From Naegleria gruberi (Eukaryota): a stretch of DNA of 64,000 nucleotides. How positions within the stretch are numbered: position 1 is the stretch's first letter; the number at the start of each line of letters is the position of its first letter. The notes under the pieces were generated by a model. That model saw only the letters and a program-made list of their open reading frames with translations, made no database searches and had not been told where the DNA came from. Shown here one piece after another: positions 1 through 64,000 of the stretch. The position numbers were made by a program, and so were the translations under genes. The DNA lies in assembly GCA_000004985.1 (NCBI GenBank), contig GG738874.1. One strand, written 5' to 3'.

Positions 1-1094
1 AATGTTGAAATGCTCAAGATGTGTATTGATGCAATGGCAGCAACAGAATCCATTACACCAGACTCAGCTGCATTCTATCTGATGGAATGTGAAAAACATG
101 GACTTGTTGAACATCAATCTGCCTGTACAAGAATTCTTGCCGCTAATTTCAATGATATTAAGGATACCACCATTATTAACCAATTCAATCCAGATACTTT
201 CTCAGAGTTGGTTGATCTTGATGAGTTGAATGTCAAGAATGAAGATCAAGTATTTGTAAGTATCCATTTTTAAGTTGAATAACTTACAATCCATTATTAT
301 TATTTTAGGAAATTGTCTTATCTTTCCTTGTCAATAAGAAGGGTTTGGATTTGGAAAAGAAACAAGTTATCGGTCAAAAGATTAGAATACCCTTCCTCTC
401 GTATGATAAATTACAAATTATCATGGAAAAGAAGGAACCAATCTTGATAGAATCTATACCACATGATGTTCTCAGTGAATCTCTACTTGAAAGAATAAGA
501 AAGTTGGAAAAGAAGGGTCTTTACAAGATTTGTGGTGATGAATCTCCAAAATATTTGAGACCAAGAACTGCAAGATTATTTACACACACTTCTGATTTTG
601 ATGAAGGAGGTGTTCTCTATTGGCTTGGAACTTTATATCATACTGAAACTTATTCTTCTCCAATAGGTAGAGGACTCTTAAAGGTTACAACCAGTATTGG
701 TTTTGAAGCTGGTAGTGATGAAGACGTCATCAGTAGAGTTCCTGTTTCTTGTAATTTAATCAATAGTCCTAATACCACCATAACATTTGAGTTTGTGTCT
801 AATATGATTTTACCATCAGCATATACCATTCGTCACACCAATGCCAGAGATACTGAATGTTTGCGTACTTGGAGATTCCAAGGATCTATTGATGGTTTGA
901 CATTTACTGATCTTAAAGTTCATAACAATGATTCAACACTCACCACAAAATCCCAAAGTGCCACTTTCCCAATAACTGACTGTAATGAATATTACAAGTA
1001 CTTTAGAATACTTCAAGATGGTCCAAATAGTAGTAGCAACAATTATTTGAGTTTTGGTGGTTTTGAAATTTATGGAGCTGTAAAATTAATTTAA
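1..1094 (+). CDS. BTB/BACK-family protein, C-terminal portion (5' end lies outside the window); exons ..255 and 309..1094
   Basis: The reading frame is open from position 1. A GTAAGT donor at 256 and a TTTTAG acceptor ending at 308 join ORF 10..273 in frame to ORF 345..1094. The first part resembles a BACK domain (hydrophobic periodicity, '...FNPDTFSELVDLDELNVKNEDQVFE..LSFLV'). The C-terminal ~200 aa is an uncharacterised beta-rich domain ending at TAA 1092-1094. Confidence 0.5.
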
Positions 1095-1418
1095 TAATTT
1101 GTATTAAACAATTTTTGTAATTATTGTATTGAAATATCAGAAAGTTTGAAACGATTAACTTTTACCAGCATTCTCTAATTAGTTTTCGAAATATTGTAAT
1201 GTCTTAATTCTTCCGTAAGTTTCTACTTCTTGTTCATCTTTTCCTAATAACAAGAAAATCTGTAAATAAAGAAAAACCAACCATTTCCTCATCCTACATC
1301 TCCAAAATCACATATCCCTTACAATGATGAAAAACTCAAATATGAACCAATTGACTATTAAGAAGGAATATCACAGATAATTAGTTCATAAATATTTCAT
1401 TGATTTCACATCAAAAAA

Positions 1419-2235
1419 ATGTTTAGCTCACTTTTCACACGATATTCCCAACTCTTAATAGAACATCCCATCAAAACAAAGGCAATCACCTGTGGCTTCA
1501 TCACAGCTGCCTCCGATGGCATCACACAACACATGCTCTCTCGAAATTTACCTCCCGAACATCAACACTTCTCTCTCATTCGTTCCTTCAAGATGTTTTC
1601 ATATGGGCTACTGGCACTTGGACCCATCCTACATAATTGGTTCAGAATTGTCGAGTATTGTCTACCATTCAAGGCAAATGCCACTCCACGACAACGATTG
1701 GTGAATATTGTCAAGAGAGTGGCCTTTGAGTCGATCACATATAATCCCTTCATTATTACCACATTCTATACGATCAATACAATGATGGATTATTACATGC
1801 CCGATGATAAGACACCACCCTTTATTATGGAACAGATTGTACGAGGTGAATCATCATTAAAGGTGTTGAGGAGTAAGTTTGAGAGGGATTTTGCTGATAG
1901 CTATGCTTTTGGATTGAGATTGTGGCCAGCTGCTCAGGCTATTAATTATTATTGTAAGTTATTGTTGTTAGTAATTATTCCGAATATGATGATTTTGATT
2001 TTGATTTTGAATAATAATTTTCTAAAATGATTTTGATTAATTGATGATAATCATTACTTATAATAATAATATAATACTATGAATCATATTGTATTATTTC
2101 CTCTCTATTAATTCTTAAATAATTCATTGGTCATATATGCTGATATTAGTAATTCCTCCGATTTATAGAGTTTTATTCGTTAATATGGTAGCTGTGGGCT
2201 GGAATTGGTTCCTATGTACAAAACAACAACAATAA
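1419..2235 (+). CDS. Mpv17/PMP22-family peroxisomal/mitochondrial inner-membrane protein (Sym1-like); exons 1419..1953 and 2150..2235
   Basis: The 203-aa ORF shows Mpv17/PMP22-family hydrophobic segments. A phase-1 GTAAGT donor at 1954 and a TATTAG acceptor at 2149 give the C-terminus '...AINYY-L-IPPIYRVLFVNMVAVGWNWFLCTKQQQ*', which matches the conserved Mpv17 C-terminal motif (YRVLFVNxV..WN.YLS). Confidence 0.75.
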
Positions 2236-2637
2236 ATTAATTAGTAGTGGTGGCTGCTGGAGCTCTACGAACAAAGATCTTTCCTACAACTTGTGGTGCA
2301 AAGAGTTTTACATATCTCAAAACTAGAGAAAGTGCTGGTACAGTTTCTATAAAAACATCACATACTCCTCTAACACATCCTTCCAAAAATCTACTAAGAA
2401 AAGTTTCTCCGAGCGAGAGTGGTTGTTGTGCTGCTTGTTTTTTATCCATTTTTTAAAGTTTATTTATTTCCAATTAGAAGTGAAACACCACAATATTTCA
2501 TCCCACTAAACAACAACAGTATGGCTCATCATTACAAAAATTTTGGCTGGAAAATAAGCACAGCGCCCCTCAAGTCGTTTAATAAGAAAGTGGCCAGAAA
2601 AATATTGTAGTGTAATAGATTTTCATAAATTAATAAA

Positions 2638-5600
2638 TTACATTTGGTGGTTGTGAATAAACTCTTCCATGGATCTTTGATTTTCATCTCTTTGTGGAGC
2701 TTTGAGTTTGATAATCTTAACAAACTCTGGATCCTTATCGACAATGGAAACATCTTGTGGAGTAATGATAATGAGCTGTCTTGTTGGATGTTTGGCTTTA
2801 GCTGTTTTCAAAATCAAATCCATGGCAGTCTTTCTGTACATATTATCCATGAACACATCAAATTCGTCTACAGCTCTAAATGGAGTTTCAACAAGTTCCC
2901 AAATTGAAAGTAAAAAGCTCACAGTTGTGAAAGATTTTTCTCCACCAGACAAAGACTTGGCATCTTTAACAGTTACATGACTACCATGAGTAGCCATATG
3001 AATAATAAATTTAAGGTCTCCATCCTCAACTTCTATTTGCCCAGAGTGACCCTTTTGACTCATGTAACGACCAAAGAATTGAGATACAGTAGAAATAGCA
3101 GAGGATCTAATTGCCAGCATGGTTCTAGTTCTGGAATTAACACCCTCTTTGGCCATTTTAAGGGCATCACGGCAAACCTCTAAGTGTAGTTTCTTTTCGT
3201 CATATGTGCGTTTATAGTCAAGATAATCTTTCTTGACATCTGAAGCATTGATATTTCCAAGTCTTTGTTGTTCTCTATCTATCAACTTTTTAATTGCATC
3301 AATTCTATTTCCCAGTACTCTAGGATCTGCATTGGTTTCTATATATGGACAACCATCTGAAGCAGTATCATGACTTCGATCCATCAACTCCTTGCTTAAG
3401 GTCACTTCTCTTTCCTTCTTTTCTAGTTCTTGCCTGTAACTGAAAATCTCATTATCCATTGTACGACTATTACGATTCTCATCTTCAATTTGTTTCAAGA
3501 TGTTAAGTACCTCTCTATCACGGGTTTCTTTTTCTTGTTGTGCCTCCATAACACTTTGTCTGCTTTCTGCTGCTTGTTGGTTGAGTTCATTCAATTCAAT
3601 CTTTAAATCCTCCATTTTCTTCTCTTCCTCTTTAAGTCTTTCTCTATTAGAGGCAATCTTGTCTTGGCAAATTTTAATTTTACCCTCAAGCTCTTCAATA
3701 AACTGTTGATCGTTGTCTTCCTCATTTGCTATTTCATCGATATCCTTCTTTTTCTTGTTTATAACTACTTTCAGTGAATCGATTTTTTTTGAGGAAGTTT
3801 TAATGCTATCAGTCAACTTGGAAAGACTTTCATATAGCCTATCTGCTTCAGAACGGAGTCTTTTCTCTGTCACCTCTACTTCTTTAACCTTTTTTCTGAG
3901 TTCTTCGGCAGCTTTCACTCTTGCTTGAATTTCTTCTTCCACACTCTTAGTCCATAATTTACTTCTTGGAGCATTAGCAACATCTGTCACAGCACTTCCA
4001 CCTTTTCTAAAAACTCTTGTACCTGTAATGGTAATAGCCTCATATTGTGGGTATTGATCTATAAATGATTGTGCTTCTTTAAGATTTTGAATGAGCACAT
4101 TTCTTTCAACTCTAGACTGGTTAATAAGCATATTAATTAATGTTGATCTGAGAACCTCAGTATCATCATACTTCAAAGGAGTGCTCCTAAGTGCATTCAA
4201 ATCTACATCTAATGTATGATAAATAGTGGTATGACCGTGAGGGAGAACCTTACTTAAATCATAAACCGAGTTGGTATATTGCTGAATGATGTGCGTAAAT
4301 TTGACACCAGTTTTCTTCTTGATTCTGTTCAATTCTTCTCCGTCTTTGAAATTATCAACAATAAATCCATTTAAATTTTTGATAAGAAATTGCTCAATTG
4401 CAGCGGCCCAATCTAAATACTCTTCTTTAACGCTTAAAAGCAATCCCAAAGGTCCTATTGGCGGCTTAGAAAAATTCTTGCTCTTGCTTAGTTCAGAAAG
4501 GAAATTTTTCATTTGTGCTCCTCCCACCATTGCAAATTTATCAGTTCTACTTTGCTTGAGTTTACTCTCTTCATCTTGTAATTTTCTAATATCTTCCTCT
4601 ATACTGCCTCTTTCATGTCTTGTCTGATTTTGTTGAGTAGTCAATTTCTCCCTGTTGACCTTAATGCCTGTGGCTTCTTCTTCGTATTGTTTCTTATTTT
4701 CTTCTATTTTGTCGATATCTGATTGAATTTTATCTATTTCCTCCTGTTTGCTCTTGATAGCTGACTCTTTATCAGTCTTATTCTTTGAAAGTGTTTCATT
4801 TTTGTTTCTGTCGAAAAGTTGAATTTCTTGTTCCAGAGCAGTTATTTCTCTATTGATTTTTTGTCTAGTTTGCTGAGAATTTTTTGCTCTAGTTTCAATA
4901 TCCCTTTTCTTGTTAAGCACATTGCTAGCCTCTTGGTTTAGCAGGTAAATTTTTTTGCCAATACTTTCAATCTCTTCATCAATTTGGAACTTCCTAGTTG
5001 TTAACTCTGAAATCCTAGTCCCTGAAGATGAGTTTTTCTTCTCAATTAGTTCATCTAAACTTCTTTTAAGTGCATCTCTCAATTTGACCTCACCTTCATA
5101 CTGAACCCTGTTTTTATGGTAGATAGCCCAACCCCTTTCAGATTGTAAAGCAGTCATATCATTTCTAAGCTCATCTATCCTTGTTGTTTCTTTGTAAAGG
5201 TCTTCTCTTTTTTTTAATTCTTCTGTTGATTCTTGAAAAGCGCTTATTTTATCAGCATACATATCTTCCATAATCTTATTGTTCTTGTTTGCTTGAGCAA
5301 TATTTTCCTCCATATCTTTAATTTGAGTCGCACGCAGGAAAAATTGATATTTCTTGGCCTCAGAAGATCCGGCCAAAAATTCTCTACTGATATCTTGAGT
5401 CATGCAGGTGGTAGGATTTTCTATTTGAATATTGAAAGAGTGTAAAATGATTGCCAATTCCTTGCTAGATTTTGAAATGGTCTTTCCTTGACTATTTTGA
5501 ATTTTGAGAGTAGTGCTACCTGCCTTGGAAATACCCTTTACAATAATAATGGATCTTCCATATAGTTCTTTCTTGTATGCATCTCTTCCTTGATTTCTGA

Positions 5601-6003
5601 GTCTAATCATAATTTCAGCATGTTCTTTTCCTGACATGACTAGATCCTTAATGGAATTACCTCTGTTAGTATTCTTAGCCTTCGATCCAAGCCCAACTTG
5701 GATTGCTGTAAGAACAGCACTTTTACCACTACCGTTCTCACCGTGAATAATAGTTGTTCTGTCATGAAATTCCACTTTAAAGTTAGGGTGACACATAAAG
5801 TTCTTCAATTTAATTTCTTCAATAATACCTGCTTCAAGGTTTTTTCCATCTTCTGCATCAAAAGCAGTTTTATCTTTCCTTTTCTTACTTTTTTGTGTTA
5901 ATTTTGGTGCTTCTTCCTCATCCGATTCCTCTATTTGTGTATTTGGTATTTCCTCCTCTTCATCAGATTCAATTTCTTGTTGTCTTTTTCTCTTGCTTGT
6001 CAT
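2638..6003 (-). CDS. SMC6: Structural maintenance of chromosomes protein 6 (SMC6); single exon, 1121 aa
   Basis: The N-terminal Walker A region 'GIIEEIKLKNFMCHPNFKVEFHDRTTIIHGENGSGKSAVLTAIQVGLG' is typical of SMC6 (NFMCH ... GxNGSGKSA). Long coiled-coil arms rich in E/K/Q/L flank a central hinge. The C-terminal signature 'LSGGEKSFTTVSFLLSIWELVETPFRAVDEFDVFMD' contains the ABC signature and Walker B motif. Confidence 0.85.
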   Translation of the reverse strand: MTSKRKRQQEIESDEEEEIPNTQIEESDEEEAPKLTQKSKKRKDKTAFDAEDGKNLEAGIIEEIKLKNFMCHPNFKVEFHDRTTIIHGENGSGKSAVLTAIQVGLGSKAKNTNRGNSIKDLVMSGKEHAEIMIRLRNQGRDAYKKELYGRSIIIVKGISKAGSTTLKIQNSQGKTISKSSKELAIILHSFNIQIENPTTCMTQDISREFLAGSSEAKKYQFFLRATQIKDMEENIAQANKNNKIMEDMYADKISAFQESTEELKKREDLYKETTRIDELRNDMTALQSERGWAIYHKNRVQYEGEVKLRDALKRSLDELIEKKNSSSGTRISELTTRKFQIDEEIESIGKKIYLLNQEASNVLNKKRDIETRAKNSQQTRQKINREITALEQEIQLFDRNKNETLSKNKTDKESAIKSKQEEIDKIQSDIDKIEENKKQYEEEATGIKVNREKLTTQQNQTRHERGSIEEDIRKLQDEESKLKQSRTDKFAMVGGAQMKNFLSELSKSKNFSKPPIGPLGLLLSVKEEYLDWAAAIEQFLIKNLNGFIVDNFKDGEELNRIKKKTGVKFTHIIQQYTNSVYDLSKVLPHGHTTIYHTLDVDLNALRSTPLKYDDTEVLRSTLINMLINQSRVERNVLIQNLKEAQSFIDQYPQYEAITITGTRVFRKGGSAVTDVANAPRSKLWTKSVEEEIQARVKAAEELRKKVKEVEVTEKRLRSEADRLYESLSKLTDSIKTSSKKIDSLKVVINKKKKDIDEIANEEDNDQQFIEELEGKIKICQDKIASNRERLKEEEKKMEDLKIELNELNQQAAESRQSVMEAQQEKETRDREVLNILKQIEDENRNSRTMDNEIFSYRQELEKKEREVTLSKELMDRSHDTASDGCPYIETNADPRVLGNRIDAIKKLIDREQQRLGNINASDVKKDYLDYKRTYDEKKLHLEVCRDALKMAKEGVNSRTRTMLAIRSSAISTVSQFFGRYMSQKGHSGQIEVEDGDLKFIIHMATHGSHVTVKDAKSLSGGEKSFTTVSFLLSIWELVETPFRAVDEFDVFMDNMYRKTAMDLILKTAKAKHPTRQLIIITPQDVSIVDKDPEFVKIIKLKAPQRDENQRSMEEFIHNHQM

Positions 6004-7257
6004 TTTACTATGTACAAATAAATAAATAAATTAATGATGATATTCCGTAAAGTGATAATTGTAGTAGAAAGTTTAATCAACTTTAATAGGCTTTTGATGT
6101 CCTCTATGATGTGATGTTGTCTCCACACAATTAACGTATTTTTTTTGTTCTTCCTCCTGCTGGATTTGTGCAACGAAGAAAACGAATAGATTTGTTTTTT
6201 TGTTTTGGCGCCAATCACATTTTTATGTCTATCCATTAACTCTTATCTAACATAACTTTTTAATCTCACTATACTAAGCACCTTGTAACAACAGGACAAT
6301 TTTAATAACCTTCAATACTTCCAAGTCCCTACCGATGCTATGTAAAGCAAAATAGTCGTGCTTCATCATCACTTCCTTCAAATCAGAGAAAAAAAAGCTT
6401 TGTGTGCATACCGTTCACTGTTTTTGTAAGCACCAAAGAAATTGATTAACAACCACAAAACCAACAACAATTAATATCATCGTCATCATAATAGTACAAT
6501 CTTATCTCGAATATATTAATATATTTATTATTACATAATAGTGGAGATGAGTAATAATCAAGCAGTTGTAGCTGGAGGTAAAAGAAATCAACAAGATGAA
6601 AAAACAAATGTAACAACAAATAATAATAATAATAGAAAGGAGAATGGTAAACAACATACTGATGATCATAGGAGTGATGATAACGCTTCATCTGAAAAAC
6701 ATTATATTGTTAAAAAAGGTGATTTTTCCTCCGATAGAACAATTTGTCATATGATGACTGAGAAGAAGTAGGTTTTAATCTAATTGAATTTAAATCTTGA
6801 ATATTTGTTTAGAAATAATGATAGAGTATTTTCAGTGATAGTAGAACAATCAGTTGTGTGTGGAATTATTGATCATACATATTCCGATCATAATAACGAG
6901 GTTAGTTTGACAAATATTCAATTCGAATATTCATTATTTGTTGAAGGTTATTGGATTGCTAGGTGGATTTTTCGATGAGAAGAGTTATGTTGTGTACATT
7001 AGTTGCTTCAAAGCTCTCAAGAGGGATATTGGAAATATTGCAATTGATGGTGTTGAATGTGATCCAAATGAGCTAATCAAAGCCCAAGAGTTTTTCCAAG
7101 AAAAGTAAGTTATTTACAATTTGTGAATTTCTAATTTAATGAAATTAATAGAGATTTGATTTTTTGTGGATGGTATCACTCTCAGTAAGTACAATATATT
7201 GACGACAATTTAATATTTAATATTATATAAAGTCCAAGGATACCACCTTTTCCATCT

Positions 7258-8499
7258 ATGAAAGATTTACAAATGCAATTTGAAATGCAAACACAAGCAC
7301 AATATGCAGTTGGATTAATTTGCTCTGCATACTATAACGAGGGAACAACTATGAAAAAAAGTGAAAAGCATAGTTTTTATATGAATTGTTTTAGAGTGGA
7401 AGAAAAGAAGGGAAAGTACGAGGCCTTAAAAGTTTCCTACACTGTTAATAACACTGGTGTTCTGCAATACGAAACCCAAAATGAAATGGTAAAAACTCTT
7501 AATACTGGACTTGCTGAGTCTAAAGATACTTTCACAAGACTATTTGAGCAAGCTGTGAAGGAAAACAACAAATCAAAACAGCTGTATATTATGTCAAAAT
7601 ATCAATCATTTTTATTTGATTTTTGGAATAATTCCATAAATACAAGATCAAGAGTACTTAGGCAAGATATTGAAAATTTGAGAGCACAAAATACATTTTT
7701 GAAAAAGAAACTAGACGATTTAAATAGAAAGAAGGATGTTTTAGAACCTAGAGAGCCAAAAGAGAAGAAAACAAAACATTATGGCAATGCTAAATTAATT
7801 CATGGAAATAAGTCTGTCTCACTCAGTTCTGTTCATGTCGTAAACAGTCCTTCATTTAATCATATTGATTTTATTGAAAATGAAAGAGAAACTCTCAGAT
7901 TAATTGATGAGGAAGAGGAAATTAGTGAAGAATCAGTGATAGAACAACCTCCACCACCTCCTTCAATAGAATTTCTAGAAAATCCAAGAATCAGACATCA
8001 TAATAATGCAGCCTATCATTGTTACAATAAGGCAATTGTAAATGGAATGACATACAAGATTGGTGATCATATCAGAGCAGAAACCATAAGTAATGGGAAT
8101 GTTACAGTTCAACCAGCAAGGATACAGGATATCATTTGCTTAGATATCAAGAATCCAGATAGATTCTCAGTTACATTCTTCCATGTTTTATATTATTATG
8201 GAATTGGTGTGGTGAGGACATGTATTCCAAAAGATGTTGCAGATAAGCATTTCTCTGATTCTGGTGAAGAAGAAATAGTTCTCTACACAAATCCATTCCA
8301 ACTATTCCTACAACCAAACAAGGTTTATGAAAAGATTTTCATTTATGATTATGAGGCATGCATCAATTTGAAATATGGTGGAAGAGCTCTCAGTCCCAAT
8401 CAACAATTATACTATTGTAGATATCAATTACGACATGTTGAAAATGCCTTTGTAGTGGAAGATATTGACCCAACAACATTGGACAAATTGGCTCATTAG
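7258..8499 (+). CDS. BAH-domain chromatin protein (3' main exon); probable upstream exons lie in 6541..7106 and are unresolved
   Basis: The C-terminal ~150 aa ('YKIGDHIRAETISNGNVTVQPARIQDIICLD...RFSVTFFHVLYYYG...YEKIFIYDYEACINLKYGG') fits a BAH domain. Upstream coding-like segments run in frame to a GTAAGT donor at ~7107 (ORFs 6541..6771 and 6784..6978, plus the frame encoding '...GGFFDEKSYVVYISCFKALKRDIGNIAIDGVECDPNELIKAQEFFQEK'). Confidence 0.5.
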   Translation: MKDLQMQFEMQTQAQYAVGLICSAYYNEGTTMKKSEKHSFYMNCFRVEEKKGKYEALKVSYTVNNTGVLQYETQNEMVKTLNTGLAESKDTFTRLFEQAVKENNKSKQLYIMSKYQSFLFDFWNNSINTRSRVLRQDIENLRAQNTFLKKKLDDLNRKKDVLEPREPKEKKTKHYGNAKLIHGNKSVSLSSVHVVNSPSFNHIDFIENERETLRLIDEEEEISEESVIEQPPPPPSIEFLENPRIRHHNNAAYHCYNKAIVNGMTYKIGDHIRAETISNGNVTVQPARIQDIICLDIKNPDRFSVTFFHVLYYYGIGVVRTCIPKDVADKHFSDSGEEEIVLYTNPFQLFLQPNKVYEKIFIYDYEACINLKYGGRALSPNQQLYYCRYQLRHVENAFVVEDIDPTTLDKLAH

Positions 8500-8722
8500 A
8501 TGAAATTCAATTCTTTCAATCTCCAATTCTCTATTATTTATTTAATAATAGATCTATTCTCTCGGAATTTGCATGGAGTACACCAATTTAATGCAAACAA
8601 TTTAACAATAGTTACCCTTGTGAAAAACATCAAGGATCCAAAAAGTAGTGAAATTCAACAATAATTTTTCACCCAACATCATTAAATTTAATTTTATTTT
8701 TAAAATTCACAACTTCAAAAAA

Positions 8723-9553
8723 ATGTCTGAGCAAAACACCAAGAAGAATAAACCAATCAAAGCCAAAAAGAGTGCTGATAAGAAACTTGAACAAAAAACC
8801 GATGAAGAAATTCAAGATATGATCACAACAACACAATCTGGAGATGTTATGGGAGAAGTTGAAGAATTGGATTTTCCAGAAGATGATTTCTTGAAGGAAA
8901 TTGAAGAACAATTTGAAATGGTTTCTGCTCAACAAGCTTCGGAAGCTGCTGAATCGAGGAAAAAGAATAAAGTAGCTATCACTGAAGAACCAGTTCCAAA
9001 GTCAGATGCTGAATTAATTATGCAATCCGAGAATTCAGTGAAATATCAAAAGGCTCCAGTTTCATTCAGAGTTAATATTGTCAGAAAGACGATAAAGATG
9101 GTTATTATTCTTCACAAGATTCCAGAAAAGTATATTAAACTCGATGTTGAGGATGACCATTTCACAGTTGATACTCTTGGATATACTAGGAAATTATGGT
9201 TACAAAGAAAGTTCCCAGGTTTGATTAAAGTTAACAAGGAAAAGGTTGCTGCTCAATTTTTGAAGAATGGATTGGTTTTGGTAACTCTGCCAATTGTATC
9301 AATTCCAAAGGAAACATTTGACCATCATTTAGGATTAATCAAAAAAAAGCATGAAAGTAGAAAGATCAAATTCCCAACACCTGTCAAACAAAGTATTATT
9401 AAGAGTGCTATCAATTTGGAAAAGAAACGTAAACGAAGAGAAAGACAAAAGGAAAAGAAGGAGTTTATTGCACAAAATATGGACTTGAAGCAAAAGAAGA
9501 AGAAGAAGAAAAAGACCAATACAACTGAAACAACAACTGCTGAACAAAAGTAA
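8723..9553 (+). CDS. Small heat-shock-protein-like (alpha-crystallin/HSP20-type) domain protein with an acidic N-terminal and a lysine-rich C-terminal tail
   Basis: ATG at 8723 ('MSEQNTKK'). The central region 'VSFRVNIVRKTIKMVIILHKIPEKYIKLDVEDDHFTVDTLG...KVAAQFLKNGLVLVTLPIV' resembles an ACD/p23 beta-sandwich with its C-terminal 'A.F.NGVL.V..P' motif. The tail is K/R-rich and NLS-like. Confidence 0.4.
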   Translation: MSEQNTKKNKPIKAKKSADKKLEQKTDEEIQDMITTTQSGDVMGEVEELDFPEDDFLKEIEEQFEMVSAQQASEAAESRKKNKVAITEEPVPKSDAELIMQSENSVKYQKAPVSFRVNIVRKTIKMVIILHKIPEKYIKLDVEDDHFTVDTLGYTRKLWLQRKFPGLIKVNKEKVAAQFLKNGLVLVTLPIVSIPKETFDHHLGLIKKKHESRKIKFPTPVKQSIIKSAINLEKKRKRRERQKEKKEFIAQNMDLKQKKKKKKKTNTTETTTAEQK

Positions 9554-9583
9554 AAAGTGTGAATCAAAATTTTTATAGAAATT

Positions 9584-12500
9584 CTACTCTTTCTTGGATG
9601 AAGGAATGAAAACTTCCTTAGCTGGGGCTCTATTATTGTAATTGGACGACATACTGAATCCATAACTTCCTGCTGTACAAATGCAAAGAACATCACCTTC
9701 ACGTGTTTCACTAGATATTGGTCTATCATTACCAAAAACGTCACCACTTTCACAAATTGGTCCCACAATATCGGCAACCATTGTACTTTCAGCTGGATCA
9801 TCACTATCAGGATTGCTGATCTTGGACAAGTTGACAATTTCATGATGGGAATTGTACAAGGTTGGTCTGATGAGTGAGTTCATACCAGTTTCAATACCAA
9901 TAAATAATTTGAAATTCTTATTCTTAATTTGTGTAACACGAGCTAACAAGACACCAGCATTGGCTGTCAAAAATCTTCCAGGTTCCATACAGAGCTTGAC
10001 ATTTGTTGGATTATTATTTAACTTGAATTCGGTCATAGCTTTAGCAACTTCGCCCAAATCCAATTCAGTTTGCTTGTAAGGCACATAAGGAACACCAAGA
10101 CCACCTCCACAGTCAATTAATTTAACATCTTTAGCCAATTTTGGATATTCTGAAATGAGTTGAGTCAATGTAGTAGCAGTCTTCTTCCATGCTTCAGCTT
10201 CATCCAAAATACCACTTCCAACGTGAGCATGCAATCCCATAACTGTAATACTAAATTGTTCACACAATTCAATGGCTTGAGGAATGTCACTAATGTGAAT
10301 ACCAAACTTGGATTGAACACCACTTGTTTTAACCTTAGCATGGTGACCCTTACCTGCACCTGGATCAATTCTCAATAGAACAGACTTACCCCTCAGTAAT
10401 TCTGACCAATTCATGAGTGGATAAAGAGAATCAATGGTTAACATGACTCCCAATGAGATAGCTTCTCTATATTCCTTCTTTGGAGCAAAGTTTGGAGTGA
10501 ACAAGATTCTACTCTTATCAATATTAGGGAAGAGATTACAGACCATTCTCACTTCATCAATGGAGACACATTCCAAACCGAAACCGATACCTTCGAATAT
10601 CTTGAGAATTTCAACATTTGGATTGGACTTGATAGCAAAGAAAATGGTATCAACTGGTCCTCCACACTTAGTTGAAATATTGATGAGCTTTTGAGCATTG
10701 GCATAAAATTGATCAACATCATAAACATAGAGAGGTTGATCTTCAGCTTGCATCAATTCGAGAAGTTGATTTTGCTTGACACGCCACCAAACATGTTTAC
10801 CACTGACATCGTTAATCTTTTGTTTTTGAGTTTCGAAAAGTTCAGTCCAAGATGGTCCAATATATTGGGAATCAATGGCTTGCTTAATAAAGACCCAATC
10901 GTGTAATTCTTTCAATAATTGTTCATTGGAATTGTTTTGATCGAGCAAGAAAGTCAAATTGACATCAGAGGCAGCCAAGGCAACAGAATGAATCTTTTGT
11001 CCAGAGAAATACTTCAAACCAGATGAAAGACGAGGCAAGAATGATCTAATATTCTTACCAATCAATGACAAGGCAGCACATGGTCCAATAATTTCAACTC
11101 TGCAATTCATAGATCTTAAATCATTAACAAGCTTGTTCAAAATATCATTGTCCAACTTGGCTGTAGCATCAAAAGTGATGGTAATATTGGCCTCAGAGGT
11201 TGTAACAAAATCTACAGAAATATTATACTTTTTGAATTTGGAGAAAACATCGGCCAAGAAACCAACTTTTTGCCACATATCCAATGTATCAATAGATACC
11301 ATAAGAATGTCTCTTCTGATACAGATGCACTTGACGTGTGGTGTCTTTTCTTCATAGGTTAAACTTGTGACGTGTTCTTCTGATGACTTTTCTTCATCAT
11401 TTTCACTTTGAATGAGAGTAATATATTCCTTATCAATTTGCCCAGATTGGAAACGTTTCAAAAGCTTGACAGATCTAATTCTAATTTGAATATCGAATTC
11501 TTGTAAGAGCTTGAGACTTCTTGGTTGTAAAATCTTAAAGTTATCAGAGGTGGCAATTTCTAATGCTTCATGATAAGATAATTCCAAAACAAACTTGGCA
11601 TTTGTTGTTTTCATGTCAGAGGATGTGTAAATTCCACCAGTATTTGTCCAAAAGTCCACTGAACCAATATCAAGTTTAGTAGCATAAATTGCCACAGAGA
11701 GGTCAGAATTTGAACCTCCAACTCCAAAGAGAACAACATCACCCTTTCCATCACAACCCATATTTCCTTGAGTGATGAGAATGTCTGCTTCACTGGTTTT
11801 TAATTCTTCAATTAAATCAGTATCAACGAGTGGAGAATCATAATTGGCTCTCAAATATTGGTCTTGCTTTCTTTGCTCGTAAATGGTAAAGTTGACCTTA
11901 TCACTGTGGGTCACTTCTTCAACAGCCGTAGTTAAATACTTCTTGCTATCTAACAAGGCAGCTGAAAATGAATGATTAATTTCTTCAGATTGTAAGAATT
12001 CTAACAAGAAATTGCAAACCATTTCACTATAATATCCAATAATTTTAGCAATAACCTTTGGTGTAGATTCTGATAATAAATTAACTCCAATAAGGGATTG
12101 TTTCATCTTTGCTCTATATTCATTAAAAGTAACAGTTTCAAGAGCTGGATATTGCTTGTACAATTGACAGAGTGGTTCTAAAAATTCAGTCAAATATCTT
12201 TCAACAATACTTTCAGATTGAAGTGATTCAAATGAATCATCATCCTTCTTTTGTGATAATGATTGAATATATTTCAACATTTTAGTACCTTCATCTTCAT
12301 TCAATGTAGAAGGAGCAACAATAATAATCTTTGCATTTTCATCCAATTCATGTAAACGTTTCTTCTCCGATACAATTTGGGACAAGATAAAATTCAAACC
12401 CTTCTTTTTAGTTAATAAACCAGAATCAAACGTGCACAAGTAAAATTTAGAATGATGATGAGTTTTCATCAATGAAAGAGTGTTTGATAAAACGGAACCC

Positions 12501-12661
12501 GAAGCAAAAACAGGAGAAGTTGAATATGATGATAAACTATTTATATGATGTGATGATGATTCAACTCCTTCAAATACTGTATTCTCATCCAACAAACGCT
12601 CCTCTCTTCTGAAGAAACTATCCGAACTATCAGAATTGTTCATCATTTTTTTTAATTTCAA
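9584..12661 (-). CDS. Bifunctional aspartokinase / diaminopimelate decarboxylase (LysC-LysA fusion); intronless, 1025 aa
   Basis: The N-terminal half carries an amino-acid-kinase fold ('DVVLFGVGGSNSDLSVAIYATKLDIGSVDFWTNTGGIYTSSDMKTTNAKFVLELSYHEALEIATSDNFKILQPRS') followed by ACT-like repeats. The C-terminal half is a PLP-dependent DAP decarboxylase ('IFFAIKSNPNVEILKIF', 'HAHVGSG', 'IDCGGGLGVPY', 'ICESGDVFGNDR', 'CTAGSYGFSMSSNYN'). Confidence 0.85.
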   Translation of the reverse strand: MKLKKMMNNSDSSDSFFRREERLLDENTVFEGVESSSHHINSLSSYSTSPVFASGSVLSNTLSLMKTHHHSKFYLCTFDSGLLTKKKGLNFILSQIVSEKKRLHELDENAKIIIVAPSTLNEDEGTKMLKYIQSLSQKKDDDSFESLQSESIVERYLTEFLEPLCQLYKQYPALETVTFNEYRAKMKQSLIGVNLLSESTPKVIAKIIGYYSEMVCNFLLEFLQSEEINHSFSAALLDSKKYLTTAVEEVTHSDKVNFTIYEQRKQDQYLRANYDSPLVDTDLIEELKTSEADILITQGNMGCDGKGDVVLFGVGGSNSDLSVAIYATKLDIGSVDFWTNTGGIYTSSDMKTTNAKFVLELSYHEALEIATSDNFKILQPRSLKLLQEFDIQIRIRSVKLLKRFQSGQIDKEYITLIQSENDEEKSSEEHVTSLTYEEKTPHVKCICIRRDILMVSIDTLDMWQKVGFLADVFSKFKKYNISVDFVTTSEANITITFDATAKLDNDILNKLVNDLRSMNCRVEIIGPCAALSLIGKNIRSFLPRLSSGLKYFSGQKIHSVALAASDVNLTFLLDQNNSNEQLLKELHDWVFIKQAIDSQYIGPSWTELFETQKQKINDVSGKHVWWRVKQNQLLELMQAEDQPLYVYDVDQFYANAQKLINISTKCGGPVDTIFFAIKSNPNVEILKIFEGIGFGLECVSIDEVRMVCNLFPNIDKSRILFTPNFAPKKEYREAISLGVMLTIDSLYPLMNWSELLRGKSVLLRIDPGAGKGHHAKVKTSGVQSKFGIHISDIPQAIELCEQFSITVMGLHAHVGSGILDEAEAWKKTATTLTQLISEYPKLAKDVKLIDCGGGLGVPYVPYKQTELDLGEVAKAMTEFKLNNNPTNVKLCMEPGRFLTANAGVLLARVTQIKNKNFKLFIGIETGMNSLIRPTLYNSHHEIVNLSKISNPDSDDPAESTMVADIVGPICESGDVFGNDRPISSETREGDVLCICTAGSYGFSMSSNYNNRAPAKEVFIPSSKKE

Positions 12662-13062
12662 TTTTTATTTAAAAACGAAAATTATAATTGTTAATACCCA
12701 AATATTAGATGTGATGATATCCAAGATGAAGTAATGACCTGTTTAATATTATTATAATTTAATCATGGTGATGACCTATTCATCTCAGAAAGTGGCCCTA
12801 ACCTTTTTTGGATATCTATTACAGTGTAACATTACTATGGGGATATCAAGAGATGATTTTGGCGCCAAATTTCAAAGCTTTGAAAATATCAAGGCTTTGT
12901 TAATTTAAAGTTTAACTCAATAATAGCAAGTAAAGGGAAACAAACTTTGTGCAAAGTAAAAAAAACAAACACAACATCACTCTCCATCATTCTCCTGATT
13001 GAGTCAATTCAAACAAGCCTTTCAGCACAAGATACAACACAGCAATCGTTCTCATCATTAGC

Positions 13063-13719
13063 ATGAATACATTTTCCTATCCACATACATCTTCGGTAAC
13101 TCTTCCTATCATTACCTATGGTGAGGTTGAACAATTTGTTAAAGATTGGATTTCAACAGGCTGTTCAGACTATTTACAACATGTACCAAAGAATGAGTTG
13201 ATGGCTCATTGTTATATGGTCGGAGTGGATAAACAACTGATCAAGAGAGCTTTTCTTTCGAGTGGAAAAGATGAATTGATAAAGGCTTTGATTTCAGCAT
13301 GTCCAATTGTTGGTTCGTCTAGTGCAATCACTGAAGATTTACAAACATTCCTGAATCGATCACATGATTTGTATTGTGTTATTCATGCAAGGGGAAGAAT
13401 CAATTCGGTAAGACAAGTTGACAATCAACAGCTATCCTTTGACGATGACAAATCAACAATTCTAATCACTAACCATCAAGAGGGCCAACATAACGAGCTC
13501 CTCACCAATTCTTCTAGCAAGGGTTTGCAACCAATTTCTATTCCAAGTCAAACAATAGTTAAGGATTCATGTAAGGAAGAAACAATTTTGAACTCCAATG
13601 CCTCATCAATGGACGAAATCAACTCGCCAGAACTTTCCTCACGACCAAGAAGAAAAATCAGAACCTCTCCTAAAGACAAATACAGATTGAAAAGGATTGG
13701 CCAAAACTACAGGAAATGA
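13063..13719 (+). CDS. Hypothetical protein (218 aa) with a basic C-terminal tail
   Basis: Long ORF of coding-like composition with no recognisable motif. ORF 13787..13993 downstream may be a separate small gene. Confidence 0.3.
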   Translation: MNTFSYPHTSSVTLPIITYGEVEQFVKDWISTGCSDYLQHVPKNELMAHCYMVGVDKQLIKRAFLSSGKDELIKALISACPIVGSSSAITEDLQTFLNRSHDLYCVIHARGRINSVRQVDNQQLSFDDDKSTILITNHQEGQHNELLTNSSSKGLQPISIPSQTIVKDSCKEETILNSNASSMDEINSPELSSRPRRKIRTSPKDKYRLKRIGQNYRK

Positions 13720-14337
13720 TTTGAAACTGGTCAATCTCTTCAGTAAACTGTAATTTCTCTCAACAATAAAAAACAAGCTCAATACAATGCAGGAAGAAAG
13801 CATCATCACGACGACATCATCTAATGAATCAACTACTCATATTCATGATGAGATTTATGCTCCGAGATTGAAAACAGCAAGAGAAATACAGGAATTTATT
13901 GAGGCGTACAGACAAATAATGATAGCCAGAAAGAGAATGGTCTTGTCGACCCTGCAGCGAAAACTCATTCAAAAAAGATCTAAACCATTGTAAAATTAGT
14001 AACAAAATATAAAACTAGGGAGAATTAAATCTAATTCTTAATAAAAGAAGCAATTTCTTATTCTTATTCGAATGAAAACGAAAGATTATTGTATTGAATA
14101 CTCAATACCCAGATCTTGTAACAAAGGATCATAAAACATCATCTAGTAAAACCAATCCAATTACAACTATATGATTACCATTTCAATATTCACATCAAAC
14201 ATCAATAGTGGAAAAACAAAACAACAAAAAAAAAGTTCACTACATTTGCCACACTTTATAACGGTCATTTCGAATTTTAAAAAACCATCATCACAAATAA
14301 TAATACCTAAACTAAACTATTCTAATTATTATTCGAA

Positions 14338-16275
14338 ATGGGTCAACATCACACCTCCAATAATTCTGATGTAGCAACAATTCAAAATCCAGAAACATCA
14401 ACATCATCACTCGCTTCCAGTAGTCAGAATTTGATAGAACCAACACCACCTCTCACTCCCCGAAGTAGAAAACAAAGAGCAATATCAAATTTAAATTTAT
14501 CAACTGAATCCCTGTCAAGTCAAACGTCAAATTCATCAACACAAAATGTTAAAATATTATTACTAGGACTTAATGGAGCAGGTTTGTTTTTTCTCTTAGT
14601 TTTTAATATTTACTTTTGGATCCAAAATAGGAAAATCAACAATTATTAAAAAGTTGAAGGAATATATAACAGAAAAGAATTCATTACACGATGAAAATCT
14701 TGTAGATCATCTTGCTCTGAACAAAACTTTTAGAGATATTATTCATTTCCATGCATTGAATGGAATTAAACAATTAATTTTGGCATCTGAAAAGCTTGAC
14801 ATTTCCATTCTACCAAGACACTCTGAACAAAAGAATGATATTGAATTTGCCATCAGTTATTTGAGTAATTTACATTTTCGTTATGGAGAACATGTGTTGA
14901 CAAGTGAAGTTGCAAGATTAATGAAATTATTGTGGGAACAACGTGGAGCTAAGGAAATTCATTCGGAATTTATTGAATATAGAAATCAACAAGCACAATT
15001 GTTGCAACAGAAACAATTGAACGAAGCTGTTTCTGAAAATGCAACTGAAAATCATGAAAATCAAGAAAATCATGATGAAAAACAAAACGAAACTAGTACA
15101 AATGAAACTAATGCCAGTGCAACAACTGAAACTGCTAATTTGAATGAAACAGCAACTGAACCTTCAGCAGCTACTGTTGCCGAAACCGAAACAACTGAAA
15201 CCAATAATGAAGTGAACGAAACTGTTGCCGAAACTCCACAAGTCAGAGTTGATACTGAAGAAGAAGATGTAAGAGCAGTTGCCATCAATGACAAACACTT
15301 CAACGCAGGTGAAATCAATTGCTTTACTCTCTATAAGGATTTGTATAATTTGGACTTTTTCATGAGTAATATTGACAGAATTTCAGAGTTTGACTACGTA
15401 CCAACCGATGAAGATGTAAAATATTGTCAAACTCACTTGAAAGAAGAAAAGAAAGGTATTGAAGAAATTGAATTTGACTTTAGTGGTTCTAAATATACAA
15501 TTTATTGTGTGGAAGGTCAGAATAATGATGGAAGAAAGTGGCTCTTCCTCTTCCAAGGTGTGGACATTGTCTTATTCTTGTGTCCAATTGGTGATTTTGA
15601 TGTCATTCCATCATCACTCGATAGAAAGAATATTGTTCGTGAGAGGTAAGTGAAAATGATCTTGTTTTTATTGAACTATTTATTGTAAAATTATACTCAA
15701 CATACAGTTTGGACTTTTTCAGTAAAATGTGTAATAGTAAATGGTTCAGAAATACACCTGCCATCCTACTCCTCTCCAAATGGGATTCATTCCGTGAAAA
15801 GATTACCAATACTCCTCTAACTTTCTGTTTTGAAGATTACGATGGCGATCATCACAGTTATCAACATGCTCTCAAATTTCTCATTTCAAAATTCAATCAT
15901 GTGAGAGATAAGGAAGGAAAAGGACTCATCAATACCAATATTTATCAACAATTTTCCACAATGGACATGACTCACGAAGAGTTGGCCAATAATTTGGGAG
16001 GAACCATTAAGAATATTCGAATTGAACAGAAAGAAATGGAAAGAAAACAAAAGAGAGAATCCACTCATCGATTAGCTGGCGATCCAAACTCACCCAATAT
16101 TAGCTCAGCAGGTAGTCACACCCATTCCAATTCAAGTGGTGAGGCCATTTCACCAAAAAGTCCAGCTAGGTCAAATAGTGTGAATTCTTCGCCCTCTTCT
16201 GTCTCTACATCAGGAACTGAAAATATCAAACACAAATTATTTGCAGGACTTTTACAAAAATTAAAGAAAAAGTAA
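14338..16275 (+). CDS. Divergent heterotrimeric G-protein alpha-subunit-like protein; exons 14338..14581, 14631..15645 and 15708..16275
   Basis: The P-loop is split by a phase-1 intron (donor GT at 14582, acceptor AG at 14630) and reads 'KILLLGLNGAG|KSTIIKKLK'. The switch II region is 'FDFSGSKYTIYCVEGQNNDGRKWLFLFQGVDIVLFLCPIGDFD'. The G4 region is 'SKMCNSKWFRNTPAILLLSKWDSFREKI...TFCFEDY', with Gly2 after the start Met. Intron 2 is a phase-2 GTAAGT at 15646 to the AG at 15707. Confidence 0.7.
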
Positions 16276-16443
16276 AAATTATTTACAATCATGATTTTTG
16301 AGATTTGAGAAATACAATTATCATTAAATTAATCCAAAGAATATTTGTGCATTGACTCCAAATCTCTTTTCAATTTGATTTGCAAATCAGTTTGTATTTC
16401 AAAATTATATCAAAAATAAAATTCTATTCAAAAATTAAAAAAA

Positions 16444-17238
16444 ATGCTTTCATTTCGTGCAAGCCAACTCAGACCACAAACTTTGTGTATTGTTACAGGT
16501 GCTTCTAAAGGCATTGGGAGGGAAATTACAAAACAATTATCGGAATGGGGAGTACATTGTGCAACGATAAGTAGATCGGAAATTGAGGCTAAGGATTTAT
16601 TTCCTAATCAATATCATTTTCCATGTGATGTTTCCAATGCTAAACAAGTCTCGGAGACAATTAAACAAATTTCGCAACAATTTGGTAAAAGTCATGCAAT
16701 GAATATGTTGGTGAATGCTGCTGGAATTTCCAAAGACGGACTATTGTTGAGGTTTTCTCAAGAGGATGTGGAGGAAATTATGAATATTAATTTGATGGGA
16801 ACTATTAATGTTTGTAAGAGCTCTCTCCGATACTTTATGTTGAGTCATTCGAGTGGTGAAATGCCTTCATCAATTGTTAATATTTCTAGTGTGATTGGTG
16901 GAACTCATATGACCAATGTTGGACAATCAGTTTATGCAGCATCTAAGGCAGGAGTTGTTGCCTTCTCTCAGAATTTATCTCGTGAGTTGCTTGGAAGAGA
17001 TGTCAGAGTTAATGTTGTTAGTCCTGGATTCATTGAAACTGAAATGACCAAACACATTTCGGATTCCATTTCAAAAACATCAAGTGAACAAAAGAATGAA
17101 ATGGTTCAAAAGATTGAAAAGGTGAGAATGGGAAAGCCAAAAGATGTTGCCAGTATGGTTCGATTCCTTCTTTCAGAGCAATCAGAATATATTAATGGAC
17201 AAAATCTTGTTGTGGATGGTGGATTATCGTTATTGTAA
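16444..17238 (+). CDS. Short-chain dehydrogenase/reductase, 3-oxoacyl-[ACP] reductase-like (FabG/CBR4-type)
   Basis: 'CIVTGASKGIGREI' is a TGxxxGxG Rossmann motif. 'NAAG' is present, as is the catalytic 'YAASKAGV' (YxxxK). The protein ends '...GQNLVVDGGL'. Single exon. Confidence 0.8.
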   Translation: MLSFRASQLRPQTLCIVTGASKGIGREITKQLSEWGVHCATISRSEIEAKDLFPNQYHFPCDVSNAKQVSETIKQISQQFGKSHAMNMLVNAAGISKDGLLLRFSQEDVEEIMNINLMGTINVCKSSLRYFMLSHSSGEMPSSIVNISSVIGGTHMTNVGQSVYAASKAGVVAFSQNLSRELLGRDVRVNVVSPGFIETEMTKHISDSISKTSSEQKNEMVQKIEKVRMGKPKDVASMVRFLLSEQSEYINGQNLVVDGGLSLL

Positions 17239-17245
17239 AAATTTA

Positions 17246-18292
17246 TTAATGCTCCTCTTTAGGGAAAAGGAAATCGGTAGTTAATGCCAATTTGACATTG
17301 TCTAACAGTGTCTTTTTCAGTTCAGGAGTATTAACAACCCAAACGTTTGTCACGTATCCTCTCTTTTGCAAACTCTTCAGGTAATCCACTGTTGCAAGAG
17401 AAGCATCAAAACCTAAAACAGCACTTCCAATAAATGCTGGAATAACTGTAATATTGGCATAATACCACATCTTGTCCAAAATCTTGGTAAGAGCTTCTAA
17501 TGATGAATAGATAATCTTATCTTTCAAATTCTTATTAGAACCTTCACTCAATTCACACAATACTGTTGGGAAGTCACCAGAATAAACTCTCTTCAAACCT
17601 GGACCTTTAGATTCCGTTGGTCTACTGTGCTTCATCCAATCACCCAATAATCCTCTCTTGAAAAGTAAATTGGTGACAACCTTTGGATTCAACTTTCTCA
17701 TGACATACAATAAAATTGGATTGAAACTGGCTACTGTTGATTGACGATAAAGAGATGGATACTTCTTATATAATTCGTCTAACTTTTTAGCCATGAGTGC
17801 CAATCTAGAATATTGTTTGACTTCAATCATAATGACTTGTTTTGGATCCAAAGAAAAGACAAAATTGATATATTCTTCAAGTGTTGGGATTTGTTCCTTT
17901 CCACTTTCATCATCAATATATCTGTAATATTTCTTAACTTCCTCAAGAGTCAATTGACCAATTCCAATACTATTCTTTCCTTCCATTTTATCAATACCAT
18001 AACAAACTCTTTGCATGGCAAGAGTATCATGGAATACTACAATTTCTCCATCTTTAGTAAGTTGACAATCAAGTTCAACACCATCAGATCCATGCTCAAT
18101 TGAGTAACGAACAGCACTAAGAGAATTTTCTGGAATGCTCTTAGTCTTTATATAACGACAACCTCTGTGTCCAATCAAAATATCATTAAAGAATGATGCA
18201 TCAGGTGACTTTGGTGCTCGGAACAAATAAAACAAGGCAACCAATACCAAAGCAACCACACAACCCAATAGAGCCAATGTAATCAAACACAT
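17246..18292 (-). CDS. Glycerophosphodiester phosphodiesterase (GDPD) family protein with an N-terminal transmembrane anchor
   Basis: There is an N-terminal hydrophobic helix. The GDPD catalytic motif is 'HRGCRYIKTKSIPENSLSAVRYSIEHGSDGVELDCQLTKDGEIVVFHD' (HR(G)...E.D......DG..V..HD). Single exon. Confidence 0.75.
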   Translation of the reverse strand: MCLITLALLGCVVALVLVALFYLFRAPKSPDASFFNDILIGHRGCRYIKTKSIPENSLSAVRYSIEHGSDGVELDCQLTKDGEIVVFHDTLAMQRVCYGIDKMEGKNSIGIGQLTLEEVKKYYRYIDDESGKEQIPTLEEYINFVFSLDPKQVIMIEVKQYSRLALMAKKLDELYKKYPSLYRQSTVASFNPILLYVMRKLNPKVVTNLLFKRGLLGDWMKHSRPTESKGPGLKRVYSGDFPTVLCELSEGSNKNLKDKIIYSSLEALTKILDKMWYYANITVIPAFIGSAVLGFDASLATVDYLKSLQKRGYVTNVWVVNTPELKKTLLDNVKLALTTDFLFPKEEH

Positions 18293-18800
18293 CCTAAATT
18301 ATGTATTCGTCTATACGTATATTATTTGAAATCCAATAAACACAATCCTATCGAGGAGATTTAGTATCGATAGTAGATGCACAACTAGTCAAACACTCTG
18401 CTCTCTGAAAAGAAAGATGCTTTTAGAAATTGGAGAAAACCACTCGAGTGGATAAGAGAATGGATTTTTTTTGCTTGTTGTTCAACGACCAGTCATAACG
18501 TTGTTATCAAGGGCGCGGATAACATGATGGAACCAATAAAGTCACTTTGAAAGAATAGTGGATAATATGGTGGTACCACCATCAGCTGATCATCATCTTT
18601 TCCTTTACCAAATTTGTTTCGAATTTGTATGCTGAATAATTATCTACTCGAATTGGTTGAAGTGGATATTAATAAAATTAGAATTGTCATTGTAAAATTC
18701 TCGCGGATGATGATATCATTCATTGTTAAATCTTTCCGTAGGGTACCATGATCACCGTTATCAAATAATTATTTCATCATCAGTAATTTTTATAATTTTT

Positions 18801-19105
18801 TTATTGTTGTTGGTTTTGCATCACGAGAGAAATTTCCTTTTGGGCATCAAAGAATTTATCAACACATGAATCAATACACTTCTTTTCATAGTCATCCAAA
18901 TCCTTTCCGTAAGCAGTCAAACACTTTTTATTGCAGACTGTGAGCATACTATTTTGATAAAATGGAAAAATAATCATCACAACAAGTGTGATTTGCACAT
19001 TAAATAAAATCATCAATATTTAGATACATACTTGAAGTAGAGAGTTCGGAAAGCTTCCAATTCAACCATAGACACTTGTCCACCCATTGGGTTCATTTGA
19101 TTCAT
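18801..19105 (-). CDS. Small Tim (Tim9/10-type) mitochondrial intermembrane-space chaperone; exons 19105..19032 and 18948..18801
   Basis: Exon 1 reads 'MNQMNPMGGQVSMVELEAFRTLYF' and ends at a GTATGT donor. Exon 2 carries the twin CX3C motif 'CNKKC...CIDSC' characteristic of small Tim proteins. Confidence 0.65.
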
Positions 19106-19263
19106 TTTTTTATTTAAATTAATTTTTATATAAAATTTCAATCAATTTGAGAAGAAAAGTCACAAAGCAGAAAAGTGTCATGTTGATTAGAATTGCAAGT
19201 CAATTTGATTAGTGGCCTGCTTAATGGTCTTATGATTTGAAAAATTTAATGTGAACTAGTTTA

Positions 19264-21153
19264 TTAAACAATTTCAACAGTTCCCATGTTGAATCCACAG
19301 TCCCCATTTCTTCCTCCTTGCGTACCAACAGATACAATGACGAAATCTAATCTAATTTTGGTTCCATTCAAAGTTCCCTTATAAGTGGCAACTCTACCAT
19401 CTTCCCACTTTGCAGTGACATCCATGAAATTGTTCAAGAAGGTTCCAGAGTATGTCTTGGCATATGATTGTCCAGCATTCTTATTCTTTCCTGAAACATT
19501 ACCAAATTCTACAAAATTCAATATAAATTTCTTAGAGCTAAAACTTACTATCAACATTGAAAGTCATCTTCCAACCATCTACTTCAGAATTCTATAAACC
19601 TTATTAGTTTTGAATAATCCTTAAAAAACTTACACATGATGAGCCATTCCATTTAGTCCAAAATGTTTTACCACTGATATTGAAAGACTTGGTTTCTGAT
19701 GGACTGCTACTAGTTTCAAATAATGTTCCAGTATTAAATCCACAATCTCCAACATGACCACCTTGAGTACCAACAGCAGTAATGGTAAAATCAAGTCTGA
19801 CCTTATTTCCAGTGACAGTTCCTTTATATGTGGCTGTTCTACCATCATCCCATCTAGCAGTAACATCCATGATATTATTTCTAAAAGTTCCACTATAATG
19901 CTTTCTGATGGAATTTTTACTATCATTCTTATTACTTCCAGAAACATTTCCGTTTGCTTAATATGTGTAAGTCCGAATAAAGATGAAAATAACCTACCAT
20001 CAACTTCAAATACCATTTCCCAACCCTCTACAGCAGAATTACAACCTAAAAGATGTAAATTAGAAATATAAATCTTAATACTTACCAGCCCCATTCCAAC
20101 GAGTCCAATTTGTAATTCCGTCCTTTCCACCTCCAATTCTGTAAAACTTATTCTTTTGTTGAATTGGTTGTACCATAGGTTGAACCATTGGTTGAACTAC
20201 AGGTTGTACTATTGGTTGTTGTTGATATACAGGTGGTTGTTGATACATTGGTTGTTGCATTTGGGGTTGCATTTGTTGTTGATATGGTGGTTGTTGACCA
20301 TATGGAGGTTGCATTGGATAAGAAGGTGCAGTAGGTTGTCCAAAAGGTTGATAAGGATTAAAGTTTTGTTGAGGAACAGTTGGTTGTTGTGGAAACATTG
20401 GTTGATTGGTAGTTGGATAAATTGGTTGATACATTGGTGGCTGTTGTTGCATTGGTTGTTGTTGTCCAGTTCTTCTAAAACAATCACCATTAGGCAATTG
20501 CCATGTATTAATATCCATAGTTTCAACCTTAAGAATTTGTTCACTTCCTTGATTTTGGAAAACCAAATACAATACAAATACATTTCTATTGTTATCACGA
20601 ACAGTGTAGGTATCACAAATTCTTCCATCGGTTTGATTTTTCAAAACAAAATGTCCTCCTTCATGCATAGTACATTTCCAAACCTTTAATTTATACAAAA
20701 TGTATAAAACAACAATTATTTCAAATACCTACCTTTCCAGAATTTTCGGTAAAATCAGCTCCGATCAAAGGAGGAACATCTTGAATAACAGTTGAAGCTG
20801 GTTGAGACAATCCAGTTGAATAATTCATAGAATGAATTCTAGTAAAGGTCTCATTAGTTGCTACTAATTGTGACCCATCAACTGAAGGAACAAACTTCAT
20901 ATTGGCATGTCCATCAAATCTTTGTAAATTAATATATAAATTTTAAAATTGTCATCAAACTATGAAACACCTACGTTGCAAATAAGACCCATTGTAATCC
21001 CCCGTTCAATGGCACAGCTATACCAGTAGCATTTCTATTAGTACCATCTTGAACCCATTGGAAGGTATTACCGAATTGTGTGGCTCTCCAAATTCTTCCT
21101 GATCTTTCAATCCACTCACCATCTAGTCTTGGTGCAACATTACCCATTTTCAA
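19264..21153 (-). CDS. Multi-exon protein with repeated beta-rich (lectin-like) modules and a Pro/Gln-rich linker (at least 6 exons)
   Basis: The gene starts 'MGNVAPRLDGEWIERSGRIW...'. Exons are joined by GTAGGT/GTAAGT donors. The ~50-aa module '...MDVTA(R/K)W(D/E)DGR(T/V)ATYKGT..G.K(V/I)RLDF.I..VGTQGG..GDCGFN(T/M)GT' is repeated, as is 'W.(K/R)WNG(A/S)'. Exon 20075..20698 encodes a P/Q/M/Y-rich linker 'QQQPPMYQPIYPTTNQPMFPQQ...VQPMVQPMVQPIQQ'. Confidence 0.45.
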
Positions 21154-21401
21154 AGTGTTGTTGATATTTTTTTAATATATGATTTTAAGGAGAAACAAGT
21201 TGTTTCCGGTTAGTGTGCTCAAGTTCATCTTTCATCTCCCTTAAGATGTAATAATAACTCAATAACTTATGAGGGAGATAGAACAGGTAACGTTTGTTGT
21301 GTTTTTCAGAAAGTACAAAGTCCTTCATCATCCGATGAAGAATCTTTATTTAAGGTTACATATTGTAGAATGTTACATAATAAATATAATAATATTTATT
21401 A

Positions 21402-23417
21402 TTAAACTTGTTCGATTGGAATGGCCACCGATACTCTTGGTGAGATATCATCTTGTAGTGCCTCTTCCTTAGTGATGTTTTCAATTCCATCATCTTCTGA
21501 TATATTGTTGGCGGCAATGATTTGTTGATTTGGATCCATGTTTTGGAATTTGAGATGATCCTCAGAGAGTGACTTGGCAATTTGTCTTTCAACTTCATTA
21601 AATAAATCATCTGGGAGAATATCAAAGTATTGGTATTCTTCTAATTGATTGTTGAAAGAGTCAATCTCTTTGACTAGTAGTTCAACATCTGAAACTGACA
21701 CCCTGGAGAGAATAGTTCTAATTTCAGTGTATGGTTCGAGAAATTGGGACCAGATTTCAAAGACAAGATTTTGCTTCTCCTTTTCAATCTTTTTAAGCTT
21801 CTTCTCACTTTTACGAATACTGTGGATCTCAGTTTCTGAGGGTTGATTTTTGATAGAGTCCCTATTCTTTTCTAAAGTCAAGTATTGTTTTGATTTTTCA
21901 AACAAGTCAACTTGTACCTGTACGGATTGAGAGGAAACTTCCTTATATTCACTGACCAAATCAAGGAATAAGAAACTCACTTCCAATTCTGAGGAGTTGG
22001 AGCAATATTGTTTAAATCTTTGCTTTTGGGTTGGATCTTTCAATGTGTCGAGAACCATCGCTGCATTCACTTGTTGTAACTTTTTCTGGTTCTGCTGTGA
22101 GGTCTTTAAACTGATACCAAATATTATGATCACTAAGGGTATGACAATTAAAATGGAGAGACCTAGAAGTGCCAAAGAGGTTACGTTACTGTAAAAACCA
22201 ATGTCTGTCGCATAGATACTTTCATTGAATAACCTATCAAGGAAATCTCTAAACAAAACGCCGTCAGCCATCTCTGCATTCACAAAGTCTGACGAATTCA
22301 TATAGAATTGAGCTACCAATTGATTAGTCACAGATGGAAGTTGTTGCTGATCATTCTTAGTTCCATTCTTTGGTCCTCCTCCACCTCCTGGTGGCTTAGT
22401 ACCACCTCCACCTCCTCCACCTGGAGGTTTAGTACCTCCTTGATTTCTGTCTCCATCTCTGTGAGTTTCGTTTGTGAACTTATTTCCCCAGTCCATGTTT
22501 GTTCCATTGAATGTTAAATTCATGGTCAATTCCCAGACTCTCAAAACATCTAAACTATAAATTGAATTGGGATCTCTTGAACCATTCAGATACATGTACT
22601 CTGTTTCAATGGATGGAATGTTATTCAAAATATTGGTCAATGAATTGGTGAATGATGTTTTGCCATTCCTGAACAATTCTAATGGATACTTGGCTTGTAC
22701 AGAACCTCTATTAAAAGCACCTAATCTCACAGCTGTCTTCATATCATTGTAGGAAGATATGGCTGTAGCTCTATTTGTTAGCAACTGAGCGACTGGAACT
22801 TGGCTCACATAAAAATATTGAAGAATGGTAACTGCTGCAATAGCCATCAACACCACAATATTCAAAACTAAAGCCATCACTGATAACAACGAAACTAATC
22901 CAAACTTGACATCTCTATATCTGGTTGGCAAACAAAAACAGCAGCAAAACACTGAAAACTTGGTACTCTCAATCTTATTAAGAAACTTGCCAAACAATAC
23001 TAGAGTTCCAAACAAGATAATTGCAAGAAAGGATGGTTCTTGGGAGTTGTGATTTGAATCAGTACCTTGACTGCAAGTCTCATTAGCAATGTCCTTCTCA
23101 TTGATTTCCTTCGCTCCTGTTCTACCTTTTCTCTTGAGTGAGTCAATGAATGGAGTTGGTTTCATTGTATTTCCATACATGATTTCATCAATGGCCACAA
23201 CACTGTCATCATTATCATCCATTGAATCGAGAGAACAATCTGTGTTTTGGGAGGAATCTTCAGCAGTGATTGAATTTTCTCTACCTCGCATGCAATGTTT
23301 TGGATCAAGATATTCATTGTTTTGATTGACCTCAGTTGTATTTGTGAGTTGTGGAGCTGAAATGTCATTAGTCCTTTCAACACTAGGTGTTGACTCGGCA
23401 ACACTGTCAGTAATCAT
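21402..23417 (-). CDS. Multi-pass membrane protein with a C-terminal RGS-like domain
   Basis: Hydrophobic helices occur at about residues 120-200 and about 420-445. The extracellular region has N-glycosylation sites and a Gly-rich 'GGTKPPGGGGGGGTKPPGGGGGP' stretch. The cytoplasmic 'QRFKQYCSNSSELEVSFLFLDLVSEYKEV...NLVFEIWSQFLEPYTEIRTILSRV' fits the RGS fold consensus (F..F..SE.SEEN..FW..V..YK ... IY..FL). Confidence 0.5.
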   Translation of the reverse strand: MITDSVAESTPSVERTNDISAPQLTNTTEVNQNNEYLDPKHCMRGRENSITAEDSSQNTDCSLDSMDDNDDSVVAIDEIMYGNTMKPTPFIDSLKRKGRTGAKEINEKDIANETCSQGTDSNHNSQEPSFLAIILFGTLVLFGKFLNKIESTKFSVFCCCFCLPTRYRDVKFGLVSLLSVMALVLNIVVLMAIAAVTILQYFYVSQVPVAQLLTNRATAISSYNDMKTAVRLGAFNRGSVQAKYPLELFRNGKTSFTNSLTNILNNIPSIETEYMYLNGSRDPNSIYSLDVLRVWELTMNLTFNGTNMDWGNKFTNETHRDGDRNQGGTKPPGGGGGGGTKPPGGGGGPKNGTKNDQQQLPSVTNQLVAQFYMNSSDFVNAEMADGVLFRDFLDRLFNESIYATDIGFYSNVTSLALLGLSILIVIPLVIIIFGISLKTSQQNQKKLQQVNAAMVLDTLKDPTQKQRFKQYCSNSSELEVSFLFLDLVSEYKEVSSQSVQVQVDLFEKSKQYLTLEKNRDSIKNQPSETEIHSIRKSEKKLKKIEKEKQNLVFEIWSQFLEPYTEIRTILSRVSVSDVELLVKEIDSFNNQLEEYQYFDILPDDLFNEVERQIAKSLSEDHLKFQNMDPNQQIIAANNISEDDGIENITKEEALQDDISPRVSVAIPIEQV

Positions 23418-23876
23418 TTGGTTTTTTTCAATGAGCTGCAGATTTCATCGACCTGCCAAATAGTGCTCGTTGTATTCTTTCTATTGACTTGAAAAATACC
23501 AGTTCAAACATGAATAAACAAAAAGAGAGTTATCCTCTTTTGCATCCAGATATCCACAACAAGAAGAAAGAACAGACATTTAAATAACAGGGATATCAGA
23601 GAGGAATTATAAAGTGCATCCAGGGCAAGTCTGTTTACCACAATCAAAATTAATGCACAAAAGGGTCTAACGAACAAAAGGATAAGAGTATCTCTTTAAC
23701 CACTCATTTGGTCAACCAATTGAATAAAGTTCAAAGCAAAGAATAAAATGCAAGCACCAATTTACAACAATAATTGAATGTTTGATTGGCTGATTCAAAT
23801 TCCACCTTCAGGTAGATTTTGCCTTTGACAGAGGAAAAATTCAGGTCGGGCAAATAAAAAAACAAATTCAAAAAAA

Positions 23877-25616
23877 ATGAGCAACAAACAAGTGCGGAAG
23901 AAACGGTCGGCATCGTCTTCAAAGAGGAAACGTGTTACACTGCCACATCAACCTTCGACTGAGGAGGAACAACCAACAATAGAGGAGGATATTGAATTGG
24001 ATCATACACCTAAGAAGGTGAAATCGGATGTTGCATTAGAGCCGGAGATTGAAACACCAACAGAAACTGAAGAACCTATAGTAGCAAAAGTAACTTCTGA
24101 TGATTCCGATGATGATCTGTTGAATGATACTTCATTTGCTCAATTTTGTGATCCATCTATTGTTAAGAAAGTAGGATTTAATGAAAATTGCTTGATTGAC
24201 TATGAATATGAGAGGAAATTAATTGAGCAACAGAAAAAGGATATGGATGAAACTTTAAGAGTAAAGAGGATCAATGATGAATTAAATAGATTGATACAGG
24301 AAGAAATTAATAACTCCAACACAAGAATTGATTTGAACAGTTTAACTAATGATCAAAAGAAAGATCACTTGAAGAAATTGATGGAAGGAACAGGTAATGA
24401 AATAGAAATATCGATACTTGAACATGTAAATAACGAAGGGAGTTATGATCAATATTATAAGGATCTTAGAATACAGTTATTTTGTGAGGAAATGAGTAGA
24501 TTCAATGTATTTAAAATTGCGGGCTATGTTTCTGTTAAATCTATTAATGCAGACAATTTTATTTCCGAGTTTGTTCAGTTCTTACAACCAAAATATGAAT
24601 ATTGTGCAGAAAGATATGATTTATTTTGCAATACTATTGAATATTCTGTGCAAGAAATTGGGTCAAATGATATTTTAGATGACTTAGGACTTGCTTGCTT
24701 GCAACCAACAAAGGAAATGAATCAACCTTTTGTTTCAGTTGAAGAGGCTGTTATAGTGCTTGGATTACTTGATAAGAAAAAGTGCATACGCCTACAACGT
24801 TTAATAAGAAAAACAGTAGACTCTTATGTAAATGGAAGGGAAATTGATATTAGTGAACATGATTTAGCTTGTCTAGCCATTCATTTTCTAATTTCTCAAT
24901 ACTTTAATTTCGGTAATTATATAAGCAAGCCAGACACGACTTTAAATCCATATTCAATCTATAGCTCCCTTTCAAAGACAAAACTTATTAATACTACAGA
25001 ATTAACTTTTATTTTGAAAAGTTTGGAAGGCGACTATGCCACGTTAATAACCAATTTATTCAATCTATTTGGTTTCTCTCAAGGAGAGGAAGATTCCACT
25101 CTTCAAGGTGAAACTACCATTGATTCTTTGAATTCAGTTATTCAAAAATATTTTCCTCCCACTTTTTCCAAGTTTTTAATTTCCAGACCATTTTACAATA
25201 CCAGTAAGACAATAATAACTTTTTACAAGAAGTTCTTTGCTTGTATGCTGATTAATGTAACTGGTATTACGGAAATTTCACATGAGGAGATATTTTCCAC
25301 TGATTACGAGTTCAACAACACAACCAATCGTAAATTAGTTACCTCTGTCATACCTATATTGGAACGTCTACTGGAACAATGTAAGGAAAGAAAAGAATTT
25401 GAATTCCCTCTTCTTCATCTCATCAAAAATGTTCTCTCTATTTTTGATATTTGTGCAGATCTTGGAAGAGATTCATCTTTTGTCAGAGATGAATTACTTA
25501 AACTTTCTACAAGTTTAAGACCTCATTTCCAATATTCTGATTTTACATTCCTCAAACTTCAATTCCCTTACCTAGATGCTTCGTTCATGCAAAATTTGAC
25601 TGATGAAGACAGTTGA
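23877..25616 (+). CDS. Hypothetical nuclear protein (579 aa) with a basic NLS-like N-terminus and an acidic region
   Basis: Single long ORF beginning 'MSNKQVRKKRSASSSKRKRV', with an acidic stretch 'TSDDSDDDLL'. No recognisable catalytic motifs. Confidence 0.4.
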   Translation: MSNKQVRKKRSASSSKRKRVTLPHQPSTEEEQPTIEEDIELDHTPKKVKSDVALEPEIETPTETEEPIVAKVTSDDSDDDLLNDTSFAQFCDPSIVKKVGFNENCLIDYEYERKLIEQQKKDMDETLRVKRINDELNRLIQEEINNSNTRIDLNSLTNDQKKDHLKKLMEGTGNEIEISILEHVNNEGSYDQYYKDLRIQLFCEEMSRFNVFKIAGYVSVKSINADNFISEFVQFLQPKYEYCAERYDLFCNTIEYSVQEIGSNDILDDLGLACLQPTKEMNQPFVSVEEAVIVLGLLDKKKCIRLQRLIRKTVDSYVNGREIDISEHDLACLAIHFLISQYFNFGNYISKPDTTLNPYSIYSSLSKTKLINTTELTFILKSLEGDYATLITNLFNLFGFSQGEEDSTLQGETTIDSLNSVIQKYFPPTFSKFLISRPFYNTSKTIITFYKKFFACMLINVTGITEISHEEIFSTDYEFNNTTNRKLVTSVIPILERLLEQCKERKEFEFPLLHLIKNVLSIFDICADLGRDSSFVRDELLKLSTSLRPHFQYSDFTFLKLQFPYLDASFMQNLTDEDS

Positions 25617-26053
25617 TACATCAGTAAGGAGCAATACTAATAGCAGTGTAATTATACAACAACAATTATACCTTACAAATTCGCATCAACCATTTTTGTG
25701 TTTAAAACAGTAGTTTTAATTTCAATTACGAAATGTATTTACTAAAAGGTGACATATGGATGACAGAATGCTGCAGAAATAATTCCACTACAATACTGAA
25801 TATTGGCGGGAGAAGTAAATCAAATCACATCAAACAAGAAATACTCTTCAGTCAACTCTTGTATTGCAGTGTATTCCTATAAATACAAAGCCAATTTTCT
25901 ACTAAAGTGAACTAAACAAAAAAAAGATACAACTCTTGTATTGTATATCTGTAAATTAATTGTAAACAACCTGTACATTCTAGGATTTTGTAAAATAATC
26001 TACTGTATTCAATGAGAACAAGTGCTGTAAAGAATGAGACATGGAATCGTGCA

Positions 26054-29000
26054 ATGATTCCTCGCTCTCTACTAATGCTAAGTTTGATTTTACTTTGGAC
26101 TGTTGCCTTTGTCGAGTCAAAGAAACAACAAACCAAGCCAACTAAATTTGCCAAGATTGTTTGCCCACCTAATTCAAACCTCACTTACACGTTCAAAACC
26201 ACTTCCTTAATTGGAAATCGTGGTCTTGCTTCAAGTAAGAAGGGTTCTTCTGGAAATGTTGAAACTCAACTTTCTGGTGAATTGGTTTTAACTTGTCCAT
26301 CCAGAAAAACCAATGAAAAGTCAGGTCTCATTGATAAGAGTGCTAAGAATAAGAATGTTATTCTCCTCACTTTCAATCAAGTATCCTTCCTCCAATTTCA
26401 AGGTTCTTCAAAGGGTGTCAGTGGTAGAAAATATCGTCGTCTTTTAACTTCAAAAGATATGACCAAGAAAATGAACGAATTTCCAATGATTTTCATTCAA
26501 TCAAAGACTGGTCATATTCAAAAGATGGTTTTCAGACAATCTGAAACTCGTTATATTCGTTCTTTAAAGAAGGGTATTCTCAGATTATTCACTACTGAAA
26601 CTAGACGTCAATCTCGTTCTCAAACTGATGGTGTATTGGGCAAGTATCGTCAAAATTATCACAAGCAATTTAGACGTGGAGTTGTCTCTAAGAAACGTAA
26701 AGGATTGGCAATTTATCAAAAATTCACTCAAGATGATTTCATTTCATTCCTCCCTCCAAGTAAGAGACATTTACATTATGAAGGTGCTCATCTTGTTAGT
26801 GTTTCCTTGAAAAAGAAGGTGATTAGAAAGGCAGGTTTGAGATTGAAGGTCACTTTTGGTCCATCAAAGGAAGTTCACTATGCTTTTAAGGAATTTGAAA
26901 GAATTGCTCATTCAAAGATTAAGAAGGATGATTTAGTTGATAATGAATCCAAGTCAAATGAATTGGAAACTCTATTTGTTGGATCTGTAAAGCTCAAAAA
27001 GGCAGAAAAGACAAGTCAAGATTTGAAAGAAGAAATTGGACAAGTAATTATCAATTTGGAAAAGAATGGTCGTGATGCCAAGTTGGGTTCTCAATTCCAA
27101 TTTGAGAATTCTTTCATGACTAACAAGTATGATAAGAAAGCTATGAATCAAATCAATAGAAGACGTTTCTCTACTAAATTCTTCCGTCGTTTGCTTAATG
27201 CTGCCAAGACAGATCCATCCTTGTCAAGAAATGCTAATTCCTTACTTTCAGCTCTTGCCAAGTATAGCAAATTGCATCCAATCAAGTCTGCCAAGATTTT
27301 GTTAAATGAATTGAAGAAGGGTGTTGACAAGTTACTCAATTCAAATGACATGACAGAAAAGCAAAAGATTTCTCTCAAGAATTATTTGGAAAGCGTTCAA
27401 AACTTGGTTGCTACTATTAGATCTACTCCAATTCAAGAAAAACTTATCAAACTCTCTACTTTGCATCCATATTTGGCTAAAAATTACATTTACTCATCCG
27501 TAGTTGTTCCAACTCCACCAAAGTCTGCCTTCTCTTTCTTAAAGCTATTGAAATCAAAGGGCCTTAGCGCATTCTCTCGTAGAGGAAACAAAAAGTTCAA
27601 ATTCTCATCTCAAATGAATGAAGATGTCAAGAAGAACGCCTTCATGGCCTATGCTGACCTCGCTCACAGAATTAGAGATAACAGAGTTCAACAACATATT
27701 GTCAAGGAAATTCTTACCAAGATTTCTGCTTCAACCAATTTGAATGAACTCCAAACTTATATTCATGCTTTGAATAATGCTGGTAAAGGTGTTGATATTG
27801 AAATTATCAGATCATTCTTGACTGATAAGAGAATTCCAGACACTATTAAGGTTTTACTTGCTGACAATTTGAAGAAGCGTCAAACTGATGAAAGTGCTGT
27901 CGATAGTTTGATCAATTCATTGGTTGTTACTAAGGGTTTGAGCTCTGTTGTTAAGGCCTCTCTCATCAATGCTCAAACTGAAAGAGAAAAGCATCTCAAA
28001 TCGGGTGCTTCAGTTACCCACTTTTCTAAGGCCCATAAGAAGAATAAGAGCGAGGAAATTAGAACTGCTGTCAAGAATTACTTGTACACTGTTGGTACTA
28101 AACAATCAGGTGAACAACTTTCAAAGGCATTAAAGATCAAGAATAAGACCTCTAATGCTCTTGCTAAAAAGGTCAAGAAATTCCAATCCAGCATTGAATC
28201 CCGTGCTCTCCTTTCTCATGAAGATTTGACACTTTTAGAAGCCTTTGATGAAATGGAAAGAGCTCAAGTTTTGGGTATTGGAAGATTTTTCAGAAGATTG
28301 GGTTCCAGAATTAAGAGTGCTGCTAGAGCTGTTGGTGGTGCTGTCCGTAGAGCTGCAAGGGTTGTTGGTAGAGGTGTTGCAAGAGCTGCCAGAGCTGTAG
28401 GTAGAGCAGTTGTTACAGGTGCCAAAGCTGTTGCTAAGGGTGTTGTTAAAGCAGCCAATTGGGTCAAAGAAAAGGTTGAAGCAGCTATTAATGCTGTAAC
28501 GAATGTTGTCAATAAGATTAAGAGCTATTTCGGTCCTGCCACCTTTGCAAATCAACAAGCTTGCATCAAAGTTAGTGTTGACAGTGAAATGTGTTTGAGA
28601 GAATCAACATTCATTGAATTCATTAGAAAACAAGGTGACATGAGTACAATTAAGAAGGCCAAACATTTCAGTTTCGAAGCCCTAGTCGGATGTCAAAGTA
28701 TTAATGTTTACACTGGTTTCCTTGTCTATGCAGGTGCTTCATTCGAATGTAGTGCTGAAAATAGTGGAATTGATATTCTCTTGTTGGCTAAAGCCAAGTT
28801 AAATGCTAAGCTTTTCAGTAAGGAATTTGTTGTCATTGATGGTAGTGCTGAATTGACCAAGAGAGGTGAACAACCATTAACTGATAACATTTATCTCAAA
28901 GTTTTCCAAACTACATTTGTAAATGGTAACTTTGTTCCTGAAAAGATTAGAAAGGTCATTGATGCATGTTTCTCTGAAACTAAACCAATCTTTGAAAAGA

Positions 29001-30409
29001 GATTCCCAAAGCTTTTCAGTTACAATATCCAAATAATGGCTGGACCTATCCCAATATCCTTCAATTTTAATACTGCTTTAAACACAGGAGTTGAGTTGAA
29101 ATATGGTATCTGTCTTGCAAAATTGGAAGCCAGTTCTTCATTGGAGCCATACGTTTCATTGGAACTTACAGGTTCTGCCTCAGTTGGAGTGCCAGTTGCC
29201 AAAGCTGGAATCAAATTGACTGCAACCATTACTTACAGAATTATTCCACGTATTGCTTTTGAAAAGTGTAATTTGTGTGCCATGTTGCAACAACGTTTAG
29301 ATGGTGTGAAGTTTGATGTAGGTTTGTCTGCAACATTCATGAAATGGACAAAGAATTGGGATTTCTACTCAAAGCAAACAAAGCCATACGTCAAGACCTT
29401 ATTCGAAAAGTGTGTTAGCTCAACTGGATATAAGCCATCCAGCAACGATTCTCCTCTCCAATTTACTAACAAACGTGATTCAGAACAACCAGAAGCTGCT
29501 GCTTCTACCGATAGTAGTGCTCCAGAACAGAATCCACAAGGATACAATACTGAAGGTGCCCCAAGTACTAAGAATGTTGCTACTGAAGGTCCAAGTAAAT
29601 TGAGAAAGAAGGTTGGTAGTGCATTGTCAAAGAAGGCCACTTCCTATCAATCCATGTTTGGTCCAAATGCTGAAAAGATTGCAGTTTCTGGAGGTGCTCC
29701 ACCAAAACCAAGCAAGCAAACTTTGAGAAGTCCAGTCACCAGTCAAAGAGATGTTGTCTGGTCAACTGCATTCTTGAAGCAAAAGGTTCCAGCTGCAGCT
29801 ATTAAGGATCTAGGACTTGAAAAGTTGAGAAGACTTCCAAAGGAATACTTTGAGATTAAGAGTGAAGATAGAGCAAAGATTCCAAATGAAATTTTGCTTC
29901 TCCCACCTGCTGATTTCATTAAATTCCTTGGAAAATTACCAGATCGTTATCAAAAGTCAACTGAAACTGAAATACCAAGCAATGCATCTGTCAAGGTTTG
30001 GTCTTCTGAAGTTTTAGAAAAGCAAATTCCAAAGCAAATTTATAGTAAGGTTCCACTCAGATATTTGAGACACTTGTATCCTGATATTCTTCAAATCCGT
30101 AAACGTGTCATGTTACAAATCCCATCAACATCCTATACTCAAGGAAATAAGGGAATTGTCACTTGGGTCTGTAAAAATTATGGTGATTTGTGTAAGACTT
30201 TAGTTGAATCTATCAAGAAGAACGAAGAGGTTGACTATTCTGATTTGCTCAGTTTGATTCCAGCCGAACAACCAAAAGTTGTCTCCTCGAAATCATCACC
30301 AAAATCAAACAACTCAACTAAGGCAAGCAGAAATCCTAAAGGAAGAGATTATTTCTCAAGAGGAAGACCAGTTGAACTCGACATCGAATTCCATAGAATT
30401 AAACAATAG
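26054..30409 (+). CDS. Large secreted protein, possibly of the large-lipid-transfer-protein (vitellogenin/apolipophorin-like) family; contains an internal Arg/Ala/Val-rich amphipathic repeat
   Basis: The signal peptide is 'MIPRSLLMLSLILLWTVAFVES'. The N-terminal 'TYTFKTTSLIGNRGLASSKKGSSGNVETQLSGELVLTCPS' and 'ETRYIRSLKKGILRLF' resemble the start of the LLTP N-sheet. The single ORF is about 1450 aa with a basic C-terminus. The family assignment is tentative. Confidence 0.5.
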   Translation: MIPRSLLMLSLILLWTVAFVESKKQQTKPTKFAKIVCPPNSNLTYTFKTTSLIGNRGLASSKKGSSGNVETQLSGELVLTCPSRKTNEKSGLIDKSAKNKNVILLTFNQVSFLQFQGSSKGVSGRKYRRLLTSKDMTKKMNEFPMIFIQSKTGHIQKMVFRQSETRYIRSLKKGILRLFTTETRRQSRSQTDGVLGKYRQNYHKQFRRGVVSKKRKGLAIYQKFTQDDFISFLPPSKRHLHYEGAHLVSVSLKKKVIRKAGLRLKVTFGPSKEVHYAFKEFERIAHSKIKKDDLVDNESKSNELETLFVGSVKLKKAEKTSQDLKEEIGQVIINLEKNGRDAKLGSQFQFENSFMTNKYDKKAMNQINRRRFSTKFFRRLLNAAKTDPSLSRNANSLLSALAKYSKLHPIKSAKILLNELKKGVDKLLNSNDMTEKQKISLKNYLESVQNLVATIRSTPIQEKLIKLSTLHPYLAKNYIYSSVVVPTPPKSAFSFLKLLKSKGLSAFSRRGNKKFKFSSQMNEDVKKNAFMAYADLAHRIRDNRVQQHIVKEILTKISASTNLNELQTYIHALNNAGKGVDIEIIRSFLTDKRIPDTIKVLLADNLKKRQTDESAVDSLINSLVVTKGLSSVVKASLINAQTEREKHLKSGASVTHFSKAHKKNKSEEIRTAVKNYLYTVGTKQSGEQLSKALKIKNKTSNALAKKVKKFQSSIESRALLSHEDLTLLEAFDEMERAQVLGIGRFFRRLGSRIKSAARAVGGAVRRAARVVGRGVARAARAVGRAVVTGAKAVAKGVVKAANWVKEKVEAAINAVTNVVNKIKSYFGPATFANQQACIKVSVDSEMCLRESTFIEFIRKQGDMSTIKKAKHFSFEALVGCQSINVYTGFLVYAGASFECSAENSGIDILLLAKAKLNAKLFSKEFVVIDGSAELTKRGEQPLTDNIYLKVFQTTFVNGNFVPEKIRKVIDACFSETKPIFEKRFPKLFSYNIQIMAGPIPISFNFNTALNTGVELKYGICLAKLEASSSLEPYVSLELTGSASVGVPVAKAGIKLTATITYRIIPRIAFEKCNLCAMLQQRLDGVKFDVGLSATFMKWTKNWDFYSKQTKPYVKTLFEKCVSSTGYKPSSNDSPLQFTNKRDSEQPEAAASTDSSAPEQNPQGYNTEGAPSTKNVATEGPSKLRKKVGSALSKKATSYQSMFGPNAEKIAVSGGAPPKPSKQTLRSPVTSQRDVVWSTAFLKQKVPAAAIKDLGLEKLRRLPKEYFEIKSEDRAKIPNEILLLPPADFIKFLGKLPDRYQKSTETEIPSNASVKVWSSEVLEKQIPKQIYSKVPLRYLRHLYPDILQIRKRVMLQIPSTSYTQGNKGIVTWVCKNYGDLCKTLVESIKKNEEVDYSDLLSLIPAEQPKVVSSKSSPKSNNSTKASRNPKGRDYFSRGRPVELDIEFHRIKQ

Positions 30410-31792
30410 ATAACGTTTCATGAATAAATTTCAATTAAATTCATATTAGCTAGAATTATTATTGGACTTGAAATCTTTGATATGCAACATTCCATTGTTG
30501 TTTCAAAGCCAAAACGAATTGATCAATGTTACCATCATAGGTTTGGTCCAATTGTTGGGGAAGTCATCAAAATTACACACCCCGTGTTTTTACCACCCTC
30601 TCCCCTCAATGTTATTTCCCTGTTCAATTCCTGTTGCAGGAATGAATTTTCATTGTAAAATCTCCCACCACCAAAACCCGTTACATCAATAAATATTTTG
30701 ATGAGAAAAAATTCATCAAAGCACTCCACACCAACATTCACCATCTTTTATTATTTATCTGCACTCATGTAATAAGTACTCCATCCTTCAGGTGGATTTC
30801 TTCTCATCATTCTGTTTCTTCTTCGCCAGTTTTCAAGCCAAGTCGACATTTCCTACCAAATTCCACAAGTACCAAAAGGTTAAAGTTGAGGGTAGGTTCT
30901 CCACCTACAATTACATCCAATGGTGATGTGTTTGGTGGTTTGCCTAAGTGCTGGTAGAGAAAACATACTCGGGTGGTAAATCTTCCATGCAGCCAACTGT
31001 TGTTCACCTCCAACAAGATGTTCTTGAAATTACTACTTTTCTTGCTTTCAACAATCTCACAACCATCAAGATGCTGTTTTGGGAGCAACAACCATAATTT
31101 CGGTCATTTCATCGAAAAATCTACCTGAACAAACAATCAATTTCCTGAACGTTTTCACATTTCATGCTATTTCCAAATAATAAACATGACTTTGAATTAG
31201 TAGTATTATTAATTATTTAATTAATTTAAGAATTATTTTAATTTTGTAATTATATTATTTATTAATATTAATTATTTCCTTTTTTAATTTTTCTCAACCA
31301 CCCTCATGTCCGACGTATTAAAAGATACCCAATTTTCAAAACACCCCTCCTCCAAGTGTAATTTTGATGACTTCCCTTGTCGTTTTCGTCTTTTGCAGTT
31401 TAGTTAAAGTAATTTTAGCAAAACAACTGAATACATATTATCTACTAATATTAAAATAAGTGGTCCGAATGTTTATGTAATATGGAGGAGGAGATTATTG
31501 ACAACAATTGCTTAAATTTTCATCATCATTAAAATTATTTCCCGCCATCACAAGCCATTAAAATTTTTTTTAGAGAATTTGACTACCAAATAAAATGAGG
31601 TATTTTGTTGTTTCTCAATTACGGCAGTATATTGTGTTATGATGTTTTCGATGTGGCATGATGAGAGGAATGTAATCAGAGATTTGCCATCAAAGGAGGT
31701 CAAACAAGAAAGCAAATGGTGCTTTCCTTGCAGGGCCAAATTTCATGTATATTATTAATTAATTATTATTAGAAAAAGAATTTTATGATGAC

Positions 31793-31842
31793 NNNNNNNN
31801 NNNNNNNNNNNNNNNNNNNNNNNNNNNNNNNNNNNNNNNNNN
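31793..31842. other. Assembly gap (run of 50 N)
   Basis: Literal N characters lie immediately upstream of the in-frame open 5' end of the cyclase gene. Confidence 0.99.
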
Positions 31843-34800
31843 GCAATTAATCAGATACAATCTGCTTTTATTAATGCTATGATTAGTTTAAAAGAGTCGA
31901 ATAGCAACACAGAGAGAAATTGGAAGCTGTACATATTATTTACTATTGTCCATATTCATGTTTGGATAACAACAATCATTGTTGGAATACAAGGAAACTT
32001 TAAAATGGGCCTCTACGGAAATTGGGTGTGGAAGATATTGAACTATTTAGTGACATTATCTTTGGATGATTTGCCTGATAGTGTCATGTCATATAATGCA
32101 ATGATAGGTGTCTCTTCTATTTGTATTACCTTCTCAGTTTTTGGGCTTCTGATATTTTACTACTCTGCCAAACAATTTCAAATTGCTAGCAGGCATATGA
32201 AATTTCTTCAATTTATAATGAGAGTTTATGGTTTTTTAACGTTTTTTGCAAGTTTTACTATGGTTTTTATTATGACCTCTTTTATTGATTGTAACTATTC
32301 TAGTTCAGTAATTTTTGAAGGATTTGATCAACCACAAATGGTTCTCAATAGATTTCCATCTCAAATGTGCTTCTCTTCTACAAATATTACAATGATTGTT
32401 TTGAGCTATGTCGGAATTCTTGCATTAATGTTATTGACATTCATGAGTGTTTTTACTAGAGGAGAGACACATGTAAAAGCAAGTAGTAGCCCCTTTGTTT
32501 CAGAGCATGTGCTATTTCAAGTAGCAGTTTTGATAATTACCCAATTACAAATAACCCTTAACTATTCTATCCCTTTTGAATACTCGTACCTGAGAAGTAT
32601 ATCTCATATAGTCTTATCACTAATTTTATTACCTATACTATTTTACTATTTACCCTTCTTTAAAAGAGTTGATAATTCAATAATGGTTGGATTATGCCTT
32701 GCCAAGTCCTTCCTTGGTGTCGCACCCCTAATTTCTTTTCTTGTAAATACACAAGGAGATTGGGGGATGGGTTTAGGATTTTCTCTTTCTGGATTTGGAT
32801 TTATTCTCACTGGTTTCTTGATTGGTTTTATTGTTACGGAAATATATACTAGACTTCTCTACTATAGAGCAAGAAAAATTATTATTACTGCCTTAACAGA
32901 ATGTGAGGTTTTGATTATTGATTTTGATGAAAATACTAGTGATGCTGATAGATATCGTAACCTTAGATCACTTTTTGAGAGAGAAGCCTTCTCGTTATTT
33001 AAACTATTCGAAGAGAAGAAAATGATGAGACACTTGTCAATGTTTTTCAAATTTTCAATGGTGTCTGGCAATAAGGGAAACTTGGATGATAGTTTTCTAT
33101 TTTCTGATGTTGATTTAGTTGTATCAATAATCAAATCTGTGGCGCAACAGAAGAACTTTCAAAATTACCCTCAGCTGATCTTAACATCAAGCATAGTCTG
33201 TGCACATTTTTGGGACCCTGAGAAAAATGGATTGGTATCTCATACTCCTCAATCTTCATCGTATGAATACGCAGTTGCTTTACTTAAAAAGATCAAGGCA
33301 AGTCAATTAGGATTTTTGTCTGATTTAGTAATGAAAAGTTTATTGAAACAATACCATACTGCATCACAAAATGAAAGTAGTGGAAAACTATCAGAACTGA
33401 AGGGTATTATTGATATTAAGGAGTTTATTTCAAAGTTAGGAAAGAAAATGGAAGATATAACAGTACAAAGGAAAATATTTTGGAAAGAATTGATGAACGA
33501 TGTTGTAGACTATGGCAAAATAATCAACATTAACAGAACAATTGCAAAATTAACCCTAGAGTGCAACACTACATTTGAAAACTTGATGAGCTATTTCCAT
33601 AGTTATGACAAAAATCTTCTCAGATTATTTGCCAGTTTCAATGAAAAGGTTTTATTCAATCAACAAAGAGCTGATGAGTTGTATCAAGATGCATCCTTGA
33701 TAGAAGATGAAGATTCGAAAAGAATTTCAGAAAAGCAAGCTCTGACATCATCAATCAACAATACCTCAAACAGTAGTCTTCAAAGTCATAGGTTTAAACC
33801 TGGAAATAGAATTTTACCTATAAGAGTAGGAACAAGAGTTAATGTTGACCTTGAAGCCGATTCAAATAGAATATCAGCTAAAATATTCGATGGTTTGGAG
33901 AATGGAGATTTTTCGAAAGAGCTAAACGAAGATCCAACTGCACTCGATCTTGCTGAGGCTGCTGATTCCCCAGAGATTAAAAAGGAAAATTTGATAAGAA
34001 CTGCACTAACAACTCCATTGAAACCTGTTGCCATCTACTTTTCTTACATTTCTTTGATAGGACTAATTATTTTAATGTTTTCTGGAGCTGTTGCACTTTC
34101 ATTATTTACAGTTATTACCTCGACCAAGAACCTTACAGATATTAAGCAATCATGCATTCCAGCATTGGGTTCAGTTCGTTTGATTTCTGATTTAAGAGTA
34201 AACCAGATTTTTAGAACATTATATTCAGGTAATACAACCTTCTCCTCCACTCTACAAAAATTTGGATTTTCTAGTATGAATGATACTGTAAATTACCATA
34301 GAGGAAAAACTTTGGATACCATTGAAAAATTCAAGCATTTAGAAAAATTAGCTTTTAGTGGAAAATGGAGTGCTGAAATGTTTCACGATTATTCAACTGA
34401 CTCTACAGAAATGTACTATCCGGAAATTCCTCACCACAACAAGGAGGGACATTTTATTAATGCTAGACCAAGAAATATGTCTGTTTCTGGTGTTACAAAC
34501 ACTATGATTCAGACTGGAAAAGATTTACTAACCTATTCTGATTCTCAGTATAATGAAACAATAGGTTCTTTTCAGTTTATGTATCTTTGGCACAATAGAG
34601 ATACCTTACCAGATATGTACGGAAAATTCTGTAATACTATTTCGTCTAGATTCTACTTTGGTATTCAAGATATGGAGAGTGTGTATGGGTACTATTTGAC
34701 AGCTATTGCAATTGTGACAGTACTGATATTCATATTTATGATTGCAATGTTCATTTTCCTCAATAGGAAATTAAAAATGATTCTCAAATTGTTTGAGAGA

Positions 34801-37110
34801 AACCTTCCCAAAGATGTAATTGGAAAAGTTTTTCATGAAATCAAAGCCGATGATACAGTACATGGATCTTCTAACCATTTATTGCAAAACCCATCACTGA
34901 AGATTTCAATTCTGTTTATGCTACTGCTACTAACATTTTTAATGGCAACTATAGTATGCTTTGTAATTGTGATTTCAACCATTAATAGTGCAAAAGAAAT
35001 AATTGGAAATATAGATGCTTCAACCAAGATTGCCACCACTTCTCAAAGAGTTTCATTGCATATTGAGGAAATTTATATTTTTGGTATTTTGCAAACAAAT
35101 ATGTATCCCATCAACAATGAGGAATTACTCACCCCTGAACAAATTTTTGAATATCACGAAGGAATGGATCAGTTAACAATTGACTTGGATGAACTTTGGA
35201 ATCGCCTTCTGTATGGTGATATTAATACTGGAGATGCTGTTCTTGTTGGATTATATCCTGAAATAGACAAGATTATTGAGGGTTACAACTGCACCAATAA
35301 TACATCAGCCAATTGTGGAGAAAGTTTGAACGACTTGCTAAACAACCTCATACTCAAAGCAACCAAGATTAATGAAATTTATGTTGCCCTTGATAAGAAT
35401 GAGAGAATAATATTTGATGAATTTTTTTCTACAATTTACATGATTAGCAATAGAGTGACAGATTCAATGCTTAATTTCATTGATATCTATGTCTCCAGTG
35501 TTCAACGTAACGATTCCTATGTTATAGTAATTCTGTTTGGAATAGGTGGCCTTTTCATAATGCCAGTTTTGTTGATCTATATTTTGAACGTTCTTTCTGG
35601 TCAATTGAATGAAATTTACTCATTACGTCTCATTTTGAACTATGTGAACATTGATATACTTGAATCAAAGGAACAACTGAGAAACTTTATTCTTCACAAC
35701 AATCTGTCACGAGAAAAGAAAAAGAAAAATCAAGTTTCTAATAATGTAGAAGAGGACAAGGTCAGAAATATTCTAAATGCCTCTGTCGAAGGTTGTTTAT
35801 TATGTAATCATAATTATGAAATTGAAATATACAATCCAGCAGCTCAAAGGTTTGTTTTTTCTACTTTACTATTTATCTAAAACAAAATTTTAAAGAATGT
35901 TTATGAAACAAGTTAATGAAGTTATTGGATTGCCAATGTGGACTCTATTTGAAAAGAATTGCCAGGATAGAATCAAACTCATCCTTCAAAATCTAACAAA
36001 AACTACTGGTAGTATTGCAAATGGTGAAACAGCAGAACTCGATGGACTAAGAAAAAATGGAACTCTCTTCCCAGCACGTGTTAATATATTTTGGACAATG
36101 TTCGATTCTAAACCAGTATTCACTTGTTTCATTAAGGATGTAACAACAGAGAAAAAGCAAAATGCACTGTTGGCCGAAGAGAAGAAGAGATCTGAAAATC
36201 TTCTCAGAAATATTTTACCAGAATCTGTAGCAAACAAATTGAAGAATGGAGATACATTCATTGCAGAAAAACTACCAGATATTACATGTTTCTTCTCAGA
36301 TATGGTTGGGTTTACTACCATATCTAGTCATTTGAATGCTAATGAGATTGTTAAAATGTTGAGCTCCATAGTCAGTGGATTTGATAAGTTAACAGATAAG
36401 TATGAATTGGAAAAGATTAAAACAATTGGAGACAGTTATTTCTGCGTTGGAGGATTACATCAAGCGAGTGACCACCCTGAGAGAGTAGTTAGATTTGCTA
36501 TTGAAACCTTTGGAGTGGTTAGGGATTATAACAATTCACTATTTAAGGATACAGATCCCCAATCTGTTTCTCAAATAGATATTAGAATTGGTATTAATAC
36601 TGGTTCAGTTGTTGCTGGAGTTATTGGTATTAAGAAGTTTGCATATGTAAGTTAGAAATTTAGTTATTCTATTAATTGATTCCTGTTAATTTAACAAAAT
36701 AGGATTTATGGGGTGATACTATTAATGTTGCTTCGAGAATGGAAAGTAATTCTAAACCTGGCCGAATCCAAGTTTCCAGATCAACCTATGAAAGAGTTCA
36801 CGATCTAGGATTTGAATTTGAGGAAAGATCAATTGAAGTGAAAGGAAAAGGAGTAATGAGGGCCTATCTTATCCACGAAAAACACCACACAAGTGCCACA
36901 TTGACCAACAAGGATATTGAAATAGTTACGGGAGATACACAGTACTTTGCAAGTCCTTTATCTGGTAGTGAATCACCCCTTCCACCAGCCTCTAGCTCCA
37001 ACCCACCCTCAATTAAATCATCACCCAATAATAGTGAATCTAAGAGAGAAGCTATTGATCCAATGGCTTATGATCGTTTAGCAACATTTACTATTGGACA
37101 AAAGGACTAG
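31843..37110 (+). CDS. Polytopic membrane protein fused to a PAS domain and a class III adenylyl/guanylyl cyclase catalytic domain; exons 31843(open 5')..35849, 35896..36646 and 36703..37110
   Basis: About 1330 aa with at least 12 hydrophobic helices in three clusters. A phase-2 GTTTGT donor at 35850 and a TTTTAAAG acceptor at 35895 join it in frame ('...NPAAQR|MFMKQVNEV') to a PAS-like module ('ELDGLRKNGTLFPARVNIFWTMFDSKPVFTCFIKDVTTEKK') and to the cyclase homology domain ('FFSDMVGFTTIS', 'KIKTIGDSYFCVGGL', 'IRIGINTGSVVAGVIG'). A GTAAGT intron at 36647..36702 splits '..KKFAY|DLWGDTINVASRMES'. Confidence 0.8.
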
Positions 37111-37114
37111 AGCT

Positions 37115-38770
37115 TTATTTCAGTAAACCAGCATATTCATTTCTCTTCTCTAGTCTCAATTTGTAGTACAATCCTGCAATTGTAACACCAACACCACATA
37201 ACAAACCTATTGCCAGAATAACAACAATTGCAATAATTACACCAGTTGAATTATCACTGGCATAGTACTTGTCATAAACTGCTTGTACTTCGCTATTGAC
37301 TTGGTTTCTATATTTTCCAATCTTATTTACATTCTTGTCAGGATAAACTCTATTGGTCAAAAAGATTGTGAATAAATTTCTTTCTGGATCTCCACAAACT
37401 TGAGTACCAGAAAATCCTAAATGCAAGAATGTTTTCTTTGAGAGACTTCCACATGATCCATTTCCTTCAGCATTGGTATCCCTGTAATAATTAATTATTC
37501 GAATTAGTTCAGTTTTTTAACTTACCATCCTAAAGCTCTAGAGCTTTGTTGAGTGTTCTTGACAGATGTAAAAAGTGAGAAAGTTGTTGAATCAATGAAA
37601 TTTTCCCTTCTTCTGAACATTAATTCGTCCATAAAATTGTAAACATCTGGCAATGTTGAAAAAATTCCAGCCTTAAAGTGTTAATTATTTAACATGATTA
37701 TTGTCAACTTACATGTCCTGAAATACCGCCCTGTGCATAACAATTTTCATCAGAAACATATCCCTGAATCAAATCATGATGATAAACCTCGTCAAGCCAA
37801 GCAGGTGGAATATTTACATCATATCTATTTGGAATGTATCCACTATTTGACATTCCAAGTTGTTCCAAAACATGTTTCCTCACAAATGCTTCAAAATAGC
37901 AAGTTTCATGACCAGGAGCATTCAATCCAATTTGTGATACGCAATCACTTCTCAAATCATCATTTGAAATTTGCAACAGATTCATATTCTTTTTAACAAT
38001 TTGTCCAATAATATACATGAGTGAAATCATAGACAAATCACTATAGACATATTTTTCACCTATAATTATTTCTCAGTCACCCAACAAATAATATTTAACA
38101 TACCTATATTGTGAGCCAACTTTTCATTCAACCAAGAATTAAAAATCTTATTCGAACAAGTAAACACTTGTGGTGGATGATAAATCTCCGTAGCACTACA
38201 ATTAAACTCAACAGTATTATAGGTAGGATTTGGATCTGGAGCCAACCCTGAATTGTGCAATAATAAATTCTCAATAGTAATTCCACTCTTTCCATTCACT
38301 CCAAATTCAGGAAAATACTTTACAACACTATCATGCAATGAAATCAAATCCTTCTGATACAACAAGGCAACTGCTGATGTGGTCGAAATTACCTTGGTCA
38401 CCGATGCCATATCAAATTTGGTCGTATTTGTATTCATCACTCGTTGTTCATCATCATTGTAAGTAAACTTTCCAAAGGCTTTAGAATAAATTGGACCATC
38501 CTTATTGGCCACTAAAAGAACAGCACCCGGAAAAGCCTTCTCAGCAATGCCACTATTTATAATATTCTCCAGATTGTCCCAACGATGATCATTTGTTTGA
38601 CCATTCACTTCATTGAAAGTAATAAAAAGTATCAACATCATAATCATCATGAATATTTTCCTTGTCATCATCATGTTGTCGATGGAACGACAAGTGCTGC
38701 AAGAGGATCCGATTCGATTTTTGATGCTTCCTTTTAATGATGAAGAATGCAAGGATGGCAATTTGGGCAT
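37115..38770 (-). CDS. Beta-lactamase-like serine hydrolase (LACTB/EstB-type) with a signal peptide and a C-terminal TM anchor; about 4 exons
   Basis: The S-x-x-K active-site motif is 'FDMASVTKV'. 'HLGFSGTQVCGD' is the KTG/H.G box. Exons are joined by GTAAGT donors (introns about 37997-38037 and 37491-37530). The C-terminus 'GVIIAIVVILAIGLLCGVGVTIAGLYY' is a TM helix. Confidence 0.7.
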
Positions 38771-38867
38771 TTTTTTAATGTTAAATATTATTTAAATAAT
38801 TATAATTGAAATAAATAAATTGTGTTTACAATGAGAGAATAATTAAATTTTTAGAGGAGAGAGAAAA

Positions 38868-40611
38868 TTAGAGATTGGATTGAAGTTGGAGGATAACAGT
38901 CTTGAGGGAAGTCCATGCCTTCATTCCCTCTTCTCCTGCTTCTCTACCAAAACCAGATTGTTTAACACCACCAAATTCGGCAACATGCAAAACATTGTGA
39001 TAATTATTGATCCAACAAACTCCACATTTGATTCTGTCAGAGAAGGTGAACATATTGTCAACATTCTTAGTGAGAATGGCAGCTGCCAAACCAAATTCAG
39101 TATTATTACATCTGGTGATAACTTCATCGAGAGTCTTCCATGGCTTCAGAATAGATTGAACTGGACCAAAGATTTCTTCTCTAGCAATACGCATATTATC
39201 ATCAACCTTATTTAAATTGAACAGAGAAAAACAAGTTAAATTATTGTGTGTTAGAATTGAGATAATTGTCAAAATAAACTTACATCATAGAAAATTGTTG
39301 GCTTGACGAAATAACCCTTAGTAGGTAAACCTTCAGAATCACCACCAATTAATAATTTAGCACCTTCCTTTTTACCAATTTCAATATAGCTCTTAACTCT
39401 GTCATATTGTTCCTTGTCAACCAATGGTCCAATATTAGTTTCATCATTCAAATTGTATCCAATCTTGAAAGTGGCGACATGTTCCTTGAGCTTTCTAACA
39501 AATTCATCATAGATATCAGCATGAACAAATGTTCTACTTCCAGCAGTACAAGCTTCACCATTATTATTGAAAATACTGAAAGCAGCAACCTTAACAGCTT
39601 CATCAACATTGACATCAGGACAAACAACAACAGGTGATTTACCACCGAGTTCCAAATGGACTTGTTTCAAATTAGATTCGGCAGCTCCCTTCATGACAAG
39701 ACGACCAACTTCAGTAGATCCTGTGAATGCAATCTTACTGACCTTCTTGTGACTGACGAGTGGAGCACCAGCATTTGGACCATCACCCATAACAACATTG
39801 TAAACACCCTTTGGAATACCAACCTTTTGACAAATGTCAGCAAGTTTGAGTGCAGTCAATGGAGTTTGTTCAGATGGCTTCAAAATGACACAGTTACCCA
39901 TAGCCATAGCAGGAGCAACATTAACCAATGAACACCACATTGGGAAGTTCCATGGAGAAATAACTAGACAAACGACTCAATTATTAAATTCTAATAATGC
40001 TACCTACCACCAACAACACCAACTGGGCTTCTTTGAGTATAAACGTGGAATTTCTTATCAGTAACACAAATTCTTCCACTCAATTTATCAATCCATCCAG
40101 CACTATATCTCCAAGTATCGGTAATACTCTACATTTCCACAAAATAATAATTAATTTTAAATTGTCATATATCCACAAAAACATTCCACAAAATAATTAA
40201 TTGAAATTAATTATATCAATACTACTCCGCATCACATCATCAACCTACTTTAATAACATAACGGTTAACTCCGATAGGTGTACCATTATTAAGTCCTTCC
40301 AACAAGGCCATTTCCTCAACTTGTCTATCCCATTCATCAGCAAGTTTATAAATAAGTTCTTGTCTCTTTTGTGGTTCCATATTTCCCCATTCTCCATTCA
40401 ATGCTTCTTCAGCAGCTTGAACAGCCAATTCAACATCTTGTGCACAACCATCACTAACACTACACAAAACTTGTTCCGTAGCTGGACAAATCAAGTCCAA
40501 CTTTTTTCCGCTCTTACTCTCCACAAATTCACCATTGATGAATTGTTTGAGTTGGGAAGGTTTGATGGCTTCAAATTGCTTCAAAACTTGTACGTGGGAA
40601 ATGTTGCTCAT
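38868..40611 (-). CDS. Aldehyde dehydrogenase (ALDH1/2-like), about 5 exons
   Basis: The N-terminus is 'LKQFINGEFVESKSGKKLDLICPATEQVLCSVSDGCAQDVELAVQAAEEA'. The core is 'ELGGKSP' and 'FNNNGEACTAGSRTFVH' (catalytic Cys), with 'EEIFGPVQSI' at the C-terminus. ORFs 40240..40611, 39269..39940 and 38868..39272 are linked by short GT-AG introns. Confidence 0.8.
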
Positions 40612-41478
40612 TTTTTTTCAATTCAATTTAAAAATATTTTTGGATTTTTATTTTTTTATGAATATTTTAGGTTTTACGATTTAAGATAGCATTATGTATA
40701 AAACAAAAACAATACACTTTAAATTATTAATAGAAAATTTTAAGATTTTTATGAGGGAATTTTTATACAATATGTACTTCTACTTCCTTAGTTGCCTTAA
40801 TTGGTTCGAATCTATACAGGTGTATAATGGAAGTGAAGGCGCTGAAGCACGCAACGAAATGAATGAAGGAGTTAGCTGAAGAGATTTTCTCTAATGAAAA
40901 GGGAAAATCTGTTGTGTCGTAAACGATAATACGAGAAGAAGCAGCGTGCTTATTGATTTGGATATTTATAAGAAATTTCCATTTTCCAATAGGCATGATC
41001 AAATTTTAAAAACCTTTAACTCTAAAACATTTCAGAAACAGATCGTGTGAGGGGTTATTACTTAGGAATTAAATTTTAGAAAGGAAGTTGGGAATAAAAT
41101 CAGAATACAACCCTATCTCTGTAACTCTAGCGGGTTGGTCCTCTTGAGCCAGAATGAACTTTGATTCTACTAATTCTGAATGTGATACCACTACTATTGC
41201 TGATCACAAAGACAAATTCATTGGGGTTTCCATTTTCAAACAGAATTCAACCTATTTAGAAATGGTGGAGCCAAGTCGGTCCTATCGCTTCTTGTTTACC
41301 TAGAATAGAATGATCTTTATATTAAGGGAAAACGCATTCGATTATCTCTCTTTAATCTCTTTTGTTTTGGCTCCGCTTCGCTGTTGCGAATGAATCAAAA
41401 TTCGGGTTAAAAGCTTGATTTTCATTCTCTGCATACTTTTCACAAATAAAACAAAACAACTCAACAATAAGCAGTAAG

Positions 41479-41808
41479 ATGCAAAGCGTTTTTAAGGTTC
41501 AATCACAAAACTTGATGGCGGTTCAACAAATTCAAGTCTACCTCTGTACACTCATAATCTACTTGCTTAATTCAATGTATAGGTCCCTGGTGTTCGATTT
41601 GGAGGAGTTCTTCATCGTTCATCACTACTCGACATCATTGGAGATTGGCAATATTATGAACACTGAAGAGAAGCAACAATTGAGAAGATTGTCCCTTATT
41701 GATGAGCAGGGATTTATGGATGAGTTATTGTTGAGTTGCTCCGAGGATGAGCAATTTAATTGTTGTCAATGCCTCTGTGGTGCTAACAAATCACAACAAC
41801 TCTCCTAA
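41479..41808 (+). CDS. Hypothetical small protein (109 aa)
   Basis: Isolated ORF in an otherwise non-coding 1 kb stretch; the C-terminus is Cys-rich ('FNCCQCLCGANKSQQLS'). Weak support. Confidence 0.2.
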   Translation: MQSVFKVQSQNLMAVQQIQVYLCTLIIYLLNSMYRSLVFDLEEFFIVHHYSTSLEIGNIMNTEEKQQLRRLSLIDEQGFMDELLLSCSEDEQFNCCQCLCGANKSQQLS

Positions 41809-41973
41809 GAGCAAAATGTCTTGTTTTGGTAGGGATATGGCTCTTCCAAAAGCAAAATCAAAAACACCAATTTAACCAACAGTCGAGAACGAAGAATGAA
41901 TTGTATTTCACAATAGAGTACAGGCCGAGAAATGGCATGTCGATGAAAACAATCTATTCGATGAATAAATTAT

Positions 41974-44229
41974 TTACTTGAATACTTTTACAATTTGAGT
42001 TATTGGTTTTCTACAGGTAGGACATGATTTGTTAGTGAGCTTGTTGGCACAGCCATCACACATTATCATGTGACCACATGGAACCAAAACTACATTAATC
42101 TCCTTATCCATACAAACGATGCAGTGATTATTTTCTTCTTGCTGCTCGTGGTGATGATCAGTAGGTGTGGTGATTTGAGAAATATTGGCTGGTTCTGGAA
42201 TTCTTTCTTCCTCTGCAAGCCAATCTCTATTAGTAAAGATGGATGGGTCCTCTGTTTGGATTCTTGAATTGGATGGAGTTATTCCACTATTAGAAGAAGA
42301 GGATTGATTGTTGTTGTTTGATTGACCTGTGTGTTTTTTTCTAGTTTGTACAATTTCTCTCTTTCTCTCACCGGCAAGGAATGCAGTTCTGTTTGACTTT
42401 TTCATTCTGTAGAGAAGTGAAGAGAGTTTGTCTGTTTCTCTCATTGATGAATCATTTTCACATTGTCTCAAATCTTCATCTAGGTCTTGAGTATTGTTTA
42501 CAAATGCATTCATTTCTTCTTGCTGACCGTATGACTTGGAGACTTCTTCCAAGAGTTTGTTCATACTCAAAAGTTTCAATCTGGCATCTCTAATTTTGCC
42601 ACTTTCAGCAAGAATGGAGCTTTGTAAAACTGCATTTAAGGACAATACAGAAACATCTACATTTTCTAAGGAAACACTTCTGTCAGATGTAATCTTAACT
42701 GGTTGATTAACCACTCTCACATATTTGCATCCGTTTGATGAGGCAGTATAGTAAATTTGTGCTTGAATCAATCCCTTATCCTTCTTATCATCTTTTACTT
42801 CCATTTCAATGGTAACATCTGTCTCAGCTGTTGCACTGCTAATTGATTGAGTAACCATTGAATACTTATCCAATTTAGATACCTCCTGATTCTTTGGTGA
42901 TATTGGATTGGAGAAGAGCATTTGTACTTTAACATCGGTTGCAATAACTGGATTATCAATAATTTGTCTCATTTGCCTTCTTAATTCAACTGGTTTTACA
43001 ATGTTTGTCAAACCTCCAGTATTATCAGCGAGCTTTCCAATTAATGACAAGTTACAGTTTGAGCCCTCAACACCAAAAACATTAATATTAATGCCATACT
43101 CGCAGGATAAGTTTGCAATCTTTGTGCAACACTCTTCTTGATCCTTGATACTTTTAGCTCTCTTTGAAATTTCCTCACTAATACCAGCCAAACCTGTTGT
43201 TGCAACTCCGTCAGTGCACAGGATAATTTTGCTACCTTTTTGCTGACTTGCAATACCCAAACTAACAAGTAAGGCAGGGAACAGTGCTGTAGCACCATCT
43301 TCTGCAATTGAGTAAATATACTCAATCAAATTATCATTGGCAAGTGAAACATTGTTTAGAATAGAGGTTCTATAAGATTGTCCTAACTTGAACAATCCTT
43401 CGAAATTATCAAGTAACACAGCTGGGACACTAGCTCTAGTTTGTGATCTGGCGTCACCAATAATTTGCACATTGCTTGAGAAGGTAACAATGGCTATTCT
43501 CTTATTGGGAGATTCTCTAGCTGTTTCAGTAACTTGAATATCTAGAGCCATCTTGAGACAGTCCATTCTAGAAACATAGGATGAAGATCGACTTTCGTTT
43601 GGAAGAAATTGATTATGAACAGAAACTTCAGATTCTAATCCCAATTCTCTCAGTAAACGTCTATTCTTTTCTTGTTGGTCGGATTGTCTCAAATCCAAAT
43701 TAAGAACAGAGTAGCTTGGTAATTGCTCAGATTGACACATACTGCCAGAGATATCAATACAAAAAACTAGTAAGCCGTCATCATCATTTACAGAACTCTC
43801 TTCCAACTTGTGTTCAATCATTTCTGGAATGGATGAAACATTGGAAGGTAATACATTTTCAGTATCGCAAAATGAGCATTTCCAATGATTTCTCTTTTTT
43901 TCACCATTTAACGCAGCTTTACAATTTGAACAGGTAACAAGAGGGCCTAGAGCTTTTGGACATTCTGCTAAAAGGCCATTCATACACAAGGCAGCAACAT
44001 TGGCATCAGATTTTGGATGTTTGATAGTTTGTTCGTTTGAAAGATCAATAGAGGATGAACAAGCTTGTGAAACTGTTGAGGCAGTCTTTTTTTCACTCTT
44101 CTTGAAAAGTCTCGATAAGAAACCTCCTCCACTAGACTTTTTTTTGCTTGTGGAAGATGATACTGAGCTACTTTGGGCATCATCGAGAGGAACATTTGAA
44201 ACAACTATTTGTTTTCTATAAGAATCCTC
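41974..44229 (-). CDS. vWA-domain RING-type E3 ubiquitin ligase (zinc-ribbon N-terminus, vWA/MIDAS domain, C-terminal C3HC4 RING); the frame is open upstream through a relic Ras switch I/beta2 segment to an acceptor at 44229
   Basis: The zinc ribbon is 'CSNCKAALNGEKKRNHWKCSFCDTEN'. The vWA MIDAS motif is 'LLVFCIDISGSM'. The RING is 'CIVCMDKEINVVLVPCGHMIMCDGCANKLTNKSCPTCRKPI'. The first ATG is at 43983, but the frame has no stop back to 44229, where it starts 'EDSYRKQIVVSNVP...'. Confidence 0.65.
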   Translation of the reverse strand, partial: EDSYRKQIVVSNVPLDDAQSSSVSSSTSKKKSSGGGFLSRLFKKSEKKTASTVSQACSSSIDLSNEQTIKHPKSDANVAALCMNGLLAECPKALGPLVTCSNCKAALNGEKKRNHWKCSFCDTENVLPSNVSSIPEMIEHKLEESSVNDDDGLLVFCIDISGSMCQSEQLPSYSVLNLDLRQSDQQEKNRRLLRELGLESEVSVHNQFLPNESRSSSYVSRMDCLKMALDIQVTETARESPNKRIAIVTFSSNVQIIGDARSQTRASVPAVLLDNFEGLFKLGQSYRTSILNNVSLANDNLIEYIYSIAEDGATALFPALLVSLGIASQQKGSKIILCTDGVATTGLAGISEEISKRAKSIKDQEECCTKIANLSCEYGININVFGVEGSNCNLSLIGKLADNTGGLTNIVKPVELRRQMRQIIDNPVIATDVKVQMLFSNPISPKNQEVSKLDKYSMVTQSISSATAETDVTIEMEVKDDKKDKGLIQAQIYYTASSNGCKYVRVVNQPVKITSDRSVSLENVDVSVLSLNAVLQSSILAESGKIRDARLKLLSMNKLLEEVSKSYGQQEEMNAFVNNTQDLDEDLRQCENDSSMRETDKLSSLLYRMKKSNRTAFLAGERKREIVQTRKKHTGQSNNNNQSSSSNSGITPSNSRIQTEDPSIFTNRDWLAEEERIPEPANISQITTPTDHHHEQQEENNHCIVCMDKEINVVLVPCGHMIMCDGCANKLTNKSCPTCRKPITQIVKVFK

Positions 44230-44318
44230 CTAATAACATTTGTTTGAAACATGATATTCAAAGAAATTCACTTACACTATAATAATAACATTCAGTAATA
44301 TTCAAAGAAGCAACTTAC

Positions 44319-45111
44319 ATTGTTGGGTCGTATTGTTCTACGAACACATTTTGAATGAATTGTGTGCAATAAGCACTTTTTCCTACACCACCAGAGCCAA
44401 CAATAGAAAATCTGTATTCATCCAATCTTCCACACATTCTTACTAGTTCATGAATAGGTTCGTCTACATTAATCCTTTGTTTGGCACTTGTTTCAAAATA
44501 AGGAATGCCCAAACGAAGTGCAACTTCCTTAACTTGTTGTTTTGACACTATTCTCTCCTCTTCCAAATCACTCTTGTTTGCAATAAGTACACAAGGAAAT
44601 GAATCAACATCCTTTGTCCTCAAAATTTGTTCCCAAATAGTTTGACAATCTTCCAACGAACTTGAATCTGTTATCGAAAAAACAATAAGAAAACCATATG
44701 ATGTTCTATAGTATTGATCTCTCAAACTACTATATTCTATTGTTGAGTGAGTGCAAAGAGGTTAGCACACTTGTTAATAATGAGAGACAACAAAAACCAA
44801 CCTTCTTGTCCAGCAGTATCGAGTAAATCAATTAAAGCTACATGATCGGAGCCTCCAGTAGTATTACTTTCACCACCAACAGAAGAATATCCAAGCTGTT
44901 TTCTTCTAGAATGTGTGTATGCCTTCTTTAATGAGTGAGACTCTTCCAATAATCGGAGAGGAAAGAAATCATATTCTTCATCCTCTTGTTGGTCAGTCTT
45001 CTTCTTGTTGTGATACAATGTTTTGGTAGCCAATTGTAGAGACATTTTCTTTAAACTTTTTAATAAATTAAAATAATGATGATTAACATAAACATGATGG
45101 TTGTTGTACAA
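44319..45111 (-). CDS. Ras-family small GTPase with a permuted motif order (G3-G4-G5 followed by G1-switch I); exons ..44802 and 44736..44319
   Basis: Exon 1 (the ATG at 45045 or 45111 is ambiguous) reads 'MSLQLATKTLYHNKKK..EEYDFFPLRLLEESHSLKKAYTHSRRKQ...ALIDLLDTAGQE' and has no P-loop. A phase-1 donor lies at 44801 and an acceptor at 44737. Exon 2 reads 'EYSSLRDQYYRTSYGFLIVF...LIANKSDL...FETSAKQRINVDEPIHELVRMC' and then 'GRLDEYRFSIVGSGGVGKSAYCTQFIQNVFVEQYDPT', ending at a GTAAGT donor at 44318. Confidence 0.7.
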
Positions 45112-45353
45112 TATCTAACAACGGGTAAAACTGAGAACTATGGTTCCATCATGTTCTAATGTAACTCTGAACAATATTTTGAAAAGTCACTATGATGAGA
45201 AGAGATATTTTATTTTTTAAAATTCTTAAAATAATTTTTAATAATTTTTAAAAAGCAAAATAATTTGTGTGAATAGGCAGAAATGAAACTACCGTTACAA
45301 ACAATACCATCTATTATTATCAACTAACTGAAAAAATATTCCTCACATCAAGA

Positions 45354-46335
45354 ATGCTAACACGAAGCAAGAGAAACAATCTGCAAAACAAGAGGAGACT
45401 CTACTCTGAAGCCATTAAATATTACTCTTCATCCGAAGAATCAGAAGAGGACGATGAAACAGAAAGTGAACAAGAAGATAACCAACCAAATAATGGTGAA
45501 AATGCTCAAGGAGATGATGAATATAATTATTCTTCACCCGAAGAAGAATTCGCATCAGATATTTCCAATGATGATGAAACACCAAATATCAAACACAACA
45601 AAAAGAAGAGAAAACGCAATTCATCACCGGAAGAGGAATCCAGGAATACTTTTGAATCACCAATTATTATTGATGATCAATCCTCTCCTATTGATTTATT
45701 AACACCTCCCACCACAACAACAAATTCAAAATCAAATTCTTCACATCATTTAGGTGATGAAACAATAATTCTCTCCGATTCATCTGAAGTTTCAGTCATT
45801 ATTGATATATCAGATTTTTCTAACAACAATAGTTCGTGCTCATTGAATCAATGTGCAGATGATCATCAACATGGTAATTCACCATCACCACCACTGAATT
45901 ATCCTCCTTCACCACCACATTTTCAAGAGATGATGGCGCAACCAACTTTAAACGAAAAGTTTGCATCATCACCATCAGCAACATGTTTGGAAAATAAAGC
46001 AGCTGAAGGTAGTGAAGATCATGAACCCCCATTGTTGGAGCCAATTGAAGAGTTTCAAGTGAATACTGAACCAGAAAGTCAATTAGAAGATGATAACATT
46101 TCTTTGGACTTTAATATCCTCAAATTGGCAGGTCAAAAGTCTTGTCACTAGCGAACTAAAACAAATTTTAGATCTGGATCCATTGGATAATGGTGAAGAA
46201 TCGAATAATGAAGAAAATGTTGGGAAGTTACTGGCTCATTTTGGGGAAACAGATAGAGAATTTCTTGCACAATATGCTAAACTAGATGACTCTAAGAAAC
46301 AGAAACTCTTAGAATATATTGCAACCCTGCAATAG
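45354..46335 (+). CDS. Acidic low-complexity nuclear protein with SIM-like hydrophobic/acidic clusters; exons 45354..46131 and 46172..46335
   Basis: A 40-nt GT-AG intron (donor 46132, acceptor 46171) joins ORF 45354..46151 to ORF 46090..46335 in frame ('..ILKLAG|DLDPLDNGEE'). The protein has S/E/D-rich stretches and 'IILSDSSEVSVIIDISD'. Confidence 0.4.
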
Positions 46336-46918
46336 CTTAATGATTTAGTGGAGATTGTTATCCTTCAGCTGAATTATCATTTATTGAGAGAATATACCAA
46401 CTCATAATTATTATTATCAAGATTATACTTGAATAGTGTTCAAATAAATTCATTGATGATCTATGAGATTAATGAGTGTGAAATCTTTGAATCACCTTAA
46501 CAAGTGTTGACTATTATGAAAATAGGATGCAAAACTATTGATTTTCACAGTATTTATCAAGATATAATAATTCAATCATTCATCCATATTTAAATATTAA
46601 CAAGTAAAATAAATTAGCACCACCTGCTCAGGCACTATTTAGAAACTTTATAAATTATTGCATTTCTCATTAAATACTGCAATACAATGTGATGAGGGAA
46701 TCTTCAATAGTGCATTTTCAAATAAAATTCAATTCTTCCTGTTATAGTGGATGGGATATCAGTTTTGGATCCACAGGTTTCAACTTTGAAACACTGTTCA
46801 AAATCAAATAGTGATTTCCATTTAAAAATTTGTCAAGTCAAAAAACCGTTACACATCACGTGTCAATTGAGTAAATTGTTCACTATCAATAAACTGTTTC
46901 ATCAAAACAATTAAAAAA

Positions 46919-47780
46919 ATGGGTAAGAAGGATTCGAAAGTGAAAGTAGGTTGATGTAGTAGAAAATGTCAAACTAATCTTTAATTATTCGAATTGTGTA
47001 CTAGGTAGTTGCCGTAGGAGATGGTGCTGTCGGCAAAACATGTTTATTGATGGTTTATGTAGGTGTTATTGTTTTGCACTTTCTTCAATGATTTTATTCG
47101 ATTCTTGTGGAAACTTGTCCGAATACGCCATTTCTATGATGTTGTATTTTAATGTTCGGAATATCACACTTCATCTGTATCATCATAATTTTCCTATTTT
47201 ACCAATAATATTTCATCAAAATTTTGTTTCGAATAACATAGGTAAATAATGAATTTCCAGAAGAATACATTCCAACAGTTTTTGAAAATTACGATACAAA
47301 TGTCAAACACAAGGGAAATAACATAACATTATCTGTTTGGGATACTGTACGTAATATTGTAACAACAACATTATACGAAACATCACATTGATCTATATAT
47401 TCTAAACATTATGAACTATTTAGGCTGGTCAAGAAGATTACGATGAATTGAGACATTTATCATTCACATTTTGTAATTGTTTCCTAGTTTGTTTTGCAGT
47501 TACCAACAAGACCTCATTCAACAATATCAGTACCAAGTGGATACCTGAAATTAAGAATTTTTCAGCAAAAACTCCATTCATTCTCGTTGGAACTAAGGGA
47601 GATATGAGAGGAAAGAATTCAGATGCTGATGTTGTGAGTTATGCGGAGGCTGAAAAGCTAGCTAAGGATATTGGAGCTGTTTGTTATATTGAATCATCTG
47701 CTCGTACAAGAAAGGGTGTTGATGAGGTGTTCCAAAAGGCTATTGATATTAATGTAAAGAAGGGATGCGAAATTATGTAA
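46919..47780 (+). CDS. Rho/Rac-family small GTPase with a C-terminal CAAX box; exons 46919..46945, 47005..47058, 47242..47346 and 47424..47780
   Basis: 'MGKKDSKVK|VVAVGDGAVGKTCLLMVY|VNNEFPEEYIPTVFENYDTNVKHKGNNITLSVWDT|AGQEDYDELRHLSFT...ILVGTKGDMR...ESSARTRKGVDEVF...KKGCEIM*'. All introns are GTAGGT/GTACGT to AG. The G1, G3 and G4 motifs are present and the CAAX box is 'CEIM'. Confidence 0.8.
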
Positions 47781-47824
47781 AATAGAAAATGGATTAAAAA
47801 ATATATGTTTGAATTTAAAAAAGG

Positions 47825-47898
47825 TTACAGCGAGCGGGGCTTGAACCCGCGACCTTAAGCGTGTTAGGCTTACGATCTAACCAACTGATCTATCGCTG
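47825..47898 (-). tRNA. tRNA-Val (anticodon AAC)
   Basis: On the minus strand: 5'-GCAGCGA TA GATC AGTTGGTTA GATC G TAAGC CTAACAC GCTTA AGGTC GCGGG TTCAAGC CCCGC TCGCTGT A-3'. It forms a clean cloverleaf with a 7-bp acceptor stem (one G-U pair), a T-loop TTCAAGC, and AAC as the anticodon at positions 34-36. Confidence 0.85.
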
Positions 47899-48019
47899 CT
47901 TACACTCTTATCATCTAAAATTTTAATACTATTCGTATCCCAATTCCTAAATTAACCAAAAACTGGAAATAGATAAGACCCATAAAACCAAATAAATCCA
48001 GAGCTTATCAAAGAAAAAA

Positions 48020-48922
48020 ATGCTCGATTTCCCAACTGACTCTGAGGACAGAACTTCAACCTACGATGAAAACCTCTCCAAGGCAACTTACTATGCAATG
48101 AAACCAACTCATTCACTCACAAATCAATCGGGAGTAAGGAAAACTCGATTTTCCTTTCGAAAACCCAATTCTCATACCCAACCGGAGGTTGTTGTGAATG
48201 GGGAAATACAACATTCTCATCATTATCAACAATCGAATCAATCGAATCTAAATTATTCGAATTACAACCATCCTTTCGGCGATCAACCAGCAATTCCATA
48301 CGAATCCTCAATGGCTGTTCTTCAGAATACTTCAGATCATCACAATCAACCTCCTATTTATTCAGATAAACCAAGTTTTCGGCTATCAGAAAGTGATGAG
48401 CAACGAAAACTCCAACAAGTTATTCGAAGAAGTTTCGTCCTCGCCATTTTGAGTTGGTTGTTCTGTGGTGGATGTTTCTACAGTTGTCTATGTTTCCTCC
48501 CTCTATATAGAAAGAATTACATCTTTTACAATGTGGAAAATTCATTTCTCGATGATACTTCCAGTGGCTACGGTCTTCGAAAGAATAACAAATCAGTTTC
48601 CAATAATGCAATGTACTATTCGAATCAAGATGAAGAAATCCAACAACAAGCAACAGCCAACGAAGACCAAATCATTGACCAAAACAATAGACAGACCAAT
48701 AATGGTGAATGGAAATATGTCATGAAAAGTTTCAAGGGAAATCGTTTCAGAGATTCTCCCTACAGAAGTATTAAGCATCGAGCTGAGAGTGCTTTTGATT
48801 GTGGATTTTGTGGATGTTTGGCGTTGAATTGTTTGTTGATGTTTTGGGTGGTGGCTTTGGGGAGTAGTGCCCTGATTATTGTCCTGTTGAAATTCTTCTA
48901 TTCTGGTTATAATAAAATGTAA
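48020..48922 (+). CDS. Hypothetical membrane protein (300 aa) with Cys-rich TM segments
   Basis: Single ORF. The hydrophobic segments are 'SFVLAILSWLFCGGCFYSCLCFLPLY' and the C-terminal 'CGFCGCLALNCLLMFWVVALGSSALIIVLL'. The N-terminal half is Q/N/S-rich. Confidence 0.35.
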   Translation: MLDFPTDSEDRTSTYDENLSKATYYAMKPTHSLTNQSGVRKTRFSFRKPNSHTQPEVVVNGEIQHSHHYQQSNQSNLNYSNYNHPFGDQPAIPYESSMAVLQNTSDHHNQPPIYSDKPSFRLSESDEQRKLQQVIRRSFVLAILSWLFCGGCFYSCLCFLPLYRKNYIFYNVENSFLDDTSSGYGLRKNNKSVSNNAMYYSNQDEEIQQQATANEDQIIDQNNRQTNNGEWKYVMKSFKGNRFRDSPYRSIKHRAESAFDCGFCGCLALNCLLMFWVVALGSSALIIVLLKFFYSGYNKM

Positions 48923-49107
48923 AAAGTTGTGTGTGTGAGTTGAATTTCGAATATTGATGAAAATATGAAATTCGAAAGTGTATTGTAAAGTAGGATTCCT
49001 GTTAGAAAGGCAAGGAATTTGATCAATTTCTATTGGATATTGGACATTAAGAAGGAATACGGAGTTAATGATAACCTCCGTGAGCTTTTAGTTTTTTTTA
49101 TCCTAAA

Positions 49108-50373
49108 ATGAAACGTTCAAACAATAACTATTCGAATCATTCACTAAAAAAAATGATCAAACAACAAGCGCTTTTCTTCCTGTCAGTAATCATCCTGGTG
49201 CTGACTTTCATGCAAACAACAAATTGTGAAATCTTTTCAGTGCCATTCAATGTCACAGTTGGATATCCTTTCAAATGGAGAACAGAATCATTCACCGATA
49301 TTGGATATACCTTTCTAACTGAAAAGACATCTGGAGTTGCTGTTTATACAGACCTTTCAGATTCTACTGATTTTAACAGCTATTCGATTCCTTCCAATTT
49401 GAAAGGATATGATTTGTTTGGAGTTTTCCAAATTGACATGCAAAAAGTTATTACTCCACAAGGTGGTGGTGCATCCTTCTCCTTTACACATTTCTTTTCT
49501 TTTGGCATTTTGAATGTGAATCCAAAAGAGTTGTGTCTTGTTGGTGTGGACAAGGACACGAAGAAGTTTCTTCCAATTGACTTTACAACAGATTCAACAC
49601 AATTCACTCAAACAATCACTCTTCCTATCGAAACAAAAGTTTATACAATGGCCATTTTGGGTTTAGAAAGAGAAATTCCTGCATCATTTGGAGTTTCTAC
49701 TTTGGTCAACTATCGTGCCTCTCTCAAATATGAAATTCACAAGGATTTGAATCAATATTTGAGTGCTTTCATTAATAGACCTCTCACATATCCTTCCCAT
49801 GAATATATTGCTCAATTGGTTGACAATCAAATTGCCCTTCCCTCAAATCAATTAATTGAAATTGCTTCCTTCTCATTCAATCCAATGTTTGCTCAAAGTT
49901 ATCAGGGAAGAATGGTCATTAATGATTTCATGTTTAGTTTTGATCTTTCTAAAGGATTTGTCGATAGAAATGGAAAGCAAGTTGAGATTGATTTTGAATC
50001 TCTTCAATGTTTGTACATTGTCGATGAAAAACAAGGTTTCGTCCAAAGACCTCGCTCAGATGTCTTTCCTACTTGGCAAAAACTGGCGTGCTCTCCAGGA
50101 ATTGGACAGAACGACTTTTATCCAAAGTACATGACCATTGTTGCCAATCGTAAATCAGCACCTACACCTGTACCATCCAAAAGTTCAATTCCTCAACCAT
50201 TGGTTTCAAAATCCAGCTCAGAACCAATACATCCTTCATTCTCCAAGGGTGTTTCTGGGTCCACTAATCCACAAAATAGTTTCCATCCTCGAAATAATAA
50301 TCAAGCAAAGACTGTAGTCAATACTGTATTGGTTGCATTGATGATTATTTTGAGTTCCTTATTAGTTGTTTAA
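49108..50373 (+). CDS. Hypothetical secreted/surface protein (signal peptide, Ser/Pro-rich stalk, C-terminal hydrophobic anchor or GPI signal)
   Basis: The N-terminus 'LFFLSVIILVLTFMQTTNC' is a signal peptide. It is followed by a beta-rich ectodomain, a stalk 'SAPTPVPSKSSIPQPLVSKSSSEP' and the terminal 'VVNTVLVALMIILSSLLVV*'. Confidence 0.4.
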   Translation: MKRSNNNYSNHSLKKMIKQQALFFLSVIILVLTFMQTTNCEIFSVPFNVTVGYPFKWRTESFTDIGYTFLTEKTSGVAVYTDLSDSTDFNSYSIPSNLKGYDLFGVFQIDMQKVITPQGGGASFSFTHFFSFGILNVNPKELCLVGVDKDTKKFLPIDFTTDSTQFTQTITLPIETKVYTMAILGLEREIPASFGVSTLVNYRASLKYEIHKDLNQYLSAFINRPLTYPSHEYIAQLVDNQIALPSNQLIEIASFSFNPMFAQSYQGRMVINDFMFSFDLSKGFVDRNGKQVEIDFESLQCLYIVDEKQGFVQRPRSDVFPTWQKLACSPGIGQNDFYPKYMTIVANRKSAPTPVPSKSSIPQPLVSKSSSEPIHPSFSKGVSGSTNPQNSFHPRNNNQAKTVVNTVLVALMIILSSLLVV

Positions 50374-50482
50374 TAAATTAGTAATAAAGGAAATAAAGGA
50401 ATTCATTTTTGAATCAAAAACTTCGTTCGAATTCGAAATTGCTTAACTAAGTATAATAAACCAATTTTGCCATCCAATTTAA

Positions 50483-52600
50483 CTATTCCATGGCACTTGC
50501 TAACTTTTTCAAATCTGTCCAATCTTGCTCGGATAAACACTCACATCCAGGATAATTCTTCCATTTTTCAATATTGTCAAAAACTTTAGAATTTCTTTCA
50601 ATAGCTCTCCTCAGTAGATCCTTATTGAGAAACACTTGATAACCTGGATGACACAAATTATCTACAAAATTATCTGGTGAACTATCCCACAAATGCTCAC
50701 TGAATGCTTGACATGCTGTAATTTCCTTGATTGGAACACCCATTTCCATTGCCAGATCAATCACTTGTCTATTTTCTCTAAATGTCTGTCCAAAATACTT
50801 GTAGCAAACTTTGTTTTTCCTAATGCATTTCATGACAAAGTCTATTGGAAGATACTTATAGTATGATTGTGGATGGTAACGACTGTCCATTAACCAATCA
50901 CAGAAATCCCTATTATTTAGTAACAGGTCGTGATGTATGTAAGCGAGTGGTGTCAGTCCATGCCATTTGACTGCTTGTTTCATAAGGTCAATATCAAATG
51001 GGAATGCTTTACAAACAGCATAACAAATTGAATTACTTTCTTTCCTATAGTGATATGAAGGTGTTGTCAATATATGGGTCATTATTTCTCTATCTGAGTA
51101 ACAAGCAGAAGGAAGTTTTTCAAAATGAATATTAACCCCAATTTTAAAAAGCAGTAGCTTAACAAGAGATGCCTCTTTCCTTAGCTCATCTGATAGCTTA
51201 TAATAAAAAGAATAATTCTTACATATAAATAGTGAAGCAAATTGTAGATCGGTAATAAGTGGTGCTGCTCTGCAAAGTTCTTGGAAGTTAAAAGAGGCGA
51301 TATTGAACTCTATTTCATTCTTTAGAAACTTGTAAAATCTTATAATGGAAAATGGGTAGACTGAAATAATTTGTTTCATCAAGAGTTCTGATGATAGATT
51401 ATTCTCATCATCAACTGGAATACCGTTAGTGACAAGATATTCTTTCAATATTTCTTGGTCATTTAACAAAGCCTCTCCAATGCTAAGAATGGAAATCATT
51501 CTCTTTCTATTACTGTGTAATTGAAAATATCTCAGTACAAAATTCTTATCATTTCTCAATTCTTCTTTACATGTAATGAGACCATTTGAATGGTTTTTTA
51601 AAATGTACTTTTCTTCCTCTGTTTCCATTGAAAGATTTTCCAAATGAGGATATTTCGATTTTGTTAATTGGAGCAAATGATCTTTACAAGCACGATATTT
51701 TTCACAACATCCAATGGAAATAAATTTCAGAGCTACATTTGGATTTTCAATTGAATTAAAAAGATTGGTATGATTTCTCAAAAGGATACTTTCTTGAATT
51801 TGGAACGGAGACTTTTCAATAATTATTTTGAAATTGTTGCAAATTGAGTCAATTCTAAATTCAAGACCTCTCTCTTCCAATAAATGATAAAATTTGAGAA
51901 CCATTAGTGGTCTATTCTTCAAAATCTCTTCAATCAATTCAAAAGTATTCAATGAATCAAATCTTTCATGTCTCCACTCTTTTTCAGACATCATTCCTCT
52001 TCTCAATACTTGTGAATCGGATAATAAAGACTCTCCCACATAGTGCAGTGTGTTAAATCTTCTTCCCAACACTTTCATTACAAATTCCTTATCATTTCTC
52101 AAGTCTGAGCTGGCAAATTGTAAAGCCAATGGATTGTGTTTACATGCATCAAGAACAATCTCTCTATCATTTCTAAAATTAGTAGCTAATTGTAATGCTA
52201 AAATGTCCTTCTTGACTAATTCTGAAACTACATGTCTTATTTGGAATAATTTCTCTGGTAGTGCATTTAATGAATAATATTTAAAGTTAAACAATTGTTT
52301 GGTCAACTCGGGAGATTTTGCAAGAGCAGAAACCAAATTCACCCAATCCATTTTCGGATGAGAGCCAATAACAAACAACAAGCTCGGTTGATTTTCATAA
52401 TCTCTAAATAAATTATTAATATGATAATACATAGATTTGTAATTATTTTCAGTAAGAATTCTAACAATTTTGTCAAGTTTCTCCATTCTTTCCCAAATAG
52501 ATTCTGCTTTGTCTTTCCTTTTGACCTTTCTTTGATTCATCTTTTTATAACTCTTCAAGAATGGATATTTAAACTTGTGTAATTTGCTTGATACTATCAA
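50483..52600 (-). CDS. DUF4116-repeat protein (705 aa); a possible extra 5' exon lies in 52569..52805
   Basis: Recurrent roughly 30-aa repeats of the form 'ALQFASSDLRNDKEFVMKVL', 'ALKFISIGCCEKY', 'FVLRYFQLHS' and 'DLQFASLFICKNYSFYYKLSDELRKEASLVKLLL' match the DUF4116 repeat pattern (..L.fAS..LrnD.e.vl.av). Confidence 0.6.
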   Translation of the reverse strand: MIVSSKLHKFKYPFLKSYKKMNQRKVKRKDKAESIWERMEKLDKIVRILTENNYKSMYYHINNLFRDYENQPSLLFVIGSHPKMDWVNLVSALAKSPELTKQLFNFKYYSLNALPEKLFQIRHVVSELVKKDILALQLATNFRNDREIVLDACKHNPLALQFASSDLRNDKEFVMKVLGRRFNTLHYVGESLLSDSQVLRRGMMSEKEWRHERFDSLNTFELIEEILKNRPLMVLKFYHLLEERGLEFRIDSICNNFKIIIEKSPFQIQESILLRNHTNLFNSIENPNVALKFISIGCCEKYRACKDHLLQLTKSKYPHLENLSMETEEEKYILKNHSNGLITCKEELRNDKNFVLRYFQLHSNRKRMISILSIGEALLNDQEILKEYLVTNGIPVDDENNLSSELLMKQIISVYPFSIIRFYKFLKNEIEFNIASFNFQELCRAAPLITDLQFASLFICKNYSFYYKLSDELRKEASLVKLLLFKIGVNIHFEKLPSACYSDREIMTHILTTPSYHYRKESNSICYAVCKAFPFDIDLMKQAVKWHGLTPLAYIHHDLLLNNRDFCDWLMDSRYHPQSYYKYLPIDFVMKCIRKNKVCYKYFGQTFRENRQVIDLAMEMGVPIKEITACQAFSEHLWDSSPDNFVDNLCHPGYQVFLNKDLLRRAIERNSKVFDNIEKWKNYPGCECLSEQDWTDLKKLASAME

Positions 52601-52929
52601 AGGGAAGAAAATGTCCTCGGAAGATCAACTCTACTGATTTGTAACATTCTACAAAGGATTCGTTTAATTTCAAACGATTCTTACTCTCTTCACGAATAAT
52701 TTTCACAAATTGTTGATAATTACAATTATTGGAATAAAATTCAGCTCTTAAAGTTGCATCTCTGTTGTTGGCAACATCTAAAAGCAGCGTAACTTGTGAT
52801 GACATTTTTTATTCTAGTGGTGCAAACAGGAATTTGTGTTGGAGCAGTTTGACTGGCTTGTGCTCTCTCATAAGATGATTCCATTGAACTATAATCTTTT
52901 TACCACAACATACAGTTTAGTAAAAATTT

Positions 52930-53010
52930 CGCGGTCTACAGGATTCGAACCTGTGCGGGTCGCCCCAATTGATTTCTAGTCAATCACCTTAACCACTCGG
53001 TCAAGACCGC
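52930..53010 (-). tRNA. tRNA-Ser (anticodon AGA)
   Basis: On the minus strand: 5'-GCGGTCT TG ACCG AGTGGTTAAGGTG ATTGA CTAGAAA TCAAT TGGGGCGACCCGCAC AGGTTCGAATCCTGT AGACCGC G-3'. It has a 7-bp acceptor stem, a long Ser-type variable arm and the anticodon AGA. Confidence 0.85.
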
Positions 53011-53104
53011 TTCTCGCTTACTTTGGTTAAGGTAACGGTACAATCAATTTTTACTTTATAAGAATATGCATATTGCAAGCAAACATGAAAATTAAAATTT
53101 CAGA

Positions 53105-53186
53105 CGCAGACTGCAGGATTCGAACCTACGAAGGTTTCCCCAACAGATTTCAAGTCTGTCGCCTTAACCACTCGGCCAAGTCTGCT
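53105..53186 (-). tRNA. tRNA-Ser (anticodon UGA)
   Basis: On the minus strand: 5'-GCAGACT TG GCCG AGTGGTTAAGGCG ACAGA CTTGAAA TCTGT TGGGGAAACCTTCGT AGGTTCGAATCCT GCAGTCTGC-3'. It has the same Ser-type architecture as the tRNA about 95 nt upstream, with anticodon TGA. Confidence 0.85.
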
Positions 53187-53301
53187 ACATCATGAATGTT
53201 TAGTAAGGCATTGGTATGGAAAAAGGTAATTCTTCATGTTCTTTTAAATTGGTGTTGTAATTTCAAATCATTTCATGAAAACTTCAGTTTATTCCAATAT
53301 C

Positions 53302-56300
53302 CTATGCCAACAATGATCTTCTCTCATCACTTGTTGAAGTCTTATCATAAGACTTTTGGAGAGCATGTTTCGAATTCTTATCCGAATTCATTCTTTCTCT
53401 CACTTTTTGGATACCGAGATTGGATCTGAGTTGTTTGTAAGGCTTCCACTTTCTCTTTTCTCTTTGAAGAAGCTTTTCTAAAATTCTACCAAACCAAGAC
53501 TTATCGTTAGCACATGTAATGGCTTTGATAAAACGTAAAATGTTGTAAATTGTAAAACCTTTGATTAATTGTCTGAAAGGAATTCTCCAAATTAAGAACA
53601 TCTCCCAAAAGTATCCAATAAAGTAGTGAGCTGCACAATATCCAAAGAGACGTAATTTGAATTCCATTGGGAAACTAATAAATTGGAATGCTGTTTTTAA
53701 ATAATGGCATGGTTCAAATAATATGTAAGTGGTAAACAAGTACAATATAGTAAGGAGCAAGACATAGATAAAGTTGTGAGTTATGAGAGGTCTCTTAAAT
53801 GGCTCACTAACACTCTGACTGACAGCTGAATTCAATACTGCAAAGCAACATGCAAGGTATGTAATAGTTGTTTCAAAACTAACAATATTGTCTTTTGGAT
53901 CTTTGTGAAGTGGAGCAGGTTTGTACCATGCTGTATCGAATAAAATTTCAAAGAAAACTCCCAACATTAAAGCAAATCCCCAGAAAATTTGACCAAGCAA
54001 ACTAACAAGAACAAATCTAGAGAAGAGAGATTCTGGTGGTTTTTCCTTATGGAGAGTTTCTGTGGCTTTGGAATTGGCCATCAATAGAACAACAGGTAAA
54101 ATAATGAACATGTCAATATACAAGTATTGTGTGTCACCAATTGTTGCATTTTGTCTATAGATGAGAACGGCCGCAAAGAATTCAAACAAGCTATACAAGG
54201 CCATGTACTTGAACATTTGGAAACTGGAAGAGAGTGCAGCTCTTCCTTCCTTAACTACATCCACAACTGATCGAATTGAATTTTGAACTGATGTAAAAGG
54301 TGCAGCAATACTTGCTTCGGCCTCTGAAAGAGAAACACCCACATGTGCTGCTTTCAAAGCCTCAACATCGTTACTGCCATCTCCACACATTACAGTCATG
54401 TAGCCCATCTTGATCAACTCTTCTACCACCTTCATTTTACCAGAAGGTGAAACTCTAGCATAGATATGGCAACATGAAAGAATAATATGGAGCAATGAAG
54501 GATTCTCAGCATCAACATACTCAATCTTATTTCCTCTTCCCATCTTGGCATTTTCATTGGTCTTTTCCACATAATCCTTGTGTGAGAAAACGATTGTGTC
54601 AAAAATCTCACCAATAATTGCCAATTCAAAGTTTTCATTTCTAAAGTCCTTTCTGATAATTTCACGTGAGGTAAGGGTAGGGGCTTTTGGATCATCAACA
54701 TTTCTCCAAATAATCTTATCATAAACTGCAGGGAGATAATGTTTCATAGGATTGCCTAGTATTGCATTATCGTTAATATCCTCATTGATTGATGGACCAT
54801 TGGTAGTTTGCACATGGTTGATGGCAAGTGCTTCCTTGCTTGCAAATTCAGCCAAATAAAGAGTCTTTCCCTTTGGAAGCATATAACATTTACGAGCAAC
54901 ACAAATTGTCGTGTATGGATTATCGCCAGTAATGACACACGCTCTCAAGTTAGCTTGGGTTAGTGTTCTAATCACAGATGGTGTTTCTGGTTTAAGTTTG
55001 TTTTCCATGCAAATTAAACCAAGGAAATCCAGTTTAGATTCAACTTCCTCTCTTGTGAGCTGGTCAGTATATTTGGCAATAAGAGGATCCACCAAGTTTC
55101 TTCCAAAAGATTCAGGTTTTTCTAGAATTTTTAACAATTCCTTATACTTGATAACTCTGCTGGCACATCCTAGAACACGATAACCCTTATGTGCATACTT
55201 GTAGAGAACCTTTTCAAAATCACCTGGAATTGTTTGAGCATGTGAGAGAGTCTTGAGCATTTCAGCGGAACCCTTAACGAAAAAGTGCAAATCTCCAGTA
55301 TTTTCGTTTTGTGCTACCACTGACATTCTTTGCAAACCAGATTTGAAATCAAAAATCTTGAGGATGATAAATGATGCAGTCTTTTGTGGTGCAGAGATGG
55401 TAATAGAGTTGGTAGACGATGCTTTCTTGTTATTTTGATTGGTACTAGCTTTATCTGATTCGACCAAATCCCAGGTTGTGGCTTCGAATAATTTAACGTC
55501 CAAAGGATCACCTGAATTAAAGTATTATTAATTTGAATTACAATTCGATTTAAAAAAACTTACCCACTAGCTTTCCAAAAACATATGACAAATTGTGACA
55601 ACAAGCCATACAATGAAGTAATGAATTGGTGGCATGCTTTAAATGATTCAACATTTCATTATCCTTAATCAAGTGTTCGAATCCCTTTGGTCCTATTGGA
55701 ACAACGCCATGCAAATCAAGACCATCTCTGGTTAGTGTATTTGTCTTATCGAAACATGCCATATTGACACGCCCACTGACATTAATTCTTGGAGGACTGA
55801 TTATTTGAGTGAATTCAACAAGCAGCGTGTAATAACTTACCTGATACAAAATATTCCCTTTTTCTTGAGTCTAGAAATAGCCATAGAAACACAAACACTC
55901 ATTGAAATAGGCAATGCAGGAGGTACAATAGTAGTTAATAAATCAAAACAAGAAATGATCATTTCACCCAATGGAGCATTCTTAACACTTTGATTGTACA
56001 AACTGTACGAAATACCAGCAATACCAAACAAGAACATCATGAATAAGAATTTCATAGAGTCACTGTAAAAAGAAAATTGGTTTGGCTTGGGATACAAAAT
56101 TGACAAGACCAATTTTCCTTTTGCTGTTTGAAAACCAGTTTGAATAACCATGGCACAAACAATCTCCTCTTCTGAGGATTCATAGAGAGCTGTTGGCTTA
56201 TTCAAAATTACTTGAGTACCAGAGAAGAGAGTATGAGTCTTATCGCGCATACAATTGTACTTTTCTGTTTCAGTTCCAGATTTTGGTATTGGAACTTTCT

Positions 56301-57708
56301 TAGTAGGAGTGCTTTCACCTGTGAGCATACTTTCATTCATAATGGTTTGTCCATGAAGCAAGACGCAATCGCAAGGTATTACCATACCATTTTCAATTTC
56401 AATTAAATCCCCAGGAAGAAGCTCCGTTGAATCAATACGATGTTTGGAAATACCTTTCCAAGAGAATGCATCATCTATTGATAAGACAGGTTCAGAACTT
56501 GATGATACTAACATTGATCTCTTTTTCTTTGCATTGGATGCATAGTGTTGATGAATACTATTGTGTTGAGAAAGTTTGTTAACTCCACAATTAAATGTTG
56601 TCATTTCCTTAAGTTTGACCATGTTTGTTCTTGTTTCATACATTGAAATAATGGATGAAATACTTGACATGACTGCAATTGCAACTGCATACACATAATA
56701 ATTTTCACTCAACCAAACACAAACACTGGCAACCTGGAAAATATAGAATGGATGTAGCACTTCATCAAGCAATAGAGAAATGATGTTTCTAACCTCAGTC
56801 TTGATGGAATTAGATCCGAAAAGCATTTGTTTGAGAGTGTTGGAGAGTGTATTGAATGCAAATTGACTGCTAATAGTGTGAGCCATTGTGTGAATATTAG
56901 CAAATGGGAAGAGAGTAAAATGGTGAGCTCTATCAAATCTATCAGTTTCCTCATTGTAAATGTAAATTAAATTTCTATATTTGAAGCATGAAATGGTAAC
57001 TTCAATTGGCTTTGGTAAGGACAAGTGTTCATCACTACTCGTCTCTAATTTACCAATCTTGTTCAAAACTTGATACAGGTTTTCATCAATTTTCAAAGTT
57101 TTCTTTTCAATCATGCAAATAGTAATTTGACCTGTTTCTCTCGCTTTGATAAACACTGCAGTAGCATTCTTGAATGATGTTCCTTTGAATATATCATTCT
57201 TTCTCAAATCATCATCAGCATTAATTTTTGCAAGATACTCTTCATGGTTTTCATTGCTGGCTACGGAGAGTCTATTGTGTTGAACTCTGTCTTTCAACCA
57301 ATCATACCAATAGCAGAATAGCAAAACCAAGCCAAGAGAAAGAATAACCGAGAGCCAAAACAAGCAAAACCAAAGCCAAGAAAATTGCAAACCAACACAA
57401 CAAGCCATTTCATGAACCTCTTCATCACCCTTTGAAATATCTGGCATGCTTGTAAAACTCTCCACAGGAGAAGAGTAATTCTTGAGAATCAATTTAACAA
57501 TTCTCTTTTCAATGTTTTCCACATCTTCCGAAGGTGTCCTCTCTTTACAACAAGAATCGAACCCTTCATTGGTTTGTTCTTGAATTACCACAGCAGATGA
57601 AGAGTCTTCAAATTTATCCAATCCTTCATCATCATAGTGGTATTGTTGTTGATGTTGTTGGGCAGCATCACCTTGTTGTTGACCAAATAGTAATGGCTTG
57701 TTTTCCAT
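53302..57708 (-). CDS. P5B-type P-type ATPase (ATP13A2/Ypk9-like); exons 57708..55841, 55796..55564 and 55511..53302. The frame stays open upstream to 57900, so a longer N-terminus is possible
   Basis: Motifs include the actuator 'MLTGES', the M4 'IVPPALP' that is diagnostic of the P5B subfamily, the phosphorylation-site 'CFDKTNTLT', 'MCGDGSNDVEALKAAHVGVSLS', and C-terminal TM helices. Introns are phase-2 GTAAGT (55840..55797) and phase-1 GTAAGT (55563..55512), both with AG acceptors. Confidence 0.8.
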
Positions 57709-58161
57709 TAAATTTCCCTCCGTTATTGGTGAAAATAATCGAGATGCAAAAGATGGCGACACTGTAAGGATATTCGAGAGCAGTAATAACAACACAGTAA
57801 AGATATTGCTCTCGTTTTTTTTCAAACATCCTTCAATGAAATTCTCAGCAAGGAGTTTGAATACATGTAGTGCAAGTGGTAATGTTTCCTGGTAAGTCAA
57901 ACATCAAATATTATTTTCTGTCCTGGCTTGTGAAAGTCATAGATTTTTCGGACTATAATGACAACCAGTATTTTGAAACAAAATCGAATGTTGATGATGC
58001 AAAAACATTTGGCTATGTATGTTATTAATAAGGGAGATTGTTTACGATTTTCTTAATTATATTACCTGGACAACAAATTCTCCTCTCGTCAGACTCTAAT
58101 ATTCAGCAGATAGATGCTCTCAGTTCCCATATTTGAACTACTCATCGAGTAGAGATGCTCC

Positions 58162-61139
58162 TTGAACTCTCAACTTTTTGATTTTCATAAAGCGCTGCCT
58201 TATTCACTTAGCATCTTGCCCTCACTTCACTTGCATCCTCTTCTTTTAAAAAAAATGTTGCTTCATCGGGCAAATTCATCACCTCAACTTCTTTCCCCAC
58301 CAACTCCAACCCGCAGATCTTTTAGCATTTCCCAAGCCTCACCTCCAACAATTACCTCTCCTTCACCTCAATCACCAAATAATGTAGAATTTAATACCAA
58401 AAGACGTTCCCTCTCTATTTCTCCACTCTTTACTGATTTGCAAAAAAGTAGGCTTTCAAATCCTAATACCCTACCGCAAACACCAACTTCTCCATCTCAA
58501 TCTCTCAATTCACCAAAACAAAGTGGTGGAGCAGGCACTTTTCCCACATCATTCAAACCTCCAAATGTTGTCAGTGATAAAAAAGGATCTCTTCATATGG
58601 ACCTTGATAAGCTGGATGAGTGGCTTCAACCAGATGATATCCTTCGTCCAACTCTGTCAATACTCTCCCCTAAATCATCACCAACCACAAAACCAACATC
58701 TCCCACACCATTTGTACGTGAAAGATCTAATTCATTCACAAGATTTGAAAACTCTAATTTAGAGAGATTGTGTACCTCTCCAACATTCTCATCTCCAAAG
58801 AATAGCTCACCACTTAATAGAGTTCTTCAACAAGAGGGAGCCTCAACAACTCCGAAAGGAAGAAACAGATCGATGAGTACTATGAGTAACATCTCTGCCT
58901 TTTCAGATTTGAGTTATCGTTCCTCATTGTCTAACCTGTCTATTCAATATTTAGAACCTGAGGATGATGATTTTGAAGAGGAGGAAGAAAGTGAATCGGA
59001 AAACCTTAGTTGTCGTTCAACAAGTAATAGTAATGCGGAAGAACAACAGATTTCATCTTCGGAAAGTTCAGAATCAGAAGATGAGGAAGAAGTGATTCAA
59101 TCTGCCACAACATTTGATCAATTATTTCACAAGAAATTCACCAAATTACCGTCAGCAAACAAAGTCAGTCCTTTGGACAGTCTGTTAAAAACTACTGTGG
59201 ATGATGAATCCTCAACAAACTTTGTTGCATTCAAAGAAATGTTAAAAGCAAAACTTCAAGAGGGAAAAAAAGTTGGCTCTGCTGAAAAGAAGAATGAACA
59301 AGAAATCTTAAAGAAAAAAGGTATTAAATCTCTTTCTTGGCTCAAATCATTGATAGACAAGTTATACACATACAGTCATGATCTCTTTGTCAGCAAGGGA
59401 AATAACATTCAACAGTTGTACACAACTCCAATGATTATTTATTCAATCATGAAAACCAAATTTGTTTATAGTACAGTAACTAACATTGTAAGTTTTTGGA
59501 TGTTCTAATGGAATTTTAACTTTGGAAGAATTGGCATGATATGCTCAAATCTGCCAAAGCATACAGAAAGTATGACTTTGAGGTAGAAACATTTTACAAG
59601 TTTATGAGTGGAGAGTATACATTAGAGACCTTTGTTTGGTTTGTTTGTTCTCGTTCAGTGGCAAACAAGGCTGTTGAGGAGCTGGATAAAAAGCTAGATG
59701 ACAGTTCATTAGGCTCGGAAAATGAAACAATTGCTGAAACATCATCCATAGCACCACCTACAAAATCAGTTGTTTCAGAAATATTGGAAAAGAAGAGAAG
59801 AAAACTGCAAGCACTCGAAAGAAAAGAAGAGAATAGGCACAACATTGAAAAATCAAAGAGTTTCATCACTATGCAAAATGCAATTCATGCTGTCTGTAAT
59901 TTAGTTAACAAAAAGCTCATTCAAAATTTACCTTTTTTAGGTGTCAATGCTGTACATGACAAAGCAATAGATCCATACACATTGAAACATAATGTTGAGA
60001 ATGTGTTGATAAGAAAGTTCGGATTAATTAGATCAAAAGAATTGTAAGTCATCTTTTAATTAGTTTAAAATAATTCCAAATTTAAAAATAGGAGGAATGA
60101 GGAAGCAATATCTTTACCACAATTCTTAGGCTATGTTGTTTCCATTAAAGCAACCAAGCTCGAACTTGTTTTTCATGAATTGAAGAAATATCTTGTGGAT
60201 GAAGATCATGGAATGCTTGACAAATTCTCAGAGACTTCCTCTTCCCCACTTCCAGTAAAACCAAAGCCAAGGCGGATGAGATCAGATAGTGGAATTAATA
60301 TTTCTTCAGTTCTGGAAAAATTAACAGATATTGCTCACAGAATTGAAGATGGTGAGTCAATTGATTCCCCTAGGGAAGAAAAGAGACAACCATTTTCAGA
60401 AGTTTCCAAGAAGGAGGATATTTCAGAAAGTAGTCCTGTCACAGAACATTCTCCATCAAGAACTCCTCCTTCGTTAGAGAAGAGTTTGTCAAACCTTAAT
60501 TTAGCTGACGTTTCTAATTTCCTATGTAATTACAAGGAAAATACTCCAATTGAGGAGCCACCAGTATTGGAGGAAATTATTCAAGATTTCAAACCACCAA
60601 AGGATGAAGAGGATGTAGAAGCTAGTCTCTCCAATGAAGTTGTAAAGATGATCACAATGCTGAGTCAATTAGTAGATGATATGCCAAGAGATGAAGACGG
60701 AATTTCGGCCATTTCAGAAGTTTTTGTTCCTCATGTTGAGCATATTTTGAACTGTCTTCCTGCCTTAGGAAAAATACAAGAGCAATATGCAACTGTTTTG
60801 TTGGAAGACTTACTTTTTAACACGAGAGAATTACTTAATAATTTACCTTTCTTTTCCAACTTTGCTGCCAGTTTGATTTTCAAAATTAATGGATGGTTAG
60901 TTTCAGAATCAAAACAATTCGAATCAAGTTCTCAACCAATGGTTGCTGAACTAATCACCAAGTCAGAAGTGGATATCTCTGAAGATGTTGTAGTAAACGA
61001 AGATTGCGAACCAATCCAAACAGATATCAGATCATCATTTGAAGAACAACTTACAATGAACAAACTCAAAGATCTAATTGAAGATGAGAGTGCAGCTTCA
61101 GAATTAATGGACTTGCTTTCAGAAGTAAGGAATTTATAA
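58162..61139 (+). CDS. Large Ser/Pro-rich hypothetical protein; exons 58162..59487, 59529..60043 and 60092..61139
   Basis: Three long ORFs are joined in frame by two short introns: a GTAAGT donor at 59488 with an AG at 59528, and a phase-2 GTAAGT donor at 60044 with an AG at 60091. There is an S/P/T-rich N-terminal third and acidic clusters, but no recognisable enzymatic motif. Confidence 0.5.
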
Positions 61140-61144
61140 ATTAT

Positions 61145-63235
61145 TTAAACCTTGTTGAGCAATCCGTGAGTACTTAAATATGGGGTGGATGCAGTCAAAC
61201 TTGTCTTTTTGAGCTCTTCTAATTGTTGAGCTAAATAGTTTTTCTTGGCTAATTTCTTTGCTTGTTTTGAGATTAAAAGCCAATACGAACCTTGCAGAAT
61301 TGCAATGATTGCAAGACTAAGAGTAAAACCTATCCATACTCCCAATAATCCCCAATCTAATACGAAAGCCAAAACACAACCGAAAGGAAAGCCAATAACA
61401 AAGTATCCAATCACACCAATTACAGCACAAACAAATGGCTTGTTTAAACCTCTCAGAATACCACCAAAAATAGCTTGAAAACCATCAACAATAAGGAATA
61501 TCAAACAAATAGGTAAAATTCTAATCGATTCATAAATTAGAGTTGAATCACTGGTATAAATTTTTGGTAAAACAACAATAGTACATGCCACTACAATTAC
61601 TGTTATTACCATAATGAAAGAGGAGAGTATGATATTTGCATGTGAACTGTATCTTACTGATTTGTAATCACCTCTTCCAAAACGATGAGCAATACAAACA
61701 GTACTAGCCATAGATAAACTCATAGGAATCAAATAGGCAAAATTAGAGATGGATAGAACAATACCGTGAACAGACAATTGAGTATTACCTAAAAATCCAG
61801 CAATAAAAGTTGAAAGCTCACTTCCCCAAATTTCAGAACTCATCATTATGGAACCAGGAAAAGAAATTTTCAAATGATCAAATATTCCCTTTAACGACTT
61901 TTCTTTTTTGAATGGAGTTACGTTGATAGTGGTTGGGAGTTTTTCATCTTGAGGCAATTCACCTGTTTTGGATGTGGTAGCATAGATAATCTCTTTAAGT
62001 GAGAAGTTTTTGAACATTTGTCTCATTTCCTTCTTACAAATGATTACAAATACCATCAAGATGAAAAAACCAATGAACATGAGCCATCTAGTGGACGAGG
62101 TAGCAATGGCACTTCCATAAAAACCAATACCCTTAAAATCACCGACTCCACCCACAAGGAAGAAGCTCATCAAGACATTATACACAACGCATACAATACA
62201 AACTGCAATACTAGGCCAATAAATCTTTTGAGCGACCATAAACGAATACAAACTTCTGGAATAAATGAAAGGGAACAAACCTGGAATAAGATATCTCATA
62301 AATGTTATGGTGAGTTGAGTAACAACTTGTCTACTAATTAGACCTTCTGGTGTTGTTTCAACCAACTCGAATAGCATTGCAATATAACCAGAGAAGAACA
62401 TTATAATGGAGACAGGTATCATGAATAGAGTTTGAAGAAGGAGACTTCTAATCCATTCAGCAATAATTAAATTACCATCCTTGTTACCAAAAGCTTTAGA
62501 GATCAACGGCTCTTGACCATTACCAATCAATCCAAGAACTATAATACTTAATCCATTGAATAGTGAAGTAGCTAAGGTCAAAGAAGCTAGGTATTCAGAT
62601 GTTGTGGGATAAAGTGAGGTAGAGTTGATATTCAGCGCATAATCAAATCCGTAGAGTTCTGTAAGTGCACCTGGTTGACTAAAATCTACTTGTGTAACAG
62701 TATTGTTCAGAGTGGCAAGTCCTGAACGATTTGAGTTAATGTGTCCAACAACAATCATATCCTCAAGACCGAGAATAAGAATGCACAAATTGAACACTAA
62801 AAAAGGAATACAAGTAAATATGAGTGGCAACAATTCCCTTCTCACATTGTGGAAATAATCCATTCTGTTCTTGTTTCTGAGGCGTGAATTGTTACTGAGT
62901 TGAAGATCATCACTTCCAATGCTTGATTTTCTGCTCTCACTAGAAATGTCAGAAGAGCTTTGCTTGGTAGTTGATGATGAACAGTGATCATCAACACTGA
63001 TATTGCACTCATCAATATCAGCATAGTGAATGGTCAATGATTTGTTCGAACCAGGATCAATGTAATCATACCATGTAATATCAAATACCATGGATAGATC
63101 TTCAGCATTGAGAGCAATTTGTTGATCTTGTTGGGAAGTGCTGGTAGTGGCAGTAGAAGTGGTGATCTTGATTTGTTTATCATCATCACTAACTTCCTCA
63201 ACACTTAATAATGTGAATGACTTGTTTTGATTCAT
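61145..63235 (-). CDS. MATE (multidrug and toxin extrusion) family transporter with an approximately 150-aa hydrophilic N-terminal extension
   Basis: About 12 TM helices. MATE-characteristic segments include 'GQEPLISKAFGNKDGNLI', 'YLIPGLFPFIYSRSLYSFMVAQKIYWPS' and 'IGFYGSAIATSSTRWLMF'. Single exon. Confidence 0.8.
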   Translation of the reverse strand: MNQNKSFTLLSVEEVSDDDKQIKITTSTATTSTSQQDQQIALNAEDLSMVFDITWYDYIDPGSNKSLTIHYADIDECNISVDDHCSSSTTKQSSSDISSESRKSSIGSDDLQLSNNSRLRNKNRMDYFHNVRRELLPLIFTCIPFLVFNLCILILGLEDMIVVGHINSNRSGLATLNNTVTQVDFSQPGALTELYGFDYALNINSTSLYPTTSEYLASLTLATSLFNGLSIIVLGLIGNGQEPLISKAFGNKDGNLIIAEWIRSLLLQTLFMIPVSIIMFFSGYIAMLFELVETTPEGLISRQVVTQLTITFMRYLIPGLFPFIYSRSLYSFMVAQKIYWPSIAVCIVCVVYNVLMSFFLVGGVGDFKGIGFYGSAIATSSTRWLMFIGFFILMVFVIICKKEMRQMFKNFSLKEIIYATTSKTGELPQDEKLPTTINVTPFKKEKSLKGIFDHLKISFPGSIMMSSEIWGSELSTFIAGFLGNTQLSVHGIVLSISNFAYLIPMSLSMASTVCIAHRFGRGDYKSVRYSSHANIILSSFIMVITVIVVACTIVVLPKIYTSDSTLIYESIRILPICLIFLIVDGFQAIFGGILRGLNKPFVCAVIGVIGYFVIGFPFGCVLAFVLDWGLLGVWIGFTLSLAIIAILQGSYWLLISKQAKKLAKKNYLAQQLEELKKTSLTASTPYLSTHGLLNKV

Positions 63236-64000
63236 ATTTGTTTTCTCACCAAAAGAGAATGAATAGGTGCACTTTAGAATAATCTTGATATAACTAATTG
63301 ATGAATATCAACAAAAATTAGAATTAATGCTTTTTCCAATACCAAATTATAATACAATTGACTTGTGGTAATTGCGAGTTGACTATTGAAAACACAATTT
63401 TGTTTACTGTTATTATTGGTAACAATAAATTTTGAATAGTAATAACTACTCTGGTCGTTGCAATGAAGAGATTTTGATTTAGTTGAAGAAGAATATAATG
63501 CTCCCAGCATTACTTTTCTATAATATTGTAATATTGAGTTTAAATACTATATTCTGTTATGAGAATATACTAGTTGTGATAGTATTTGTTGGTGGTTTGC
63601 AGTTGAAGTTGTTTAGTGTTTGCAGTTGAGTTGTTGAGGAAATGCAGTTTTTTTCAATCTAGTCTGTTCACCAATCTACTCGTCTTTATAAGTAACTAAA
63701 TATAGATGCTCTCCTAAAGGTCGAAAATGGTTGATTTATAATTGGTACATTCTAAAGTTAAAAGTTGGTCCGTATTTGGAAGTTTGTGTAATTAACATGT
63801 ATTTAAAACAGGTAGGTTAATTCAGAAGAGTATGTGATGCATTCGTGTTGTCCTTAGGTTTCTTATTACAATATTGTTAAAAAGTATAATATTCCTTAGT
63901 AGGGAAGACAGATATGTGGTCTCTTGGTTTTCATGACTGCATGAACAGTTCTTTTGGTCGTACAAAGAGGCAAATAATTTGTCACTGACAATCGTTGAAG

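Follow-up and report, generated by a model that had tools for sequence, protein, structure and literature searches.

Naegleria gruberi CPRas, a circularly permuted Ras protein with a vWA-RING extension, and a candidate one-nucleotide exon in its gene

Background

The cpRAS domain is a circularly permuted Ras domain defined by the motif order G3-G4-G5-G1-G2, and it was described, along with a cpRAS-VWA architecture type, in a paper that also printed the sequence of Naegleria CPRas, pointed out its additional C-terminal RING, conceded that the architecture gives 'little clues' and put forward GTP binding and hydrolysis by cpRAS as a prediction (Elias & Novotny 2008, Biol Direct 3:21). The published N. 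gruberi protein (NgrCPRas) had itself been 'corrected' by its fit to the alignment. The supplement says just that gene models were corrected, and the main text, in which exon/intron structure is undiscussed, is free of the words 'intron', 'duplication' and 'tandem' (Elias & Novotny 2008). Our literature search found no paper on the functional characterisation of any CPRas.

The YRG/YlqF/RsgA proteins are likewise circularly permuted P-loop GTPases with a normal fold, but the two groups are unrelated: YRG proteins are ribosome-assembly GTPases found in all domains of life; cpRAS, by contrast, is an offshoot of the Ras family confined to eukaryotes. The permutations differ too, YRG having the order G4-G5-G1-G2-G3 (a cut between beta3 and alpha2) and cpRAS the order G3-G4-G5-G1-G2 (a cut between beta2 and beta3). 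A further precedent concerns splicing, i.e., the experimentally verified 1-nt exon of Arabidopsis APC11 (Guo & Liu 2015, Sci Rep 5:18087), which lies between two canonical introns, was missed by annotation and is needed for the reading frame. Within a limited search of the literature, experimentally verified single-nucleotide exons were found in plants only.

Results and discussion

Identity of the locus

The window analysed here is a stretch of 64,000 nucleotides of N. gruberi (GenBank assembly GCA_000004985.1, contig GG738874.1). We are highly confident that its minus strand carries, at 45045..41974, the N. gruberi CPRas gene as one gene with a product of 972 aa (ca. 108 kDa, estimated from this length). 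The spliced window protein is identical to published NgrCPRas at 972/972 positions (Elias & Novotny 2008, Biol Direct 3:21). The likeness is total in motif order, Ras-family 'TIE' G2, architecture and the C-terminal RING of the Naegleria form, with no differences at the protein level. The earlier note on this DNA knew of no described cpRas or Ras-vWA-RING architecture, a statement overtaken by that paper, which contains the exact protein, the cpRAS-VWA type and the Naegleria RING. The Ras-vWA-RING gene is real but has been known since 2008, and as its architecture was published for this very gene, its rediscovery adds no new biology. An exact look-up of the 669-aa ORF in its 3' part gave no record, and a near-identical protein (P0001) led to an independent contig; a homologue search with the cpRAS half returned mostly canonical and tandem Ras proteins, and no transcript-derived N. 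gruberi protein.

The predicted order of the product is N-terminal region, cpRAS, linker, 4-Cys zinc finger, vWA/Sec23-24-like trunk with an intact MIDAS, beta-sandwich, helical domain and RING. It thus shows the elements of the cpRAS-VWA type (short poorly conserved N-terminus, cpRAS, linker, 4-Cys zinc finger, VWA/Sec23-24 trunk) together with the additional C-terminal RING of the Naegleria form.

The permuted G domain

All five G motifs are encoded in the first two exons of the minus strand. Exon 1 (44802..45045) extends from M1 through the first base of codon 82 and holds the N-terminal region, beta3 and G3 (DTAGQE, residues 76-81, 44820-44803); its start, M1 at 45045, agrees with those annotated for the N. 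lovaniensis and Willaertia orthologues, and the N-terminal region (MSLQLAT..., ...SRRKQL) is conserved within the lineage. Removal of the 65-nt phase 1 intron 1 (44737..44801, GTTGGT...(GCTAAC)...AATAG) yields DTAGQE-EYSSLRDQY, which is contiguous in the orthologues. Exon 2 (44319..44736) contributes alpha2 to alpha5 with G4 (NKSD, residues 135-138, 44578-44567) and G5 (ETSAK, residues 163-167, 44494-44480), and then runs directly into beta1 and the P-loop (G1, GSGGVGKS, residues 195-202, 44398-44375), alpha1 and switch I with G2 (YDPT, Thr codon 44323-44321), ending at DPT plus the 'AT' of codon 221. The passage from the last Ras helix into a second Ras N-terminus within one exon and the C-terminal placement of the P-loop, both claimed in the earlier note, are therefore borne out, and a search of the minus strand from 45046 to 49000 found no P-loop upstream.

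Comparison with other proteins agrees with this motif order, and upholds the reading as a circularly permuted Ras G domain. Aligned with a canonical Ras (P0140), the window protein gave two BLASTP HSPs in permuted order: its residues 67-185 pair with Ras 54-172 (56% identity, E 1e-45) and its residues 188-259 with Ras 9-85 (E 3e-14), the second being Ras-like over about its first 45 residues only (to roughly Ras 53) before the linker begins. The Pfam Ras model matched two stretches (E 3e-46), and the best PDB sequence matches of the domain were R-Ras2, HRas and KRas. With strand1-helix1-strand2 directly after helix5, the domain belongs to cpRAS, and the equivalents of G12/G13, Q61 and T35 are present. 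Its Ras-family 'TIE' G2 (YDPTIE, residues 217-222) is present if the T at 44276 completes codon 221, and the published sequence reads TIE. The YRG order is not found, as G3 precedes G4, and the Pfam RsgA_GTPase model, which spans G4-G5-G1, scores 23.5 bits and stays below its cut-off of 30. Canonical Ras, Rap and R-Ras proteins share the five motifs and 50-56% identity per segment; CPRas differs from them in segment order, in being without a C-terminal CAAX or hypervariable tail and in carrying the domain within a multidomain protein of 972 aa.

The structural view comes from an AF2 model of the Willaertia orthologue, which is 47% identical to the window protein (pLDDT 79, pTM 0.77; pLDDT >90 over residues 81-200). 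Its elements follow one another as beta3 (56-64) ... alpha5 (163-172), beta1 (177-184), alpha1 (190-199) and beta2 (213-220), with the new termini at the beta2/beta3 hairpin, and Foldseek superposes it on Rap1B (rmsd 0.8 over 109 columns). The N-terminal segment would thus provide beta3 to alpha5, and the chain would lead straight into beta1, P-loop, alpha1, switch I and beta2. That the C-terminal beta1/P-loop/alpha1 completes the G fold, as had been supposed, is consistent with the normal Ras fold modelled for this orthologue.

Origin of the permutation

Homologues go under the name 'circularly permutated Ras protein 1-like', and proteins combining Ras with VWA (and in some cases RING) are present in Willaertia, N. 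lovaniensis, Acanthamoeba and Dictyostelium. CPRas is 43-48% identical to its orthologues in Willaertia and N. lovaniensis and 25-31% identical to metazoan 'circularly permutated Ras protein 1-like' proteins; Willaertia P0003 likewise carries a RING, and in N. lovaniensis one lies downstream of the truncated gene model. Orthologues of Heterolobosea (Willaertia and other Naegleria), Amoebozoa and Metazoa share the G3-G4-G5-G1-G2 order and the flanks that accompany it, so the permutation predates all three. Judged from these alignments, the permutation is an ancient trait of the whole family and not one made at the N. gruberi locus; the family itself may be as old as the last eukaryotic common ancestor.

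Circular permutation is classically explained by duplication with subsequent deletion, and the earlier note took the domain to be the apparent product of a tandem duplication with terminal deletions. Beta2-like strings at both ends of the domain (SRRKQL at the N-terminal, SYRKQI at the C-terminal end) speak for such an event at this locus, and the resemblance of the Willaertia N-terminus MSIQFATSHFL to Ras alpha1 (score 35, reached by 2/2000 shuffles in one of five tests run) is suggestive. However, the phyletic distribution of the same order and flanks contradicts it, the supposed 'alpha1/switch I relic' of the window protein is not statistically supported by the same test (local alignment score 20, reached by 1028/2000 shuffles), and the similarity is likewise not significant in N. 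lovaniensis, Acanthamoeba and Balamuthia. The SRRKQL segment is helical, not beta2, in the Willaertia model, and in P0041 and P0063 the corresponding N-terminal motif stands ahead of Ras domains that are complete and non-permuted. We therefore consider a recent local origin extremely improbable; for a permutation this ancient, the route can only be inferred.

The Sec23/Sec24-like module and a proposed function

Exon 3 (41974..44229, stop TAA at 41976-41974) encodes the remainder of the protein on the minus strand. It opens with beta2 (EDSYRKQIVV, 44229-44200) and a Ser/Lys-rich linker with GFLSRLF (44124-44104), and continues through the 4-Cys zinc finger (C321-x2-C-x14-C-x2-C342, 43932-43867), the vWA/Sec23-24 trunk (about 43779-42973; MIDAS DISGS, D380-x-S-x-S, 43755-43741), the beta-sandwich (42936-42691), a helical region and the RING, a C3HC4_3 finger with a complete C3HC4 ligand pattern (42132-41995; Pfam zf-C3HC4_3, E 2.8e-16).

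The order zinc finger, trunk (vWA fold), beta-sandwich and helical domain is that of Sec23/Sec24, and Foldseek aligns the orthologue model with whole Sec23/Sec24 chains (E 2e-22, about 630 columns). Identity is 10-14% only, the Pfam scores fall short of their cut-offs (Sec23_trunk 20.8 bits vs 27; Sec23_BS 22.6 vs 33.5), and Pfam reported no helical-domain or gelsolin match on CPRas. The likeness is a resemblance of fold and not family membership. CPRas also differs in keeping the MIDAS (DxSxS...T...D) in its vWA, in having a GTPase fused in cis and in the appended RING.

Sec23 is a partner and GAP of the small GTPase Sar1. We infer that CPRas is a putative GTP-switched adaptor/E3 ligase, in which the Ras-like GTP/GDP switch would gate the Sec23/24-like ligand-binding module and, in Heterolobosea, the appended RING would recruit an E2 and ubiquitinate whatever this module binds. 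As a second type of circularly permuted GTPase, joined to a RING as well as to a Sec23/24-like vWA module, CPRas is a genuine oddity, and what seems worth following up is the function of a family of such possible age, together with the exon 2/3 junction.

Probably one gene rather than two

The unspliced exon 2 ORF terminates at ...EQYDPTM followed by TAA (44317-44315, within a GTAAGT), and prokaryote-style ORF callers on the metagenome contig give exactly two products, of 133 aa and 669 aa. Both observations would fit a truncated Ras (pseudo)gene that ends at this TAA beside an unrelated vWA-RING E3 gene starting at ATG 43983. Against this, the 246 nt preceding ATG 43983 contain no stop in the vWA frame and encode EDSYRKQIVV and the conserved GFLSRLF and KSDAN, and the strain differences within them are synonymous. 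In the comparison of the window with an independent contig (L001/L002), the linker shows 2 synonymous and 0 non-synonymous differences, and the 669-codon ORF (L001) shows 7 and 1. The linker motifs GF[FL]S.[LF]F and K.DAN, upstream of the same ATG, are conserved in the orthologues, whose annotated products span cpRAS and vWA: in Willaertia a protein of 969 aa, with one 43-nt intron, from cpRAS through RING, and in N. lovaniensis one of 799 aa from cpRAS through vWA. The junction between cpRAS and linker is intronless in both species, with 'YDPTIEDSYRKQ' and the start of the linker in a single uninterrupted reading frame. Two separate genes are thus highly improbable, and the suggestion that the Ras part belongs to the vWA-RING gene, in a frame open without a stop from EDSYRKQIVV into the zinc finger/vWA/RING ORF, held up.

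The exon 2/3 junction

The junction itself had been read as an 89-nt intron that keeps the frame, which is off by one base: joining the AT that ends at 44319 to the GAG at 44229 gives ...DPTMRILIENK and a stop. An in-frame join requires the removal of 88 nt, and the published reading DPTIEDSY requires two tandem mini-introns of 42 and 46 nt around a single base. In the arrangement we propose, mini-intron 2a (44277..44318, minus strand, GTAAGT...TTATAG), whose donor contains the TAA of the unspliced ORF, is followed by a single-nucleotide exon (T, 44276..44276) and mini-intron 2b (44230..44275, GTAAGT...TTATTAG). The one-base exon is proposed from frame arithmetic, the invariance of DPTIEDSYRK and identity to the published protein. 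Joined to the preceding 'AT', T 44276 makes codon 221 ATT, i.e., the family-invariant Ile of DPTIEDSY, DPTIEDSYRK being invariant across all aligned homologues that carry the segment. The two mini-introns are homologous to each other (alignment score 42.5, reached by 0/1000 shuffles), and the same double-intron structure, plus a 3-nt insertion, is present in the independent metagenome contig (L001/L002). Intron candidates in the window measure 40-77 nt, those of 53-77 nt being confirmed by junction-spanning Pfam hits, and mini-intron 2b is close in size to the shortest of them and to the single 43-nt intron of Willaertia.

Splicing of 44318..44230 as one 89-nt intron, with canonical ends (GTAAGT...TAG), would leave N. 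gruberi with a disabled or shortened gene, frameshifted at DPTMRILIENK into a cpRAS-only protein. We think this quite unlikely: the 2.2-kb ORF downstream has stayed intact and shows purifying selection between the two strains (7:1 synonymous to non-synonymous; linker 2:0), the in-frame EDSYR codons are perfectly kept despite the divergence of the two intron copies, intron definition would pair each GTAAGT with its nearest downstream acceptor, and 89 nt exceeds every intron candidate in the window. Other in-frame junctions, unlikely as well, are conceivable in two forms. A 103-nt GT..AG intron with its end at TATAG (44216) has canonical sites and keeps the frame, giving DPTI-KQIVV, but it would skip two good upstream acceptors and drop EDSYR, invariant in the aligned homologues carrying the segment. 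An 88-nt intron (GT..TA or TA..AG) is arithmetically possible and gives DPTMEDSY, but it needs non-canonical splice sites and turns the invariant Ile into Met.

Two further candidates were set aside. A sequencing error behind the 1-nt offset was rejected since the junction recurs in an independent assembly that carries SNPs, and alternative donors inside exon 2 (after NVF) were rejected because the conserved VEQYDPT with its G2 threonine would be lost. The string YAGNGTAAGT occurs once in the window, at the exon 2/3 site, where 0.64 occurrences are expected; the count is not unusual window-wide and so proves nothing alone. A metagenome scan for closer relatives with the double intron gave one distant match, to the RING region only.

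Expression of full-length CPRas most likely requires that both mini-introns (42 and 46 nt) around the single base be removed, as the reading frame suggests. On balance we lean towards a CPRas mRNA with a constitutive 1-nt exon (T, 44276), born from the tandem duplication of a short intron, both copies of which are removed to keep the frame, possibly one after the other; its junction would then read ...CCAACAAT-T-GAGGATTCT. Compared with Arabidopsis APC11, the CPRas exon is inferred, its flanking introns are a tandem duplicate pair and the gene is that of a heterolobosean. If the reading is true, it would account for the wrong automatic models of the CPRas gene, and this candidate exon could, within our limited literature search, be the first case outside plants.

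A circularly permuted Ras gene

The window is AT-rich eukaryotic DNA with short spliceosomal introns (GC 34%, in agreement with the 33% reported for N. gruberi). Exon 1 of the CPRas gene (45045-44802, minus strand, ATG at 45045) encodes ...HVALIDLLDTAGQE (G3) at its 3' end and is followed by a 65-nt intron (44801-44737, minus; GTTGGT...GCTAAC...TAG) and by exon 2 (44736-44319, minus), which carries EYSSLRDQ..., LIANKSDL (G4), ETSAK (G5), GRLDEYRFSIVGSGGVGKS (G1) and EQYDPT with the G2 threonine, G1 directly continuing the last Ras helix (HELVRMC) in an unbroken reading. Downstream, EDSYRKQIVV (44229-44200, minus) shares one open frame with a Ser/Lys-rich linker and a 669-codon ORF that encodes a 4-Cys zinc finger, a DxSxS-containing vWA/Sec23-24 trunk, a beta-sandwich and a RING of the C3HC4_3 type. 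A search for a P-loop further upstream on the minus strand (45046-49000) found none, and the neighbouring upstream ORF (45354-46151) lies on the opposite strand. A Rho/Rac-like small GTPase gene with several short exons occupies ca. 47017-47780 (plus; P-loop VAVGDGAVGKTCLL at 47017, G4/G5 part at 47448-47780); this gene is distinct from CPRas and has no bearing on the CPRas P-loop.

The permuted order is confirmed by three comparisons. In BLASTP against a canonical Ras (P0140), residues 67-185 align to Ras 54-172 (56% identity, E 1e-45) and residues 188-259 to Ras 9-85 (E 3e-14; here the Ras-like part ends after roughly 45 residues, the remainder entering the linker), i.e., the two segments stand in swapped order. 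The Pfam Ras match is split into two stretches (E 3e-46), and the top PDB sequence matches, canonical R-Ras2, HRas and KRas, cover only residues ~67-187, with no cpRAS structure among the best 60. Together with the open downstream frame, these results show that the core of the earlier observation is real.

A homologue search with the downstream part retrieved proteins named "circularly permutated Ras protein 1-like" at NCBI (molluscs, nemerteans, echinoderms, and fishes) and Ras+VWA proteins of Acanthamoeba, Balamuthia, and Dictyostelium purpureum, the closest homologues being those of Willaertia magna (969 aa; Ras+VWA+RING; 43% identity) and Naegleria lovaniensis (48% identity). All keep the order ...DTAGQE...NKxD...SAK...GxGGVGKS...YDPTIEDSYRK. 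The earlier note's view that neither a cpRas nor a Ras-vWA-RING architecture had been described is wrong: Elias & Novotny 2008 (Biol Direct 3:21) described the family, named the cpRAS domain (G3-G4-G5-G1-G2), defined a protein type with the architecture cpRAS-linker-zinc finger-VWA, represented in Dictyostelium, Acanthamoeba, Naegleria gruberi, Capsaspora, Monosiga, and a few metazoans, and pointed out the additional RING of the Naegleria protein. As our spliced model matches their N. gruberi protein at 972/972 residues, the window locus is, by sequence, the gene published in 2008 and already known. The earlier note was right on architecture and largely confirmed as an observation, and wrong on novelty, local origin and intron arithmetic.

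One gene rather than two

A truncated Ras pseudogene adjoining an unrelated E3 gene, with translation of the latter beginning at ATG 43983, is very unlikely. A single unbroken reading frame runs from 'YDPTIEDSYRKQ' into the linker in both N. lovaniensis (L003) and Willaertia (L004), the sole nearby intron sitting in alpha1, and the annotated products span both parts (Willaertia, 969 aa, cpRAS to RING; N. lovaniensis, 799 aa, cpRAS to vWA). The stretch 5' of ATG 43983 bears the family-conserved motifs GF[FL]S.[LF]F and K.DAN. Against an independent metagenome contig (L001/L002, ERR1078381; strain 99.2% identical), the linker shows two synonymous and no non-synonymous differences, and the 669-codon ORF seven and one, respectively. 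Given these frames, products, motifs and mostly synonymous changes, the linker must be coding and spliced to the Ras exons, and the Ras and vWA-RING parts belong to one gene, as had been suspected.

L001 (ENA ERZ929261 / ERR1078381, PRJEB11402; 4801 nt) is 99.2% identical to window 39920-44717, so that public metagenome sample holds a near-identical N. gruberi-like strain. The N. lovaniensis gene model (P0004, 799 aa; NCBI) ends short of the RING and looks truncated, since a RING ORF (CVVCMDREINVVLIPCGH...VRVFK*) follows ~300 nt downstream in a different frame (L003 8602-9060, PYSW02000034.1).

A candidate single-nucleotide exon

The 89-nt intron proposed earlier (44318-44230, minus; GTAAGT...TAG) does not join exons 2 and 3 in frame: its removal yields ...DPTMRILIENK*. 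A sequencing error is ruled out as the source of this offset, as L001/L002 carry identical bases at both boundaries; within the interval, a 3-nt insertion and one substitution are their sole differences from the window. The interval (44230-44318, minus) reads as a tandem pair of candidate mini-introns, each starting GTAAGT and ending TAG, of 42 nt (44318-44277; GTAAGTTGCTTCTTTGAATAT...TTATAG) and 46 nt (44275-44230; GTAAGTGAATTTCTTTGAATAT...TTATTAG), with a single T (44276) between them. The halves are mutually homologous (alignment score 42.5, reached by 0/1000 shuffles), and L001/L002 has the same arrangement. Removing both gives AT+T+GAG, in which ATT encodes Ile, and restores DPTIEDSYRKQ, which is invariant in the family and stands in the published protein. 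Because the frame is kept only if both are removed, the interval is a candidate single-nucleotide exon or sequential-splicing site. Other excisions are possible but worse: a single 89-nt removal truncates the protein, a 103-nt GT..AG intron would lose the invariant EDSYR, and with a non-canonical intron (GT..TA or TA..AG) the invariant Ile would become Met. We consider the one-base-exon model for T 44276 slightly favoured. Elias & Novotny 2008 (Biol Direct 3:21) corrected their N. gruberi gene model by alignment fit and did not discuss introns in the main text. In Arabidopsis, APC11 is an established case of a constitutive single-nucleotide exon; that of CPRas is inferred, a modest, testable curiosity.

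Introns of 42 and 46 nt are plausible in this genome, given window candidates of 40, 44, 48, 52, 53, 56, 62, and 77 nt, the one 43-nt intron annotated in the Willaertia orthologue (gene 2953 nt, product 969 aa) and the 30-bp minimum intron length set in the N. fowleri genome study. In a Pfam scan of the 44-, 52-, 53-, 56-, 62-, and 77-nt candidates, one domain match bridges each of the 53-, 56-, 62-, and 77-nt introns; the 44- and 52-nt introns of a P-type ATPase lie outside Pfam matches, with motif continuity as sole support. A further example of tiny introns and exons, its boundaries read by eye, lies at 19480-19640 (minus), where two introns (~49 and ~40 nt), each beginning GTAAGTTTT, apparently flank a ~43-nt exon. 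Genes recognised during this validation were a BTB/BACK protein (~1-1000, plus), a G-alpha subunit (around 15646, plus), an adenylate/guanylate cyclase domain protein (around 36647, plus), an aldehyde dehydrogenase (~39100-40611, minus), and the P-type ATPase (~53-57 kb, minus).

Predicted fold and origin

The Willaertia orthologue, modelled with AlphaFold2 as a stand-in for the window protein (pLDDT 79, pTM 0.77; residues 81-200 pLDDT >90), runs from beta3 (residues 56-64) through alpha2, beta4, alpha3, beta5, alpha4, and beta6 to alpha5 (163-172), and then to beta1 (177-184), alpha1 (190-199) and beta2 (SYRKQVRV, 213-220); from this order, the C-terminal segment is predicted to complete the G fold. 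By Foldseek, the beta3-alpha5 block matches Rap1B (rmsd 0.8 over 109 columns, 51% identity) and the rest of the model matches entire Sec23 and Sec24 chains (~630 columns, E down to 2e-22). CPRas has equivalents of Ras G12/G13, T35, and Q61, and the vWA MIDAS residues D380, S382, S384, T535, and D561 are near-invariant across the family. Our literature search found no functional study of CPRas. Tentatively, a Ras-like nucleotide switch, with chain termini at the interswitch hairpin, might control a Sec23/24-like, metal-dependent ligand-binding module, and in Heterolobosea the RING might then ubiquitinate whatever the module binds.

The permutation could reasonably have arisen by duplication and later deletion, but not at this locus, where the earlier note placed these events, for homologues across lineages share the permuted order; CPRas is among the proteins that a 2026 paper names as potentially present in LECA. 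In the window protein, the supposed N-terminal alpha1/switch I relic lacks statistical significance (score reached by 1028/2000 shuffles); in the Willaertia model the N-terminal SRRKQL string lies within helix 35-50 and forms no strand, and in two VWA relatives (P0041, JGI metagenome; P0063, EukProt m51a1_g14012) the matching N-terminal motif precedes complete, non-permuted Ras domains. In both, this domain (G1-G5) is preceded by M[DE]FGS.FF.V, the N-terminal motif of the family, and followed by G[FL][FL]S.[IL]F, that of the linker, and the two proteins may represent a pre-permutation state or a reversion. A permuted form, P0065, probably comes from the same dataset as P0063, as they have the m51a1 identifier prefix in common.

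Follow-up and report, generated by a model that had tools for sequence, protein, structure and literature searches.

The circularly permuted Ras (CPRas) gene of Naegleria gruberi appears to contain an exon that is only one nucleotide long. The gene lies on the minus strand of the window, by which we mean the whole 64-kb stretch of DNA analysed here, and the base in question is a T at position 44276. This T is probably an exon in its own right, placed between introns of 42 and 46 nt and completing the codon of an invariant isoleucine; judging from the sequence, we put the probability of this reading at roughly 70%. The GC content of the window is 34%, in keeping with the 33% published for N. 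gruberi. The parts of the gene, as we reconstruct it, are listed below (slashes within sequences mark exon-intron borders).

45045-44802, minus strand: CPRas exon 1, starting with the ATG at 45045 and ending ..GGA CAA GAA G in phase 1; covers the N-terminus and the G3 motif DTAGQE
44801-44737, minus strand: intron 1, 65 nt, GTTGGT..CTAAC..AATAG; joining restores DTAGQEEYSSLRDQYYR
44736-44319, minus strand: CPRas exon 2, encoding G4, G5, G1 and G2 up to ..YDPT plus AT; ends in phase 2
44318-44277, minus strand: intron A, 42 nt, GTAAGTTGCTTCTTTGAATATTACTGAATGTTATTATTATAG, GTAAGT..TATAG; possible branch site TACTGAAT
44276, minus strand: proposed one-nucleotide exon T, which would supply the third base of ATT, the Ile codon that corresponds to HRAS Ile36
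44275-44230, minus strand: intron B, 46 nt, GTAAGTGAATTTCTTTGAATATCATGTTTCAAACAAATGTTATTAG, GTAAGTG..TTATTAG; possible branch site TTCAAAC
44229-41974, minus strand: CPRas exon 3, 751 open codons; EDSYRKQ.., Zn-finger-like CxxC pairs, a VWA/Sec23-trunk-like region, a C-terminal RING and the stop

Exons 1 and 2 amount to 662 nt, which is 2 modulo 3, so exon 2 (EYSSLRDQYY...GSGGVGKS...EQYDPT) ends in phase 2 with the codons TAC GAC CCA ACA AT. Exon 3 begins in phase 0 with GAG GAT TCT TAT AGA AAA CAA (EDSYRKQ). The gap between them is 89 nt long (44318-44230) and consists of 42 nt, the T and 46 nt. The T is directly adjoined by AG upstream and GT downstream (TATAG/T/GTAAGTG), and both flanking introns are complete. 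Left unspliced, the reading frame runs ATG TAA, with the stop inside the donor of intron A. With all 89 nt removed it continues as ..YDPTMRILIENK and stops after 7 codons, giving a product of 228 aa, and with 88 nt removed and the T kept it yields a 972-aa product carrying ..YDPTIEDSYRKQ.. The original prediction had stated the two phases, the early stop on direct joining, the TAA inside the donor as the end of an unspliced Ras reading frame, and the internal TATAG/T/GTAAGTG with its halves of 42 and 46 nt; frame arithmetic and the sequence itself agree with it on each of these points. Within the gap, only the removal of 88 of its 89 nt joins the two reading frames, and a kept T turns the split codon into ATT, that is, Ile. 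The mRNA junction predicted by the one-nucleotide exon is ..CCCAACAATTGAGGATTC.. (CGACCCAACAATTGAGGATTCTTAT).

Two minor features of the same region may be recorded here. An imperfect direct repeat of 17 nt (15/17 identical) is present at 44215-44231 and 44112-44128 of the window, 103 nt apart; one copy (AGGAGGATTCTTATAGA) overlaps the acceptor of intron B together with the codons for EDSYR, the other (AGGAGGTTTCTTATCGA) the codons for GGGFLSR. This repeat is probably due to chance. A Rfam scan of 43000-46000 returned a single sub-threshold snoRNA-like match, away from the junction.

One guide to the correct junction is the conservation of the protein. Among 120 CPRas homologues, the motif could be located in 95, and in all 95 of them D-P-T-I-E-D-S is invariant; the residues that follow are nearly so: Y in 90/95, R in 90/95 and K in 93/95. 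The orthologues of Willaertia and N. lovaniensis are intronless at this place, where they read ACAATTGAAGAC and ACCATTGAGGAT in protein and CCAACAATTGAAGAC and CCAACCATTGAGGAT in DNA, respectively. The string ACAAT + T + GAGGAT matches exactly the uninterrupted, ancestral exon sequence of these orthologues, in which the codon is ATT. The invariant isoleucine favours ATT over the ATG (Met) that a non-canonical intron of 88 nt would produce, and the invariance of the whole motif counts against any solution that drops EDSYR. The reading preferred in the original prediction, two introns around a single T restoring YDPT-I-EDSYRKQ, is supported by the ATT of the intronless orthologues and by the invariant Ile and EDS. 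It is further backed by a second strain, in which the splice sites and the T are kept, and by purifying selection on exon 3.

The second strain comes from the metagenome run ERR1078381, which has been assembled by two pipelines (ENA ERZ929261 and Logan ERR1078381, project PRJEB11402; contigs L001 and L002). Over about 4.8 kb compared, the two contigs are 99.2-99.3% identical to the window. They carry the same AAT/GTAAGT, TATAG/T/GTAAGTG and TTATTAG/GAG, and the only differences across the junction are a 3-nt TAT insertion in intron A (45 nt there) and a G>C change in intron B. Within the 2256 nt of exon 3, the window and L001 differ by 9 synonymous substitutions and 1 nonsynonymous substitution, with no indel. 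If a single base of exon 3 is changed, the outcome is synonymous in only 21% of the possible cases; the probability of at least 9 synonymous changes in 10 is then 7e-6. The first ATG of exon 3 is codon 83; two of the synonymous changes, at codons 14 and 65, precede it, and the first 82 codons are homologous to the orthologues even though they contain no ATG. The TAG of the acceptor is itself an in-frame stop, so that the reading frame of exon 3 opens exactly at the acceptor; exon 3 would therefore have to be entered by splicing from exon 2. These patterns point to an exon 3 that is translated in the EDSYRKQ frame and is under purifying selection. As for the sample in general, ERR1078381 holds an N. 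gruberi-like organism whose coding regions differ from the window almost solely at synonymous sites, and in the 3' flank of the gene (window 39920-41640) the strains differ by many small indels, with a hypervariable patch at 40618-40626.

The two proposed introns are typical of their surroundings. The likely introns in the window, inferred from the continuity of reading frames only, measure 40, 41, 44, 44, 48, 49, 49, 52, 53, 56, 62, 65 and 77 nt, and most of them have GTAAGT donors and TAG or CAG acceptors; lengths of 42 and 46 nt are therefore ordinary within this range of 40-77 nt. Introns A and B have loose yTnAy-type branch candidates 15-20 nt upstream of the AG (TACTGAAT and TTCAAAC, respectively), which by inspection are comparable to those of the other introns in the window. 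Taken by itself, the motif YAG-N-GTAAGT is not significant: the window has one occurrence, and 0.64 are expected. An internal AG-(A/C/T)-GTAAGT that leaves both halves at least 38 nt long was seen in 2e-4 of simulated random 89-nt introns of the same composition, and in 2.6e-3 of them with a looser donor. In the CPRas gene, the internal AG-N-GTAAGT coincides with the place where one base is missing.

Another gene in the window offers a parallel. An apparent intron of 128 nt (7105-7232, plus strand) resolves into a 47-nt intron (7105-7151), a 33-nt micro-exon (7152-7184) and a 48-nt intron (7185-7232). The micro-exon encodes ..KDLIFCGWYHS of a JAMM/MPN+ motif, and Pfam JAB is matched with an E-value of 1.6e-9 when it is included and is not matched when it is left out. 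On this predicted structure, short introns in close succession are evidently spliced in N. gruberi. A further candidate intron of 96 nt is present at 19538-19633 on the minus strand, with a second GTAAGT 11 nt before the acceptor (..GATAGTAAGTTTTAG); its acceptor and the exon structure around it are uncertain.

The product of the gene, CPRas, starts with a Ras domain in circularly permuted order and continues with a VWA-like region and a RING finger. Pfam matches the Ras domain in two stretches and the C-terminal RING as PF13920 (E=2.7e-16). In the VWA region there are only matches below threshold, to Sec23_trunk and Sec23_BS, although a DISGS (DxSxS) motif is visible, and the orthologues have faint VWA_2 matches. 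In a BLASTP comparison with human HRAS, residues 70-181 correspond to HRAS 51-161 and residues 186-231 to HRAS 1-46, and the disputed codon aligns to HRAS Ile36 in switch I. The order of motifs in the Ras-like GTPase part is thus G3-G4-G5-G1-G2, as required for the cpRAS domain of the CPRas family. The closest database relatives are homologues named 'circularly permutated Ras protein', from Willaertia magna (46% identity over the full length) and Naegleria lovaniensis (51%). A beta2-like sequence is found at both ends of the cpRAS domain, HSRRKQL at the N-terminal end (protein residues 44-50; window 44880-45045, minus strand) and DSYRKQI at the C-terminal end (residues 223-229; window 44190-44229, minus strand), and the same holds for Willaertia and N. 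lovaniensis. Two such ends are as expected if the permutation came from a tandem duplication followed by truncation.

The protein product itself has already been published. Elias and Novotny (2008) corrected NgrCPRas by hand, and the supplement of their paper (PMC2430557) gives it as a cpRAS-VWA-RING protein that reads ..EQYDPTIEDSYRKQIVV.. The portion of NgrCPRas in the supplement, from the N-terminus to well past the junction, is identical to our reconstruction including the Ile (..EQYDPTIEDSYRKQIVVSNV..). This identity settles the membership in the CPRas family independently of the weak VWA matches. The correction consisted in a redefined exon-intron structure, and the JGI model of the gene was flagged as an incorrect prediction; in the available part of PMC2430557 only the corrected protein is reported, and no description of a 1-nt exon or of the exon structure of NgrCPRas was found there. 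The one-base exon is implicit in the protein of 2008.

In the splicing scheme that we infer, the Ile codon of the switch-I/G2 motif YDPT-I-EDSY would be interrupted twice, by intron A after its second base and by intron B after its third. Both would be ordinary GTAAGT...TAG introns of the size usual in this genome, each with its own plausible branch region, and intron definition would account for their recognition. Positions -3/-2 of the 5' splice site of intron B are the AG of intron A, and the 3' splice site of intron A overlaps the stretch to which U1 has to bind for intron B. Because the overlapping sites of the two introns could not be occupied together, their removal would have to be sequential, in a manner resembling recursive splicing. 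Either order is predicted to leave a normal context: AAT-T/GTAAGTG (CAACAATTGTAAGTGAATTT) if intron A goes first, and TATAG/T-GAGGAT (TTATTATAGTGAGGATTC) if intron B does. Once both were removed, the mRNA would read ..CCA ACA ATT GAG GAT.. and encode the full 972-aa protein.

Several other explanations of the 89-nt gap have to be weighed. One-nucleotide exons are extremely rare, which gives our reading a low prior. The most serious is a single canonical GT-AG intron of 103 nt, used as the main form or in a minor isoform, that would run from the same donor at 44318 to an acceptor at 44216 (..TTCTTATAG/A, or ..GGATTCTTATAG/A) and would turn the following stretch into intron.

44229-44216, minus strand: 14 nt, GAGGATTCTTATAG, the codons for EDSY and part of the R codon; intronic if the acceptor ..CTTATAG/A is used with the donor at 44318

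The original prediction had called the frame discrepancy explicable only by a 1-nt micro-exon, a noncanonical splice or a frameshift; the two-intron option stands, and the word 'only' does not, since this canonical in-frame intron also exists. It is a GT..AG pair in phase 2 with 746 open codons downstream, it would need nothing unusual of the spliceosome, and its product still has an Ile: YDPT-I(ATA)-KQIVV, without EDSYR, with the predicted junction ..CCAACAATAAAACAAATAG.. (CGACCCAACAATAAAACAAATAGTTG). This product, however, would lose E, D and S, which are present in 95/95 homologues, and Y and R, each present in 90/95; in structural terms it would lack the end of switch I and the start of strand beta2 (HRAS 37-41). 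The 14 supposedly intronic bases still encode EDSYR in frame with exon 3, identical to the orthologues, which would have to be a coincidence. Two well-formed TAG acceptors, 42 and 89 nt from the donor, would also have to be passed over, and there is no good yTnAy branch motif between 44230 and 44216. Moreover, 103 nt exceeds all the inferred introns in the window but one, and that one, of 128 nt, consists in fact of two introns with a micro-exon between them. We rank the 103-nt intron second, after the one-nucleotide exon, and consider it unlikely; it could occur in a minor isoform.

A true frameshift in the gene, either as a young pseudogene or as a split into a truncated cpRAS (YDPTM followed by a stop) and a separately expressed VWA-RING protein, would agree with the ATG TAA end of the unspliced reading frame, with the early stop after removal of 89 nt (predicted junction ..CCAACAATGAGGATTC.., CCCAACAATGAGGATTCTTA), with the flagged JGI model and with the two reading frames that prokaryote-style gene callers report. 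The recent frameshift separating two genes, which the original prediction had kept as a fallback, is nevertheless disfavoured by exon 3: its 9:1 ratio of synonymous to nonsynonymous changes without indels (P=7e-6), which includes synonymous changes upstream of the first ATG, and its first 82 codons, which lack an ATG yet are homologous to those of the orthologues and stay open right from the acceptor, argue against a pseudogene or a split gene. In addition, the cpRAS domain would end at Thr35-Met without the invariant IEDSYRK, and the architecture is kept in the second strain, with changes confined to the half-introns; we regard this explanation as quite improbable. A single non-canonical intron of 88 nt, G/TAAGT..TTATTAG (TA-AG) or GTAAGT..TTATTA/G (GT-TA), would restore the frame and keep EDSYRKQ (YDPT-M-EDSY, predicted junction ..CCAACAATGGAGGATTC.., CCCAACAATGGAGGATTC). 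Its dinucleotides are non-canonical despite the perfect GTAAGT/TAG pairs at hand, it places Met where 95/95 homologues have Ile, and it leaves the perfect internal TATAG/T/GTAAGTG, with its chance of 2e-4, unexplained; little speaks for accepting it. One-base frame problems are a common artefact, and a base lost from an exon edge by sequencing or assembly error would leave a single ordinary intron in the real gene. The exon edges, T and splice sites are, however, identical in the independent assemblies of ERR1078381, made by two pipelines from a slightly different strain, so that an error in the reference assembly is very unlikely; there is also no homopolymer at the exon edges, and the extra internal donor/acceptor pair would be unexplained. 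Removal of the 89 nt followed by programmed -1 frameshifting or transcript editing has nothing in its favour beyond the frame discrepancy itself. No slippery heptamer is present at CCA ACA AUG AGG, the stop is only 7 codons on, and we know of no nuclear insertional editing in Naegleria; we give this last possibility hardly any credence.

Two special forms of splicing were also considered and rejected. Nested splicing, as in stwintrons, fails on the ends of the 89 nt, both of which are G, and no canonical GT..AG nesting removes 88 nt. U12-type ends have no supporting sequence features. A pattern covering all the spliced forms of the exon 2-3 junction found 0 matches in the JGI metagenome and metatranscriptome contigs; in the same contigs, patterns for relatives of exon 3 matched, with no true relative among the matches. 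In the protein collection, a first search found, near 100% identity, only the exon-3 reading frame of the second strain, no junction-crossing protein near 100% identity was found, and a search centred on the junction gave generic Ras proteins and CPRas relatives.

The introns at the Ile codon are absent from the CPRas genes of Willaertia, N. lovaniensis, Acanthamoeba, Balamuthia, Capsaspora and Pecten; an ancient shared intron position is ruled out by these six examined genes, and the pair would be a gain in the N. gruberi lineage. Introns do occur nearby: Willaertia has a phase-1 intron 14 codons upstream of the Ile codon (L003, about 3583-3625), N. lovaniensis a phase-0 intron 12 codons upstream (L004, 3637-3704), Acanthamoeba an intron at Y/D (L005, 1720-1841) and Balamuthia introns at Y/D and after DSY (L008, about 1920-2124), and Capsaspora and Pecten have none. 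Their positions in this G1-G2 region differ (a Val codon, F/I, Y/D, after DSY), and all of them fall into a coding stretch of about 45 nt. To judge by these positions, this looks like repeated independent gain and loss, or sliding, of introns around the region coding for switch I.

Introns A and B also resemble each other, in the following shared blocks.

44298-44309 (intron A) and 44254-44265 (intron B), minus strand: 12-nt block TTCTTTGAATAT, an exact repeat at nearly the same distance from the donor
44283-44292 (intron A) and 44231-44240 (intron B), minus strand: block AATGTTATTA, shared, near the acceptor

The similarity is modest. Only the collinear exact blocks are strong statistically: within the cores compared they add up to 20 nt, a value that ranks highest among 105 intron pairs and that 3/20000 shuffles reached. 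Global alignment of the two introns is not significant (116/2000 shuffles, P about 0.06), and local alignment is marginal (128/5000, P about 0.03). The intron pair is probably a lineage-specific gain, with one intron, as the shared blocks suggest, a local copy of the other. A simple tandem duplication is rejected as the origin, since an exact copy of an intron plus 1 nt adds an exonic base and an extra 1-nt change is needed; TRF reported no tandem repeat. When introns A and B were searched with blastn-short across the 64 kb of the window, only their mutual blocks of 10-12 nt and short matches at chance level came up, and a mobile, introner-like intron family is rejected because no further copies of either intron exist within the window. 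The duplication origin is speculative. We offer only tentatively the fuller scenario, in which the T would be a constitutively spliced one-base exon that arose through the copying of a newly gained short intron to a place one nucleotide from itself ('intron doubling').

To our knowledge, very few genes have a one-base exon; the examples are APC11 of Arabidopsis, CYP621A of Fusarium and a mitochondrial case in a placozoan. The T of CPRas is a probable new case of this class. The one-nucleotide exon of CYP621A was established by comparative analysis and SRA reads and is conserved in 20 species (Nelson and Syed 2026, PMC12940212). As in CPRas, the gap there is about twice the normal intron and has an AG-N-GT inside it, a conserved motif gets one of its codons completed by the single base, the expected length is read from a relative that lacks the intron, and automatic annotation fails (PMC12940212). 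The two cases differ in that CYP621A is conserved in 20 species and confirmed by SRA reads, whereas the CPRas exon is seen in the DNA of two strains of one species; in CPRas, the base is the third position of an Ile codon and the introns are only 42 and 46 nt long and mutually similar. The single-nucleotide exon of APC11 is constitutive, required for the frame and proven by cDNA sequencing and mutagenesis (Guo and Liu 2015, PMC4674806). The model of its authors, intron definition with sequential, recursive-like removal, is the mechanism that we propose for CPRas (PMC4674806). The base of APC11 (A333) lies 333 nt into a formerly annotated intron of 422 nt, so that its flanking introns are far longer than those of CPRas (PMC4674806), and its host is a plant, in contrast to the heterolobosean host of CPRas. 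By analogy, the kind of inference made for CPRas is one that reads or experiment have confirmed in CYP621A and APC11.

Two other splicing systems are related in part. In the long introns of Drosophila and vertebrates, recursive splicing uses ratchet points (AG/GTAAGT), 'zero-nucleotide exons' that subdivide these introns and leave no base in the mRNA. The CPRas junction is like a ratchet point in having a 3' splice site beside a 5' splice site, with a first step that would regenerate or expose the site for the second and an obligatorily sequential removal. It is unlike one in that a coding base is kept between AG and GT and the whole unit is only 89 nt long. The T of CPRas is not a ratchet point, although it may work like one. 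In the stwintrons of fungi, one intron sits within the donor, acceptor or branch site of another, and consecutive splicing reactions are needed. CPRas would likewise have two packed spliceosomal introns needing consecutive splicing, but they stand side by side with one exon base between them, which stwintrons lack. No paper linking Naegleria with micro-exons was found in the literature searched. What is distinctive in the CPRas case is its compactness, the mutual similarity of the introns and the host lineage.

If our reading is true, no protist (here a member of Discoba) would have shown a 1-nt exon before, and this one would be the most compact known, with introns close to the shortest inferred in the window. 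Nature would also provide in it a case where there is no room for two spliceosomes at once, so that an order of removal is forced, and the layout of 42 + 1 + 46 nt would make an unusually clean natural substrate for the study of sequential use of adjacent splice sites. A one-base exon in a heterolobosean would show that the ability to splice such exons is widespread among spliceosomes working by intron definition. A minor 103-nt splice without EDSYR could add an isoform that lacks the effector loop. Genes with one-base exons are systematically broken by gene finders, and the JGI model of CPRas is a case already flagged as wrong. Finally, introns A and B, mutually similar and absent from the examined orthologues, bear on how new introns arise.

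Elsewhere in the window, three tRNA genes are present, all on the minus strand: Val(AAC) at 47826-47899, Ser(AGA) at 52930-53010 and Ser(TGA) at 53105-53185, the two Ser genes being 95 nt apart.
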